Of a stretch of 64,000 nt of DNA, positions 1 through 64,000 are shown piece by piece. Within the stretch, counting starts at the first letter, position 1. The number at the start of each line of letters is the position of its first letter. The position numbers and the translations under genes were made by a program. The stretch covers positions 99,812-163,811 of the forward strand of contig NW_019217956.1 of assembly GCF_002571385.2 (NCBI RefSeq), in the 5' to 3' direction. This stretch comes from Stylophora pistillata (taxonomy: Eukaryota). The notes beneath the pieces are model-generated. The model saw only the letters and a program-made list of their open reading frames with translations. It had not been told where the DNA came from and did not search any database.

Positions 1-500
1 GGCAGGGCGGTTTTATTCCTGTCTTAAGTGCCCACTATCCGCTCCCCATAGGGAGTAATTATGTCCTCTCGGTCTTGTCAACGTGGTGGTACGGCGATTG
101 AATCTGACAATGTCAGGATTTTAATGCCCGAAAATGAAAATATAAAGAAAAGAAAAGAAAATAAGGCTGTTTGTAGTTTAGTGGACGGAGTTCTTCATCG
201 TCCCTTTATTATCCAACTGCGCTAAACTAGGATACTTAAAGGAGCGTTTTCAGTACAAATCTCCTTGCAGGCCGGTGAAAATTCTCAGAATGCTACACAC
301 CAAAACGTCTTTAAATATATATATATATATATATTTTTTTTTTTATTGTACCAACTGTTTCAAACATTGCTCGTTTGGTATTTGGAGTTATGGAAGTTTG
401 GCCTTAAAAATTCAAGTACCAAAACTCCATACAACCCCAGGCAAGTTTATAATCTCTTGCCCCAAAGCATGACCAAGTCTCTTGTTTATCTACTGTACAG

Positions 501-3500
501 ATGGAAGTACGTAACCTGGCCATTGTGTTTGGCCCAACCATCATAAGGACTGGGGACGACTCCATGATGGCCATGGTGAAAGACATGTCGGACCAGTGTC
601 GCATAGTTGAAACACTTATATCCGAGGTAGGTTTAGTAGCGAGTCGTTAAATCTTTTATGTGGTTCTAACTTTATCGCGGTTCAAGTTTAATTTGTACTA
701 AAACTTGCAAACTTTGTTTCAGTGCGATTGGTTTTTTGAGGAGTCTGAAGGTGACGAATGTCCAGTGAAGGTATTATTCAATTATTTTTTCCCATCTTTT
801 GAGTTTCTTCTTTTAATTGTGGTTTTTGTCAGTTCCTCTGTTGAAAGGGGACTCAAGCGAATCTGAATTGCTTTGTGAATCTTATAAGTTAAGCATTGTA
901 CTTCTGCGCATGTGTTGGACGGGTTAAATGGGCACTAGCAAAGGTAGGTTGATCCACACACCATACCCAGATCCAAAAAAATGTCAACAAGCACAACTTG
1001 ATCCTTATTTCAGGTCCAGTTGATCTTTCTTCTAATATTTGTTTATCTGACTTGGCAATCGCCATCAAATTATTCGAGTTGAGGCCGTTCCCTAATGTTT
1101 TGTTCGTCTTTTTTCAGAGCATTTTTTAGTTGACGTAAATAATCCCAGATTGTATTGGTTTTGCCCTTCTTCTTTCAGTGATTGGTCCTGAATACTCGTG
1201 CCACGGTCTCAACCAATCACGATGTAAAACTAAAACCAATCACGACTTGGTCACCCGTGTTTTCCCGCGCTTTATGCAGTTTGCTTGTTTTTATTTTGAG
1301 TTCTGATTGGCTCATTAAAGGTATTTTCCTTTCTTATGATTGGTCGCTATGATAACTTCGGTTTTCGTTTTACAACACTAAATCGAAAAGCGCTCTAAAC
1401 TTGGCGTTTTCCCGCCTTTTACTAACGGCGCTGTGTGTTAAACCACGGTTATGTAAAACTTAGACTGATTGTAATTGAGTTTTTTATATTGAATTTTTCC
1501 TGATAGGCCCTCCCACCAGGCCAAGAAACCCTTCAAGAACATATCCTGTCTCAAAATGTATTGAGTTCTTTAGGACAAGTTGCTGTAAATTTCGGTGAGT
1601 TCACAGTTATTTACCTTTTTGTCGAACAAGGGAAACCATACAAACCTGAGGTTAACCAAAATAGCGAATATCTTGTCGAATCGAATAGCAGTTGGCGAGA
1701 ACAACAGATTTTTCCTTTGTGACAACCAGATCTAAAACTGTAATACCGTTGTTTAACCTTCATGTGGCACAAAGTGTAATAACACTCCAGATCCACACCC
1801 ATGGCAAGGGTTACAACTGCTTGCAATACGGTCAATTAGGAGATAGAATATCCTTGCAAACCACGTAACTGAAATGGATTCTGTGTCTGTGTACTCATGT
1901 TTGTTTCGCGAGGTTTCCAATAACGTTCGCATATTTCATGTATTGTTTCCACAAGATTAGGAAATATAGCAAGGAGGAGTTAAACTAGAGAGCATATTTA
2001 CCAGGCTGTTACCTTAATTATTAATTGATTATTAATTTTTTATTATCTTTCCACATTAGGAGATGATGGGTCATATAAACCGAAGGTGAGCGTTTTTTGT
2101 TTTGTTTTGTTTCGTACTGTTTTGTTCCTCCTTTTCATTCGATATGTCAGTTCTGACTTAGAGAGTTTCAGATGTCTTCTCAGCTAATATGGTTTTTTTC
2201 CAGCCACTTTCGTGTAAATCGTGAACAGTTACGATTGTTGATCGGACGTATGAAATAAAATGTTGATATAAGGGTTCCTAAAGACTAAATCAGGGATAGT
2301 GGGTCACAATCAATCAATCAATCAATCAATCAATTTATTTAACGTGGTCAGAACGCTTAGCTAAAAGCTAGTTTACAAGTACGCCACGAAATAAATAGAG
2401 AAAAGGAAATTATAAAGCCTTGTGAAGGTATATAAATTTAAATAAATTAAGAATTAAGAACTAGCTAATATTAAAATATAAGAATTTAATAATGTAGTCA
2501 CCGAGTTGAATATATAAAATATAAAATGTAATCATTAAAAACAGGAAATATAATTAAAGATAGATCCTCACCGCGCTAGAGTCCTGTGAGATCTGTTTTA
2601 AAGTAATTTTTAAAACTAGTAAATGTTTGTATCTTTCGAGACTCGTCCGGTAAAGCGTTCCATAGTTTCGATGCAGCATATCTCCATGATCAAGGCACTT
2701 AATTTGTGCCTTAACCATTTCTTATACTCACTGTTGGTTTTACAGTCCAGCGGAATATCTCTTCATATCCCAAAGTTCCGAAGTGGTAAAAGTTCAAAGT
2801 CCGACTCGGGTCAGGGCAGCTCCTCTGATGGACCGCTGTCCGATTCTCAGGGATCCGAGGGTTCGCCTCCTCTTGAGAGATCTCCAGTGGTGAGAGTTCT
2901 GTCAGGTGACGGGTCGAGATCTAACTCTCCTACCATGGAACGATCAACAAGATTCAGCGGCAAGAGGAGCACAGAGAGCGCCCCAGGCTCTCTCCAGTTG
3001 GTGTTAGAACCCCCAGACGCAGAGTTTAGAGCTAAAGGACCAGGTTCCCTCAAGGCTTATTCATACGCAATGCCACCCCCTCCGTCATATCGACGTGTTA
3101 GCTCCCAGAAAAGATCGAGCAGTCCTGGGTCACCTGAGCAGCCGCTTGCACCTTTTGATGTCACTTTTGCCATGGTGCAGGATACAGAGACGAAGAAGTC
3201 ACCTGACGAACCACCCAGTGACCAGGACAACACTCCCAAGCCGAGCTTCTCTTCCTTCAGTGAAGAGACGCGCCGGAGGCTGCTGAGGCTTAACCTTCAA
3301 AAGAAAGCCGCGGAGAAGAGGCGACAGAGTGAAGACAGGGGAGTGACATCCCCGACGTCACCGCATAGTGAAAGGAGCGTGGATGTACCGCGTGAGCGGA
3401 AGATGTCGGATCAGGGCGTGTTTGAGAGTACTGATCAGCCGAGTAGTAGCAGCACTAGCCGCAGTAGCAGTACGCACAGCAGCAAGAACCCGTCGCTAGA

Positions 3501-5229
3501 TTCGCTTCATGTTACGGTTCAACCTTACCAGGATAAAATGGCTGGTGTAACTGTTCACAGCGAAGCAGCGCGTATAAACAATAGCGTGAAGGCAATGCCT
3601 TTTCCAAACGAGGTGGTCCATCACGAGCCATCGCCAAGATCCGACGAAACCGTGGTGGCTGTTGTGAAAGGGAGAGGAGTAGTGTCTGGGACACTGAGGC
3701 AGTTGGAAACGTCTAGGAGGCCAGCTAGTCTGGATCTCAAGACAAAACGAGACAGCTCGGAAGAGCACCGCCTGGCCAGAAGATCCTTGGGTTCTGAAGA
3801 GAGCAGTGATACCTCCAGCGACGAAGGAAACGAATGCGCCATCAGTATGTCCAGGACATTTGACGAAAAGCTACGGATTTTACTGGATTTGGAGAACACA
3901 TATGGAAATAAGGAAAGCAGAGTTGAGTCACAAAACGATGGGGATAGATCTTCTGTGAGAGGCGAACCTCTAAAGAGACCAATCCCGAGTGGCGTAGATA
4001 TGGCACAACGGCGATCATCCGTTGAACCAGGCAGAATCTACAAAATTGTTGGAGTGAGCCCCTCAACTGATTCTCAAGGAGAAATGTCCAGCGCATCAAA
4101 TTCTGAAACAACAACAACTCCAAGGAAGGCAGAAAATCCAGTAAGAGAGCGGAAATCAAACAGTGTAATAGAAATAAACACTAGTAAATATTTTACGGTC
4201 CCTTCATCTGACGATCGGCCGAAGTCGCAGCCTTCCTCCCCACCGAGGAGGGTCAGCGTTGAAAGCACACCCGAGGTTTCTTCCAGAAAGGTGGGTACGT
4301 TACGGCAGAGATTTGAGAGCACCTCAAGTAGACTGTCTGACAACACGACACCTCGGAGTAGTAGCCAAAATAGGGGGAGAGATTTCCCATCTTCCTTTGC
4401 TGCTCGGAGAAAAATCGGATCCGTTCATACAACGACTCCGGTTTCGTTGAAAGAGTTTAACGTCAAACCAAGTGTTACGAAGACTCCAGGGGGTCAGCCT
4501 GTTCAAGTGGCAGGGAGCTCGCGGGGCATGAAACGAGAAACAGCACAGAGACCACCAGAGAGCCGAACGGTGAGCTCAAGGAATATTCGGCTTGAGTCCA
4601 GCCCAGCAAAACACTTATCCACATCACCAGCTAGATTCAGCTCTGGAAGAACTGATAGAGGCCTCGACTGGAATGTGCCACGGTCAAGAATGAATGTTTC
4701 TTTAGTCAACGACAGGTCAAAAGGGCAGCCAGTCGTAACTAAAACACAGGCAGCGCCCAGAGTAGTGAGTAGAGAGTATGGAACCAAATCTAAACTCTTA
4801 TCTCACAAAGACTCTGCTAAAGAGCTACTGCCTTCTAAAGCTAGGATACCGTCAAGGGACGCAAGAGGCTCTCAGACCCAGCGTAAGCTGGAGAAGGACG
4901 CACAACACATCGCTGAGTTACTGGAGGAGATGCACAGCGAGCGACATTTGCACTTGTCTCGTCAGCAGTCAGACATTTCAGGACAGGCGCAGAAAGCCGC
5001 TGCCCAGCGTGCTGCTTTCCGCAGCCGCAGGCGTTCATTGGGAGATGATAACAACCCCAGTCTTGTACAACAGAGGCCGACCTCACCTGGGCAAGAAAAG
5101 GAAAGTTTGCCTGTTTATAAAGGAAGGGAAGTAAGCCAAGGAAACTACCGCGCATGGCCTCGCGAAGTTGACTCAAGACCAGATAGCCCGCAGCGTGGAA
5201 GCCGTGGTGTTTATACCGTCACGAGCTGA
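501..5229 (+). CDS. ARHGAP21: Rho GTPase-activating protein, ARHGAP21/23-like; last five coding exons (gene begins upstream of window)
   Basis: GT-AG exons 501-626 ([42 protein letters not shown], end of RhoGAP domain, closely resembling ARHGAP21/23), 723-770 (CDWFFEES...), 1507-1594, 2060-2085 and a terminal exon 2746-5229 (Ser/Pro/Arg-rich tail ending GVYTVTS*). Intron phases are consistent (0,0,1,0). The symbol is family-level; 21 and 23 cannot be resolved. Confidence 0.88.
1117..1396. mobile_element. MITE-like non-autonomous DNA element in RhoGAP intron
   Basis: Termini AGAGC...GCTCT with internal inverted AACCAATC/GATTGG motifs. A related degenerate copy lies near 37950-38200. Confidence 0.55.
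2307..2680 (-). mobile_element. 5'-truncated CR1/L2-type LINE 3' end with microsatellite tail
   Basis: Minus strand reads [31 protein letters not shown] (the WNxLP...FK C-terminus typical of CR1/L2 ORF2), followed by a 3' UTR and an (AATC)n tail at about 2307-2334. Confidence 0.7.
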
Positions 5230-6130
5230 CGTCTGCATCGTTACATAACATATTAGTGATGGAAATAGTTCAGCTGACCCAAATTGCTGGCTTGTACGAC
5301 CTCGAGCCACTTTGATTCCAACCTTTTACCCCTTTGGCTTTTTGATCCTTTCTTTAACTGTTTTTAACTAAAATATTTCATTGTTCTTTTTTTTCTTTTT
5401 TTCATAAGCACGTAGAAAAAAATATTTATATATAAATATGTATCTTTGTATTTTTAAGAAATCTTAATCATTGTCACGCAATATCTCTGTATTATTGTAA
5501 TCAAATTATTTTAGCAAATAGAAAGAATGCTGCTTTTTAAACCCCTTTTTGATCTTTTGAAGCTGTTGTAAGCTTCAGTGAGCAGCGGAAAATGCTTGGA
5601 GACCTGTAAAAATTGATTTCTACTTTCCATTTGTCATGTTATAACAAAAACAAAAAGAATGCATTGCGAGATTGAAGGCATATTTTAACTTCTAGGGCCA
5701 TGTTCCCTTCTAGGAATAGTGAAAGTAAGTTATTGGTAATATATATTTCCTTCAGTATCAAGGGAAAAGTACTCTGATTGTAAACAGAGGGTCAAATTTT
5801 AATGGTTTTGTTGTACAGAAAAAAATTTGCAGCTAGGTCAGTGGTGACGCTTTGGTTGCGCATTTTGTTATCTTGTTGATGGTACGACGTCACTCGCTGT
5901 GCTTATAAGTCTGCTCACAGACCTTTATGTTATAAAACTTTTGTTTTTTTCGTGGAAAAATTTTTAATTATTACTTCATCTTCCATTTCTTCATATGTAA
6001 GATAAAGTTATTTTTTCGACGAAGTGCTATTCTGAAAAATTGAGTCGCCCAACGTTTTTTATAAAAAATTAATTCATTTAATAAAAGTTTACAAGACTGC
6101 AAATTATTAAAAGTAAGAGCCTCATTCTTT

Positions 6131-6339
6131 GTTAACCCTTTTTTACTCCCATGAGTGACCAAGACAGAATTTCACCTCACAATATCAATTCAATATCAAA
6201 CAGACAAGTAATGAGAATCAAGAAAATTATCAACTGAATGTAGTTGATCTAGTACTAAATTCTCCAAACCTACATCATAAAAATTGTGTGATAGACAGTA
6301 AGGAGAATTTCTAATCAGATCATGGGAGTGAATGGGTTA
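6131..6339. mobile_element. ~200-bp dispersed MITE (TTAACCC...GGGTTA ends, piggyBac-like)
   Basis: The same family recurs at about 33931-34135, 34708-34920, 35900-36095 and 44070-44245, with fragments elsewhere. Shared core: GGAGAATTTG/CAAATTCTCC and ATGAGAAT. Confidence 0.7.
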
Positions 6340-7496
6340 CGACTTAAAAGATTTCTATTTTTAAATCATTTTTATATCTTACCTGTGCGAAAAAAGGCTT
6401 CTATAAATTTCAATGTTCCACTTGCAAGCGCGTAGCCTTGTAAGGTTTGTATAGTTTGTTATCAAGGGTGTATTCTTATATCAATATATAGAAGTATTTC
6501 TGCCTTAGTGTGAAAAGTTATGTGGACAATTGAGGCTGCGCGATAATTGTGGTAATTAATGTTAATTTTCGTTTCGGATAACTGAATGGAGTAAGTATCG
6601 ACATGGTATCGAGGAAGTCGTGATGACAAGTCAATTTTTTCGTTCAAATGTGTCCTACAGCTTTACCAACAAACCGTGAGTGGTACTGCTAAAATTTGTT
6701 GTAGAAAATTTTTTGCACCTCTGTTCCTGAACTTTTTAACTTTTTTAAACTGTTTTGTTCACATTTGTTTGAGGAATTTATGGTTAGGAGGCATCTAAAT
6801 CCTCGAAGCCTCCAAGTGGAGTATTTTTCAAATCCGCACACCATCACTCGTGGAATGTAACAGAATCGTCTTTCAATAATCACTACTAGGCTTCAAATTG
6901 TCGTGGAAATGGACTTGTCTTCACGATTTACTTTAGTATTTTCCCTATCCTAAATGCAATTGTAGATTGCGGGCGAATTGAATGACTGTTTAATACTGTA
7001 AGTTATTTACAGCGAATTGATTAAAAATCAAATGTATTGTGAGTATATTAACAAGTGTAATTGTGCATTTCTCGAAAGCTTTTCCAGCAGCTTAGATTTT
7101 ATTTTCCTCAAAGCTTTTCTTCTCTCCAACCTCCCCGCAAGTCGGTATTAGCCTTTATTATGCAACTGGCTATGCCCGTGGGCAACGTGAAGCGAATCCT
7201 GTCTTCTGATCGGCAACTCGAGAATCTTGCCTGCTCGGGATTACCCGCTTTGATGCCTCGAAAGGAAAACATTGCGTGGAGCGGACTTAGAAAGTTCGCA
7301 ATTTTTGGACCGTGTCGGCGATGTAGTCGGAAAAGACGAGAGAAGACAATCAAACAAAGAAAACGTAAACGACTCTTGAGGGTTTATTGTGCAAAAGGCA
7401 CAGTTAACTTTCTTTCCCGGCTCTCCAAATATAAACAAGTCATTCTTTATTCCTAATAAAACGAAATATTCCTGCTATATATATAATCAATCCTTT

Positions 7497-7655
7497 ATTA
7501 ACCAAGCTTGTTCAGTCAAGACGACTGGATATTAGCGTTGTTCTTTCTTTGCGTCAGTTAGGGACCTCGACTTCGTTTCGGTCTGTAATTATAAAATCGC
7601 AAAAAAGAACTCCCAACAATATCCAGCCACCTTGACTGAACAAGCTCGGCCATAA
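7497..7655. mobile_element. Short palindromic MITE remnant
   Basis: CAAGCTTGTTCAGTCAAG..CTGGATATT is the inverse of AATATCCAG..CTTGACTGAACAAGCT. Confidence 0.55.
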
Positions 7656-8679
7656 CGTATATGAAATGCAAGCGTCTTATGGGGGCCAGTTAACGTTAAC
7701 AAGCTCGCAATCGTTTATTCAACCGGCCGTGTTTGACTTAGAATTAAATTGGACGGTGTGGAGTGGGGGCGGGAAAGGCGAGGAAATTTCTATTGCACCA
7801 CCTTCTCCCCTCTCATTCTTTTTGGCCATCACTCGCCCCATTGTTAAAACTTTCTTTCTCTCCTGAGCTTTCCGCTGCTGGCAAAATTTAAGATGGCGGC
7901 TATATTTTCACTAGGCATGGAATTAATAAGCGTTTGTTCGCCAAAATACACCCGTCCTGCAAGCCATGTCAGTCCGTCCATGTTTTCTCTCCTTATGTCC
8001 CTTGTCTCCCTTATCCCTTGACTTCTTATTTTTCCCTCTTCCCTTCATTTTTCGCTCGTTCGTGCAAACTTGCTGCCTAGAAAAGGTTACGACTTCGTCT
8101 ATTTGTATAAACCGTGTGACGATAGGTTTTCGCGCATAAACAGACTTCTCGCGGAGATCGCAACAACAACGGGGGAAAACAGCTCGGTGGCCGCGAGACA
8201 ATTCGGCAGCGGGAACCGGAAACTCGTCACGATTTCCTAGTACACGGAGATCTACTTCAAGCGAACTTGTACGGATGTCAAGGAGAAGACCGACAGCTTT
8301 TGGTTCCACAATAGTTTATTTCTAATTCATGCCAATAAGCGACATGAACAGTAACGTTCTACTGTGACACGAAGGCGCACCATATAAGGAAGTCTTCCCT
8401 GGGAAGACCTATGCTCATTTGTCACTCATCGTTGACGTGCACGGGTCAAATTTAAAATGGCGGGCGATTTGAATACTCGAAAGGTAAGGTATACGAGAAT
8501 TCTTGTGCCTTTCCTGTCTTTACTTCCCCTAGATTTGAAATATCTTTATCTGACGCCAAGTAGTACTTCACGGATTAGAATTTTATTAGACGAAGGTTTA
8601 ATCGAGGAGCTGACCGGTTGGCTTACCGTGAACAACGAGGAGATCGTTCGAGTAGAGAAGCCACGAAAGAAAAATTGAA

Positions 8680-10515
8680 CGCCAGGTAATTTGCTTCCGG
8701 CCGAACGTAAGGCGCTGGGAGCCTTGAAACGTGACTCTGAGTTAAACCTCAGAAAGGCCGACAAAGGAACAGCAACCGTAGTCATGAACAAACGCGACAA
8801 AATTTTAGAAGGCCAAACTCTACTAGATAACAAAGATAACTACAGGCCTCTTGCATCACCCATGGTCAAAGAGACGGACTATAAGGTCAGATGACTTATT
8901 GCAGACCTCTACAATGGCAGTCATATAGACGACATGACTAAAAAATGGCTTTTTCAAACCCCAAATCCGCCTCGAATTCCAGAATTCTACACCCTAACAA
9001 AAATACACAAACCTTCCCCCGTCGGCAGACCGATAGTAGGGAACTTAAGCAGTCACGACGGCAACGCCACGGAAGACGTCGATTAAAAAATGAGCTTCTA
9101 CTTTTAGTTAGAATTTCGAAAATGGCTGCATGTGTTTACCGTCTCATAGGGCGCCAGACCTTAAACTCAACATAACGCATAAAAGTGGCATTGAGTTCCA
9201 AATGTAAATTAAAATAATTTGCCGCCGCCGTTTCGGTTCGCAGACGAACCAAATTTTGGGGATTTCACATTGTTGTTTTGCAAAGGACGGCTGAGAAATG
9301 TACAAAGTTTTAAAACGCACATGCTGGGCTATTGTTCTGCCAATTAGATCTATTGTTTTTCCACGTTCTCGTTGCCGTCGCCGTCGTGGTTTGCTTAAAT
9401 TCCCTAGTGTCAGGGTGTGATGGCCTTACAGAGAAACCTATCATCATTTGTCGACAAACTCCTTCAGCCGATAGCACAAAAACAAAAGTCGCATCTTAAG
9501 GATACTACAGACTTCGTCAATTTCATACGAAAGTCCCGGAGAACGTAAAAGTTGTTTCGATGGACGTTATGAGCTTATATACAAATGTACCAGAAGAGGA
9601 AGGAATAGACACTGTATGCAAAGCATACGAAATATACTACAGAAACGGAACTCCTATCCCTACACAACTACTAAAACAAGCGCTTAGTCTAATTCTCCAA
9701 GAAAATTCTTTCCATTTTGATGGAAAACACTACCTTCAAACACATGGTACGACCATGGGCACGAAAATGGCAGTCGCCTTTTCTAATATTTTCACCAACA
9801 AGGCAGAGAGAGAAATCCTTGACAAAAGCCTTTTCAAACGGCTTGTTTGGAAACGTTACATAGACGACATCTTCTCGCTATGGAGCCCAAACAAAGCAAC
9901 AATAGAACGTTTCATTGAAAAAGCAAACAACCATCGTCCAACAATAAAATTTATGGCTGAAATTTCTGATAAGGAATCAAACAACATTCCTGGACACGGC
10001 TACAAAGGCGAACGATTCGAAAAGGACGCAATTCATTTTAGTATACACACTATAGTTCCTGTCACCCACAAGGAGTTAAGAAAGGCTTCATAAAAGGGGA
10101 GGCCCTTAGACTTCTCAGAACAAACTCCTCTCAAACGATATTCCAGGAGAAAATTGCAAATTTTAAAGCGCATTTGTTGAAGAGAGGCTATCCAGAGGAC
10201 CTCATTAACACAACCCTCTCAGAGGTGAATTTCAAAAACAGGAAATTAGCTCTTCAACAGAAACCGAAGACGAGCCAACGAATCTTGCCTTTTGTTACAC
10301 AATACCAACCATCAGTGCCACACAGAAAGCAAATTCTCATGAAAAACTGGCATTTAATAGAAACACAACCACTACTGAGCGAACTATACAAAATCCGCCG
10401 CTCGTATTTTACAAAAGAGGGCGGTCGCTCAAAGACACTCGTGAGGGCTAAACTTTGAATAGGCTACTCTAAACACGCGCTAGGGAGTCGTGTAGGCCTG
10501 TCAACCCCATCTAAC
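8680..10515 (+). mobile_element. Penelope-like retroelement, copy A (decayed RT, no GIY-YIG endonuclease)
   Basis: Frameshifted RT fragments: LRKADKGTATVVMNK; FQTPNPPRIPEFYTLTKIHKP..GRPIVSGCDG; MDVMSLYTNVP; QTHGTTMGTKMA; WKRYIDDIF (catalytic YIDD); thumb KRGYP..PFVTQYQP..LVRAKL* (TGA 10456-10458). The 5' boundary is approximate. Confidence 0.9.
9038..9405. mobile_element. MITE inserted in PLE copy A, 3-bp TSD AGT (PIF/Harbinger-related)
   Basis: Imperfect TIRs AGGGAACTTAAGC..ACGACGGC / GCCGTCGTGG..GCTTAAATTCCCT. AGT is duplicated at 9035-9037 and 9406-9408. Removing the element restores CCG ATA GTG TCA GGG TGT GAT GGC (PIVSGCDG). Confidence 0.88.
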
Positions 10516-13500
10516 ACTGTAATCGCAGGATGTAGTCGCGGGATCATACTTACTATCGAACTTACTATCGAACGCGTGCTTCTATTGTTCTCTAAATTTA
10601 CAATATTTGAATAAGGACACAAAGGGGCGGAACAAGTCTCCGAAGTAAAACGATTCATGCTTAAATATTCCATATGTTTCTATGGCGGAAAGAATGTCAA
10701 AATTAAGAAAGCAGATACAATAAACTATAGGCCTTTAACAAGAACAAACTTGAATGAGAATTCGCAGCGCTAACGTTATAAATATGCCTTCTTAATTACG
10801 GTCGAGCAGCTTAGGAAATAAGAGTGAGAGGTAATTTCAAATTTCTGCTTATCAGCGAGATGTTTGTGTTAAGTTTAGTATAAACGGCAAAGTACGAGCA
10901 AAAATTCAGCTGCCAACCATCATGAGAACCAATTTTGCAGAAATTAAAGGTCATTAACATTTCTATTAACCTAAAATTTAACTAGTAATGAACAACAAAA
11001 GTACCGACATGTAGGTGTACAAAAAAGGGCAAGAAACAATTTAAAATCTTTAAGTTGATTCCTTTTAAAAACTACTGTGGCCTTTGCTATATTTTTTTAA
11101 ATCACTAAAACGAAAGAACTCGAATGAACTTGAATAAAACCGGAAATGATTTAATCTGAAAAGTTACGAATAGATATGTCCCAAAACAAACACACGGAAA
11201 GAGGACTAAATTTTCCCTAACGCATGTCAGTCCTTCGTTCTCTCTTCTTAGTGTCCTCTTCGTTTCTTCCGTTTGCCCTCTTCCCTTCCTTTTTACGCTC
11301 GTTCTTGCAAACTTGCTGCTTTGAACAGATTACGGCCTCGCCTGCTTGCAGAAGCCATGACTTGACATTTACACCTTGTTTGTGCGAGTTTCCCAGCAAA
11401 ATGCACCATCTCATGAACGTTGGGAAAGGATCGAGATGGGACTTCCCCTCTACATGAGGGCGTTGTCTCCTTCACTTAAAAAAACGCCACGAATTGTCAA
11501 AAGGTAAGCGACTCATGCATTTGAGAACCTTAATACCATATTTTCGCCTATTTTTGACTTAATCTTGATTCCACGCCCATTTCCTAGATAGGAAATAGGC
11601 AAATACCGGCTCCAATGTCACCTCTTGGTTTCCTGAGTTGAAGTATGTTCGAGTTGAACTCCAACACCACCACCACCCTTCCCATGGTTGCGAAGAATTT
11701 TCACACTTCCCAGCACAATCGATATGTTCTTCGGAGTTGATGCCAACCAAGAGAAATGCAGTGGTTTACCTTAAAACGTGTTTACTCGGCACTAAAAAAA
11801 TCAAATACATCCTCTTTAGTAGGGGAAATAAATTTATGAAACAGCAGGGGAAAGCCGCTTATAGGGTAATCCTGCCAAAGTTCGCAATAGGATCTAATAA
11901 ATGTGTTTACAGAGCAGTGTGCTCTGTGGAACTCAGAAATAAATATAATAGCTATTTCATGATTTATCTTTTAGTTTCAAAAAGATTGATTAGTAAGAAG
12001 GAAAGCAGTTTGTCTAGGATGAACCCTGATACTTTCTGGAAATATAGCTCGTGTTACGTTTGCCTGTCTGTCACTTTTACTCTTTCAGTCGTATGATCAC
12101 GTTTGTCTCGCCACGTTTGACTTTCCGCCTTGAGTATACTAACATCGCAGTTGAGGATTATCAAATAACATGTTCCTAAAATTTGCGGATATTTTTCGAA
12201 TCACAGAAAAATTCCTTTGGTCGACAAGTGCATTGATTACCATCACCAGTGCATGAAAGAAGAAAATAATCTTCACTTCGTGCAGATGTTGATTGGTATC
12301 TATGTAACTTGTTTGTTTTGTGCTTGCGGCTTGTGGCGTGAATATTTGATCAAAGTGATCTCTTAGGGTAACGCTACACACAAAGGAAAACACTTTGGCG
12401 ATCTTGTCTAATTGAAGGGGACGACTGAAGAATATTCTGAAGGTATTTTAGAAAATAGACCAAAAAGTAATTTGCTGGTTTTCCTTATTTCCTTATTACG
12501 GTTCGTGAAGAGAATTATGAGCCCGTGAAATAGGGCTTACTCTTCATTCGAGGAAAGTGAGAGCTATTATAGCTTCATTGAAACTGAAATTTTATTCTTT
12601 CGATAACAGAATCGCACCTTTCGTCGAATTTTATTTGTTTTACTTAATCAGCATGGCATAATATTAATCGCATGACGTTCTCCGAACCGGCCGATGACTC
12701 GAAGACATCCTATTTATATTGGGGAACAGTAGAACAGAAAGACGTGAGAAAGGAAGCAGCATTGTGAATTTCCCTCAGTTTTTCTTAAAAAATCGTTAAT
12801 AATTAACCGGTTTTCTTGAAAAAAAATTAAAACCCTTGGGTAAGCGTGCTGTAAAGAAGGAAAAATACGCTCGTAATTTCGTATTTTGGCCCAACTTTGG
12901 CTGAATGGCACTGAGTCGCCAACATATAACTGTTGTTGATTATTTCCATGTTTGGTCATTTTTCAATGGTGAAAGATTTAATAACCAGTCGCGGTATACT
13001 GAAAACTGCGTGTGAATTGTGTTATAGCGAGCAAAGTTGGTATTCATTTGGAAATTTGTGTGAAAAAAATATAGCTATTTAGTCAGTGTATACCTTTCTC
13101 AGAAAATCACTTCTCGTGCACTGTCTTCAAATGTGTCGTTAATAATTCTTATTCCGTTGTGTTTTAAATTTTGATGTGCCAAAGGTGTAAGCAGCTTAAC
13201 TGACCAAAGAAAAACATTGCCAGCTGTTTAAAAGCACTGGTTAAAAACAATAATGGCCAGCGGTGAACTGGGATGAATGATTTATAATCTTTGTGTGGTG
13301 AGTTTTTTCGCCCTCAAATTGACATCTTTATGCTGAAAAAAAAAAAAAGAGATACTCGGTATTCAGTTTTAAATCTTAACGTTGTTGAAAAGAAGGAAGG
13401 AGGGGGGGGGAGGGAGAGTTATTTTGGCGGGTTCACGGAACGACAAGGGGACGTTTATTCTCTTCAAAATAATTTCGCATGTGATTTCGTCGAAGGTCTA

Positions 13501-13770
13501 CGATATTATTGGTCAAGTGTTGCTTCACATTCTTGATTTCGTATAGCTGATCACGTGAAACTAAAAATGCGCTCGCTACGATTGGTCGAGCTTTGTATCA
13601 TACCTTTATTCAAAATGCGCCGTCGCTCCTTTTCTTAATAACATGTTGGTAAAGAGAAAAATTAGACGGAAAAATTACGCAAGCAAGCATTGGTAATCAC
13701 CTCAGTGTGTAATTTTACCGAAACAATTATCCACCTTTTGCTCAATGAAGGTAAACAGTCCCATTATCCC

Positions 13771-13826
13771 CGAGTGTTCTGCGCGAGTGTTCCGCGCGAG
13801 TGTTCCGCGCGAGTGTTCCGCGCGAG
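13771..13826. repeat. 13-bp CpG-rich tandem repeat (CGAGTGTTCCGCG) x4
   Basis: Directly visible, with one mismatch in the first unit. Confidence 0.9.
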
Positions 13827-16800
13827 AGTTTTGTGCTTGTCATTGGCAATCGGCGGAAAAATATCTCGCTGTCTCAACTCTCCTCTTGGAGTTCAGTATA
13901 CACGAAACTTTGCCTACCGATTTCAAGAAAACTTATTACCGTGACTCCTGCAACCGAAATTATGCGCAGTAAGGACTAAGCCACGAGGGCCAGAATAGGG
14001 ATTTCAGTTGTTGTAATATTTGTGGTAAAGACTGTCAAAGTTCTTTCCCTTCAGCTTACTTCAACGCAAGTGATTATTGGAACCACCTTCATCAGTGGCA
14101 AATATTTTTTTTTTAATCGTTTTAACGTCCATGACAAGGAGCCTCTTATGAGCATTATCTGCCACAAGAAAAGACGGCTCGTCACGCAACACGGAAATCG
14201 GCTGCTAAGAGTCTATCGAGGTCCTTGACAACCCGAGAATGAACCACGTAAATAGACTGCGACATGGGATCGCTTGTTTTCTAAAACTGCAGGAAATACT
14301 GTAAGGACAACTTATGAGACATTCTCTAGCGTAGGCGTGCCAGCCTCATTATTTTCCTGTTTTTTTTTTAGGGTGTTTCTTCCTGTCATGCTTTTGTGTG
14401 ATCGACAGTTGTCTCACGTCACGTATCGCGTGCCATATCTGGCTCTGTTTCTTGTGCGTAAGACGCTATTTGAAAAAAGTATCAATACCTATACTTAAAA
14501 AAATGTGTTACCTGTTTTACACAGCTTTGGCAACTGCATTAGTTATAGATTTTTAAAGAAGACTTTTTATATCACTAACTTATTCATTTTATAATCGGGG
14601 AGGATCCGATTAATATGTTAATGTTGGTTTCGTACAATTAAAATTGCAGTGCAACTAAGTGGAACATCGTTTTGAGATAGAAACAATTAAATTTTCATGA
14701 AAACAAAGATGAAAGAGAAAGGTCGTATGAAGATACAGGAAGGGCCGTCAGATCTGAGTAGGGCTCACGACCTTCTCATTCAGGAACTTGTAAATATAAG
14801 AAAGGAAAAATAGAGTCATGTTACGTGGAGATGAAACTGACTAAATTTACATTTCACTCTCTTTTTGGAATGCCATATAAAGAGATCTATTTAAACAAAC
14901 GCCTTTATTTGCGTAGGAAAGTGCGATCGAAAAGAACTCCGGAATTTCTGCCGTAAACCAAAGAAGAAAACTTATCGATCGCGGTGAGTACCTTGTAATA
15001 TAACAGATCTCTGAATCTCTCTTTTTTTTTTCAAACCTGTTCGTTTCCCAGGTTATACAAGAAACTAACTTAAGAACTGAACACGGTGTCCTTTGCAACA
15101 ACAATGTTTTAAAACACTTTTTCGTTCTTATCGTGTTTTCATTTACGAGTAACCGTTAAGAGTTATGATAACACAGTGACTTTTAAGAGTAAATAATAGA
15201 TTACGAGCATAAAAAGTGCACACAACTTTTGTCAATGTAAATATCAGAGGATATTAACTGTAACTACTAACGTATGTACCGCGACATAGCATTCGTTTCG
15301 TACCACTTTTCATGTGATCCACGCACGAGTCGATTGGAAAATTATAATTCAAATGAAACGATAAAAGAACTTATTAGGGAGAAATTATTTGTGAGGCCAG
15401 CTGTTCCTTGAATACATCATACTCACATTTGATGACATTACCACCATATTGGCACTTAAGAAATTCGTGGGTTGTACTTAAGGGTGTATATCGAGTGCAT
15501 ATAAACAGTTAAAGTGCAAGACGAGGGATCGAAGAAGACAGTGAAACAGAAAATTTTCGAATTGATTCAGCCTTCCACAAAAGGTAACTAGTATTTTTTT
15601 AGCATAGAGGTTTGCCATATCTCTTGTAACTGTTTTGAAAGCGTCATGGCCATTGTCGATCGCATCCCTCAAAGAAGTACAGCACAGTCCGACAACGTCG
15701 AATTCTCAAAACACGATTAACATAAGCTTAAGGAGGTTTTAGAGTTAAATGCCTGGTCGTCAAGTTTTCCAGCATCAAAAAGATTTTCCAGTTTATGTTT
15801 TATGAAGTTGAGCTTTCGTCTTACTAGAATAATACCCTGAAAGAACCTACAAGACGTCAGTTAGCTCATTAGAACAACATACACACACCTAGGAGAAAAT
15901 GTGTACTCTTTTTTAAAGAACTTTTAACCCCGTATTAGAGTTAATCAACGTGAATCAACCGGCTCAGCACCTTTGCAGGAAGTCGGCTGATACAATTTCT
16001 GAGAACTTTATCCCCAGCGGCACTTTTATCTCTTTCCATCACAACTGTTGAATGATTCCTTCTGTTTGTTCAGCAAGTAATGAGCAATTTAATGCTAAAA
16101 GGGTTTCGATCCGTCAAAATGAAACAAAAGGGCGACTTATTTCCTAAAATAACTCCTTAAACAATCCGGCTTTTCTCGATATAGTATATTCCCACCCTTC
16201 CAAATGATTTTTCGCTGACAGGAAATAGGATACATGTGTTTTATTTGCAAATAATCATTAATCGACTGGAGATTTGCCTTGCAAACTAGCGTACATGTCA
16301 CCGGCCTGTCGATGCTAATATTTCGCTTACTCGAGTTTCACCCGTTTGCGTGGCGTAAACGAACGCTTCTATTCAGAGTCAAGGCGAAGTCTATCAATTC
16401 TGTTTTCCCAGAATTCTGCGGCCATTACTCTTTATTATTTTTTTCCCTTCATGACGGATTGCATCATTCAGCGGTAAGTTTGTGCATAAGCATCTGTCAA
16501 GATGAGACAAAAGGCTGTCTTTAACCCGTTTCCAAAAATAACCTGTTAGACCATCCGTCCTTTCTTGGAACTGTTTACTTCCTTTTTTCCCAACAATTTT
16601 ACAAAACCGCGAACTTGGGCTACAAAGTAGACTAGATGTCTTCTCCCGCAGTCAACTTTTTTTGCATCTTTTCTTCAGTTTTCTTAACGCTTATAAAGTC
16701 TGTTGACTAGCTTGATCAAACCAGACATTTCGAATCTGATTACAGAAGTTAATAACGACGACGTGGTAGTCTCGAAATTCCACACGTTGATAAATAAGTC

Positions 16801-17478
16801 GGACTCCGACAAAGGAAAGGGCTCAGTCTGAGGAGGCTTTTTACTAAGCTGATTTTTAAATCTACATCCCATTTATAACAACATACCGCCAACTCATTAT
16901 TAACTTGCTTTTCTCTAAGATTTTGGATATTTGACCGACAGCTGGGATTGTAATGCATGAAGATTTATTTTTGTCTCAAGTGTGTTTGCAGAGCATGTAA
17001 GACTCAATCAAATATCCCATGTTGAACAATCCTGTTTCATTTCGTAAATTGCGCGTGTCCTTCCTATCTCACCTATATTTATTCAGTTCAGATCTTATCA
17101 GAAACCATCAAATAATCAATTTGAAGCGATCACTTCAGTCAAATAGAAAGAGAATGCATGGAATACTACTCAGGCAGCATTCAACTGTGGTCAATAGTGT
17201 CTCTTATCCAGACCTTCCACGGCCAATAGTTACACGTTGGGATCTGATTACGAGATTAGTCTTATCGACGCTTAATTTTTTGAAACCCCGGATTACATTT
17301 TCATCCCAGGAACCCTTTCCGCTTGCTTTTTCACCCCTTCAGAGTTGCGCCTTGGCTGCTAATAAAGAAAATATATGAAATTTCTGTTTTGCTTGGCACC
17401 AGTTAGAGAGTGGGAAAGGGGTCACATCCTTTCTTGAAACACCATATTTCAAAAGATAACCTCTAACCACAGATAATT

Positions 17479-17572
17479 GTAGGTTATTCCACGGTTGGTG
17501 AGCGCGTACGATTTTTATTCACAACGAGTGAATAAAAATCGTACAAGTGAACTAACCGTGAAATAACTTATT
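17479..17572. repeat. ~90-bp imperfect palindrome, probably the end of a non-autonomous DNA element
   Basis: TAGGTTATTCCACGGTT..GTACGATTTTTATTCAC / GTGAATAAAAATCGTAC..AACCGTGAAATAACTTA. Confidence 0.65.
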
Positions 17573-18520
17573 TATTATATACATACCGAGATTCATAAGC
17601 GAACAGAACTCAGCGATAAACATATCTTTATTTTCTTTCAAAGGAAAGTAACGCGCNTCCAACAAACTTTTCACTCCTTCACGTGCGCGTGTGCACTCAG
17701 TCTGAAGATAGCGGATCTGGTAACAGCATTCCTATCCAACGCCCTGTTGTTATTTATTCTTATTGGAAACTTATTGTGTTGGTCGGGATCCCTATCACTT
17801 CAAGGAAGGTCGTTGGATTTTTAGCTCATTCTTCAGTTGAAAAAATTTAATGCAATTTTGTCGTAAGTACTTATAATCCCATATCAGAGGGAATTACAGA
17901 CTAGGAGTTCATTACCGACCGTAAAAAATGTTTTGTGATTGATCATCGGGGTTACGATGAGAAATGAATGATTCATCGTATGCCTCACGATCTAGAATTT
18001 GTACCTTCATGCTATCAACCGAACATCATGGCGCTTGGCTTTCGACTGCTGGAGCGCTAGTCTTCGTCAAGCGCCAGATTACATGCCGACGGGCGTATTG
18101 CAATCGAAATTCCGCCATCCTCGATATTAATAGCTTGACTTTTCAATTGGCAGTGACCTTGATAACTCGTGAGACAACGATTAACATTCATTTATCAAAA
18201 ATAGAAATGCTTGTTTCGAGTAATCTTTTTTACGCACGAGCATTATGATCATCGAACAAATCTTGGCATCAATTATCGCAAGGTCCGATCATGCGCAAGC
18301 GGTTGTTTGTTTGTTTGTTTGTGTTTTGAGATGTTTCCTTTGAACCCTTTCGAATGGGTCTCTGTAAAACGAGGACCGGATAGATGCGGATGGCGGATGC
18401 GGATAGAAAAATTGGGATGAAAAATCGCGGATGGAAAAATGCGGATAGAAAAAAAAATCGGTCGGAAAAAAAAAAAATTAAACTTGTCCTTACAGTCGAA
18501 CCCCGCTATGTCGAACCCCC

Positions 18521-19390
18521 GCACAAAAACAAAAGTCATATCTCAAGGATACTATAGACTTCGTCAATTTCATAGAAACCACGAAACTCCCGGAGAACGA
18601 AATACTTGTTTCAATGGACGTTACGAGCTTCTATACAAATATACCACAAGAGGAAAGAATAGACGCTGTATGCAAAGCCATACGAAATATTCTACAGAAA
18701 CGGAACTCCTATCCCTACACAACTACTAAAACAAGCGCTTAGGCTAATCAGTCTCCAGGAAAATTCCTTCCATTTTAATGGAAAGCACTACCTTCAAACA
18801 CATGCTACGGCCATGGGCACGAAAATGGCAGTCGCCTTTTCTAATATTTTCATGAACAAGGTAGAGATAGAAATTCTTGACAAAAGCCTTTCAAAACCGC
18901 TTGTTTGGAAACGTTACATAGACGACATCTTCTCGTCGGTGGAGTACAAACAAAGCAACAATAGAACGTTTCATTGAAAAAGCAAACAATCATCACCCAA
19001 CAATAAAATTTACGGCTGAAATTTCCGATAAGGAAACAACATTCCTAGTCACCTACATCTACGCAAAGGCGAACGATTCGAAAAGGACGGAATCCTTGAT
19101 GTGCGTACTCATTTTAACTGACAAACTGAGACATTTTAGTATACACCATAGTTCCTGTCACCCACAAGGAGTTAAGAAAGGCTTCATAAAAGGAGAGGCT
19201 CTTAGACTTCTCAGAACAAACTCCTCTCAAACAATATTCGAGGAGAAAATTGCAAATTTCAAAGCCATTTGCTAAAGAGATGCTACCCAGACGACCTCAT
19301 TAACACAACCTTCTCAGAGGTGAATTTGAAAAACAGGAAACTAGCTCTTCAACAGAAACCGAAGACGAACCAACGAATCTTGCCTTTTCA
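18521..19390 (+). mobile_element. Penelope-like RT, copy B (internal fragment ending at assembly N)
   Basis: Alignable to copy A from AQKQKS to the start of the LPF motif. Contains GGCACGAAAATGGCAGTC and CGTTACATAGACGACATC (RYIDDI), with several frameshifts. Confidence 0.88.
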
Positions 19391-19391
19391 N

Positions 19392-20543
19392 GTCATGGTG
19401 TGATGGCCCTACAGAGAAACTGTCATCATTTATCGACAAACTCCTTCAGCCGATAGCACAAAAACAAAAGTCGTATCTTAAGGATACTACAGACTTCGTC
19501 AATTTCATAGAAAATACGAAAGTCCCGGAGAACGTAATACTTGTTTCAATGGACGTTCAGCTTTTATACAAATATACCACAAGAGGAGGGAATAGACACT
19601 GTATGCAGAGCATGCGAAGTATTCTACAGAAACGGAACTCCTATCCCTACACAACTACTAAAACAAGCGCTTAGGCTAATCAGTCTCCAAGAAAATTCTT
19701 TCCAGTTTAATGGAAAGCACTACCTTCAAACACATGGTACGGCCATGGGCACGAAAATGGCAGTCGCCTTTTCTAATATTTTCATGAACAAGGTAGAGAC
19801 AGAAATCCTTGACAAAAGCCTTTCAAAACCGCTTGTTTGGAAACGTTACATAGACGACATCTTCTCGTCGGTGGAGTACAAACAAAGCAACAATAGAACG
19901 TTTCATTGAAAAAGCAAACAATCATCACCCAACAATAAAATTTACGGCTGAAATTTCCGATAAGGAAACAACATTCCTGGACACCTACATCTATGCAAAG
20001 GCGAACGATTCGAAAAGGATGGAATCCTTATGTGCGTACTCATTTTAACTGACAAACTGAGACATTTTAGTATACACTATAGTTACTGTCACCCACAAGG
20101 AGTTAAGAAAGGCTTCGTAAATGGAGAGGCCCTTAGACTTCTCAGAACAAACTCCTCTCAAACAATATTCGAGGAGAAAATTGCAAATTTCAAAGCGCAT
20201 TTGCTAAAGATAGGCTACCCAGAGGACCTCATTAACACAACCTTCTCAGAGGTGAATTTCAAAAACAGGAAAGTAGCTCTTCAACAGAAACCGAAGACGA
20301 GCCAACGAATCTTGCCTTTTGTTACACAATACCAACCATTAGTGCCAAACCTAAAGAAAATTATCATGAGACACTAGCATTTAATAGAAACACAACCATT
20401 ACTGAGCGAATTATACAAAAATCCGCCGCTCATATCTTACAAAAGAGGGCGATCGCTCAAAGACACTCGTGAGGGCCAAACTTTGCATAAGCTATTCTAA
20501 ACACGCGCTGGGGAGTCGTGTAGGCCTGTCAACCCCCTTTTTT
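19392..20543 (+). mobile_element. Penelope-like RT, copy C (with 3' end)
   Basis: ORFs 19541-19909 (YTNIP..QTHGTAMG..WKRYIDDIF) and 20030-20377 (thumb), then LVRAKL and the same 3' tail as copy A. Confidence 0.9.
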
Positions 20544-23500
20544 ACTGTAATGACATGTTTAATGTTTTTTTTTTTTCCAACCGATTTTCTTTTCTACCCG
20601 CATTTTTCCATCCGCAATTTTTCATCCGCATTTTTCTATCCGCATCCGCCATCGATCCGCATCTATCCGCTCCGCGTTGTACAGAGACCCCTTTCGAATG
20701 TCAGCAGAAGCGATCAGGTTGCAAGTTCTCCTCAAAATTTTAAACATTATCCTGCTAAATGCGGACGGTCATGAGAATGCGCAAAATTATTAGCGAATGC
20801 CGGAAGATGTTTAAATCAAATACCAAATTCTAGCTCCTGACTGATTTTCAAGGAAATGAGGAGATAGTAGAATGGAGAATCATGCAACGGATCAGATCTC
20901 GCAAGATAAAGGATTAAAACTGTTTAAAATGTGATAGTCATCTGATCGACTAGAAATATTGGTAACCGGGCAGAAAAATCAAAACTGTCATCGGTCAGAC
21001 AAAACATTTATGAAATTAGATAACGCTTCCAGCTCTCACTTTTTATGAAGAGCTTCATTCAAAAATAATTTTCTGATTTCATGCTCCAGGGCTACTCGAC
21101 GGAAAGCTGAAGAACGTTTTTAAAACAATTTTAACTGAGAGGTATGTTTACCATAGAGCTTTTTGTATATATCCGTAATTATATGGGCCTCAACCAGTAC
21201 ATCCTATACGTGATTGCCTGTCTATTAGCACTAGTCATACTGTTCAGTTTTTCTTTTATTTTCGAGATTTTTCTTAATTCACCAAAGAACATGCTTTCAT
21301 TTCTCGCTGTACACTCTTTTCTGTAACAATGAACTTGTTTAGCATCATTTGGAATAGATTTGATCGGGCGAAACTGAAGATTCTTGGCTACATTGTACAT
21401 AATAAAAAGAAATAGTTAATCATTACTGACGCCATTAAACTTCTTACGCAATCATGATTATTAATCGTTTGAAATGATCAACTATCGTGAAAACTTTCTT
21501 TATTTCTTTTTTTATCAGAATTTGGTTTGTTAGAAATAATGCCCCCTCTGCCAGGAAATGAATTGAATTTATCAAACCTCTTGAGGGTAAAATAGAGTAC
21601 GTACATAAATTTATGTTATTCAAAAATTAAAACTGAAACTTTGCATGCATGTATATCGTGAACGTATTCGCCCAATTTCAGCCTCAATATTAATGGAAAA
21701 TATTCCTATATCAAAAAAGAGCGCATTGACACCAGTTTGAAGTTATTCGTGCTTGCATGAATTTCGCCAAACCAGCCTGATGCACGAATTACATCACAAG
21801 AGTGGACACTGACCCTATCTCGCCTCGACATTATCATTATTTTCATGGGACGTGAATGGCAAGCGTTTAATTTTGTGGCGTGGCAGAACCCCGACTTTCA
21901 CCTAAGTTATTGTAATATCAGCTATCAGGTAGGAAGTTTTTTCCCTGAGATATTGAAAAATTGAATCAAGATTCATAGAGAATAAGCTGAAATTTTAAGA
22001 TGTCGAGTTTGGCACCGTTTTTCCTTCTCGCAACTAGAGGAGGATCGAGGGAACTGCTCGTGATCAAGGAACTCAGTGTTTGTAAGAGGATCCCATATTC
22101 TCGATCAGCGGCTTGCCATCAAGTCGAAATTTATGCAGTTGTAACATGCGAAATAATCTTGTGCATGGTTAACGCCGATTGCTTTAAAATTTTCGAATGG
22201 CTTTGGGAGTCTGGGAACGTACATGTGCTTGCAAGAAGCATTAGCACGTGCTTGCTTGCCTCAAGTGCTCATACTTGTTTTGAGCGTCAAATGAGTCATT
22301 GTTAGACTTTAGCATCCTTTGACAAGAAATTTTAGCCGTGATCTTTTTCTGAAAATTCCATTTTTTTTCGTTTTCTAATTTTGTTTGTTTGTTTTGGTGT
22401 CATTTCTTTTCAACTTCCGTTTCCAAATTCCTAAGAGTATTTTGGTCTTCTTTTCCTTAGAACTGTTACCAAGGTTAACTTTCTTTTGCAAATCAGGGCT
22501 GAAAGGAAATGAATCCTTTGAATCAGTGGTTTAGGTGTGAAATATAAAAAGGAGCAATCCATGACGTATTTCCTCCAATTTTACGTCAGTTTCGCAAATG
22601 CATCAGATCATTGTCCTTCATATTGAAGCAACAGTCTCATAATATGGTCTTTTATTTTGCCCAAATAAAGTAGTTTCTTTTGTCTAATTTGAGAATATCA
22701 GGAATTTCATGTAATATCTGTGTGTTACAGAAGTTAATGGGCAGGAAATTAGGTTAATTAACGAGAAGCAAAGTCAAACAAACAGCTTCGGAACAAACAT
22801 GAGGCTTCGGGTGCGGCAAAGAACAAATTTTCACCTAATTGCCTGGTAATCCCTTTTAAGGTTGCGATGAAAATTGTACGTCAATTTTGTCAACATCTCC
22901 GAAAAATTGAGTACCACTTAGAGCAAAAGAATTATGTTTTTAAAGAGCGAAATCCAATTTAAATCAGTTTTTTGACAAGTTTACCCCCTCGATTAGTCTA
23001 GTCTAATCGAAGAGAGCGAGGAATGACCTGGAACAGATCATCAGTGGTCGGCGTCCGTGAAAATATTCCAAATAATTGTGGGTGTTATTTGCGAATGATT
23101 TATTAAAGCTTAAGAATTAAAAGTAAATAACCTGACTTATCAAGCGGTGAGTCACTTCAGTTCTTCATTTTGTCGCCTGTGTATATGTGACCTGAGTGGG
23201 ATTATAATTGCTGTTACGGCCTTTTGGCGCAGATAATGAATTGGAGGGCCTCCAACAGCCGTCGCACAGAGAGACTTGTGGGTTGAAGTGACACTAAATT
23301 CATTGATATCTTTACCTGATGAAACAAGATCGTTATCAATATCCCTTAAAACACTGTTATTTGTTGACGTGCTATATGACATAAAAAACGCGCGGAGACC
23401 GGGAACAGGCCTGATTGATTGTTCCACGCGACAAATTCAAAAGGTGAATTGTTCGAGTAGAATTTTTGAGGCTTTTTAGTGTTTACAGTATGATTAAATC

Positions 23501-25499
23501 TCATTTGACTCACAAAAGCAACCCGTTCGGTTATGGTTAGTGATCACGTAGAGTTATGTTATGAGGGCGGAAGAGGGTCTTTTGTTCTCCGTCCGTAAAT
23601 CGTGTGGTGAACGGCGTGTCTTGATAGCACACCGACAGATGGCAAGAAGATATATTTTCACTACATTTTATGCATGTATCTTCGCAGGAGAATTGAGAAG
23701 AGTTGAGCCGTAGAGTTTGGATTTTGTAGAAGTATTGACCCGTACCAGACATCAAGTGAGTAGCCTTGAACTGCCACCCCCGCTAGCATGACTGTAGCCT
23801 GATCCAACGGGTTTGAATGAAAACTGGATTACCGAAGTAAGAAGTGTACTCGATTTAAAACGTTGAAGGGTTATCAGCCACGAGGAATGTGGTCAGCTGG
23901 ATTTTAGTGTAATGCGCTGTGTTTGGAAAAGAAACAGCTGCCATATTGCTGTTAGTCAAACTTTTTTGGATCAGACATGAATTATCTGTCATGTCATTCA
24001 AGTGCGTACGTGACGCAATAGGCTTATGAATATAGCGAAGCTCTTTGCTGTGTAACTGCCGATACAATTTTCGAAAGCGAATTTTACACGAAGGTAAAAC
24101 AAAGAGAAGGCCAAATTGAATTATGAGCCTTTAGCTTTGTTCTTGTTCTTGAAAAGTTTAGCCACGACGTCGAACTAAGAACTCCTCGGCAACTAATCTT
24201 AGGGAAAGTGGTAACTCACACGGGAAGAGGTAAGCCTACTGAAAGTTTTTTACAATAAAATCACCACTTGCGGTTTATTATGGTATCCACTTTATTTCGG
24301 AAAACCTGTAATTATTACTTCGGTGTGGGAAATAATGGATTCTATTGATAAATATTCAGGCGCATAGGCCCCAGAAAAAAACTGAAGGTACGAAGCTCCA
24401 GAAGCGATTTTTATTTTTATTTCATGATTGTGTGGGTTCATTTTCGAAGTGTCATGGAAGATGTCAAGTTGAAATTGAATTTTTATGATCTATTGCGTAG
24501 TTTCATCGCTTAATCGTGAACAATGCATGATGTCACCGTTCATTTCACCCACTGAATGGGCGGCAAAAAGGTCTAAATGCAAATGATATAGCACTCGTGT
24601 GTTAACTTTTCCCACCAATGGAACATGGCGTTTACTGAAGTGTCTCACTTGTTAACATACCAAAATGCATACGAAGAACTAATGAGCTTCTAGTCGAAAA
24701 ACGAGACGAATCGTCTACCATCTCGAGTATTGAATATTCTATCCAACCTTAGCAAGTTTTAATCGCCTGGAGGACTGTATTCATCGATGTTATCTCGGTA
24801 TATCCAAGAAGTCTTCATTTCGCTTCATTTTGGCCAAACACTTTGCAAGTGTGTCGTTGAGAATTCATTGACGTAACACAGCGCGTGAAAAGTCGAAGTG
24901 CTCGATTGCTTTGATTAAGGATTGCATTTACAGTGTCGTGGTGAGTTTTAAATTTTACTCTGAACCATAGCGATTTATTTTGTCCGTATATGGATTCCGT
25001 TTGTGTCGATCGATTGAAGTAATCATTCCTTATTGCTTAGATACATTCCTTTATATGATTAACGGCCGATGCGTCCTAACAATCTTGACAGTTTCGGGGC
25101 TTATTTCAACAAGAAGGCGAAACTTTTAACATAATACATGATAATCCGGGAGTCAAGAAAGCTTTGTAGTTAAAATGACTTCGAGGTATTAGATTTCAAT
25201 GAAATAGTATCTTTTGTTCAAAGTTTTAGCGACAGTTACTGCGTCGTACGTAAGGTTTCCTTTAGGTCAACAGTGTTTTGCGTGGAAACGGCCCAGTTGT
25301 ATCAGTAACGTCAAACTTAACGCGGAATTATTTTATCTACAAACAATGTGGTTTGTCTTCTGAAACCTGAGTTCGATATCGCACCGTGCATCAAACCTTG
25401 TAAGGTTCACTACAATGACCTACTCATGTATCCAATGTAGCCGTTGTGTTGGTTCTCATACCTATATTGTCTGATCAATTTACAGCCCAACTAAAAGAA

Positions 25500-27588
25500 A
25501 TGAAGCAACGGAACGAGCTGTATGTGCTATTTCTGTGTTGTTCTGCAATATTATCTGGTCGGACTGTGGTGGCGTCCAACGGAGAACCGCATTCAAGAAC
25601 ACAGTTCGAAGGTAGGTTCCCCAACTCGTGCACACACGACCTGTTCACGTACGAACTGACATTACACTTGTGAATTATCGAATTGAAATCAAGCTAGCGC
25701 AAGATTCTGTCTTCGTGTATGGAGACATCTCCGACCGTTTTCATCTATTTTGGTGTTATATTGTTAGTGTTTTCACTGATGATTGAAGAAGGCCGCTTAA
25801 GAGGGTTGTTTTGGAAACTTCATAGGCTCTTGAACAGTGTATTTCAGTAATAAACCATTCCAACTGGAGGGGATCTAAAAATTAACTCAAAGTTATTCTA
25901 AATCAGTTTGATGATATTGAAATTCCGCGACGTAAAACAAGTCTTTGCTCGGTCTTTGCATTACTACAAAATTAATTCGCACAAAAATCAATATGGCGTT
26001 TCAAAACTGAGCAACGTTAATTATGTTTTGGTTAATAAATATATTATGCGTCGGGAAGTAGGTGAATATAAAACTTAGCTGATAAAGTTTACCAATAGCT
26101 ATCAGATATTGCAACCCATTACTGTTCGAAACAGCTGCACGAAAGGGAAAAAGACGGCATGCCCGTACATCTTTTGAAAGGATCAGTGCTATTTTCTTTA
26201 AAAATCATTTGAGAATTTAAAACATCATGTAGTATACCATTGATTAAAAGCAGTAGAGGCAAATGCAAATGTATTGTATGCCTTGTGAGTGGCGGTAAGA
26301 CATCTTTTGTTTCGAGTTGAATGAAAAGTTTGAGAACTTCAACTTATGCTATGCAATTTAAGATGGAATCAGGCCGTGAATGCTTTCGTTGAGTGCGCGA
26401 TTTTTCCCCCGTGAAGGTGCAACGCTGTTGTTGTTGCACTGGAGTGAAATTTTAGACGAAGAAGCCTCGGAGCTTGTAGTCTGTTTTCAATTAGCTTTTC
26501 ATCGGCATTTCATTAGCAAAGGTTGTAAAGTAAACAAAGGAGGCTAAACAAAAATTACGTTGCAACCAACGCGGACGGCTTTCCATATTTTATGAGTTCG
26601 TTTACTTGATCAGAATTTTTCTCTGCTTTGATAGGAATGAAATTTAGCAACAATCAATATGTAATGAGCAATTGCATGTTTCAATGCACTTGTTTTATTG
26701 GATAGGTTAAAATAACACAGTTTAACGCCATGCGTTGTGTTTCGATGTTGATAAAACAGACTGTGTACATGTGTATTTTTAGATGAGAAGGGTCAGTTTT
26801 CTGATGAAACTGCGTGCATTCCCATGGAACGGGGAACATGAATAACTAGAGGTTGGGGTTATTCATAGGCGAGCCATTTCATAACATACTGTGTCTCCTT
26901 CCATATCCTAAAGAATAATAGAAGAGGTACTCACAGCAAGAAAATCTGGGAACTTATTAGCAAACTTTTTTTTTTGACAAATTCCAACAAACATGTTTTG
27001 AAATAACAACCATCGTACCAATAGTTCTGTACTTTGAACTGTGCTTTAAAATTGGAAACAACTGAAGTGTTGTTTACTACTTCAGCCTTGCACCAATCTG
27101 GTGCCTTTATTTTGTGTAATTGCATGGTTTGTACTTAATGGTTGGTTTTGGTTATTGACTTGTGCACAATGAAGGCTTTGTTTGATATTGGGTAAGGAGT
27201 GTTTGTTGCATATAAAAGTTTGCCATGACCCTCTCAACGGTCGAATTGTAACAGTAAAACCTCGACAAACAGCTATTATGAACAAGCTCTTTTCTAGAAC
27301 ATAGAATTTGCTTGTCATTGAAATCATGTTGAATAAAAACAGGAGATATGGTCAAATTTGTCTGTTAAGCTGCAGGCAAAATAAAGAACCACAAAGGCCA
27401 AGGTATATTGGGAGTTCAAACTACCTCTCTGGTTGTTGATTAAAGAGCCTCTTGAGACGATACACAAGAATATAATAACTTAAGGTTGATTCAGTGTGTT
27501 GAATATCATTGAATGAAGTTTTTTTCCAATCTTTATGTAGAATGACTAGGACGACTAAAACATGATTAAGGGATCAATAAAGGACATG

Positions 27589-27620
<32 letters not shown>

Positions 27621-30600
27621 ATTGAATTTCTTTGTTGTATTGGTCTTGGATTTTGGCAGACAATAAGCTTGCCACTTACCAATTTGGTGCATGGCTGTCA
27701 AATATTGATAAATGTTCTGCTAAATAAATAGGCTTCTTCCAGATATAATGAGAATAATTTCCACTCATTCTGATTTCATGGTCTAGTAATTGAAAAAATT
27801 GCTTTTTACCTCCAGGCAAAACTAATCAATGTTTATCTGATTATATTCTTTTACTCTGACTCGCCTTTAGATATACTTGCATAGGTTCTAGCTATTTGAT
27901 TAAATGAAAATTTCCTGGGAAATGTCTTGATTTAAGAGACCACAGTGTTTGACTTTTTGAAATAAAGAATTTGGACTCACCAATAGCTGTGTCCTTGTGG
28001 AAGGGGGTGCAGGCACTCATAAACATATATAAATGTCAGGGAAGATTGGAGAAATTTGAAATGTCAAGTATTTTTAATGCACCAGACTGTCATTTTATTG
28101 ACATTTGAAAATGAAATGTGTATTTTTCCTATAAGAGGTACTGTTCCTGTGTTACAACAGTCAATCCTTTTTTGAGTCATTAAGCATGAGACCCATGCAT
28201 CTGTTTCCCTGGCACAGGGTCTGGTAAATTATGCAATAATATGAACCTTAATGATTTTAGTCTGTAGGGGTGTCCATGATACACATCACTGCATGGCTAC
28301 TTAATTATTTAAATCAAATGTTTTGAGTCTTTTCTCATGCTAGTTCTGTCTATGTTATTATGAAAGATTGCCAAAAGGAACTTTCTTCTGAAATGTGGGA
28401 AATAATAAGACAAAATTGGAGTTTGTTGAATTCTTTCTCCCTCAGAAGTGATGAAAAAGAAATTTTTCCCAATGATATTAACAGATTTTCATGCAAAGGG
28501 GTAACAAAGAAGTAGGAAAAATATAAATTTGGGAGCAGTGTTTGGTTGAACATGAATTTCTTAGAGTTAGTATAAGAAGAAATGGGTAACAGACAGCAAA
28601 GAGAATTAATCTTCAGATCAGTTGGTCAGGGATATTTAGGTTTCGAAACTGCGATTAAATTTACTGAATATAAGAGTATAGCAACCCCATATCTCCCGAA
28701 CATTTTCAAATTTCAAGTAGAAACATCCAGGCTGTAAATGTGGAAACAGGGTTGAATACAGTAAAGATATCCATTCACTAACATTTTGTACTTTGTTATG
28801 AAATCTCATTCCAGTATGGATTAGGAGTACACACTCCTTTGCGAAACATATATAGATGTATACCTGTGTCTAAGTGGTTTGCCAGATGGCCAAGAGGCCA
28901 TGCAAATGTATCACTAACTGTAAAAGCTGATTATCACCAGGTGGCTCTTATTAAATATCATTTTAATGCATCCTGATTCCTTGATACTGAACTGGTATTT
29001 TACTCATTCATAAGAGGAAAAGACCTGAAGTATGTTTCAATGAACTCCCTCTTAATTTAAGAAGAAACTTTGATACTTTGTTCAACAAAAGGGAAACACA
29101 TTTCAAAAGTCTTGAAGCTATAATGTTTGATAATTTGTTATCCTGTATTGCAAAGGTAATTAGGGCTAAATTTAGGAATTCAGTTACATCGAATTGACAG
29201 ATTGGCGTTATTATATATCAGGAAAATTAGTACAAAGATATGTTCACGCTAACAAGCACTAAAATGTGTTCCTCATTTGGTTTTGATTCTTTCTATATAC
29301 CAGACAAATTTTGTGATTTGTAAACTAACAACGATCACTGTTGTCTTAACATTTAACACATTCTACAAATTAGGACTCTTTTGTTTGGGTGAAGTTATTT
29401 TAAGGGAAATACAATTAAAGTAATCTATTAACTATATTTCTTAATTAGAATTGTTTGTGCCACCAGTGAAATATGAATCATTTAATTTTTCTTTTTTTCT
29501 TTCATGTTAAATGAAATAGGACAGGAGCTAATTGTATTTGTATTAGTACCATTCTTCATCTTAAAGCCTTGGCAGATTATCATAGTGATAAGACAAGACT
29601 CCTTAGTCCTCCTCTTTTAGCCAACAGCATTGAACTGGAACAGTCGCATTTTTCAGTCTGTGGCAAAAGTACTTAGTGACAAGAAATCCATTAATGCATG
29701 CCTAACAGGAGTCAAATCTATGAGATTGATACAAGTTACTTTTCATGTAATTTCTCAATGCCATCATCGTAAAAATAGCTATGGAATGTTGAAATTGGCA
29801 GAAATTTATCTCCAGTATGTGAAGTCCCCCTCCTTACCAGTTTTGGTGATGAATGAATTATTGATGAAAGAAGGAATGTCGTCCTGGCCCCTTAATCAAC
29901 AAGCTTTTCTTAAATCTTGACTCTTAATATATGAAGTAGGATTAAACATAAATTATCAGATCTCATTTTTCCTAGAATTTAAAACCATTAAAAGCTGATA
30001 ACCAATTTCCTAGTTACGGCTTAAAAGTTTGATTATAGCAGATACCCTCCCTTAGGTAATAGTTTATCTAAAGTACATAAATTATTTCTGGTGTGAATTT
30101 TGATTTAAAACGGATATTCTGAGTTTGTGTACATAGTTCTAAAAATAATGAGGCCATTGTTGACAGCTTATAGTACAGTATATATTAAACAGAATTTTTC
30201 ACCTAATTTACTTGGCATTTTCCACACATGACTCAGCCATTAAAAAAATAAATTTATCTCACCATTTCAAGGTATAATCAGGATTTTCGTCAACCAATGC
30301 AGTAGAAGAGTGTAGATTTACAGGATAATACTCTTTACATCTGAATACCAGACAGTGTCAGCATGCATGCAATTGCATTTTTTCCCAGAGCATACTGCAA
30401 CCTCTCAAGTCCAATGAAATACCTGTATGTTCTAGTAAAAAGGTCATGAGAATAGACAAGATCAACAGCTGGCAGTTTTTGTACTGAAATGGCACTATTT
30501 CACCCTTTCGCTCCCAAGATCTTAATATCAATAATAATAATAATAATAATAATAATAACTTTCATTTATATAGTGCTCATATCCTGAGCTCAGGGCACTT

Positions 30601-30869
30601 TACAACACTGTGCAGGGGACTTTACCAGACTGCTAAGCAGTTTACAATCAAATAAAGGCGAATCTAACAGATGCCCCCTTCCCCCAATTCTCAGTAAACA
30701 GGCCAGACCACATCACAGTAATCTCATGAGTGGGTTCTTTAACGTCTCCTGCCCAACCAAATTAACTAATTAATAGATGCAGGAAACAGGACCTCCAGTT
30801 AATTTATCCTTATCCGAGAAAACTGGAATTTCTATCCATTTCTTGATGTTATAGAAAGGTAGCACATTT

Positions 30870-30905
<36 letters not shown>

Positions 30906-33900
30906 CCCTGGCTGGATACTGGTCTAGATACTGGTCTCGATCACAATTCTCATGACCGTCTGCTGTACAATTTTTATGATCCTAATACTGAGAAGTTAGT
31001 GTTGAATCAAGCACTATACCAGAAATTAAAAGTTTTTCCTTCCCATTTCCTTTTGGGAGTAGGAGGGTGGAAGCTTTTTTGACTAACTTGAGAGAAAATG
31101 TATGTTTGACCCATAGCAACCAAAACATCTACTGACCAGTCACATCTTGGAAGTTAAAGGGTGAAGATGCAAAACACTGAACTCATTATGATTGCTTGCA
31201 ATCTTCTGTATAGCAAGGAACTAAAGTTATGTCAATTTATTCTGTTATTTTCCTAGAAGTCAAGTTTCACCTGGAGACACTAAAAACAGGAGGAATAAAA
31301 AGTGGCAACTACTCAGTGCTGTCAGTTGACAGCGAGAATGATCACCTCCTTGTAGGAGCAAAGTGAGTTATTAAGCTGTGAATTCTTTTCAATGCCACAA
31401 TTTGCTTACCATGTGGGATTTATTTTCTTCTGAATAGTCCATTTTACTGTTGGGTGCTTGGTTGCCAAGCATTCGAACAGGAGTGAGGGGAGGAGTTGAC
31501 CTTGTAGAGATAGAAATCATACTAACTCGATACTGGTCTCCATCGCAATGAAGTCACCTTCAGCCACACTCCAAACCAAAGGCTTTTGCAGCTTAGTACA
31601 TAACTGTAGAATGGCCTATCAATTTTTAGTAGTTTATTTTTAAACATGCAACATCATGCAAAGAAGGGTATATTTATTTAATATCATGTTTTGCAGAGAC
31701 AATGCATTCCTTGTGGAATTGGAAAACATGGATCGTTTTAGAGTAAGTTCAAATTAATTTGTTGGTATATTTGAATAGGGATTGTTCCTACTTTATTTAT
31801 TTATTTATTTATTTTTTTAAATTTGCTTTGTTTTCAAGGAGTTATTCTGACATGATCTGTTTGTCTCTTATAGTCTTGGAATTTGAGCAGCTCAAGCCAT
31901 GCTATGGCATGTGATAGAAGACAGGTGAATTTGACAACTGTTAATTATATTCTCAGCTTCAACCGATCAATTTTTCTACAATGCATACACATTTTGTGAG
32001 CTTCACAATGAGTTTGCCTTTAAGTTAACTCTACCTCTTTTCCATTAAGATTTGATGCAAATTACAATTGCAAAGAGGGTGAATCTTAGAATTCTGAAAG
32101 ACTGAGTAGAAGAAGGAATAGAAAGGAGGATGTCTTGCAGTGAAAGCACAAAATGTAGGCAGTGCCTGCCTCCTCCTCCATACTCCTCAAAACACTTACA
32201 AGTACAACATTCCAAAACTCAAAATGTGCTTTGGTCTGAAATTTCTTTGTGAAACCTCCCTAAAGAGACCATTATGGGAAATCTTCATTGTATGAGAGAT
32301 AGACGACAAGCTTTCATTTGTGTTTCATCGGAGTCTTTTTCTTTCCCCACCCATCCACTGCCCCACCCCTTCCCTGTAATTGCCCACCCCTCCCCAACCC
32401 CAAGCTAATTAGTCAGTGTTGTACAACCATCTCAGATTGTTTTGTCTGATGAATGATTACTTTCAAGTCTTGTCTATTACATCTTGATTGCAGAACCCCT
32501 CCTGCTCTGAGTATGTAAAGTTAATGCTGTTATTTGAGGAGAGGATCTTTATCTGTCTGACAAGAGGTTGCAGCTGGAGAAATGTAATTAATTTTTTTGC
32601 CATCTGATTGAATGCAGATATAAAAACAAACTTCAGAGAGTTTTTGTGTGCAAAAGGTTCTCAGTTTCCTGGAAAGCATGAAATCAATGCCAATCAAGAC
32701 TGCTGTAGTGATGCTTCGAATTGACCTAAAAAAGTTGAATTGGAGGTCTTAACCCATTAATGGCCGCAGCTTTTGGGGAAAACTGTGTTTTGAAGCTAGT
32801 CGGGCAGATTTCGGGTCACTGTTGTGGTTTTAAAAGCTCAAACTTACCAAAAACCACTTGACAGCTCGTGCACTCGACGGCCTTTCGATCCAAATGCAAA
32901 ATGGCNNNNNNNNNNNNNNNNNNNNAATAGCAAGTCAACAATTAAAGACAAAGCTTTAAAAAAATTAAGGAGTTTTCATAAAGTATGAATATAACATGGA
33001 TGAGAGGTGTCTCCCATGAAGTAAGAACAAAACGGATGTCTCACTATTGGGAGGTGAAGACTAATGTTGTACTAACTGAGCCTGATGGCCGTACTGGGGA
33101 ATATTGACCTGAGGTTGTGGTAGCACAGACTGAGAGCAATAAACCCCAGTATGGCTCAAGCAAGGAAAGTAAGCAAGTAGTTTATTATCTGGTGCTTGGA
33201 CCAAACTTGTGTATTTTGAATTTGCTGGCTTCTGCTACTCAAAATACACAGTGTATGACTGCTGTCTTAGTTTATATGGCTAAATACTGACCAATATGGT
33301 GCAATAAGAACCAATCAGAAAGCTTGAATTTACCTCTGGATGTTCTGCCCTTATGGTAGAAACATGCTCATTTAAATGGCATTTTTAATTTTTTTTTTAA
33401 CAATTTTTCTGCAATAAATCACTCATTGGTCTCTCTGTTGCTTTCAGAGGACAAATTTGAATGCAGCTCCAGGCAGAGATAAGGAGTTTGCATCTGATGA
33501 AGGTTATTTTTGCAGAGGGGATCAAAATGACTCTGCTGTTATAACAGGTTTGTGTGAAGATCACTATGAGTATTTAGGAAGGACACTATTACTGACACCA
33601 GCTTTATCATGCTGAATGCCCATTACTCATTACAGATAATGAAAAATCCTCTGGAAGTTTAATGCTTTCTGGACATGCTAATCAAGGGTGCATACAAGAA
33701 AGGATATGATTAATTATGAAAAAAAATTTTAGTTTTGTTTCATTATGTCTGATGTATCAACAACAGGTACGGTGACCATTGCAGGAAATGGACCTTAGTA
33801 AAGGTTCTATCTAGCCTGGAATTTGTGACTTGCTGTACAAAACTAATCTCTGGTTCTTTCATTTTCCCTTCTCCTCAATAACACTTCCTGTGTGACTGAT

Positions 33901-36900
33901 ACTGGTGACTATGTCTCAAAAGAGTTACTGTTAATGCTTTACACCCTAACATCTGTGGGCATCTTCAAACTGTTCTCCATACGTTTTACTAGGTGTTGAT
34001 AAGGAGAATCTGTTTAATAATCAAGAACTTTAGTAGGTGATCATTTCCTTTATTCTCCTGACCTTCATGTGTGATTTGAGGTGATATTGCAAGGAGAAAT
34101 TTGATGCTAATCACTCTTATGGGCCAATGGGTTAAGTAATGTTATACAATGATTCTGTATTGGGAACAACTCTAAGGGATACATGGGAGTTGTGGATCAT
34201 TTGAGGTTGGGTAGTAAAAAATGGGTGATACCAAACTTTAAAGGGTTCTGCTCTGTTTCATTTTCACAGAACATGGGAGAGTCTTCAAAGGAACGATAAA
34301 TCCTTCATCAAGATCATTCTATATCCATAGTCAAAGTTTTAAGCAGCCTGGAATTAGTGAAGTGTTCACTGATTTTTTAGCTGAAAGTGACTTTTTCTCT
34401 GGTAAGTTTGAAAAAATACTCCAGGCTTGATTTCTGCCACTCTCTTGGTCCAGTCTTTTTTGCTCCTCCCCTCACAGTGAGGAGGAGCGCAGGCTCCAGT
34501 TCCTGAACAGTGGCTGGTAACTGAGTCCATAAATATTCAGGTGTGAGTGATTGGTGTTATTTCATAATGCCAAGAGTTGGTGCAAACGAAGGGGTTGTAG
34601 CAAATGCAGATACCTTTGTTTACATTTGCATGCCCACCACGATTTGTTGAAGTCCACTCTAATGCATATATTCAAAAGATACTCAGTGTTGTGGCAGTGT
34701 AATCTGGTTAACTCTTAAAGATCCAAAGATCCCACAGTTAATTCTCCTCTCTAGCTGCTACACATTTCCTTATAAATTTATCACAAGAATTTGGTGTTAG
34801 ATCAAGATAGCAACTTCTTTCTGGTAAGTTTGAGTATTCTCGTTATCTGTATGGTGAATGGTGTATGGATATTATTGGGAGAAGTTACATTTTAATCACA
34901 TTTGGGAGGTAAAGGGTCAAGTGTTCATTGCACAATGTGTGCTTTCAATAGCTTAATTGGCCCATAATGTGATACACAACAACTTGCATAGCCAGAGGTA
35001 ATTGTTCTTTAAAACTTTCTATGACCTTTCTATTTTTTGATTTTTTTTCTTTTAGATGTGCATTTTGTGAAAAGTTTCAGCATTGGGAATTATGTGTACT
35101 TCTTTTTTCGTGAGCGGACATTGGAATGCACAAGCTGTGGAAAGTATAAAGTCTCCAGGGTAGCAAGGATCTGTAAGGTACAAAAAAGCACTTTTTTTTT
35201 TTTCGGTAATCGTAATCACTGATGTACCTGTAACTACCTGTTTCCAAGTAACTGTGAAACCAAATCTACCTGATAAATTGCTGTAATAGGACATCTAATC
35301 AATTGAATAATGGCAGATAAATAACACATAACACTGATTAGATATTACGATGTCACCAGTACTGCCCTGTCTGAGCTTTTATCAAAAATATTTTTGGAAA
35401 AATAACTGTCTCTTGTCCATTTGTGCAAGCTTAAACAGAGCTGGTGTAAGGCCCTGCAAGATGTAAGACAATACAAATGCAAGAGTAAAGGAACAAATAG
35501 AACTAGCAGTGGTCATATCATAACATGCTTCTTTAGGAGTTGGGGCAGGCCTGACTACAGGTCATCATCAAGAGCCGAGTGTTCTCCCTTCTTTCCAAAC
35601 CTTACTCAGTCGTTAAGTATGTTTTATTGATGTTTGTTGTTTTGTCGAAATTCTCTCTCTCTCTCTTTCTCTCTTTATCAGGGTGACTATGCTGGTCTGG
35701 CAAAGCTCAGAAGCAATTTTTTGACTTACCAGAAGGCCAAACTTATTTGTACTGATGGAGGAGAATATCCAGTTTATTTCCATGAAATTCGTAAGTAACC
35801 TTGTGTATCTTAATTATTGCAAACTATTATATGATTACAAGAAGGAAAGTTGATGTTAAAGTAGCCATGGGGTGATATCTATGTGCCGTTTAGATTCACT
35901 TAACACTTTGCATCAGTATGCATATTCTCGATAATGGTCTCTATACATTTCCTAAGGTACTGACAAGGAGAATTTGTTTAACAATCAAGAGCTTCTTTAG
36001 TTGGTGATCATTTCCTTTATTCTCCTGACCTTAATGTGTGATTCAGGGTGATATTGTAAGGAGAAATTAGATGTTGGTCACTCTTATGGGACAAAAGGAG
36101 AAAATACAATATATTTATTTGACTTGTGAGAAAGTAATCATGTATGGCCTTACCTATGGTGTAACTGACTTTGCCATATTATTTCATTGGCAGAGGACGT
36201 TTGGTGGGATCCAGAAACAAACCTGTTTCATGCAATTTTCACCTCTCATCCGTGAGTATTGAATAGGCTCCATTCTGCTCTTGCAAATCTAGAGCTTGTA
36301 ATCATCCAAATAATGAGACTACCCTTTCATTAAGAAGAAGGCAAAACAAAATAACAAAAACATTTGAAGGAAATAAATACCTTAATTACTGCAAGCTAGC
36401 TTATTTGCTTTCTAGTAATACCCATTGAAATGTTGTTTGACTTCCTTCTCCAGCAATGGCCCGCCGTCATCAGCAGTATGTGTGTACAATTTGACAGATG
36501 TCAATAATGTTTTCGACACGAGTCCTTTCAAGAGTAGAGAGGCAGGAAATGGAAAATGGGTGNTTACGGCGGCCAATTTTCATTATCAACTCAGTTTATA
36601 ACCTCTTCGACGCAGCACCACGGTTTCTTCAGAAACTTATTCCCTTTGTTCACTACGAACTGAGATAACAATAATTCTAATGCCTTGAAACAAACTGATT
36701 ATCTCTGAACACGCGCGCACATGAGTGCTCCCGAATTAAAACTTATCGCTAAATGAGACGTACCGTCGTTGTCGCCAACTCCCCGCGCGCGCGGATATTC
36801 ATTTTTATATCCATAGACATGAAACTCATAAAAAAGGAATATTCGTTCAGGTTCCCAGCAGTACGATGGAAATAGAATGCATTCATTTATTGTTACTCTG

Positions 36901-39900
36901 CTATGCATTTCTTCCCATTTGAACATAATGAACATTGTCGTTTATGTTTATTATTTTCTTCAGTGCAAAGTAAACAAGAAGTACTTGGCTCCTAACCGTA
37001 CTCCAGCCCCAGACGGTATGATGGCAACAAAGAACATGAATTATCCTGTATATCAAGACCTCTTACACGATCCTCTTATGCGTGATCCAGTGCTACCCAC
37101 CGGCTTTGACTCGGATCAAAAACAAGAGGGCAAAGCCTGGTTGACCAAGGATGGGATCAGGTTTGTTCACGTCGGAATGTGTAGTGATCTCTATTACCTT
37201 TCCTTGTGAAACATTTTATTTTTTTATTGATTCAATTTCACAAGATTTTATTATAGTAGTGTTTTAGAGCGCTTTTGATGTGATGTTTTTAAAAGCGCTT
37301 TATTAATATGAAATTATTATTATTATTATTATTATTACTATGATCATTATCATTGTTGTTATAGTCACTCTTGTCTACTGTCACGTTTACACGTGTGTTG
37401 TCGTTTACTGTTTGAAAAGAAAAGCAGAACTCCTAAAATTTACGTTGTTCTGGTCTGGCAATGAATGTAACTCGTCAGTACGATCTAGTGAAAGAATCAG
37501 TTTTGCGAAGTACATTGAGTGCTAGGTATTTATGCGTAGAATATCATAGTGAGCAGTCCAATTGCTCTTGAATAAAACTCAGTTAAAGCTACCGAGGAAA
37601 AACAAAATATTCTTTAAAGCTAAAAGATATAAATTGGTTACCAGTGTGTCTTACCTTATCGTTACAACTACCTACGTAAGGATGACTGCCTGATATGTGA
37701 GCGAGTGACTGAATGTCACCTTAACAGGCGCCGATTAGTACTCATGGTTTTTTTGTTTGTTTACTTTGTTTTCTTTCTTTTTTTTTTTTTGCGGTAGGAT
37801 GACAGCCATTGTTCTGGACAAAGTTGCTGAACACACTGTTGTCTACACATCAACAGGTAAATTCAGCATACCTGGCACCTGGTAATTACGTGATAGAGTT
37901 GCACTACTACCTAGATCCTGGGTTTTAAGGTTCAATAAATCCTTTTGGAATTTGGGTGTGTTCAAAACAAAAACAAAAGTAATAATGTCAGCCAATCACG
38001 TAACTTATAAGAAACTCATGGTAAATATGCGCTAACGGTTCCAAGCGCGGGAACACGCGGGTAACAAATAACTTTTTATCCAAGGTCTTGCATTTGATTG
38101 GTCAGGGCGATAGCGTGAGTTCTCTTACCCATCAAAAATGCACCGTGAAGCATATCTTATAAACTTCTGGATAAGTTTCGAAACTCTTTGAAATTGCCCC
38201 AGATGTCTTTTAGGAGCGTTTATTAAGTTTTGTTGGAGAACTCCAACCCAACCTCATTTCTCCTACTTTGCCTTATCGGCATAAAGTATCAGAATGCCAG
38301 AATGCTAAAATAGTGATTTTTTTTGTAGATAGAGGATCTGTGCTTAAAATTTCGCAAGTTGGTGGCTCTCGTCGACCCTGCCTTCTCGCAGAAATCAACC
38401 TTTTTCCGGTAAGTATTGTGACTATCATTTGTAAGAAGAATATCCGTTGATCATGATTACTCGATATGGTCAATCGTTTTGTCTGTAGAGAACAGTTGTT
38501 AGTAGTAGTGGCTGGCATTTTCGATCAACAACCTGAGCGGAAGTCATGATCAGCGTCAGCGTCGAGGTGACTTCCGCCTCAACTGAAATTGTCAAATCGT
38601 CAATGATTGTTATTGGGGGACTGGACTCAATTTTGTAGAAAATACGAAAGTGACTTCAGTGTGACAACCTGCAAGTCGAAGTTTTGTTTTTCTTCGAAGT
38701 CGAAGTTAGCAGGGTGAACCATCTAGGTTTGCTGGATCTAAAATGGTCGAATTATTTATTTGTTTTAGGTTAACAGACAAGAAGTCATAAAAGCTATGAC
38801 GATCGATCCAAAGCGGGTAAGATATTCCGTATTTCCCCGTAAAGGTGAATTTCAACTGAGAGCAGTTAAGGTGTATCCTTATAGGTTTATGAATGGTTGT
38901 TGATCGTTGAATTTTGGGTTTTATTTCCAGCATGTCCTTTACTTCGGCTCAAACACAGCACTGACGAAGTTGAGATTGGAGCAGTGTGGCAGTCACACAC
39001 ACCGCAGGTGAGTGGTGTGGGTCACACGGAAAATCATGGAGGATTTTTCGGCAGTTTCGGGAAATTTTTAAAAAGGGCTAGAGAAAATTTTGTACAATTA
39101 CTGGGCAATGGTCTCTAAGCTCTTGCTGAGTGAACATTTCCTCATCCCCCACCGTCCCCTTCATCTCCAAATCGAGCGAGCTTCTTAACGTGAACTCACC
39201 TTAATGAGACCCCTGTTCTGCGGGTTATCTTGGATTTTGCTGGCTTTCCTAATGAGTTACCTCTTTTGACTATGGCTTAACAATGCGTGCGCAGTAGTTA
39301 CAGCTTTATTTCTGACACCATCGTCGTATTTCAGGTCCTGTACATCCGCTTCTGATCCTTATTGTGCGTGGAACAAGGAAACCAAGCGTTGTGTTTCAGT
39401 ATTAACTTCCAGGTCAGTAATATCAACAGAAAAGAATTTTAAATCAATTTTAAAGTGGGCTGTGCCATGTTTAGACTTCCCGGTTGATCACTTACGCTAA
39501 ATTTTTTTAGTTAATAGGAGTTTAATTTTGAACTGTGTGAGGCGATTTTAAAACTCCTCATCCGGGGCTAAATTTCGTGATGTAACCCCTTTCTACCTTG
39601 AAATTGCAGACACCGAATAGTTTTGCCTTCGACCAAGGTCATGGGTTTCTCAATAAACGAGACGTTGAAAAAAAGAAAGGAACAGACTGCATTTTATGAC
39701 CGGTTCCAGCCTTCGGCTGGCCCCGGTAATTATCTGACAGCGTCTCGTGCAATTTGAACGCAGTTAGTGTTGGTTGACACTGAACTTGAAATCGGGAAAG
39801 GGAGAAAAACTGTTGAAATGAATTTTCTCAATTAAAAGTTTCATTGTTAGTAGTACGTGGTCATTCAGTGTCGTCTCCAGGCAGTCAGCTGAGTGCCAGG

Positions 39901-42900
39901 CCCTCATTTTTAGCGCCTCAGCACCAGCGCTTCTTTGCCGAACCGGAGGGGGGTCTATGGGATTTTACTGTTATTAGTGCCAGACTCCCGTCAAACATCT
40001 CTCGACTCGTCTCCAATCTTCCCTCGGACGGTTAAGGCGCGTCTTGCAGCGATGGTAATCGAGGGCTTGGTTGCAGGCTAGCTGAGTGCACCATGACGAT
40101 TAGTGAATCCATCATGGGGTTTTAAATCCTTGCATTTTCGCACTCTTCACAGAGATACAAGCAAATTGAGACAAGACTTGAAGACTTGTCCAAAGGTTAC
40201 AGGTTCGTGTCAAATGAATGTTTTGTGGTAAAAACTATCAACGTGTCACTTCTCCTTACAGTATCAAGATGCGACCCAGCAACCAGTTGATGAGAATAGA
40301 GAAAATGATCAGTAAGAGGGTCTTTTTAGGATGAAGCACCAAATTCTTGAACATAATTTGTGTTATTTTCTTACTTACACCGTCAATCGAAAGGAAGGTC
40401 ATACCTCTGATTACAAAATTCAATATTTTGTTACTTTTTTCTTTAAGGAGAAATCGCTTGGTCTTCTTGGAAAACTTGCGAGATCAGTGATGGAAATCTT
40501 TGTCGATGTCAAGTGCGTCCCTGCCAGGACAGGCAAAACTCCTCCTGTCAGGGTGGATATGAGTTCCGACTTGTAAACTGTACAGGTTTGTTAAGTACTT
40601 TCCTTCTCCACCCTTGTCTATTTCTGTTTTCCTTTTATTTTTTGGATTTGACAGTCCCTATTGTTTTAAAATTACCGCTGAACACAGACACTGAAGACTC
40701 ATCATAAACTACACTATTATAAATAGTAATGAGGAGGTGCTGGGAAAGAGTAGTAAACGGGTGAATTCATTCAGTTCCGATCGAGGCTAGAACTGTTTCC
40801 CGCCTAATTTATGTTTTTGGGTTTTTTTTTTAAGTTGTTGATGATTTGTTTACTTCCCATGGCCGATTTCAGTAGATTGTTTTCTATTGGTTTCAGTGGA
40901 CATAAAGGTCGGATGGGAGGGGAGAGAGGCATGGGAGATGTATGGCGCGCAACACGGTAAATGGAGTGCATGGGACGCTTGGACAGAATGTGCAACGAAG
41001 GCCTGGGCTGGGGTGAGAAATCGGACAAGAACATGTACCAATCCAGTCCCTAGGAGAGGAGGTAGACCGTGTGTGGGAGAGGCTGTGCAGTATGAGCCCT
41101 GTAGCTTGGGAAAGCACGGTAAGAAGCAGTGGTAAATTGTCTGATGTTACTGTTATGATATCAGCACCTACAGATGAACAATACGAGTCCTTTGAGGTGT
41201 ATGTAGTTAAGAGTTATCCTAGATAGCAATTTCTTGTTTCATCGGTCTTAACGGTTTCTCGTAATGACTCAGCTAGATGTCTGAACTTTTTTGAAAAACT
41301 TTGTGTTAGAGGAAACTTTTGTGTCCGGAGAAATTTTGTATTATGAATCTTTCCAGGCGTAAAAGAGAGTTGATGTTAACCATTAGCGTTCTGTTGTCTA
41401 GTAAATTTTGAGGCCAAAATTTATGGAAACATCAGTAAAAACAGCAAAATAACAACAACAACAAAAACAAACAACATCAACAAAAGCGTTCAGACAAGGC
41501 TTTGTACCTGTGAAACGCTTACGGTATTTGCAAAGAACCCTCCGAACTCTTTTTGTGCGTGTTTGTATTTTTGTGTTTTTTTTTTTTTTACAATTTTTCC
41601 TTTATCTTTATTTTTACGTCGATCAGAGATGGAAAAACGGATGTTGACAAACCCCACAAGATCTTTAAACCTATCGGAAAACAAGGGTGTTCAGTTTGAA
41701 GTGATCTGTAAAACCACAGGTTATAAGATATCGAACATCAGTGTTGACATAGTCAACAAGACGTTTGATTGTGAGAAGCAAACAGATCTCTGTGGAGGTA
41801 AGAAGTGTTGTGGAAAGTTAACACAAACCTCATCACGTCATTACATCATCACCTTATTGCGTCATCACGTCATTGCGTCACACGTCATCACTTCATCTCC
41901 AACAGTCAGACTGAGACGCAAGTTCAAAATCATTCACGACTTTGTCAACTGCACTCGCCTTTGCTTCAAAATTTTTATTGCTCACGATTATAGTTGCAGA
42001 TCGCTCCATTTTCATTTCAAGCTATGTTCTGCTTTAACCACTGTGAAATGTGAATCACATCTTAAAGAGATGGAAGGCGGAAAATTGTGATTATCTTCTT
42101 CAGTTTCGTCGCTGGTGTGGTGTAGTTTGCATTAACTAAAGAAAAAACTCACTTGCACAAATGTGCTTGACAATTTAATGATAACCTTCATAAATAACCT
42201 TTGTGGAATGCTAATGGAGAGTGAAATTAACTACTAATTTCTGTTTAACCGCAAGCTATGTGCATGACCCCGTTGATATTTGAAGAACTTTGGGTAAAGT
42301 TGTGATATTTTTCCTGTGTTAGAGGGAGAATGGAAAGCCTGGTGCGATTGGGGTCAGTGCTCTGAGGAAGGATTTCAAATAAGGAGGAGGGAGTGTAATG
42401 TGGAGCCTTGTGTCGGGGAAAAGTTACAAGAAAGACCCTGCGAACCAACTCCACCCAGCAACTGTACAGGTCAGCTGTAGAGATTGACTTTGTCATAGAC
42501 TATTGCGCCAGTTTGATCTGCACTATACCCTCGTGACTTGTTCCGCTGGCCTTATACCCGCTATGTGCTGCATGAAGCAACAAGGAGTGTTGAACTCCTT
42601 CCTATATGGGATGCTTGTTCCCCATTCAGGCAATCCACCAGCACCTAGTCAAATTCCTAGGTGAAGAGAGGCACTGTGAGTGTTGAATGTCGTGCGCGAA
42701 AACTTGACACAGTGAATCGACCAGGCCTCGAACCTGGACCTCTCCAAGCGAAATTCGACGCGCTCGCCACTGCGTCCGGGGTAAGGAGAGCATTTTATGA
42801 AACTGACTTCCCGAGCGATGTCTGAAATGATGGTTTTTTGGTCCCTCGCAAAAGGCATCTTTTTTTTTTACAAAGCGTGACTTTCGGAGCTCCTCCCTAC

Positions 42901-44762
42901 CTGCGCGACGCTTATTGAATTTTTCACCTATCGCTAAATGGACGATAGCGGTGTTGACGGTTCCCTAAAGGGCTTTGTTTTCTCGCGGTTAGGTGAATTG
43001 GACACGGAGAGCTGGGACGAGTGGTCTGTGTGTGAATGTAATCACGGTCTGAAACTGCCTGGCGGGAGTGGTTTGAGGTTCCGGCAACTAAAGTGCCGAA
43101 GAGAGTGTCGCAACTCATCAGTTTGTCCCGATATCGTCCAGTACGGAACTTGCGATTGTCTTACTGGTAAGTTGGATCTCTGAGACGGTCTGCACAAACT
43201 TTACATTAAAATTGTGAGACATAGGAAAAACTTTTCAGAGAATTTGTTTTCGAAAAGAGCAGGAAATATGGCTTACACCAGAACACTTTACATATCTACC
43301 GACAACCATTTTGTTGTTGTGGTTGTTGTTGTTGTTTTTGCTCTGGGTCAACTCAGTTTGAATAAATTTCGTTATCTTTCGAGTCTTCGTCTAGACGGCA
43401 GTAGAGATGTCACGCAACGCTAACCCCATGAGGGCAAGGGGTGAGTGTTGTGTGACATCGAAAAATGGCTGTGAAGCAGATTTAAGGCGATTCTTTAGAC
43501 AAAAAGTTATCGAACAATTTTTTTAAACTTTCCTTAAATCTTCCCTACCAATTTTTGTTTCGAAAAATACATTAAAATGATGGGTCACCGTGCTTGTTTA
43601 AGAGATGTGATGGGCCAAACTTACCCCATTTCTGCTTGTAATTGCACTAATCGCACGCTTTCTTTTATCAGTTCACGATACATTTTGCAGTAATTAGAAG
43701 CGAGGGTTTTTAAAGTAACACTTGAAAAAGTCTTTGATGGGTAGTAATTCTCGAACGTATGGAACCATTTGATACCTAATTTGTAGAAAAATCCTCCCGT
43801 AATTTTAAATGACATCGTCTCAAATTGTTCCTCGAGTCGTTGCTTTCAAGGACATAATTTGCATTCTCGAGCAACTAGCTTTGTGCACGCTTTAAGCCAT
43901 ACCTTTTCTATAGCTGTATGTTTTCTCTAATTTAAAGAGGATAAGTTGTACACCAAATTATGTAGTAAAAAAATGTAGGTCACCGTTGCTCGTTCAAGCG
44001 CTAAAGACAATTCTGCTCACTGTCTTAAAGGGCTGTAAATATTGCGAGTCCAATTTGAGATATCGTTTTAAGGGTGATCACGCTTACTGAAGACATTATC
44101 CAGCAAACAGGGAACGAGAATACAGAAACTGATCAGGCAGAAGTTATCTTGATCTATCAAACAAATTCTCTTAACTGTTTAACAAGGAAATGTGTAGTAG
44201 CCATAGGGGAGAATTAAAAGTCAGATTTTAATTGTTAAAGGGATACATGTATCAGTTTCCAACCGTTGGCGTGCATTGTTGGTGGTGGTAGCATGAAGAA
44301 AATCTGTGTTAGTTTTGCTGATCTAAATGTGATTTTTATTGCGAATCGGTTCAAATATGAGACAGATTTAAACTATGTATCTGTTTTTTAATTGTAGCAG
44401 CTTCCACAAGGCCACTTGACACGGAAGGATCAAAGTTTGGAAGTGGTCACGGCATCGCCATCGGGTTGTTTTGTGGCGTTTTGCTGACTGTCTTTACACT
44501 TCTGCTTGTTAGATACCTCAAACGAAAACGAGAGAAACAACCGAAATCATATAATGTTCCAAAAAGTCCTGAAGGTAGTCCTCAAAACCGGGATTGTCAA
44601 TACTCGCCAATTGTAAGAGAGAATGGTGTATCCTCGAGAGGTCATCCATCCTCAGAAAGTCAAAGTGAAGAAAAGAACAGAAACCCTAAAACAAAAACGC
44701 GTTTACCATTTAAAGGACTCAGTGTGTTCAGAAAAGGGCGTGATCCTCCAAGCAATGTCTAG
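25500..44762 (+). CDS. SEMA5: Semaphorin-5-like transmembrane protein (signal peptide, Sema, PSI, 4 TSP1 repeats, TM, short tail), ~900 aa, 23 coding exons
   Basis: Phase-consistent GT-AG exons: 25500-25611 (MKQRNELYVLFLCC.. signal), 31257-31362 (HLLVGAK), 31697-31742, 31874-31924, 32494-32583, 33448-33547, 34270-34401, 35056-35177 (VYFFFRE..SRVARICK), 35682-35790 (GDYAG..TYQKAKLIC..YPVYFHEI), 36194-36251, 36454-36562 (SAVCVY; 3' end lost at N 36563), 36964-37160, 37798-37856, 38329-38408, 38769-38816, 38931-39007, 39335-39412 (SCTSASDPYCAW, PSI), 40153-40202, TSP1 exons 40448-40585, 40897-41118, 42323-42469, 42993-43166, and last exon 44398/44401-44762 (TM GIAIGLFCGVLLTVFTLLLV). Confidence 0.9.
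30530..30910 (-). mobile_element. SINE/LINE-tail remnant ending in a (TTA)n tail
   Basis: (AAT)n tract at about 30530-30558 adjoining a more GC-rich body (GAGCTCAGGGCACTTTACAAC..CCCTGAGTGTTGGTCCGGCC) that resembles cnidarian SINEs. Family assignment is from recall. Confidence 0.55.
31435..31619. mobile_element. Short MITE in semaphorin intron
   Basis: Inverted ends ATAGTCCATTTTACTGTT / AACTGTAGAATGGCCTAT. Confidence 0.55.
36564..36650 (+). mobile_element. Tail fragment of the same PLE/hammerhead-associated family as 55633-55890
   Basis: TTACGGCGGCCAATTTTCATTATCAACT matches 55844-55871. CGACGCAGCACCACGGTTTCTTCAGAAACT is an approximate reverse complement of 55642-55675. Confidence 0.6.
42510..42780 (-). 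mobile_element. tRNA-derived SINE (Nin-domain-like)
   Basis: Minus strand has a B-box-like GGTTCGAGGCC head, then CTCACAGTGCCTCTCTTCACC and GCATCCCAT..GGAGT..ACTCCTTGTTGCTTCATGC core motifs. Confidence 0.65.
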
Positions 44763-46487
44763 CTCAGGAAATTAGACGGAGATAAAGTGTTAATAGAAAA
44801 GATGCGCCCTACTGCACCGCGGTCAAGGCAACCTACGACTGTTAATAGTCTTGCAATTGTCTGAATTCGGTGGGCTATCGCTCCCAGACAGACCTGCTTG
44901 TTGTTGCGTAAGGCGAGGATGGAAGGCTGTCAAATGTCTCGGTCCAGCGAACTAGATCAAGGAGTAGAGGTATTCAGTATTCTCAGTTCAAAGCAATCGT
45001 TGCCGAACTTGCATGCTAGGTTCAAGTGAATGGGAAATACAGCGTTTCCCCGCAGCTTTGGGGGAAAAAAACGATTCTTCCGTTGTGCAAAAGATTTAAC
45101 TTGGATAAAACTGTATATTCTATATCGTTCGTGACCTATCGTCCAATGCGCAGTGTTTCATAAATACGTTAGTAAAGGGATTTAATCAGATATTTATTAT
45201 GTAAATAGACGTTTAACACGTTTTAATTAGGGAAAGTGCAAATTTCTCGCTTACTTTCGTCATGTTTAGTTAGTTGTATGACGATAAATTGTTTTTATAC
45301 TACATAGAACATGGTATAACGAAAGAGCTAAAACGCTGGAGTATGATTAGTCATTTTGGATCTTCTGGTCTCAAAACCTGCTCTACGCAAAACATAGGTG
45401 TAATTGGCAAGAAAAGAAGTTTTGTTTTGTTTAAGCAAGGAGTCAGACAGAGGGGATTTCGGGAATTCCCGTTCGCTACGTGCTAGCTGAGTTAATCTGT
45501 GAGTTAATGAAGAAACGATTCTTATTCTTATTCGTATACAATGAGAAAATGAACCCTATGGATTCGTTTGTCTCAGCCTATAGATTCTATCTACAGCAAA
45601 AGTATCCGCAAATATGATCAATTACAATTGAACTGTATGGAATCTCGCGTAAATTAAAGTGGAGGAAGTCGTGTGGCTCCAAGGTGCAAAATTTAAACTC
45701 AGTGTTTTGTGTTCATCTCTCGTAAGGGACAATTCTTGTTTGTATTAATTATATTGATTAGAGAGGAGTTTATTTTTGTAGGAAAAATGAATTAAGGGAG
45801 CGAACTTTGCCCCGATGATTTTCAGGTAGAGAGATTTCGGGCGAAAACCAAGATGATTAAACCATGGTTATCGACTGCAACTTGTCAGGTCTTCTCAGTA
45901 AGTCATTTTCGAATTACCGTTTGCCTCTTTTTCAAACGAGGCTTATTACTCAACCATTCGCACGAAAATGAGCTTAATTTGCTTGTGCGGAATGGAAAAT
46001 TTGAATCATAGGCTATGAAAGGATGAGCACCAAAACTCGCTGTGATAGAGGCCAAAGGTAAAGCGGAAGTTGACTATTGGAATGGTAGTTATCATTGACA
46101 AGGTATTAATGCCTGGTTCTACGCCATCAGCTTCCGTTCAAACGAGGGGAAGACCAGGTACTGTGAAGGGCCATGAAACTGCTCCTCTGCAATAGCGTCA
46201 TTATTTATTGCAGAATTTTTTCCGTTTAAAGGAAAGTCATTAACAATGCTCTCCCCAGTGAGATTTAGTTTGAATAAATGTAGTGTTTGATTATAGAATT
46301 CGCTACGTATGGATTTTTAAATACTCATCAATTGGGAAATGTTTACGTTCCCCAAAAATCTCTTTATATTACTGTTTTTATCAACTGATATGTATTATTG
46401 AACAAAAATTAAAGTTTACCGCAACCTGTCTCATGTTAACGTTGCTTGTACATCTTACAAGTAGTCGGATAGTCGAGGAAAAAAATT

Positions 46488-46746
46488 TACCCGTGACAAT
46501 TTTCCTAGCCCCGCGATACTTTACCAGCTACCAGCCACAATAACTTACGACCATTTATCCGTGACCATCGACCCGCGATAATTTACCTGCAACCCGCGAC
46601 AATTTACTCTCGAAACGCGACAAGTAGATCCTCACTTCGGCATTGAGTGGTTTGTGAACCACACAATTTTTTGCTTGTTTTTTTGCTTTAATTTTTCCGC
46701 GACCCCCGACAATTACCCGCAACCATTACCCCATGATCCGCGACAA
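46488..46746 (+). repeat. Degenerate ACCCGCGACA-type subrepeat cluster (DNA element subterminal repeats)
   Basis: Many variants of ACCCG(C/T)GAC(A/C). A similar ACCCACG cluster lies at 59882-59940. Confidence 0.55.
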
Positions 46747-47576
46747 TGAAGTCCTCTCCCGGTGATATCATTCTCAGACCATGCATTGTTCAGAGGAGTT
46801 GGCAGATTGCTCTCAAGTGTGGAGGACGGTGAAGAGGAAGCTGAGAGGAGCGCTATGTCTTTTGGGGTTTCACCCAATTGGCACAGAACCACACTCTCGA
46901 TTAAAAAACACGTTAACCTCACGGGTTGCGTTATTGCCATCGATGTTCACTCAAGAAGAGGTGCTGAAATTATGAGGCGCATTTTCATTAAGAGTGAAAT
47001 TGGATTGTTTGGTTATCAGAATTTCTTTGGTTTAGCTAAACAGTACTGGCACAAATGACGTCGACTTGAGCTAATAATTACCCAGGAAGGTCTCAATGGG
47101 GTTAACCCATGGCCATGTAAAGGCCAAAAAATTTAGGCGTTGAACGTGAAAATTTACAAATTTTAACCATTAGTCGCCAAAAAGTTCATTGTAATGGAGG
47201 TTTCTGGACATTTTTTTAACAACGGAAAGAAAATTTTAACCTTTAGCTGTAAAATCCATCACCCCATTTAGACGCCATTGGGCTGTGGGCCGATCCTGTC
47301 GTTTTCTACAGTGTCTTTGTCAGGAGGTTCTCAAGGTACACGAAGGACTGCGACGCGTGCTTTTTTAGTTTTTTTTTTTCCTCTTTTCATTTCTTTCTTT
47401 CTTTTCCTTTTTTTACCAGTTACATACATACTTTATCGAGACTCACTTTGTTGAGTCTTTTCGTATGAAACATATTGAAAAGTGTCTGCTTAAAACTACT
47501 ACTTTATTAATTGATAAAGCATATGAACGCATCACATCAATCTAAATACAATAAAATGATAACTAAATAATCGCTA

Positions 47577-47577
<1 letters not shown>

Positions 47578-47622
<45 letters not shown>
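47578..47622. repeat. (GT)n/(GTAT)n microsatellite
   Basis: Directly visible. Confidence 0.95.
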
Positions 47623-48674
47623 ATGATAAAAGAAATTGTATTAAAACCACTTCCCAGTTTCAATTAGACGGTCGCGCAGAGCAGCCCTGAATTTTAAATT
47701 ATCTAATTAACTATTAATTTCTTTTGTGTTCTTAACAAGTTGTCGGATAGCCCATTCCATTCCCTTGAACCCCGAAAGTAAAATGCCCTTTGTTCCACTG
47801 CCAATCTACATCGGGGGTCCACAAAGTTGTAACATCCCCTAGCCGTGTGTTCTTGTTATGAACTGCTGAGCGTTGTTTCTGCCCATTAATTTTTATATCA
47901 TCATGATCAATCTCTTCAGACTGTTGTTTGGATTGTTTCATCAGTATCGTGATCTTTTTGCGCCACTAGAAGATACTTTAAAGCAACAATGTTTATCGTG
48001 CTGTGATAATGTGAAGCGGTTGTGAGCTCCACTTGTTGATCGATCGTGTCGGGATCAAGTCCGCACCGGATCGTGGAGAAGTCACACTAATGACTGTTTT
48101 GTTTTCTTCATTTTTCTTGTTTCCTTTCTTTTTTACCAAACTTTCCTTGGCCCATAACGGTATACTTTAACTTTTCATTTCAAATGCACTCTTTGTCTCT
48201 CGTTTATTTTCACACCCAGCTCATTAAGACTAGGTTTACACTAGAGGAGAGTTTTCCGGATTCATCAAATTTACGTATTCATCAAAAGTAATCGGATTCA
48301 AAGTACCCACTTTAAATTCCGGATTCAAAATCTCCGGAGACACGACAAAACCGGGGAATTTTTATTTCGGATTCGTCCACTTTCGTCATTAGCCGNNAAN
48401 NNNNNNNNNNNNNNAANNNNTNNNNNNNNNNNCNNNNNNNNNNNANNNTNNNCTNNNGTNNANNNNNNNTNNNAGTNNAGCAAAATATATATATAAAAAA
48501 AAAAACTGACAAAACAACCTGCCTTTCAAGCCTTTTTATCCTCGTAGATGCTAAGTGCACATTTTTTTATGGAAAAGTTCTTTCTCAGTCCAAAAAACTA
48601 AAGTAAAAACGACTGGTTGAACCGGCTTTAAAATGTAGAAATGCAACCCAGAGGATTCACGATTGTTACAGCTT

Positions 48675-48780
48675 TCTCTCCGATTGGCCCGGCGGCCGCA
48701 AGAAATGTGTTTCAAGTCGTGCTCACGTTAACATCTATGACGTAATCGTCAGATTGGTAGTCGTTTCCAACCCATTTCAT
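48675..48780 (+). promoter_or_regulatory. Candidate CpG-containing promoter
   Basis: Two inverted CCAAT boxes (GATTGG near 48682 and 48752) and a CRE-like TGACGTAA (near 48738), upstream of a splice donor at 48930/48931. Confidence 0.4.
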
Positions 48781-48957
48781 CCAAATTTGTAGGACTCAAA
48801 TCAAGCTAGTCGTCGGTCGTAATGTGAAGACGTGAATGACAAGGTTTTGAAAACGAGCCAGAATGAATTACGATAAGGCTTGAAGACGCATTTAGTACAA
48901 AGAAAGGAGTGTGTAATCTCTTCAGCAAAGGTAAATACTGTATTCTTGTTGGAAAAC

Positions 48958-49214
48958 ATTAGATTCTAGTTGCAGAATGTTACCTTGGTCGGTTGCCACG
49001 TGCGCGAGTAGTTGGATTTGGGCGTAGGGCACTAGAACTCTAATTTGATAGCAAGATCTGGAAACAGTTTAATTCTGCATTGTAACCAGGGCATTTAAGC
49101 GATAACTTAAGCTAAATAAACTGAGAATATAAAATTAGGAAGGCAACTAAAGCATCTCAACCTGAAAACTCGGAACGCGTTTTAAGTCTTCGAGCGGGCC
49201 AGGTGCATACAATT
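48958..49214 (+). ncRNA. Candidate intronic box H/ACA RNA
   Basis: Hairpin followed by ATAGCA (H box, 49048-49053), second hairpin followed by AGAATA, third hairpin with a pocket and ACA at 49209-49211, 14 nt from the upper stem. No guide target identified. Confidence 0.35.
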
Positions 49215-52200
49215 AACCTATTTTCTTATCTTGAAAGATTTTCGTTGAGGCAGAATCTTTTGGCGTGTTTCCTAAGTTTCTTGCACCTTTACTTGTAGAG
49301 TTTACTGATCATAGCAAAATTTGGCAAAATAACTACGTATGCACACCTATGTAGCTTGCGTTGGTTGAACTTCTTGTTAGGGAACCGAGTAAATCACATG
49401 TTAGCAAAACCAAATTTGTCTGTTGCTTATCAAGAGAATGTTTTATTCATCTTTCAGGAAACTTTCTTAGTGGAGAGGAAAAGTAAGACGAATTACCTTC
49501 TCGAAAGGACAGGTTGAACCATTGGAATGACGAGAAGATTCGTCGAAGAAAAGAATCATTTAAATTAATCATTTTTTATTTGTAATAAAATGGTGACAGA
49601 AGTACCTCAGCGAGGTGCATGATGTTTAGCATATGAGCAAACAATTTCGGCGATAATTAAACAATGTCAAGTTGCTATAATCTTTGTAGGGGTCATCCTC
49701 TGTGCAAAAACCTGACGAGGTTTTCTTTGTTTCATGAGGTATTGTTTTGCTGTGCGCTATTGTACGCTATTTCGTTTTTTTTATTGTTGGCTTTGTTTTA
49801 CGTCACTCGTGAGCTTCACAGGTTTTTACACCGAGGATGAGCCCTTTGTTGTCCTTTAAACAAAAGCGAAGAGGGGGTTTCTGTTTGAATTCGTAGCCCG
49901 ATTTGCTCGGTTTTTATTTCAAAAAATGCAAAGCATTTAAATGAATTCATGTTGATGGTTGGTCACTTTTTCCCAAAATCAACGTGTTTGCGTATTTGAT
50001 ATTTGGTTGAAGCTGTTCGGTTGAAATTTCAGGAATGCAAAGCACTCGGCTCCTCAAGTCACCATCTTTTCTTCGTCGCTTAGTTACAACATGTCATAGC
50101 AACAAGAGTGTAGTTAAGGTGGAACTGCAAGTAAATTAAGAATTACGTACACATTTCACGAGGCAAATTTTCAGTTTCTTTTCATTCAAGAGAAAAGAAT
50201 CAATTAGTTGCCACATAAAATTTCGATCGAAAAATGGTCTGAATGATTTAAGAGGTCACTTTGCTACAATTATAGTCATCGTGTCATTCAAGATAATAGT
50301 TGACAAAAGAAATTTCTCCGTTTGGTTCAATTGGTTCAAAGAGAAATATTTAGGCAATTATGACTTTTGCATCCGCAGTCGTCATGTCGTGCAGTTCACA
50401 GTTGTCCATCACAGTTCCACCTTAGTCATATAGATTTGCTTTGGCTATTAATTTGACAAATTATAACCGGCAAGAGAACGATACACTTTCTTTTTGGTTC
50501 CTTTTGCTTGTTAGAGGTCGGAAGGTAGTCGCATTTTCTTAGAGAATAACTGCACGAAAGTCAATTTACTGAATGATTTATTGCGCGAAGGAAGCTATCA
50601 CCAAACTACCGAGACAACTGACACGAACTGAACGCTAAATTCCACTTCAGTGACAATATCTGTCGCTCCTGACAAAGCGCAGAACTATCCCGTGAACTCG
50701 ACATTTTTATACCATTACCAAAGCGACGACTCCCTCATGACATAGGCAACTACCAAAGACTAACTGAACATGAACGGGTAACAAGAAATTGATGTCAGCT
50801 CATCACATTTCTGTGCCCGATTGACTTACCAACACACTGTTACCTGGAACTCTGCTCAGATTTTAGCACTAACAAGTTACAACGAGTAGCTTTGGTGCTC
50901 TAGATCATTAAACATTTTACTGAGTAACACCGTGACTTTTCGCTCGACTCCAATGATGACTTTCGCTCCACTTGTTAATCGAGTAACCAACAGGGAGGGG
51001 ATTTTCGAGAATGTCAGTCTCAGAAATTGTGATTTCAGTGCGTGATCGTGCAACTAAACACCACTTACAAGCAAACTACACTTTTGTATGAAACACCGGT
51101 AAATTTCTCAAACTTTCAAAACGACTGATTAAAGGATGTCGGAAAAAAGTAATCTGGGTATCCGGTATTTTTGAATACGTGGAATACCATTGAAATAAAT
51201 ATGGACAACAAGACTAATGAACAGGCACGCACGTGAATACGAGAGGTACAAACCAATAGAATATTACGTCGGAAAGATTTTTTCTTTAGGCCATTTCCAA
51301 GTCGCTCACGCTTTAATTACATCTTTTCGTCGTTCAGTGAGGTCAGTTCGTTCTTTATTTTTTCGTTTTTTATCACGTCAGTCTTATGAAAAAAATAAAT
51401 TGATCAAACCGTAATGCCTTGGCCTTACGTTATGACGTATTTTCAGATTTCCCTGACCGAAAAACTATTTACAGTTTATGCACCTTTCGGGGCTATCGCG
51501 TGCACTTTTACGCTTTTTCCCGACAACCTTTCTCGAAACAGCTGTAGATATATTTCATTGTAGGACACTGATATCTACACTTGTGCCGTACAAACGACCT
51601 GTTCACGACACAACATCGAAAACCCAAAGACGGTACGTTCCACCGTGACTGACGAGTCAAAATCGAGCCATGGATCTCACTGAGCAATCAGACTTAATTA
51701 ACAAAATGTACAAAGGCTCGTTTATATGATTAACAACCTTTCAATAAAATCTTAGTTGGAATTTCCTTAAGTTTCCGAAACGTGAATCACAAGCAAAGAG
51801 CAATATCCACTTTCTGTCAATGTTCCCTTGTCGGTTATAGTTAATTATACACCACAGTGTCTGGTTTAACAAAAATTGAAATGGAACGATCTTCGTAAAC
51901 TGCGGCGGATTATGCATGTTAGTTGTGATTAACAAAAGGACAACGAATCAAAAGTCTGGATAATAGGAACATGCGAGAAAATCTTCAAGTTCAACAATTG
52001 GAAAGAGAGGAAACTTGATTTTGCCTTAATTTCCCGAGTATTGCCATTAATCACCATTTTAACATTCAAGTTCATGACTAATCGGAGTGTGAACAAACAA
52101 AAATACCGATGTCATTGTTTCGTTTTCTAGAGTCTGTCCTAAAAGCCAACTAGTCCAACTGCTGAAGTTTCGTTTTTCGAGAAGAGAATTAACCCATTTT

Positions 52201-52316
52201 TTTGGAACCAGACACAGTGTTTTATTATAATATGCAATGAACTAATGGAAGAAAAATATTTTGCGCCAGTATTTCTTGTAACACAGGACAAAATGACGCA
52301 TGCAAGATAGTTGAAT

Positions 52317-52564
52317 CAAGGCTGTAGCCAGACTTCAGGACAAGACGAGGCAATTTTCGAGCGCCGAAGGCGCGAGCCGCTAGGGGGGTCTGGGGGCATG
52401 CCCCCCAGAAAATTTTGGAATCTAGAGGTTCAGAAATGCCCTTTTAAGGAATTTTCGGGGCATTTTTCTTCAGAAAAGTCAATCTTCAAGAAAAAAATTT
52501 TAAAAAAGGCCAAAATCAAGACGAGGCAATTGCCTCGTCTTGCCTTATGCTAGCTATGGCCCTG
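52317..52564. mobile_element. MITE with CAGGGC-type TIRs and 5-bp TSD TGAAT (hAT5-like)
   Basis: CAAGGCTGTAGC / GCTATGGCCCTG ends; TGAAT at 52312-52316 and 52565-52569; internal GGGGGCATGCCCCCC palindrome. Confidence 0.7.
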
Positions 52565-55500
52565 TGAATGCAAACGAAGCTTTTTGATTGCCCCCACTTA
52601 AAACTGAACAGAATGAGAGAAACGGATTAAAGACGCATCAGAAGAAAAAGCAAAATTTGCTCCTACCTAGACGGCGGAATTATAACAGTTTTTCTATATA
52701 AATAACAAGAACGTTCTCTCGTGTATACAATTTGATAGTCAATTCACAATGACAAATTGCTTGGGAAATTGCAAATAAAAAATCTATTTTAAACTGACGA
52801 GGATTTTCTACGTTTCACTGAATTCATGTTAGGTGAACACTTTTATTAAATAATTTTCAGCAAAGATAAATTTAAGTACAACAATAGCTTTATTGCGCGC
52901 TCAAGTTTCATTTGTCCTGTGTTACGAACGAAAGCTGGCAGCGAAGTGTTATTTTTTGTCAGAAGCAAAATGAAAGGTTGAATTTTTAGCCTGACATCGG
53001 AAACGCTTAGTCTATCCTGTTGCTTTCATGTATTTTTTACATCGGAAACATTATCTCGTGCAAATAAAAAAAAAACGAGTCTGGAAACTAAACGTTGCTA
53101 AGAGTTATGCTCGATTTAATTCCATTTCGAAAATTTTTAAAATATGAAGGAAAATTGGCACTTTTCGTCTTGAGTTTTTTGCACGAGGTAATGTTCCAAT
53201 ATTTTTTTTTCCAAAAACGTTGTCAGGGGAAACTTTGTGCAAATTGGTCCAAATTTTCTCGCCAAAAGTAGTATATAAACGAAAATTTCTTGACATGTTT
53301 TAAATCAATTGAACGGAAATTCAATTAACTAATTAAGATATTTTGAGCTGAATAAAACTTATTTTTCACAACACAATTGCTGTTTATTTTACTAACTTTA
53401 GTGGAAACTTTATAAGGTAATAAAAATCACACTGAAAACATTCATTTAAACAAGTCTCTATCAAAAACAAATACTCGAGACACTTCACAAGCAACTTTTG
53501 TTGATAAAATAATATTACTCTTGAAAAAGATCCGGTGCATGCGTATTTTGGGCGCCTGTAGTTTTTCAAAGTTTTTTGGCGGGAAAATTTAACCACTTTC
53601 AAATAGATGTTATAGAGAAGCAATCATCAAAGTAACAAGCGCATGCGTGTTCAAGGCGCCCGTATTTTTTCCAAGTTTTTCGGCGGGAGAATTTTAAAAG
53701 CGTAAACTTTTCAGACCTCAGCCAAATCGCAATACAACACTTGCGTTTGCTTTTGCTTACGTTTGGCTAATTCTTCTTGACCTGTGCTTAATTTGTTTGG
53801 TGCCACTGAAGAAATCCTCTGTCTTCTGCGATCATAGACTTTCTTGTGTGATTCGCGCTTGAAGCATCAGAGATATAAACAAGTCAGTCTGCAAAAAAAC
53901 GAGAAGAAAAGGTAAATCAACAAATGAAATAGATCTTAAGCAACATCAAATTTATCTTACTATGGTAAACGAATAAAAATTGTGGTCTTTTAATATTAAA
54001 GCGTCCAGCGACTACACAAGAACGAAAAAGCAACCCAGTTTTCAATATTCTAATAAACTGTTGTCGAAATAAACTTAAGTAAAGTATAATTTTTCAGGTT
54101 TTAGTGTTCGAGAACTGAACTATTCGATCTGAAGTTGACGGATTGTAAGAGAGACACGATAACCAATTCCCAAAAATTCCTTTGAGAGCATGACAAATTC
54201 AAATATGATACTTGCATAAATAAAGGACATTTCAAACTTCAAATAGGTTTTCCACACTATTATCAAAAGGAATACTTCAACTTTCTTACTCTACTTTAAC
54301 TTCTGATTAATGGACTTCCACATTAACACCTTGGCATTTCACCTATTTTTTTCTCATTTCTACCGAATTGAACAGCTGTAGTAGTGTGACAAATTAGGGA
54401 AAACACCAGGGAGGTATGGGAACCCTTCCAACTAGAATATTGTTTGTTTTGCAGATCCTAAATGAAAACCTGGAAATAAAATGGAAACTTCCTGCTGCAG
54501 TATTGAATACATGTTTCAGAGACTATTTGGAGACCTTATTATAAACATTTAAAAACAAAAATTGTACAAATTTTGAAAAGGATAACCAGAAAAGGTTTTA
54601 GAGAACGTACTCATGATATTTTCAGTAATCACTCAACAGTAGTGAAATCACCTCCCCATTCCACCAAAATGTGGATAACAATTTTCTTCACAGGTTGAAT
54701 TGACCACACAAGACAACCTAATTAGGTGAGTTGTTAAAAGAAGTTACATGCACCTTATTATGTATCACATGCTATTGACCAACATCAAATGGGTGTTTGT
54801 TTTGCCATATCTTGACAGGGAGGTTTGACTGTAAAAAAAAAAAAAAAAAAATACATGCAGTGTACCACAACCTCTACTCTTAAAAAAAAGTTTTTGGAAG
54901 GTGCACAAGAGAAAAGCATAGAAAGCAGTTGTCCACTTGCCTACTTCTTATGTATTTCAATGGTAGCAATTCTTCAACTGGCAACTAAACGTTGACAATT
55001 TTCACATATTTTGTGATTGTTGCCTGTTTGAAGAATGTGTGAACGAAGCTTCAGTCAGATGTTGTACCATCTATACCCTATTTTGTCTGGCTTCACAGGC
55101 TTAGCAACAATAACCATTACAATAATTTCAATCCCCTTTTCTCAGTTCACACTTTCACAATCAGGGAAGCCACTGACTATTTGGTAGGGTGATTTTATGA
55201 ATATTACAAGGCCACGCAGCAATATAAAATTTCTCTTTGTGTGTCCAAAAATATTTCATGAGCAAGTGACAGGACCATTTATTATATAAACATCAATGAA
55301 AAAAAAATACCATTTCACTTTTGTTGCAAAAGGTGCGATTTACCATGTAACCATAGTAATGGTGTTATTTGCATTTGTCTGAAGATACCCCATTTTTCTG
55401 TATGAGCTCACTTGGTATTTCATTGGTGTCTATAAAATAAAACCAAACACCACACTGCCAGCCTAAATAACACAATTGGTCAGTTACTCAGTCAGTCTGT

Positions 55501-55632
55501 TGGTTTGTGAGTCAGTCAGATGCCAGCGAGCCAGTTACTAAGTCAGCCTACCAGTCTGTCAGTCAGCCGAAAAGTAGGAGAGGGAGGCAGTCCTTTGGTC
55601 AGTTGTCAATCAGTCAGCCATTTGGTAAGATA

Positions 55633-55890
55633 AAGGCTGATAGTTTCTAAAGAAACTGTTTGGGGCTTCGTTGGTGGGGGTAACGAAATAATTTGGATAT
55701 ATTAACAAAGTTGAAATAGTAAATTGGCCATCGTAACGATTACAAAAGCTGACATTTCGAGCATTAGCCCTTCGTCGGCCTTCGTTAGCCCTTCGTTAGC
55801 TCCGACGAGGGGCTAACGCTCGAAACGTCAGCTTTTGTAATCGTTACGGTGGCCAATTTACTATTTCAACTTTGTTGATATATCCAAATT
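55633..55890. mobile_element. PLE-terminus/retrozyme-like palindromic insertion with two inverted minimal hammerhead-like motifs, 13-bp TSD
   Basis: ATTTGGTAAGATA is duplicated at 55620-55632 and 55891-55903. Arms 55686-55778 and 55802-55894 are near-perfect inverted repeats. Core CCGACGA-GGGGC-TAAC-GCTC-GAAA-CGTC at 55802-55829. Confidence 0.8.
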
Positions 55891-56154
55891 ATTTGGTAAG
55901 ATAGTATGTTTCACAGTTGTTCATTCAGTTTATCAGTTAGTCAGACTTTTAGTCAGTGCAAATATCAGACAGTTAGTCATCAAGGGTCAACCAAGAGGGG
56001 TTTCAAAACAAGTCGGCAACCAACGGAGTTACACCAGCTACATGATAACATATTGCTAGTTACTCTTTTTCCTTTTGGCTCTCGACAAACTTTTTACAAT
56101 TGCCTACTATTGCATAGTCTGATGCCACTTCAAAACATTTTGAAACCCCTGCAA

Positions 56155-57178
56155 CCAGCCAGCCAGTTGGTGAGTCAGTCAGTCAGCCAGTTGGTAGGTC
56201 AGTCAGCCAGCCAGTGGGTGAGTCAGTCAGCCAGCCAGTGGGTGAGTCAGTCAGCCAGCCAGTGGGTGAGTCAGTCAGCCAGCCAGTGGGTGAGTCAGTC
56301 AGCCAGCCAGTGGGTGAGTCAGTCAGCCAGCCAGTGGGTGAGTCAGTCAGCCAGCCAGTGGGTGAGTCAGTCAGCCAGCCAGTGGGTGAGTCAGTCAGCC
56401 AGCCAGTGGGTGAGTCAGTCAGCCAGCCAGTGGGTGAGTCAGTCAGCCAGCCAGTGGGTGAGTCAGTCAGCCAGCCAGTGGGTGAGTCAGTCAGCCAGCC
56501 AGTGGGTGAGTCAGTCAGTCAGCCAGTGGGTGAGTCAGTCAGCCAGCCAGTTGGCGAGTCAGTCAGCCAGCCAGTTGGTGAGTCAGTCAGTCAGCCAGTT
56601 GGTGAGTCAGTCAGNNNNNNNNNNNNNNNNNNNNNNNNNNNNNNNNNNNNNNNNNNNNNNNNNNNNNNNNNNNNNNNNNNNNNNNNNNNNNNNNNNNNNN
56701 NNNNNNNNNNNNNNNNNNNNNNNNNNNNNNNNNNNNNNNNNNNNNNNNNNNNNNNNNNNNNNNNNNNNNNNNNNNNNNNNNNNNNNNNNNNNNNNNNNNN
56801 NNNNNNNNNNNNNNNNNNNNNNNNNNNNNNNNNNNNGAGTCAGTCAGTCAGCCAGTTGGCGAGTCAGTCAGCCAGCCAGTTGGCGAGTCAGTCAGCCAGC
56901 CAGTTGGCGAGTCAGTCAGCCAGCCAGTTGGCAAGTCAGTCAGCCAGCCAGCCAGTTGGCGAGTCAGTCAGCCAGCCAGTTGGTGAGTCAGTCAGTCAGC
57001 CAGTTGGTGAGTCAGTCAGTCAGCCAGTTGGTGAGTCAGTCAGCCAGCCAGTTGGCGAGTCAGTCAGCCAGCCAGTTGGTGAGTCAGTCAGTCAGCCAGT
57101 TGGTGAGTCAGTCAGCCAGCCAGTTGGTGAGTCAGTCAGCCAGCTAGTTGGTGAGTCAGTCAGTCAGCCAGCCAGCTA
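56155..57178. repeat. 24-bp satellite (GAGTCAGTCAGCCAGCCAGTGGGT)n built from CAGT/CAGC tetramers; spans an N gap
   Basis: Directly visible tandem array. It accounts for ORFs 55906-57147 and 56214-57179. Confidence 0.95.
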
Positions 57179-58798
57179 GGAAGTCAATGCATAGGCCAAC
57201 CAGACTGGTAGTATGTCAGCCAGTCTCTTAACTACATGTTGAAAGGTGTTCATTGGTACATCAGTCAGCCAGTCAATTGGACGGTCATTCAATCAGTAAG
57301 TCAGCTAGCCAGTCTGTTAGGTTATCAGTCAGAAAGATAGACAGTAAGTCAGTCTCTTGAGGAAGTAAGCCATTAATTCTGTCAGTCCCCCCCCCCCAAA
57401 AAAAAAATTGATATGAAGCTCCAATTAGCCCTTTTGAATCTGTTTCAGTTTTAGCCTTCCCCAAGCTATAATTGACTATTTTTGGAATTAGATTAGTCTC
57501 CAATACAGCTTTATGCTTTCTGATAACAATTTCCCTTCTCAGACTCGTGTATCTGGTAAATTGTTCTTTATTGAACTCACAATTCAGACAATTAACTTTG
57601 AAAAAACACCATGAAAAATGAAAGAGAGATCAAACTTAATCTACTGTTTATTATAATACACTGCATGTCTGAAGTCAATTTCAAGTTTATATTCTACACA
57701 AATTGCATGACACTGATGCCCACTAAGTTGGCAGCATCATGCATTTACTACCTTGCATGAAAACAGAACTTGGCTTAAAAAAAAGGGTTTGTTTACCTGG
57801 TACACACTGCAGCTTGATTGCCAAGGGAAACACGCATTTACAAGTTCATTGGATTTAATCTTCGTCCAAATATTCAGGCACTAGGCATTTCACTTTGAAA
57901 AATCAGCAGAGATTCCTCCTGATAAGTTCATCTTAAGTGTCCTTACATATTATTTTAACCATAAAATTGACAGACTGAGGTGCTTATCGCTGGAGAGGAC
58001 TTTCTGACAATTTTGCCAATTAGCTTTGGAAAGTGCCAAACTACCAGCTGAAGGTGTTTGTTAAATTGTTAGAAAAGTTTCAGACTGCCGTCCATTTAGT
58101 TATTTGAGAACTGTGATCGGCAGTCCACCTCACACAATTTCTAAGTGTCAACATCCATGGCTCCATGTTCTAAGCCCAGCATAAACGAGCATTAGACATG
58201 AGATTTGTTAATCATTTCGGGAAAGCTGGCCATGAAGGCAAATTACAAGCATAGATACATGGAAAAAATGGAGAGTTCATGGAGTAGCAGGGATTTTTCG
58301 GCAAAGATTTCCATATAACCCCATACACTAACTATGCAAAGAGTGTTGCAAAGAAACCTTTATATTTAGTCATTGGGAAATGGAATGCATAATTAATGTA
58401 TGGGGTTATACGGAAATCTTTCCGAATTTTCAAGTTACTCCGAGTTTTATCAAAAAATCATCAAAATAAATGCCACTTTTTACTTAAAATTGTAAAGTTA
58501 CCTTCATTCGATCGATGGTTCGATGTTTGTACACTCAGTCTGGCCGACTGTAACCTAGCAAAACACTTCCACCAACGCCTCACAAACACACATGATAGCG
58601 AGTTACAAAGAACTGAAACTCGAATAATCAAGTAAACAAACCTCTGGTCCAGCATGGAGAGCTCTTACGTATACTGTGAGAAGGCACAAATGGCTTGCAC
58701 TGTAAGTATCCCGGAGAGCTCCACACAATTTCTTCTAATCTCATTAGAAGAATTTGTCATGATAGAGCTTTTTCAGCGTTAGTCGAGGTGCGGCGGGT

Positions 58799-58799
<1 letters not shown>

Positions 58800-58842
<43 letters not shown>
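58800..58842. repeat. (TAA)n microsatellite
   Basis: Directly visible. Confidence 0.95.
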
Positions 58843-59898
58843 TTAAACATATTTATACAGGATTGCTGCTTCAGTTTAGGAAAGAAAACTGCTATCAATG
58901 CAGGTCCTGTTAGTGTTGTCACGTATGATCCTTACGCGGTGTTTTTCCCGACGCTCCTCTGACAGAAGAACGTCACATAATGAAAGCAAACCAGAAACGA
59001 TTGGGGAACAACTACGGCTTGCACATGTCATCAAGTTCATTAAAACGAGGATTGAATTTCCTGCATATCAACAGCTCATTTGTATTTCGAAAATAGATCA
59101 GTTAGCTACATAATTATGTCGGAAGTTGTGAAGGATTTTAAAGATAAAGAAAAACGAAAAGAGCGAGTTATCAAAATATGAAAAAACACTCCAGAAGAAA
59201 GAAACAGACAGAGAAAACAATGGAGAAAGAGGAAACAAGGGAAGCGAATGCCAAATTCAACGAATGAAAATGTTGAACTAAAATCATTCAACCGCGAAGC
59301 AAATGACTTGGTGCCATGTACTTCTGAGGCCAAGGAAAAGAAGCCACGTCCTTCTACCAATATCTTGAGCCAGAAAATGTCGAGAAACCCTGGGCCATTT
59401 CCTCGCGCTTAAATCAGGCAGTAGAGGGAAGAAAGTGGACTTGGATGGTTGCTCAAGAGCTGCTAACTTAAAGATGATTCAAATGGCTGTTGGTGTCGAC
59501 GCAATTGTCTCGAGAAACAAATGAGGAACAGAAAATTTCTGTTGCATTTGAAGACTTATTGTTAGAGCAGTGGTGGCCATCTTGCAGCCGAATGCAGGCA
59601 CTGTCGATTCTTTGAAAATTGCCTGGAAAACTGGCAACAATAGGTGATCGCTTAAAATATTGTGTCGGCGTTTATCCACAAACTTTGGTACTAAGAATGT
59701 ACCAACTCAATTGTGGACTTAATTCAGGGCTGATGACCCGATTGAAGCGCGAGAAACCTTCCTCGGTGCCATCTCTACCGTTACTGAATCACGCGCTTGT
59801 AATATGAACGTGCAAAGAAAAGATAGGCGGTCAATATTATATTTAATATTTTAAATGGTTATTTTATTATTAAGTATTAACCACACCCACGACTTTTA

Positions 59899-59940
<42 letters not shown>

Positions 59941-61386
59941 ATTAGTCAAACTCGGCCAAATACCATGACATTCGAATATTAATTAAAACTGTCACATTAT
60001 CCAGGTGCTAACTCGAGGGTGTTGATAGCTCAAGCTAGTCGGCCCATGACATATTTAATGAGATTAAATGAGATTAAAGACGGGATTATCACACCCGAAA
60101 GAGACCAGCCCAGCAGGCGTAATACTTGCAGTGCAAAGCACTTGTGTCTTCTCACGGGCAGGGGTGGGGGTGGCGGGGGAGTGAGTTGTTCCCACATGCA
60201 ACATGGCCGAACTCATCTACGCTCGAAATGATTCGTGGGAGATGTAATCAACCTCGTTCCCATGATATTCTTGACTCGAAAACCAATTTGACGGACAGAC
60301 GATGCGTGGCGAGCCGTCAAGCTTGACAGCTCTCTATGTGTTGTCTGTCCATTAGACAATGTTGATCAAGATTGTCTAATGTCGATACTGCAGAACACAC
60401 AGTCGAGGAAAACGTCGTAACCGCTTTTTGAGAATGAGATCAGAAAGATTTTTTTTTTTGTTGGAATCATCTGTGATGTAGTCCGTGATGCACAAGAAAA
60501 TCGCGCTCACTTCAAGAGGGTACAGCCAAGGCCCAACCTCTGTCAGCCCTGGTACAACTCTTAACCCTGAAGATGTCTCTTAATGTTTCTTTCCGACTGC
60601 TATACATTGTATTGCTAACTAGGAATTTGGTATTAAGTCAAGATAACAAGCTCCAACTGACTAGTTTGTTCTGTTCGTCTGTTGGCGAGCTAAGGAGAAC
60701 CATTTCAAACGCAGGCCTAGGCTCTGTCCCAGGCTCTGTCACAGACTTCTTCGCAGGGGATTATTATAGAGTTTGTATAGTGGTTTAGTTGGACTTGCTT
60801 TTGAGCTCCATAAATACAAAGTTGTGTGAAATAATAAAAGAAATAAAGTCTTACCTTCATACAGAGTAGTCTGTGCTGTTCTTGTCGGGATTTGAGGCCG
60901 TTTTGCTGTGTTTCAGCTCAACGTCCTACAACTACCAAGTAAAAGGGAAGGCAGGAAACCTCTGTCTCACACACGCTCGCCAAAATCGCTCGAAAAACAC
61001 ACTTAAATACTTCCCCTTGAATCGAAACTTGGCAGCACGAAAGCCAAATAGTTTCCCTTCAAGTTCATCAAAACAAATCCCACAAAAGTTGGGTTGTCAA
61101 GCAACCAGCCAAGCGAAAATCTCAAATTGACCGCCATTTCAACGCAGTTGGAATGCGCGTCCATCAAAATCTGTGCAGTCAAAAGTTCGTTACGACGCGG
61201 TCAGCCTAGCAAAATTAGGCCCAAAGGGTAGCCACACAATATGAATGATTAGTCAGAAATAAATGCCAACCCACAAGTGGAGGGAATATTTTGCTAAATG
61301 GCTTGCTGTTTTGGTAAACATTGGCCACAGTTGACAATTGCCTGGGTCGCCTGTGTTTCAAATCGCAGATGCAGCAGATGATGTTA

Positions 61387-61794
61387 GGCCTAGTTTATAC
61401 GTCGCGCTAAAGTCGAATTTTATTCAGACGAATTTAATTCAAGGTCGCACAAGCAATTAAATTCGACGCGGAGAACGCGACGTCTAAAACGAATTACATT
61501 CGTCTGGTAAATTAGATTCGTCCGTTTTATCCGTCTTGGTAAGACGGATAACATATCGATAACGCGTCTTCAGTTTTAACGTCGCACTAGCGTCGCGTCG
61601 AATGAAATGCATACATTTTCTTAATGTATTTCAATTTATTTCAAAACGACACCACTGACCAGAGGCACTGCATTTGAGAAGAGAATTAAATTCGATCGTA
61701 TTGATTTCGACGCATAAAACCACGCTACGATTTACGTCGACGGAACGAATTTAATGGGATTAATTCGACTGTAGCGCGACGTATAAACTAGACC
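61387..61794. mobile_element. PIF/Harbinger (Tourist-like) MITE, TTA TSD
   Basis: ~33-bp TIRs GGCCTAGTTTATACGTCGCGCTAAAGTCGAATT / AATTCGACTGTAGCGCGACGTATAAACTAGACC; TTA at 61384-61386 and 61795-61797. Confidence 0.88.
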
Positions 61795-62350
61795 TTAGGC
61801 GGTTAGACGGCAGGCGGGAGAATTCACCTTTCGCGGGTCGCATATACATTGGCGCAGTTCATCACCTCTCTTGTCTAGGGCAAACAAAAACAACCCGGCC
61901 CCGAAATGCATAACTATTTTGAAGTCTCTGAACGATTAAAAAACAAACAAATAAACAAAAACAAGAATTGACGCACTTAGTTAATCTTCGATTATTACTA
62001 GTCATAAAGGTCTAATTTTAAGGCAAGTTTCAAGTTGTGTTAGGTCTAACTAAATTTAACAAATGTATTTAATACAGTCTCTCAAGTGATTATCCAACCA
62101 ACTGCTTTGGAAACAAATAAAAATAACACAGCAGTAATTTGGGAAATTTCCGCTTTTTAAGTGTTACATGCATCTCGCGTGTGATGACCTTTGACCAACA
62201 GAGCGCGCAAGTCCATCTGACCAAACCTTACTAGCAATTTGTGGCTTAAATTTAATTTTTTTTTAAGTATTTTGAAATTCTTTGGTCCATTTTATTGAAA
62301 ACTATTCTGAAATGAAATATTCTCTCATTTTTCTCGCGCTCCATATGAAG

Positions 62351-63317
62351 TTAGCGCCTCTGCCGCAAGTGAGCCTTCATTTCCTGGATACGATTGGCCA
62401 GCGTTCGGTTTGATGATGCGCATTTCCCAAGAACTAGATCCAGATCCTCCTCGCTCTTCTGAGAAAAAGCTGTTTCTGCCGCATCCTCGAATTTCCTGCG
62501 AACAGAAATGAAACTTAATTGAAACGGGTACATAAAAGTTCATTTTTTCTTGAGACTGACCATCATAAGCATCATAGGCAAATATTCAAAAGGCAATTTT
62601 AGTGAAAATCTTTGTCCATGCGACTCAATTATTCTCAGAGAGAGGTCACGAAAATTCAAAATTGGTTTCAATGGACCTCTTAAGCTGTCACTTATTCCTT
62701 CCTGTGAATGCTAGTCATAACTCTAAGCTCCTTAAAGCGAAAAAGAACAACTCAACAAAAATTTCAGCTTTAAATGAAAAAAAGGAATAAAATAAAATTT
62801 GAAAATCGAAGAATAATAAATAACCTGAAAAGAGGTCGACTTGTTCTATGACCACAGTTCACAAAGTGTCACTGAGTTCTCTATATTTTGGTGATCTGTT
62901 TGTACATTTTGAAGCTACAGGAGAGGCATTCTTGCCTTAGATTTTTTTTGCAGTGTTAGCGAGATTGCAAGCAAGTTGCCTGTGGAACCAAGCAACGACT
63001 GCGAAGAAGGCTACGAAGTTGCTGAGCTGTTTCCGTAAAAATAGAGGCATTCATTTTCGATTTTCTTGCACAGTTTAAAACAGTTTCGCATGGTTTGCTC
63101 TCTCTTTGGAATCCAAAAGGCGTTAAAAAGTAAACTGGTGTACACTTTCTAATGACACGATAAAATTCATAAGGTTTCTAAAGATAGGAAATAAACAAGA
63201 AAGGTTTTCATACCCAAGTTTGACAAAGCAGGCCACTTTGTTCTCTGGTAGAACTCGAGGGACGTATTTTTCTGCCTCAATCCTGTTGTTGAATTCAAGG
63301 CAAGCATCGAAAAATGG
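62351..63317 (-). CDS. VPS16: Vacuolar protein sorting 16 (HOPS/CORVET subunit); last two coding exons
   Basis: Exon 63317-63214 (PFFDACLEFNNRIEAEKYVPRVLPENKVACFVKLG) splices in phase 2 to exon 62495-62351 (KFEDAAETAFSQKSEEDLDLVLGKCASSNRTLANRIQEMKAHLRQRR*). This matches the remembered Vps16 C-terminus. AATAAA on the minus strand at 62291-62296. Confidence 0.85.
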
Positions 63318-64000
63318 CTGCACGAAAGAACAACATAGTTTCAAAATACAGCTACGTTGCCTTTTTTTAGCAACTGGGTATGTCAGTAATAACTTCATAA
63401 CAGGAGGAAATGCGTTGAAAACTAGTTCTTAAAGTCTAATTTTAGCTTAATCCAACAAAATAGCTTGCTGCAGTAAACAAGGAACTAAAACATAGGTAAT
63501 CCCAAAACTAATTATGAGGATTAAACAAGAAGGTGATTTACTCCATTAACAACTGCCTGTTTTGAGGATAACCGGTCGTTTCGCCACTGCATCATTCGCC
63601 AACGAACAGTTCGCCAACGTGTGAGAGATTAAACACATTTTGAGACCACCTCACCTCATATCCTATGGGAGATTTTCGCGTTTTTGAAAACTTGTCCAGT
63701 TCCAGCCATTTTTTACCTTCAGCAAGTGCTCTGACTTTCAGCCAATAAAACCTGAGCAATAAAAAGTATAGAAGATTAATTTAAGGCTAAATTAAACTAT
63801 GTTAAGTTACACGAATGTTCAGCGAAATGCGGGTGAAACTGCCTTATAAACACATTGTTAATCCAGCAAGTTGGTAAACTTTGATTTCATTGATCAAAAG
63901 AAGAAGAAAGGGGGAAAAGAGATGTTATTCAGGGTAAGATATAAGCATACTCGGAGAAAAAGGACTTCGAATACTCCCAGTGGGTGTCGAACTTTCCACC

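What the first reader, a model, noticed from the sequence alone, without database searches (positions are those of the whole stretch)
8680..10523. Penelope-like retroelement family that ends right after the RT thumb: interstitial but endonuclease-less
Seen: homology between copies A and C continues only about 50 nt past LVRAKL (a TGA stop in A, TGC in C) and then ends. No Cys-rich linker or GIY-YIG motif follows in either copy. Established: in Neptune/Penelope/Poseidon PLEs the equivalent thumb motif is followed by a GIY-YIG nuclease, and described EN-negative PLEs (Athena, Coprina) are mostly telomeric. Inference: two separate interstitial insertions sharing one 3' terminus suggest an EN-less family that integrates by another route, such as existing DNA breaks, transposase cuts or a nuclease supplied in trans. 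The 5' part is missing or unrecognisable, so an N-terminal nuclease is not excluded.
Basis: partly seen in the sequence, partly recalled or inferred. Interest (0 to 1): 0.78.

Follow-up and report, generated by a model that had tools for sequence, protein, structure and literature searches.

The report
Nuclease-less Penelope-like retrotransposon family in coral
The stretch is a dead, front-truncated copy of a coral jumping gene of the Penelope type that never carries the usual DNA-cutting domain, yet has spread to hundreds of non-telomeric sites, so it is a natural case for asking how such an element finds DNA ends to insert at.

Summary
Observation confirmed. Copies A (8684-10517) and C (19392-20543) share homology for about 60 nt past LVRAKL and then diverge. 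No Cys linker or GIY-YIG follows in any frame.

The main reading holds. The genome has at least 295 candidate 3' parts. All 40 scored end at one terminus, ...GGCCTGTCAACCCCATTTWACA, with varied 5' ends, the target-primed reverse-transcription pattern. A itself is 5'-truncated; the family runs about 1.3 kb further upstream.

Intact relatives in other coral assemblies encode one ORF of 835-878 aa that stops exactly at LV(R/K)AK(L/I). They have no N- or C-terminal nuclease, and dN/dS between lineages is about 0.15. Two 99.4% identical intact copies lie mid-contig. The 5' UTR holds a canonical hammerhead ribozyme with compensatory changes in all three stems. The roughly 60-nt 3' UTR ends in a box conserved across lineages. 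No telomeric repeats were found in 80 loci.

In RT trees the coral clade joins a second all-EN-less clade that includes pearl-oyster copies. This group is sister to linker-bearing EN+ elements.

How it primes (existing breaks, or a nuclease borrowed from co-resident EN+ elements) stays inferred. EN loss within EN+ clades is already on record (Craig 2021), so this is a new variant of a known kind.

Copy C rides inside a TIR-bounded DNA transposon. Another scan note (s1-783869) reports similar cargo elsewhere in this genome.

The parts
8684..10517 (+). Copy A: decayed, 5'-truncated copy of the EN-less Penelope-like element (RT N-terminal motifs to the 3' terminus)
   Evidence: BLAST against 30+30 genomic copies shows homology starts at 8684 and ends at 10516-10517. 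Reading frames are broken by stops and frameshifts.
8691..9037 (+). RT N-terminal conserved region (LLPAERKAL...ADKGTATVVM...FYTLTKIHKPSPVGRPIV)
   Evidence: ORF pieces line up with residues about 385-500 of intact relatives such as P0041.
9038..9404 (.). Private insertion of an unrelated, highly abundant repeat. It is not part of the element.
   Evidence: All other copies join 9037 directly to 9405. RNA reads pile to depth 200-1000 on exactly this block, with diverse loose ends at 9037 and 9406.
9405..10093 (+). RT fingers/palm, with the catalytic YIDD at 9857-9868
   Evidence: The ORF 9560-10093 piece contains it. The closest natural ORF (L032) gives a weak Pfam RVT_1 hit, and A is 81% identical to it over residues 1-158 of the 177-aa query.
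10094..10455 (+). RT thumb (precomputed Pfam HTH_animal region of relatives), ending ...SKTLVRAKL
   Evidence: ORF 10174-10458. The P0041 alignment to an EN+ element of this genome ends exactly at this motif.
10456..10458 (+). TGA stop directly after LVRAKL, the native end of the ORF in this clade
   Evidence: Intact relatives stop at the same residue. Stop codons also follow the motif in the natural loci L071-L076.
10459..10517 (+). 59-nt 3' UTR with the conserved terminal box GGCCTGTCAACCCCATCTAACAC (10495-10517). This is the family's 3' terminus.
   Evidence: The same terminus appears in 29 genomic copies (the 30th locus is masked by N there) and in intact elements of other coral assemblies.
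19392..20543 (+). Copy C: a second, independently truncated copy with the same 3' terminus (TGC in place of the stop)
   Evidence: Its flanks and truncation point differ from A's.
18521..19388 (+). Copy B: a local tandem duplicate (period 932 bp, 87-97% identical across blocks, 95-97% over the three longest) of part of C
   Evidence: direct repeat families D1-D5. The duplication is absent from the sister locus L019.
18356..18496 (-). Left terminal inverted repeat of a MULE-like carrier DNA transposon enclosing B+C. The 9-bp TSD CTTTCGAAT lies at 18347-18355.
   Evidence: Inverted repeats I1-I3 and the sequence itself.
20544..20690 (+). Right terminal inverted repeat of the carrier. Its inner end is ACTGTAATGACATG..., and the 9-bp TSD CTTTCGAAT lies at 20691-20699.
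   Evidence: The same carrier at L019 has a different perfect TSD, CCTGTGAAG.

Best explanation
Window 8684-10517 is a dead, 5'-truncated copy of a Penelope-like retroelement (PLE) family that natively lacks any endonuclease.

Anatomy of the intact element, about 2.8-3.1 kb, as seen in related coral assemblies:
- a 5' leader with a canonical type-I hammerhead ribozyme about 25 nt upstream of the ATG (55 nt in L076);
- one ORF of 835-878 aa, made of an acidic/basic, probably coiled-coil N-terminus (DUF8422), the PLE reverse transcriptase, and a thumb ending LV(R/K)AK(L/I);
- a roughly 60-nt 3' UTR ending in the conserved box GGCCTGTCAACCCCATTTWAC.

Shown: one fixed 3' terminus with variable 5' ends; absence of N- or C-terminal GIY-YIG; purifying selection on the ORF; non-telomeric, dispersed copies.

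Inferred: the RT binds the 3' box and starts cDNA synthesis on a DNA 3'-OH it did not make itself. That end would be either a pre-existing nick, break or gap, or a nick made by the GIY-YIG nuclease of the many EN+ PLEs in the same genome. cDNA synthesis often aborts, which gives the 5' truncations.
For: Family structure:
- At least 295 candidate 3' parts exist in the genome. All 40 scored end at query positions 335-350.
- 5' ends fall at many different positions while the 3' terminus is constant.
- The family extends about 1.3 kb upstream of A, as far as the ORF's start codon.

Absence of a nuclease:
- Six intact relatives of 835-878 aa all stop at the thumb motif.
- No GIY-YIG was found by Pfam, while the EN+ control L077 scores 31.5 bits.
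- A custom linker+EN profile hits only EN+ control loci.
- The alignment to an EN+ element of the same genome ends at LVRAKL/LVTAKL. The EN+ protein then continues for 158 aa with a CxxxCxxC linker and GIY-YIG.

Evidence of function and recent activity:
- Two 2792-bp copies, 99.4% identical and both with intact ORFs, lie at 286-296 kb of a 462-kb contig.
- dN/dS is 0.16-0.17 between lineages.

RNA elements:
- Hammerhead: 98.9% of cells paired, one compensatory pair in each of the three helices, and slid controls at 12-46%. Rfam HH9 matches at E = 5e-4 on the short stretch.
- The 3' box is conserved across lineages that are only about 57-69% identical in protein.

Location and phylogeny:
- No telomeric repeats were found.
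- The window family sits in a coral all-EN-less clade (SH-aLRT 99-100). That clade is sister to another all-EN-less clade, whose representative P0130 clusters with Pinctada imbricata proteins.
Against: - The priming source was not observed.
- Target-site duplications are uninformative. None was seen in about 10 old 5'-truncated copies or in two young copies, and one near-full-length copy has an 89-nt TSD.
- All copies in this genome are decayed; the apparent long 'open frames' were N runs. Activity is therefore shown only in other assemblies.
- Many copies are secondary DNA-level duplicates inside other repeats, so the number of independent insertions is well below the copy count.
- RNA reads cover the family, but no discrete 3'-end pile-up at 10517 was listed.
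- Gene models labelled 'EN-less' in the database searches could in some cases be truncated predictions.
Confidence: 0.8

Rival explanations
1. The element makes its own RT but borrows the GIY-YIG nuclease in trans from co-resident EN+ (Neptune-like) PLEs. Insertion is then ordinary nuclease-driven target-primed reverse transcription.
For: The genome holds at least 1590 candidate GIY-YIG matches (90 at E <= 0.001), several inside long open frames. L077 carries an open RT-linker-GIY-YIG frame. One near-full-length family copy has a clean 89-nt TSD, which implies staggered cuts.
Against: The EN+ families in this genome are only about 37-43% identical in RT and lie in a different major branch. PLE nuclease normally acts in cis as part of the RT protein. 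No regular TSDs were seen in other copies. Nothing tested here speaks directly to trans action.
Confidence: 0.25
2. The family is a non-autonomous 3'-deletion derivative of an EN+ PLE: an internal deletion joined the thumb to the last 60 nt, and both RT and EN come from a full-length master.
For: Short internally deleted derivatives of this family do exist in the genome (L048-L060).
Against: No EN+ element shares the family's sequence. The nearest EN+ proteins are 37-41% identical. Intact ORFs of 835-878 aa that stop at the same residue are kept across lineages under purifying selection. The EN-less state is shared by a deep clade of 42 representatives at the 50% identity level.
Confidence: 0.04
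3. The family is a Naiad/Chlamys-type PLE with an N-terminal GIY-YIG, and the nuclease is simply missing from the truncated window copies.
For: Naiads occur in cnidarians, and their ORFs also end with the RT (PMC8557442).
Against: Full-length relatives have about 280 N-terminal residues with no GIY-YIG by Pfam, by the custom profile, or by the protein-atlas features, which find only DUF8422. A canonical hammerhead is present, whereas Naiads lack one (PMC8557442).
Confidence: 0.01
4. All copies stem from DNA-level duplication of one truncated insertion.
For: Several groups share both flanks (L006/7/14, L016/17, L020/24/25/26, L027/28, L008/10). C's group moves inside a TIR-bounded carrier with 9-bp TSDs.
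Against: At least about a dozen copies have unrelated flanks on both sides and different 5' truncation points. The same architecture exists in other species.
Confidence: 0.02

Closest known systems
EN-less offshoots inside EN+ PLE clades (Neptune-like MjPLE01 of kuruma shrimp; Chlamys PLE-X), as cited in Craig et al. 2021, PMC8557442
   Same: A canonical PLE RT with no nuclease domain, placed next to linker-bearing EN+ elements. The paper states that such lineages must find other sources of 3'-OH.
   Different: This case is a deep clade of 42 representatives at 50% identity, with cnidarian and bivalve members named. It reaches hundreds of dispersed copies, and young intact copies exist in other assemblies. 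It is not a single isolated family.
Athena and Coprina (telomere-associated EN-less PLEs)
   Same: No endonuclease, a hammerhead ribozyme present, and a PLE-type RT.
   Different: Those elements sit at or near telomeres and carry reverse-complement telomeric repeats at the 3' end beside the ribozyme (PMC8557442). Here no telomeric repeats occur in 80 loci, copies are mid-contig, the 3' end is a unique conserved box, and the ribozyme is in the 5' leader. Whether the clade falls within 'Coprina' on a reference tree was not testable.
Neptune-type EN+ PLEs
   Same: They are the nearest EN+ relatives. RT and thumb are alignable up to L(V)xAKL, and both carry a hammerhead. The sister EN+ clade and this genome's EN+ family have a Cys-rich linker before GIY-YIG.
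   Different: The whole linker and GIY-YIG module, about 150 aa, is absent. The ORF stops at the residue where the linker would begin.
Non-LTR retrozymes (hammerhead-bearing non-autonomous PLE derivatives)
   Same: The genome's short derivative (L048-L060) couples an intact hammerhead to fragments of this PLE and occurs partly in tandem.
   Different: The element studied here is the protein-coding parent, not the non-coding rider.

Membership tests
Penelope-like elements (canonical, non-Naiad) | PLE-type RT with N-terminal conserved motifs and a thumb ending L(V)xAKL | tested here: met
   The window pieces align to intact relatives and to an EN+ PLE of the same genome (37% identity over 320 aa, ending at the thumb motif). 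RT trees place the family among PLE-like RTs.
Penelope-like elements (canonical, non-Naiad) | Canonical hammerhead ribozyme in the non-coding part | tested here: met
   The CUGAnGAG...CGAAAC...GUC core has three helices, 98.9% of cells paired, and a compensatory pair in each helix. Rfam HH9 matches at E = 5e-4, below its gathering score. The ribozyme is not in the window copies themselves, because they are 5'-truncated.
Penelope-like elements (canonical, non-Naiad) | Insertions with 5' truncation and tandem or partial-tandem arrangement (pseudo-LTR) | tested here: inconclusive
   5' truncation is clear. L071 holds two adjacent copies 263 nt apart, and L074 has a truncated copy upstream of a full one. 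A proper pseudo-LTR was not demonstrated: the L066 flanking repeat proved to be an 89-nt TSD.
EN+ PLEs (Penelope/Poseidon, Neptune, Nematis, Hydra) | C-terminal GIY-YIG endonuclease after the thumb | tested here: not met
   ORFs stop at the thumb. No GIY-YIG was found by Pfam or by the custom profile, while positive controls hit.
Naiad / Chlamys | N-terminal GIY-YIG linked to the RT by a CxC domain, with no canonical hammerhead | tested here: not met
   The N-terminal roughly 280 aa show no nuclease match, and a hammerhead is present.
Athena / Coprina (telomeric EN-less PLEs) | No endonuclease | tested here: met
Athena / Coprina (telomeric EN-less PLEs) | Location at chromosome ends, with reverse-complement telomeric repeats at the element's 3' end | tested here: not met
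   No (TTAGGG)3 occurs in 80 loci, and no (TTAGGG)2 allowing one mismatch in the window. Copies lie mid-contig. The 3' end is a unique box.
Athena / Coprina (telomeric EN-less PLEs) | Placement inside those clades on an RT tree with named reference sequences | not testable with these tools

The most novel reading that the evidence does not exclude
These copies belong to a large, old clade of hammerhead-bearing PLEs, named so far from stony corals and a bivalve, for which life without any nuclease is the normal state rather than an occasional loss. The clade still colonises chromosome interiors to hundreds of copies. It would do so by priming reverse transcription from its conserved 3' box on DNA ends that the cell or other mobile elements provide. 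Such a clade could also be the autonomous partner of hammerhead-bearing non-coding riders.
Probability: 0.3. Interest if true: 0.7.

Novelty: new variant of a known kind. Interest (0 to 1): 0.55.

Why it matters
Textbook PLE biology ties interstitial spread to the GIY-YIG nuclease and confines nuclease-less PLEs largely to telomeres. Here a nuclease-less lineage, under purifying selection and with young intact copies in related corals, is dispersed inside chromosomes. It has a defined 3' RNA box and a 5' ribozyme. That gives a concrete system of intact natural ORFs and defined termini for testing how an RT closely related to telomerase finds primers without its own nuclease. The database tree also suggests such lineages are far commoner in aquatic invertebrates than 'occasional' losses would imply. 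For genome annotation, RT-only PLE models ending at LVRAKL should not be dismissed as truncated predictions.

Tried and rejected
- Rfam over whole loci found no hammerhead. The ribozyme appeared only by eye, by a short-stretch scan and by pair counting.
- The apparent shared 5' end at 8684 was a truncation of A and L032. Apparent ends at two further points upstream were also truncations of individual copies.
- The 95-nt repeat flanking L066 was first read as a pseudo-LTR. It is unique in the genome and abuts both junctions, so it is a TSD.
- Long 'open frames' of 533-684 aa reported by the genome search were runs of N.
- TSD searches on about 10 truncated copies and two young copies found nothing at the junctions.
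- The 3'-UTR consensus fold gave only a weak 5-bp helix without covariation.
- The abundant 251-bp tRNA-like repeat of this genome, noted by other scan entries, does not contain the family's 3' box. No link to it is claimed.
- RNA reads showed family coverage, but no clear RNA 3' end at 10517 was listed.
- The N-terminal part gave only low-score DUF8422 look-alikes in the protein atlas.
- The paper of Gladyshev and Arkhipova 2007 is not held.
Full report
**1. The observation**

The + strand of 8684-10517 carries broken reading frames with PLE-type RT motifs: ADKGTATVVM, FYTLTKIHKPSPVGRPIV, HGTTMGTKMAVAFSNIF, YIDD, HRPTIKF, and a thumb ending SKTLVRAKL followed by TGA at 10456-10458.

A tblastn search of these pieces against the window finds two more stretches: B at 18521-19388 and C at about 19392-20543. 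In the DNA alignment, A and C stay alignable through LVRAKL (TGA in A, TGC in C). They continue for about 60 nt more, up to ...GTAGGCCTGTCAACCCC plus a few bases, and then diverge.

- A has a private 367-bp insertion at 9038-9404 that every other copy lacks. RNA reads show it is a separate, very abundant repeat.
- B is a local 932-bp tandem duplicate of part of C. It is 95-97% identical to C over the three longest repeat blocks, against about 88% for A versus C. It is absent from the sister locus L019.
- A is itself 5'-truncated.

**2. A real family with one 3' terminus**

The last 350 nt of A find at least 295 candidates in the 398-Mb assembly. All 40 scored (89-95% identical) stop matching at query positions 335-350.

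BLAST of A against 30 of these loci shows a constant 3' end at window 10508-10523. The 5' ends fall at many different positions: 10181, 10124, 10081, 10034, 9925, 9888, 9812, 9572, 9471 and so on. The terminus reads ...GTAGGCCTGTCAACCCCATTT(A/T)ACA and is followed by unrelated DNA.

Some loci share both flanks, so they are secondary copies carried in larger repeats. At least about a dozen have unrelated flanks. This is the pattern of target-primed reverse transcription with abortive cDNA synthesis. It is not duplication of one insertion.

**3. The 5' side**

Walking upstream through other copies showed that A's 5' end at 8684 is a truncation, as were two further apparent 5' ends of individual copies. 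The family continues about 1.3 kb further, through a typical PLE N-terminal region (NLSNKELTNDQINLLAKGLKFIPTP...) and an acidic/basic segment, as far as the start codon.

No copy in this genome is intact. The long 'open frames' reported by the search were N runs.

I did not build a consensus or a repaired frame.

**4. Intact relatives end at the thumb**

A word search with the thumb part of a natural ORF found 283 proteins. The named ones come from Oculina, Montipora and Porites. Their precomputed Pfam lists hold only RVT_1, DUF8422 and HTH_animal.

Six full-length proteins of 835-878 aa were read, and all end exactly at ...SLKD(I/M/V/T)LV(R/K)AK(L/I). So do two shorter NCBI gene models of 735 and 745 aa. 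Of the 120 listed, 87 end at that motif; the rest are frameshifted or cut models.

Nuclease tests:
- Pfam finds no GIY-YIG in P0041, P0116, P0122 or P0130. An EN+ PLE of this same genome (L077) scores 31.5 bits against a cut-off of 22.6.
- A profile built from 60 linker+EN tails hits only the EN+ control loci L077-L080 (E 1e-27 to 1e-37) and one unrelated spot in L062. It hits nothing in the window, in the family loci, or in the 120 relatives.
- The P0041 alignment to the L077 protein ends at LVRAKL/LVTAKL. The EN+ protein then continues for 158 aa with CGRNCATC and NLIYLIQCNRCNLQYIGET.
- The N-terminal roughly 280 aa give no nuclease signal.

This excludes a Naiad-type N-terminal nuclease.

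**5. Anatomy of intact elements**

Anatomy was read from natural loci. L071 holds two 2792-bp copies that are 99.4% identical, both with intact 878-aa ORFs. They lie at 286-296 kb of a 462-kb contig, next to a transferrin gene. Each copy has:
- an 87-nt leader;
- the ORF;
- a 68-nt 3' UTR ending GGTCTGTCAACCCCATTTTACCA.

The same terminal box closes the elements in L072 and L075 and is recognisable in L073 and L074. These lineages are only about 57-69% identical in protein.

The leaders of L071, L073, L074 and L076 carry AGCAA-CUGAnGAG-stem II-CGAAAC-stem III-GUC-UUGCU. So does a short derivative family in the window's own genome. On seven sequences, 98.9% of cells pair. Each of the three helices has one compensatory pair, and slid controls pair at 12-46%. 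Rfam HH9 matches the short stretch at E = 5e-4, below its gathering score.

Upstream of the ribozyme, L071b, L073 and L074 share CCAAT-like and TATA-like boxes. This is read by eye only.

dN/dS between intact lineages is 0.16-0.17, and 0.40 between the two young L071 copies.

**6. Location**

No (TTAGGG)3 occurs in any of the 80 loci, and the window holds no (TTAGGG)2 allowing one mismatch. Copies sit far from contig ends.

**7. Phylogeny**

A full HMMER pass with P0041 over 1.84 billion representatives returned 37,384 hits. Of the top 150 plus the coral set, 132 rows covered enough of the RT. Of these, 69 were scored as ending at or just after the thumb and 63 as carrying a linker+GIY-YIG tail.

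FastTree, and an IQ-TREE quick run on a 56-row subset, agree:
- The window family, represented by the natural ORF of L032, lies in a coral all-EN-less clade (support 99-100).
- That clade joins a second all-EN-less clade (100) into an EN-less group (92-93; 42 representatives in the large tree).
- The group is sister to a mostly EN+ clade (100), and the two are joined at 96-98.

One representative of the second clade, P0130, clusters with many Pinctada imbricata proteins on chromosome-scale contigs. The tree needs at least 5-10 changes of EN state, so the state is labile.

The root is unknown, and some 'EN-less' models may be truncated predictions. The genome's own EN+ family (L077) lies in the other major EN+ branch.

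**8. Integration**

No TSD was seen at the junctions of about 10 old truncated copies or of the two young L071 copies. One near-full-length copy (L066) has an 89-nt direct repeat abutting both junctions, and that repeat is otherwise unique in the genome.

This fits irregular, nuclease-independent priming, but it is weak evidence. The genome also holds at least 1590 candidate GIY-YIG sites, some with open frames, so a borrowed nuclease cannot be excluded.

RNA reads cover family sequence on both strands. Depth rises towards the 3' part and falls beyond about 10500. No discrete end pile-up at 10517 was listed.

**9. Copy C's context**

B+C lie between inverted arms of 141 and 147 nt (18356-18496 and 20544-20690), flanked by a perfect 9-bp duplication, CTTTCGAAT. 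The same composite at L019 has another perfect duplication, CCTGTGAAG.

This is a MULE-like DNA transposon carrying a PLE fragment. The 'ACTGTAAT' after C's 3' end is the inner end of its TIR.

A's flank also begins (AC)TGTAAT but shares nothing more with the TIR. None of about 11 other independent junctions has this motif. It remains unexplained.

A separate scan note (s1-783869) reports EN-less PLE cargo in another DNA transposon of this genome. I did not check that note.

**10. Comparison with the literature**

Craig et al. 2021 (PMC8557442) make these relevant statements:
- EN-less PLEs (Athena, Coprina) are generally confined to chromosome ends. They carry reverse-complement telomeric repeats beside a hammerhead.
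- Canonical hammerheads occur in all PLEs except Naiads and most Chlamys.

The present family fits that last category in kind. It appears, however, as a deep, prolific, non-telomeric clade with defined termini. I found no description of such a clade in the papers held.

**Verdict**

I class it as a new variant of a known kind, of moderate interest. The integration route is still open.

Noticed in passing
window 18347-20699: A MULE-like non-autonomous DNA transposon with inverted arms of 141 and 147 nt and a perfect 9-bp TSD (CTTTCGAAT). Its interior is a PLE fragment (copies B+C). The same composite at L019 has a different perfect TSD (CCTGTGAAG), so the carrier has transposed as DNA.
   Followed up: partly
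window 18521-20320: A 932-bp tandem duplication inside the carrier, 87-97% identical across the repeat blocks. It creates 'copy B'. A single N sits at the joint (19391).
   Followed up: partly
window 9038-9404: A 367-bp insertion private to copy A. It belongs to a very abundant repeat that is heavily represented in RNA-seq on both strands (depth 200-1000 at about 2% sampling), with sharp boundaries at 9037 and 9406.
   Followed up: partly
L048, L050, L051, L054-L057, L060 (e.g. L051:1116-1169): A short non-autonomous derivative of the family. An intact hammerhead is fused directly to internal PLE sequence, followed by about 240 nt of unrelated tail. Copies are 94-99% identical, so younger than the parent copies. 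On contig C248 two copies lie 775 bp apart. The arrangement resembles a retrozyme.
   Followed up: partly
L066 (reverse strand; oriented coordinates 5579-5667 and 8335-8423): An 89-nt target-site duplication (about 92% identical) abuts both ends of a near-full-length family copy. This is unusually long for a retroelement insertion.
   Followed up: partly
L008:879-2468 (- strand): A 5'-truncated PLE fragment is fused in frame to an unrelated upstream ORF of about 340 aa (529-aa ORF in total, no Pfam match). L010 shares its flanks.
   Followed up: no
window 8030-8116 and 11272-11359: Direct repeats of about 88 nt (81% identical) lie on either side of copy A. They are probably two copies of another repeat family.
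   Followed up: no
L075:954-1002 and 1445-1493; L063:4414-4463; L073:5818-5869: Further hammerhead motifs with different stems. Two in L075 are 491 nt apart, and one in L073 lies 205 nt downstream of the element's stop codon. They suggest other ribozyme-bearing repeats or neighbouring units.
   Followed up: no
L062:548-1123: A tandem array with a 251-bp period carrying tRNA-like modules (three Rfam tRNA hits). It is the abundant repeat described in other scan notes. It does not contain this family's 3' box.
   Followed up: partly
L077:2659-4098 (G000 contig C24): An EN+ PLE of the same genome with an open 479-aa frame covering RT, a CxxxCxxC linker and GIY-YIG. A near-identical copy is at L078. 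Candidate GIY-YIG matches are numerous in this genome (at least 1590).
   Followed up: partly
window 10518-10525: Copy A's 3' flank begins (AC)TGTAAT, like the inner TIR end next to copy C, but shares nothing further with it. None of about 11 other independent junctions shows this motif.
   Followed up: partly
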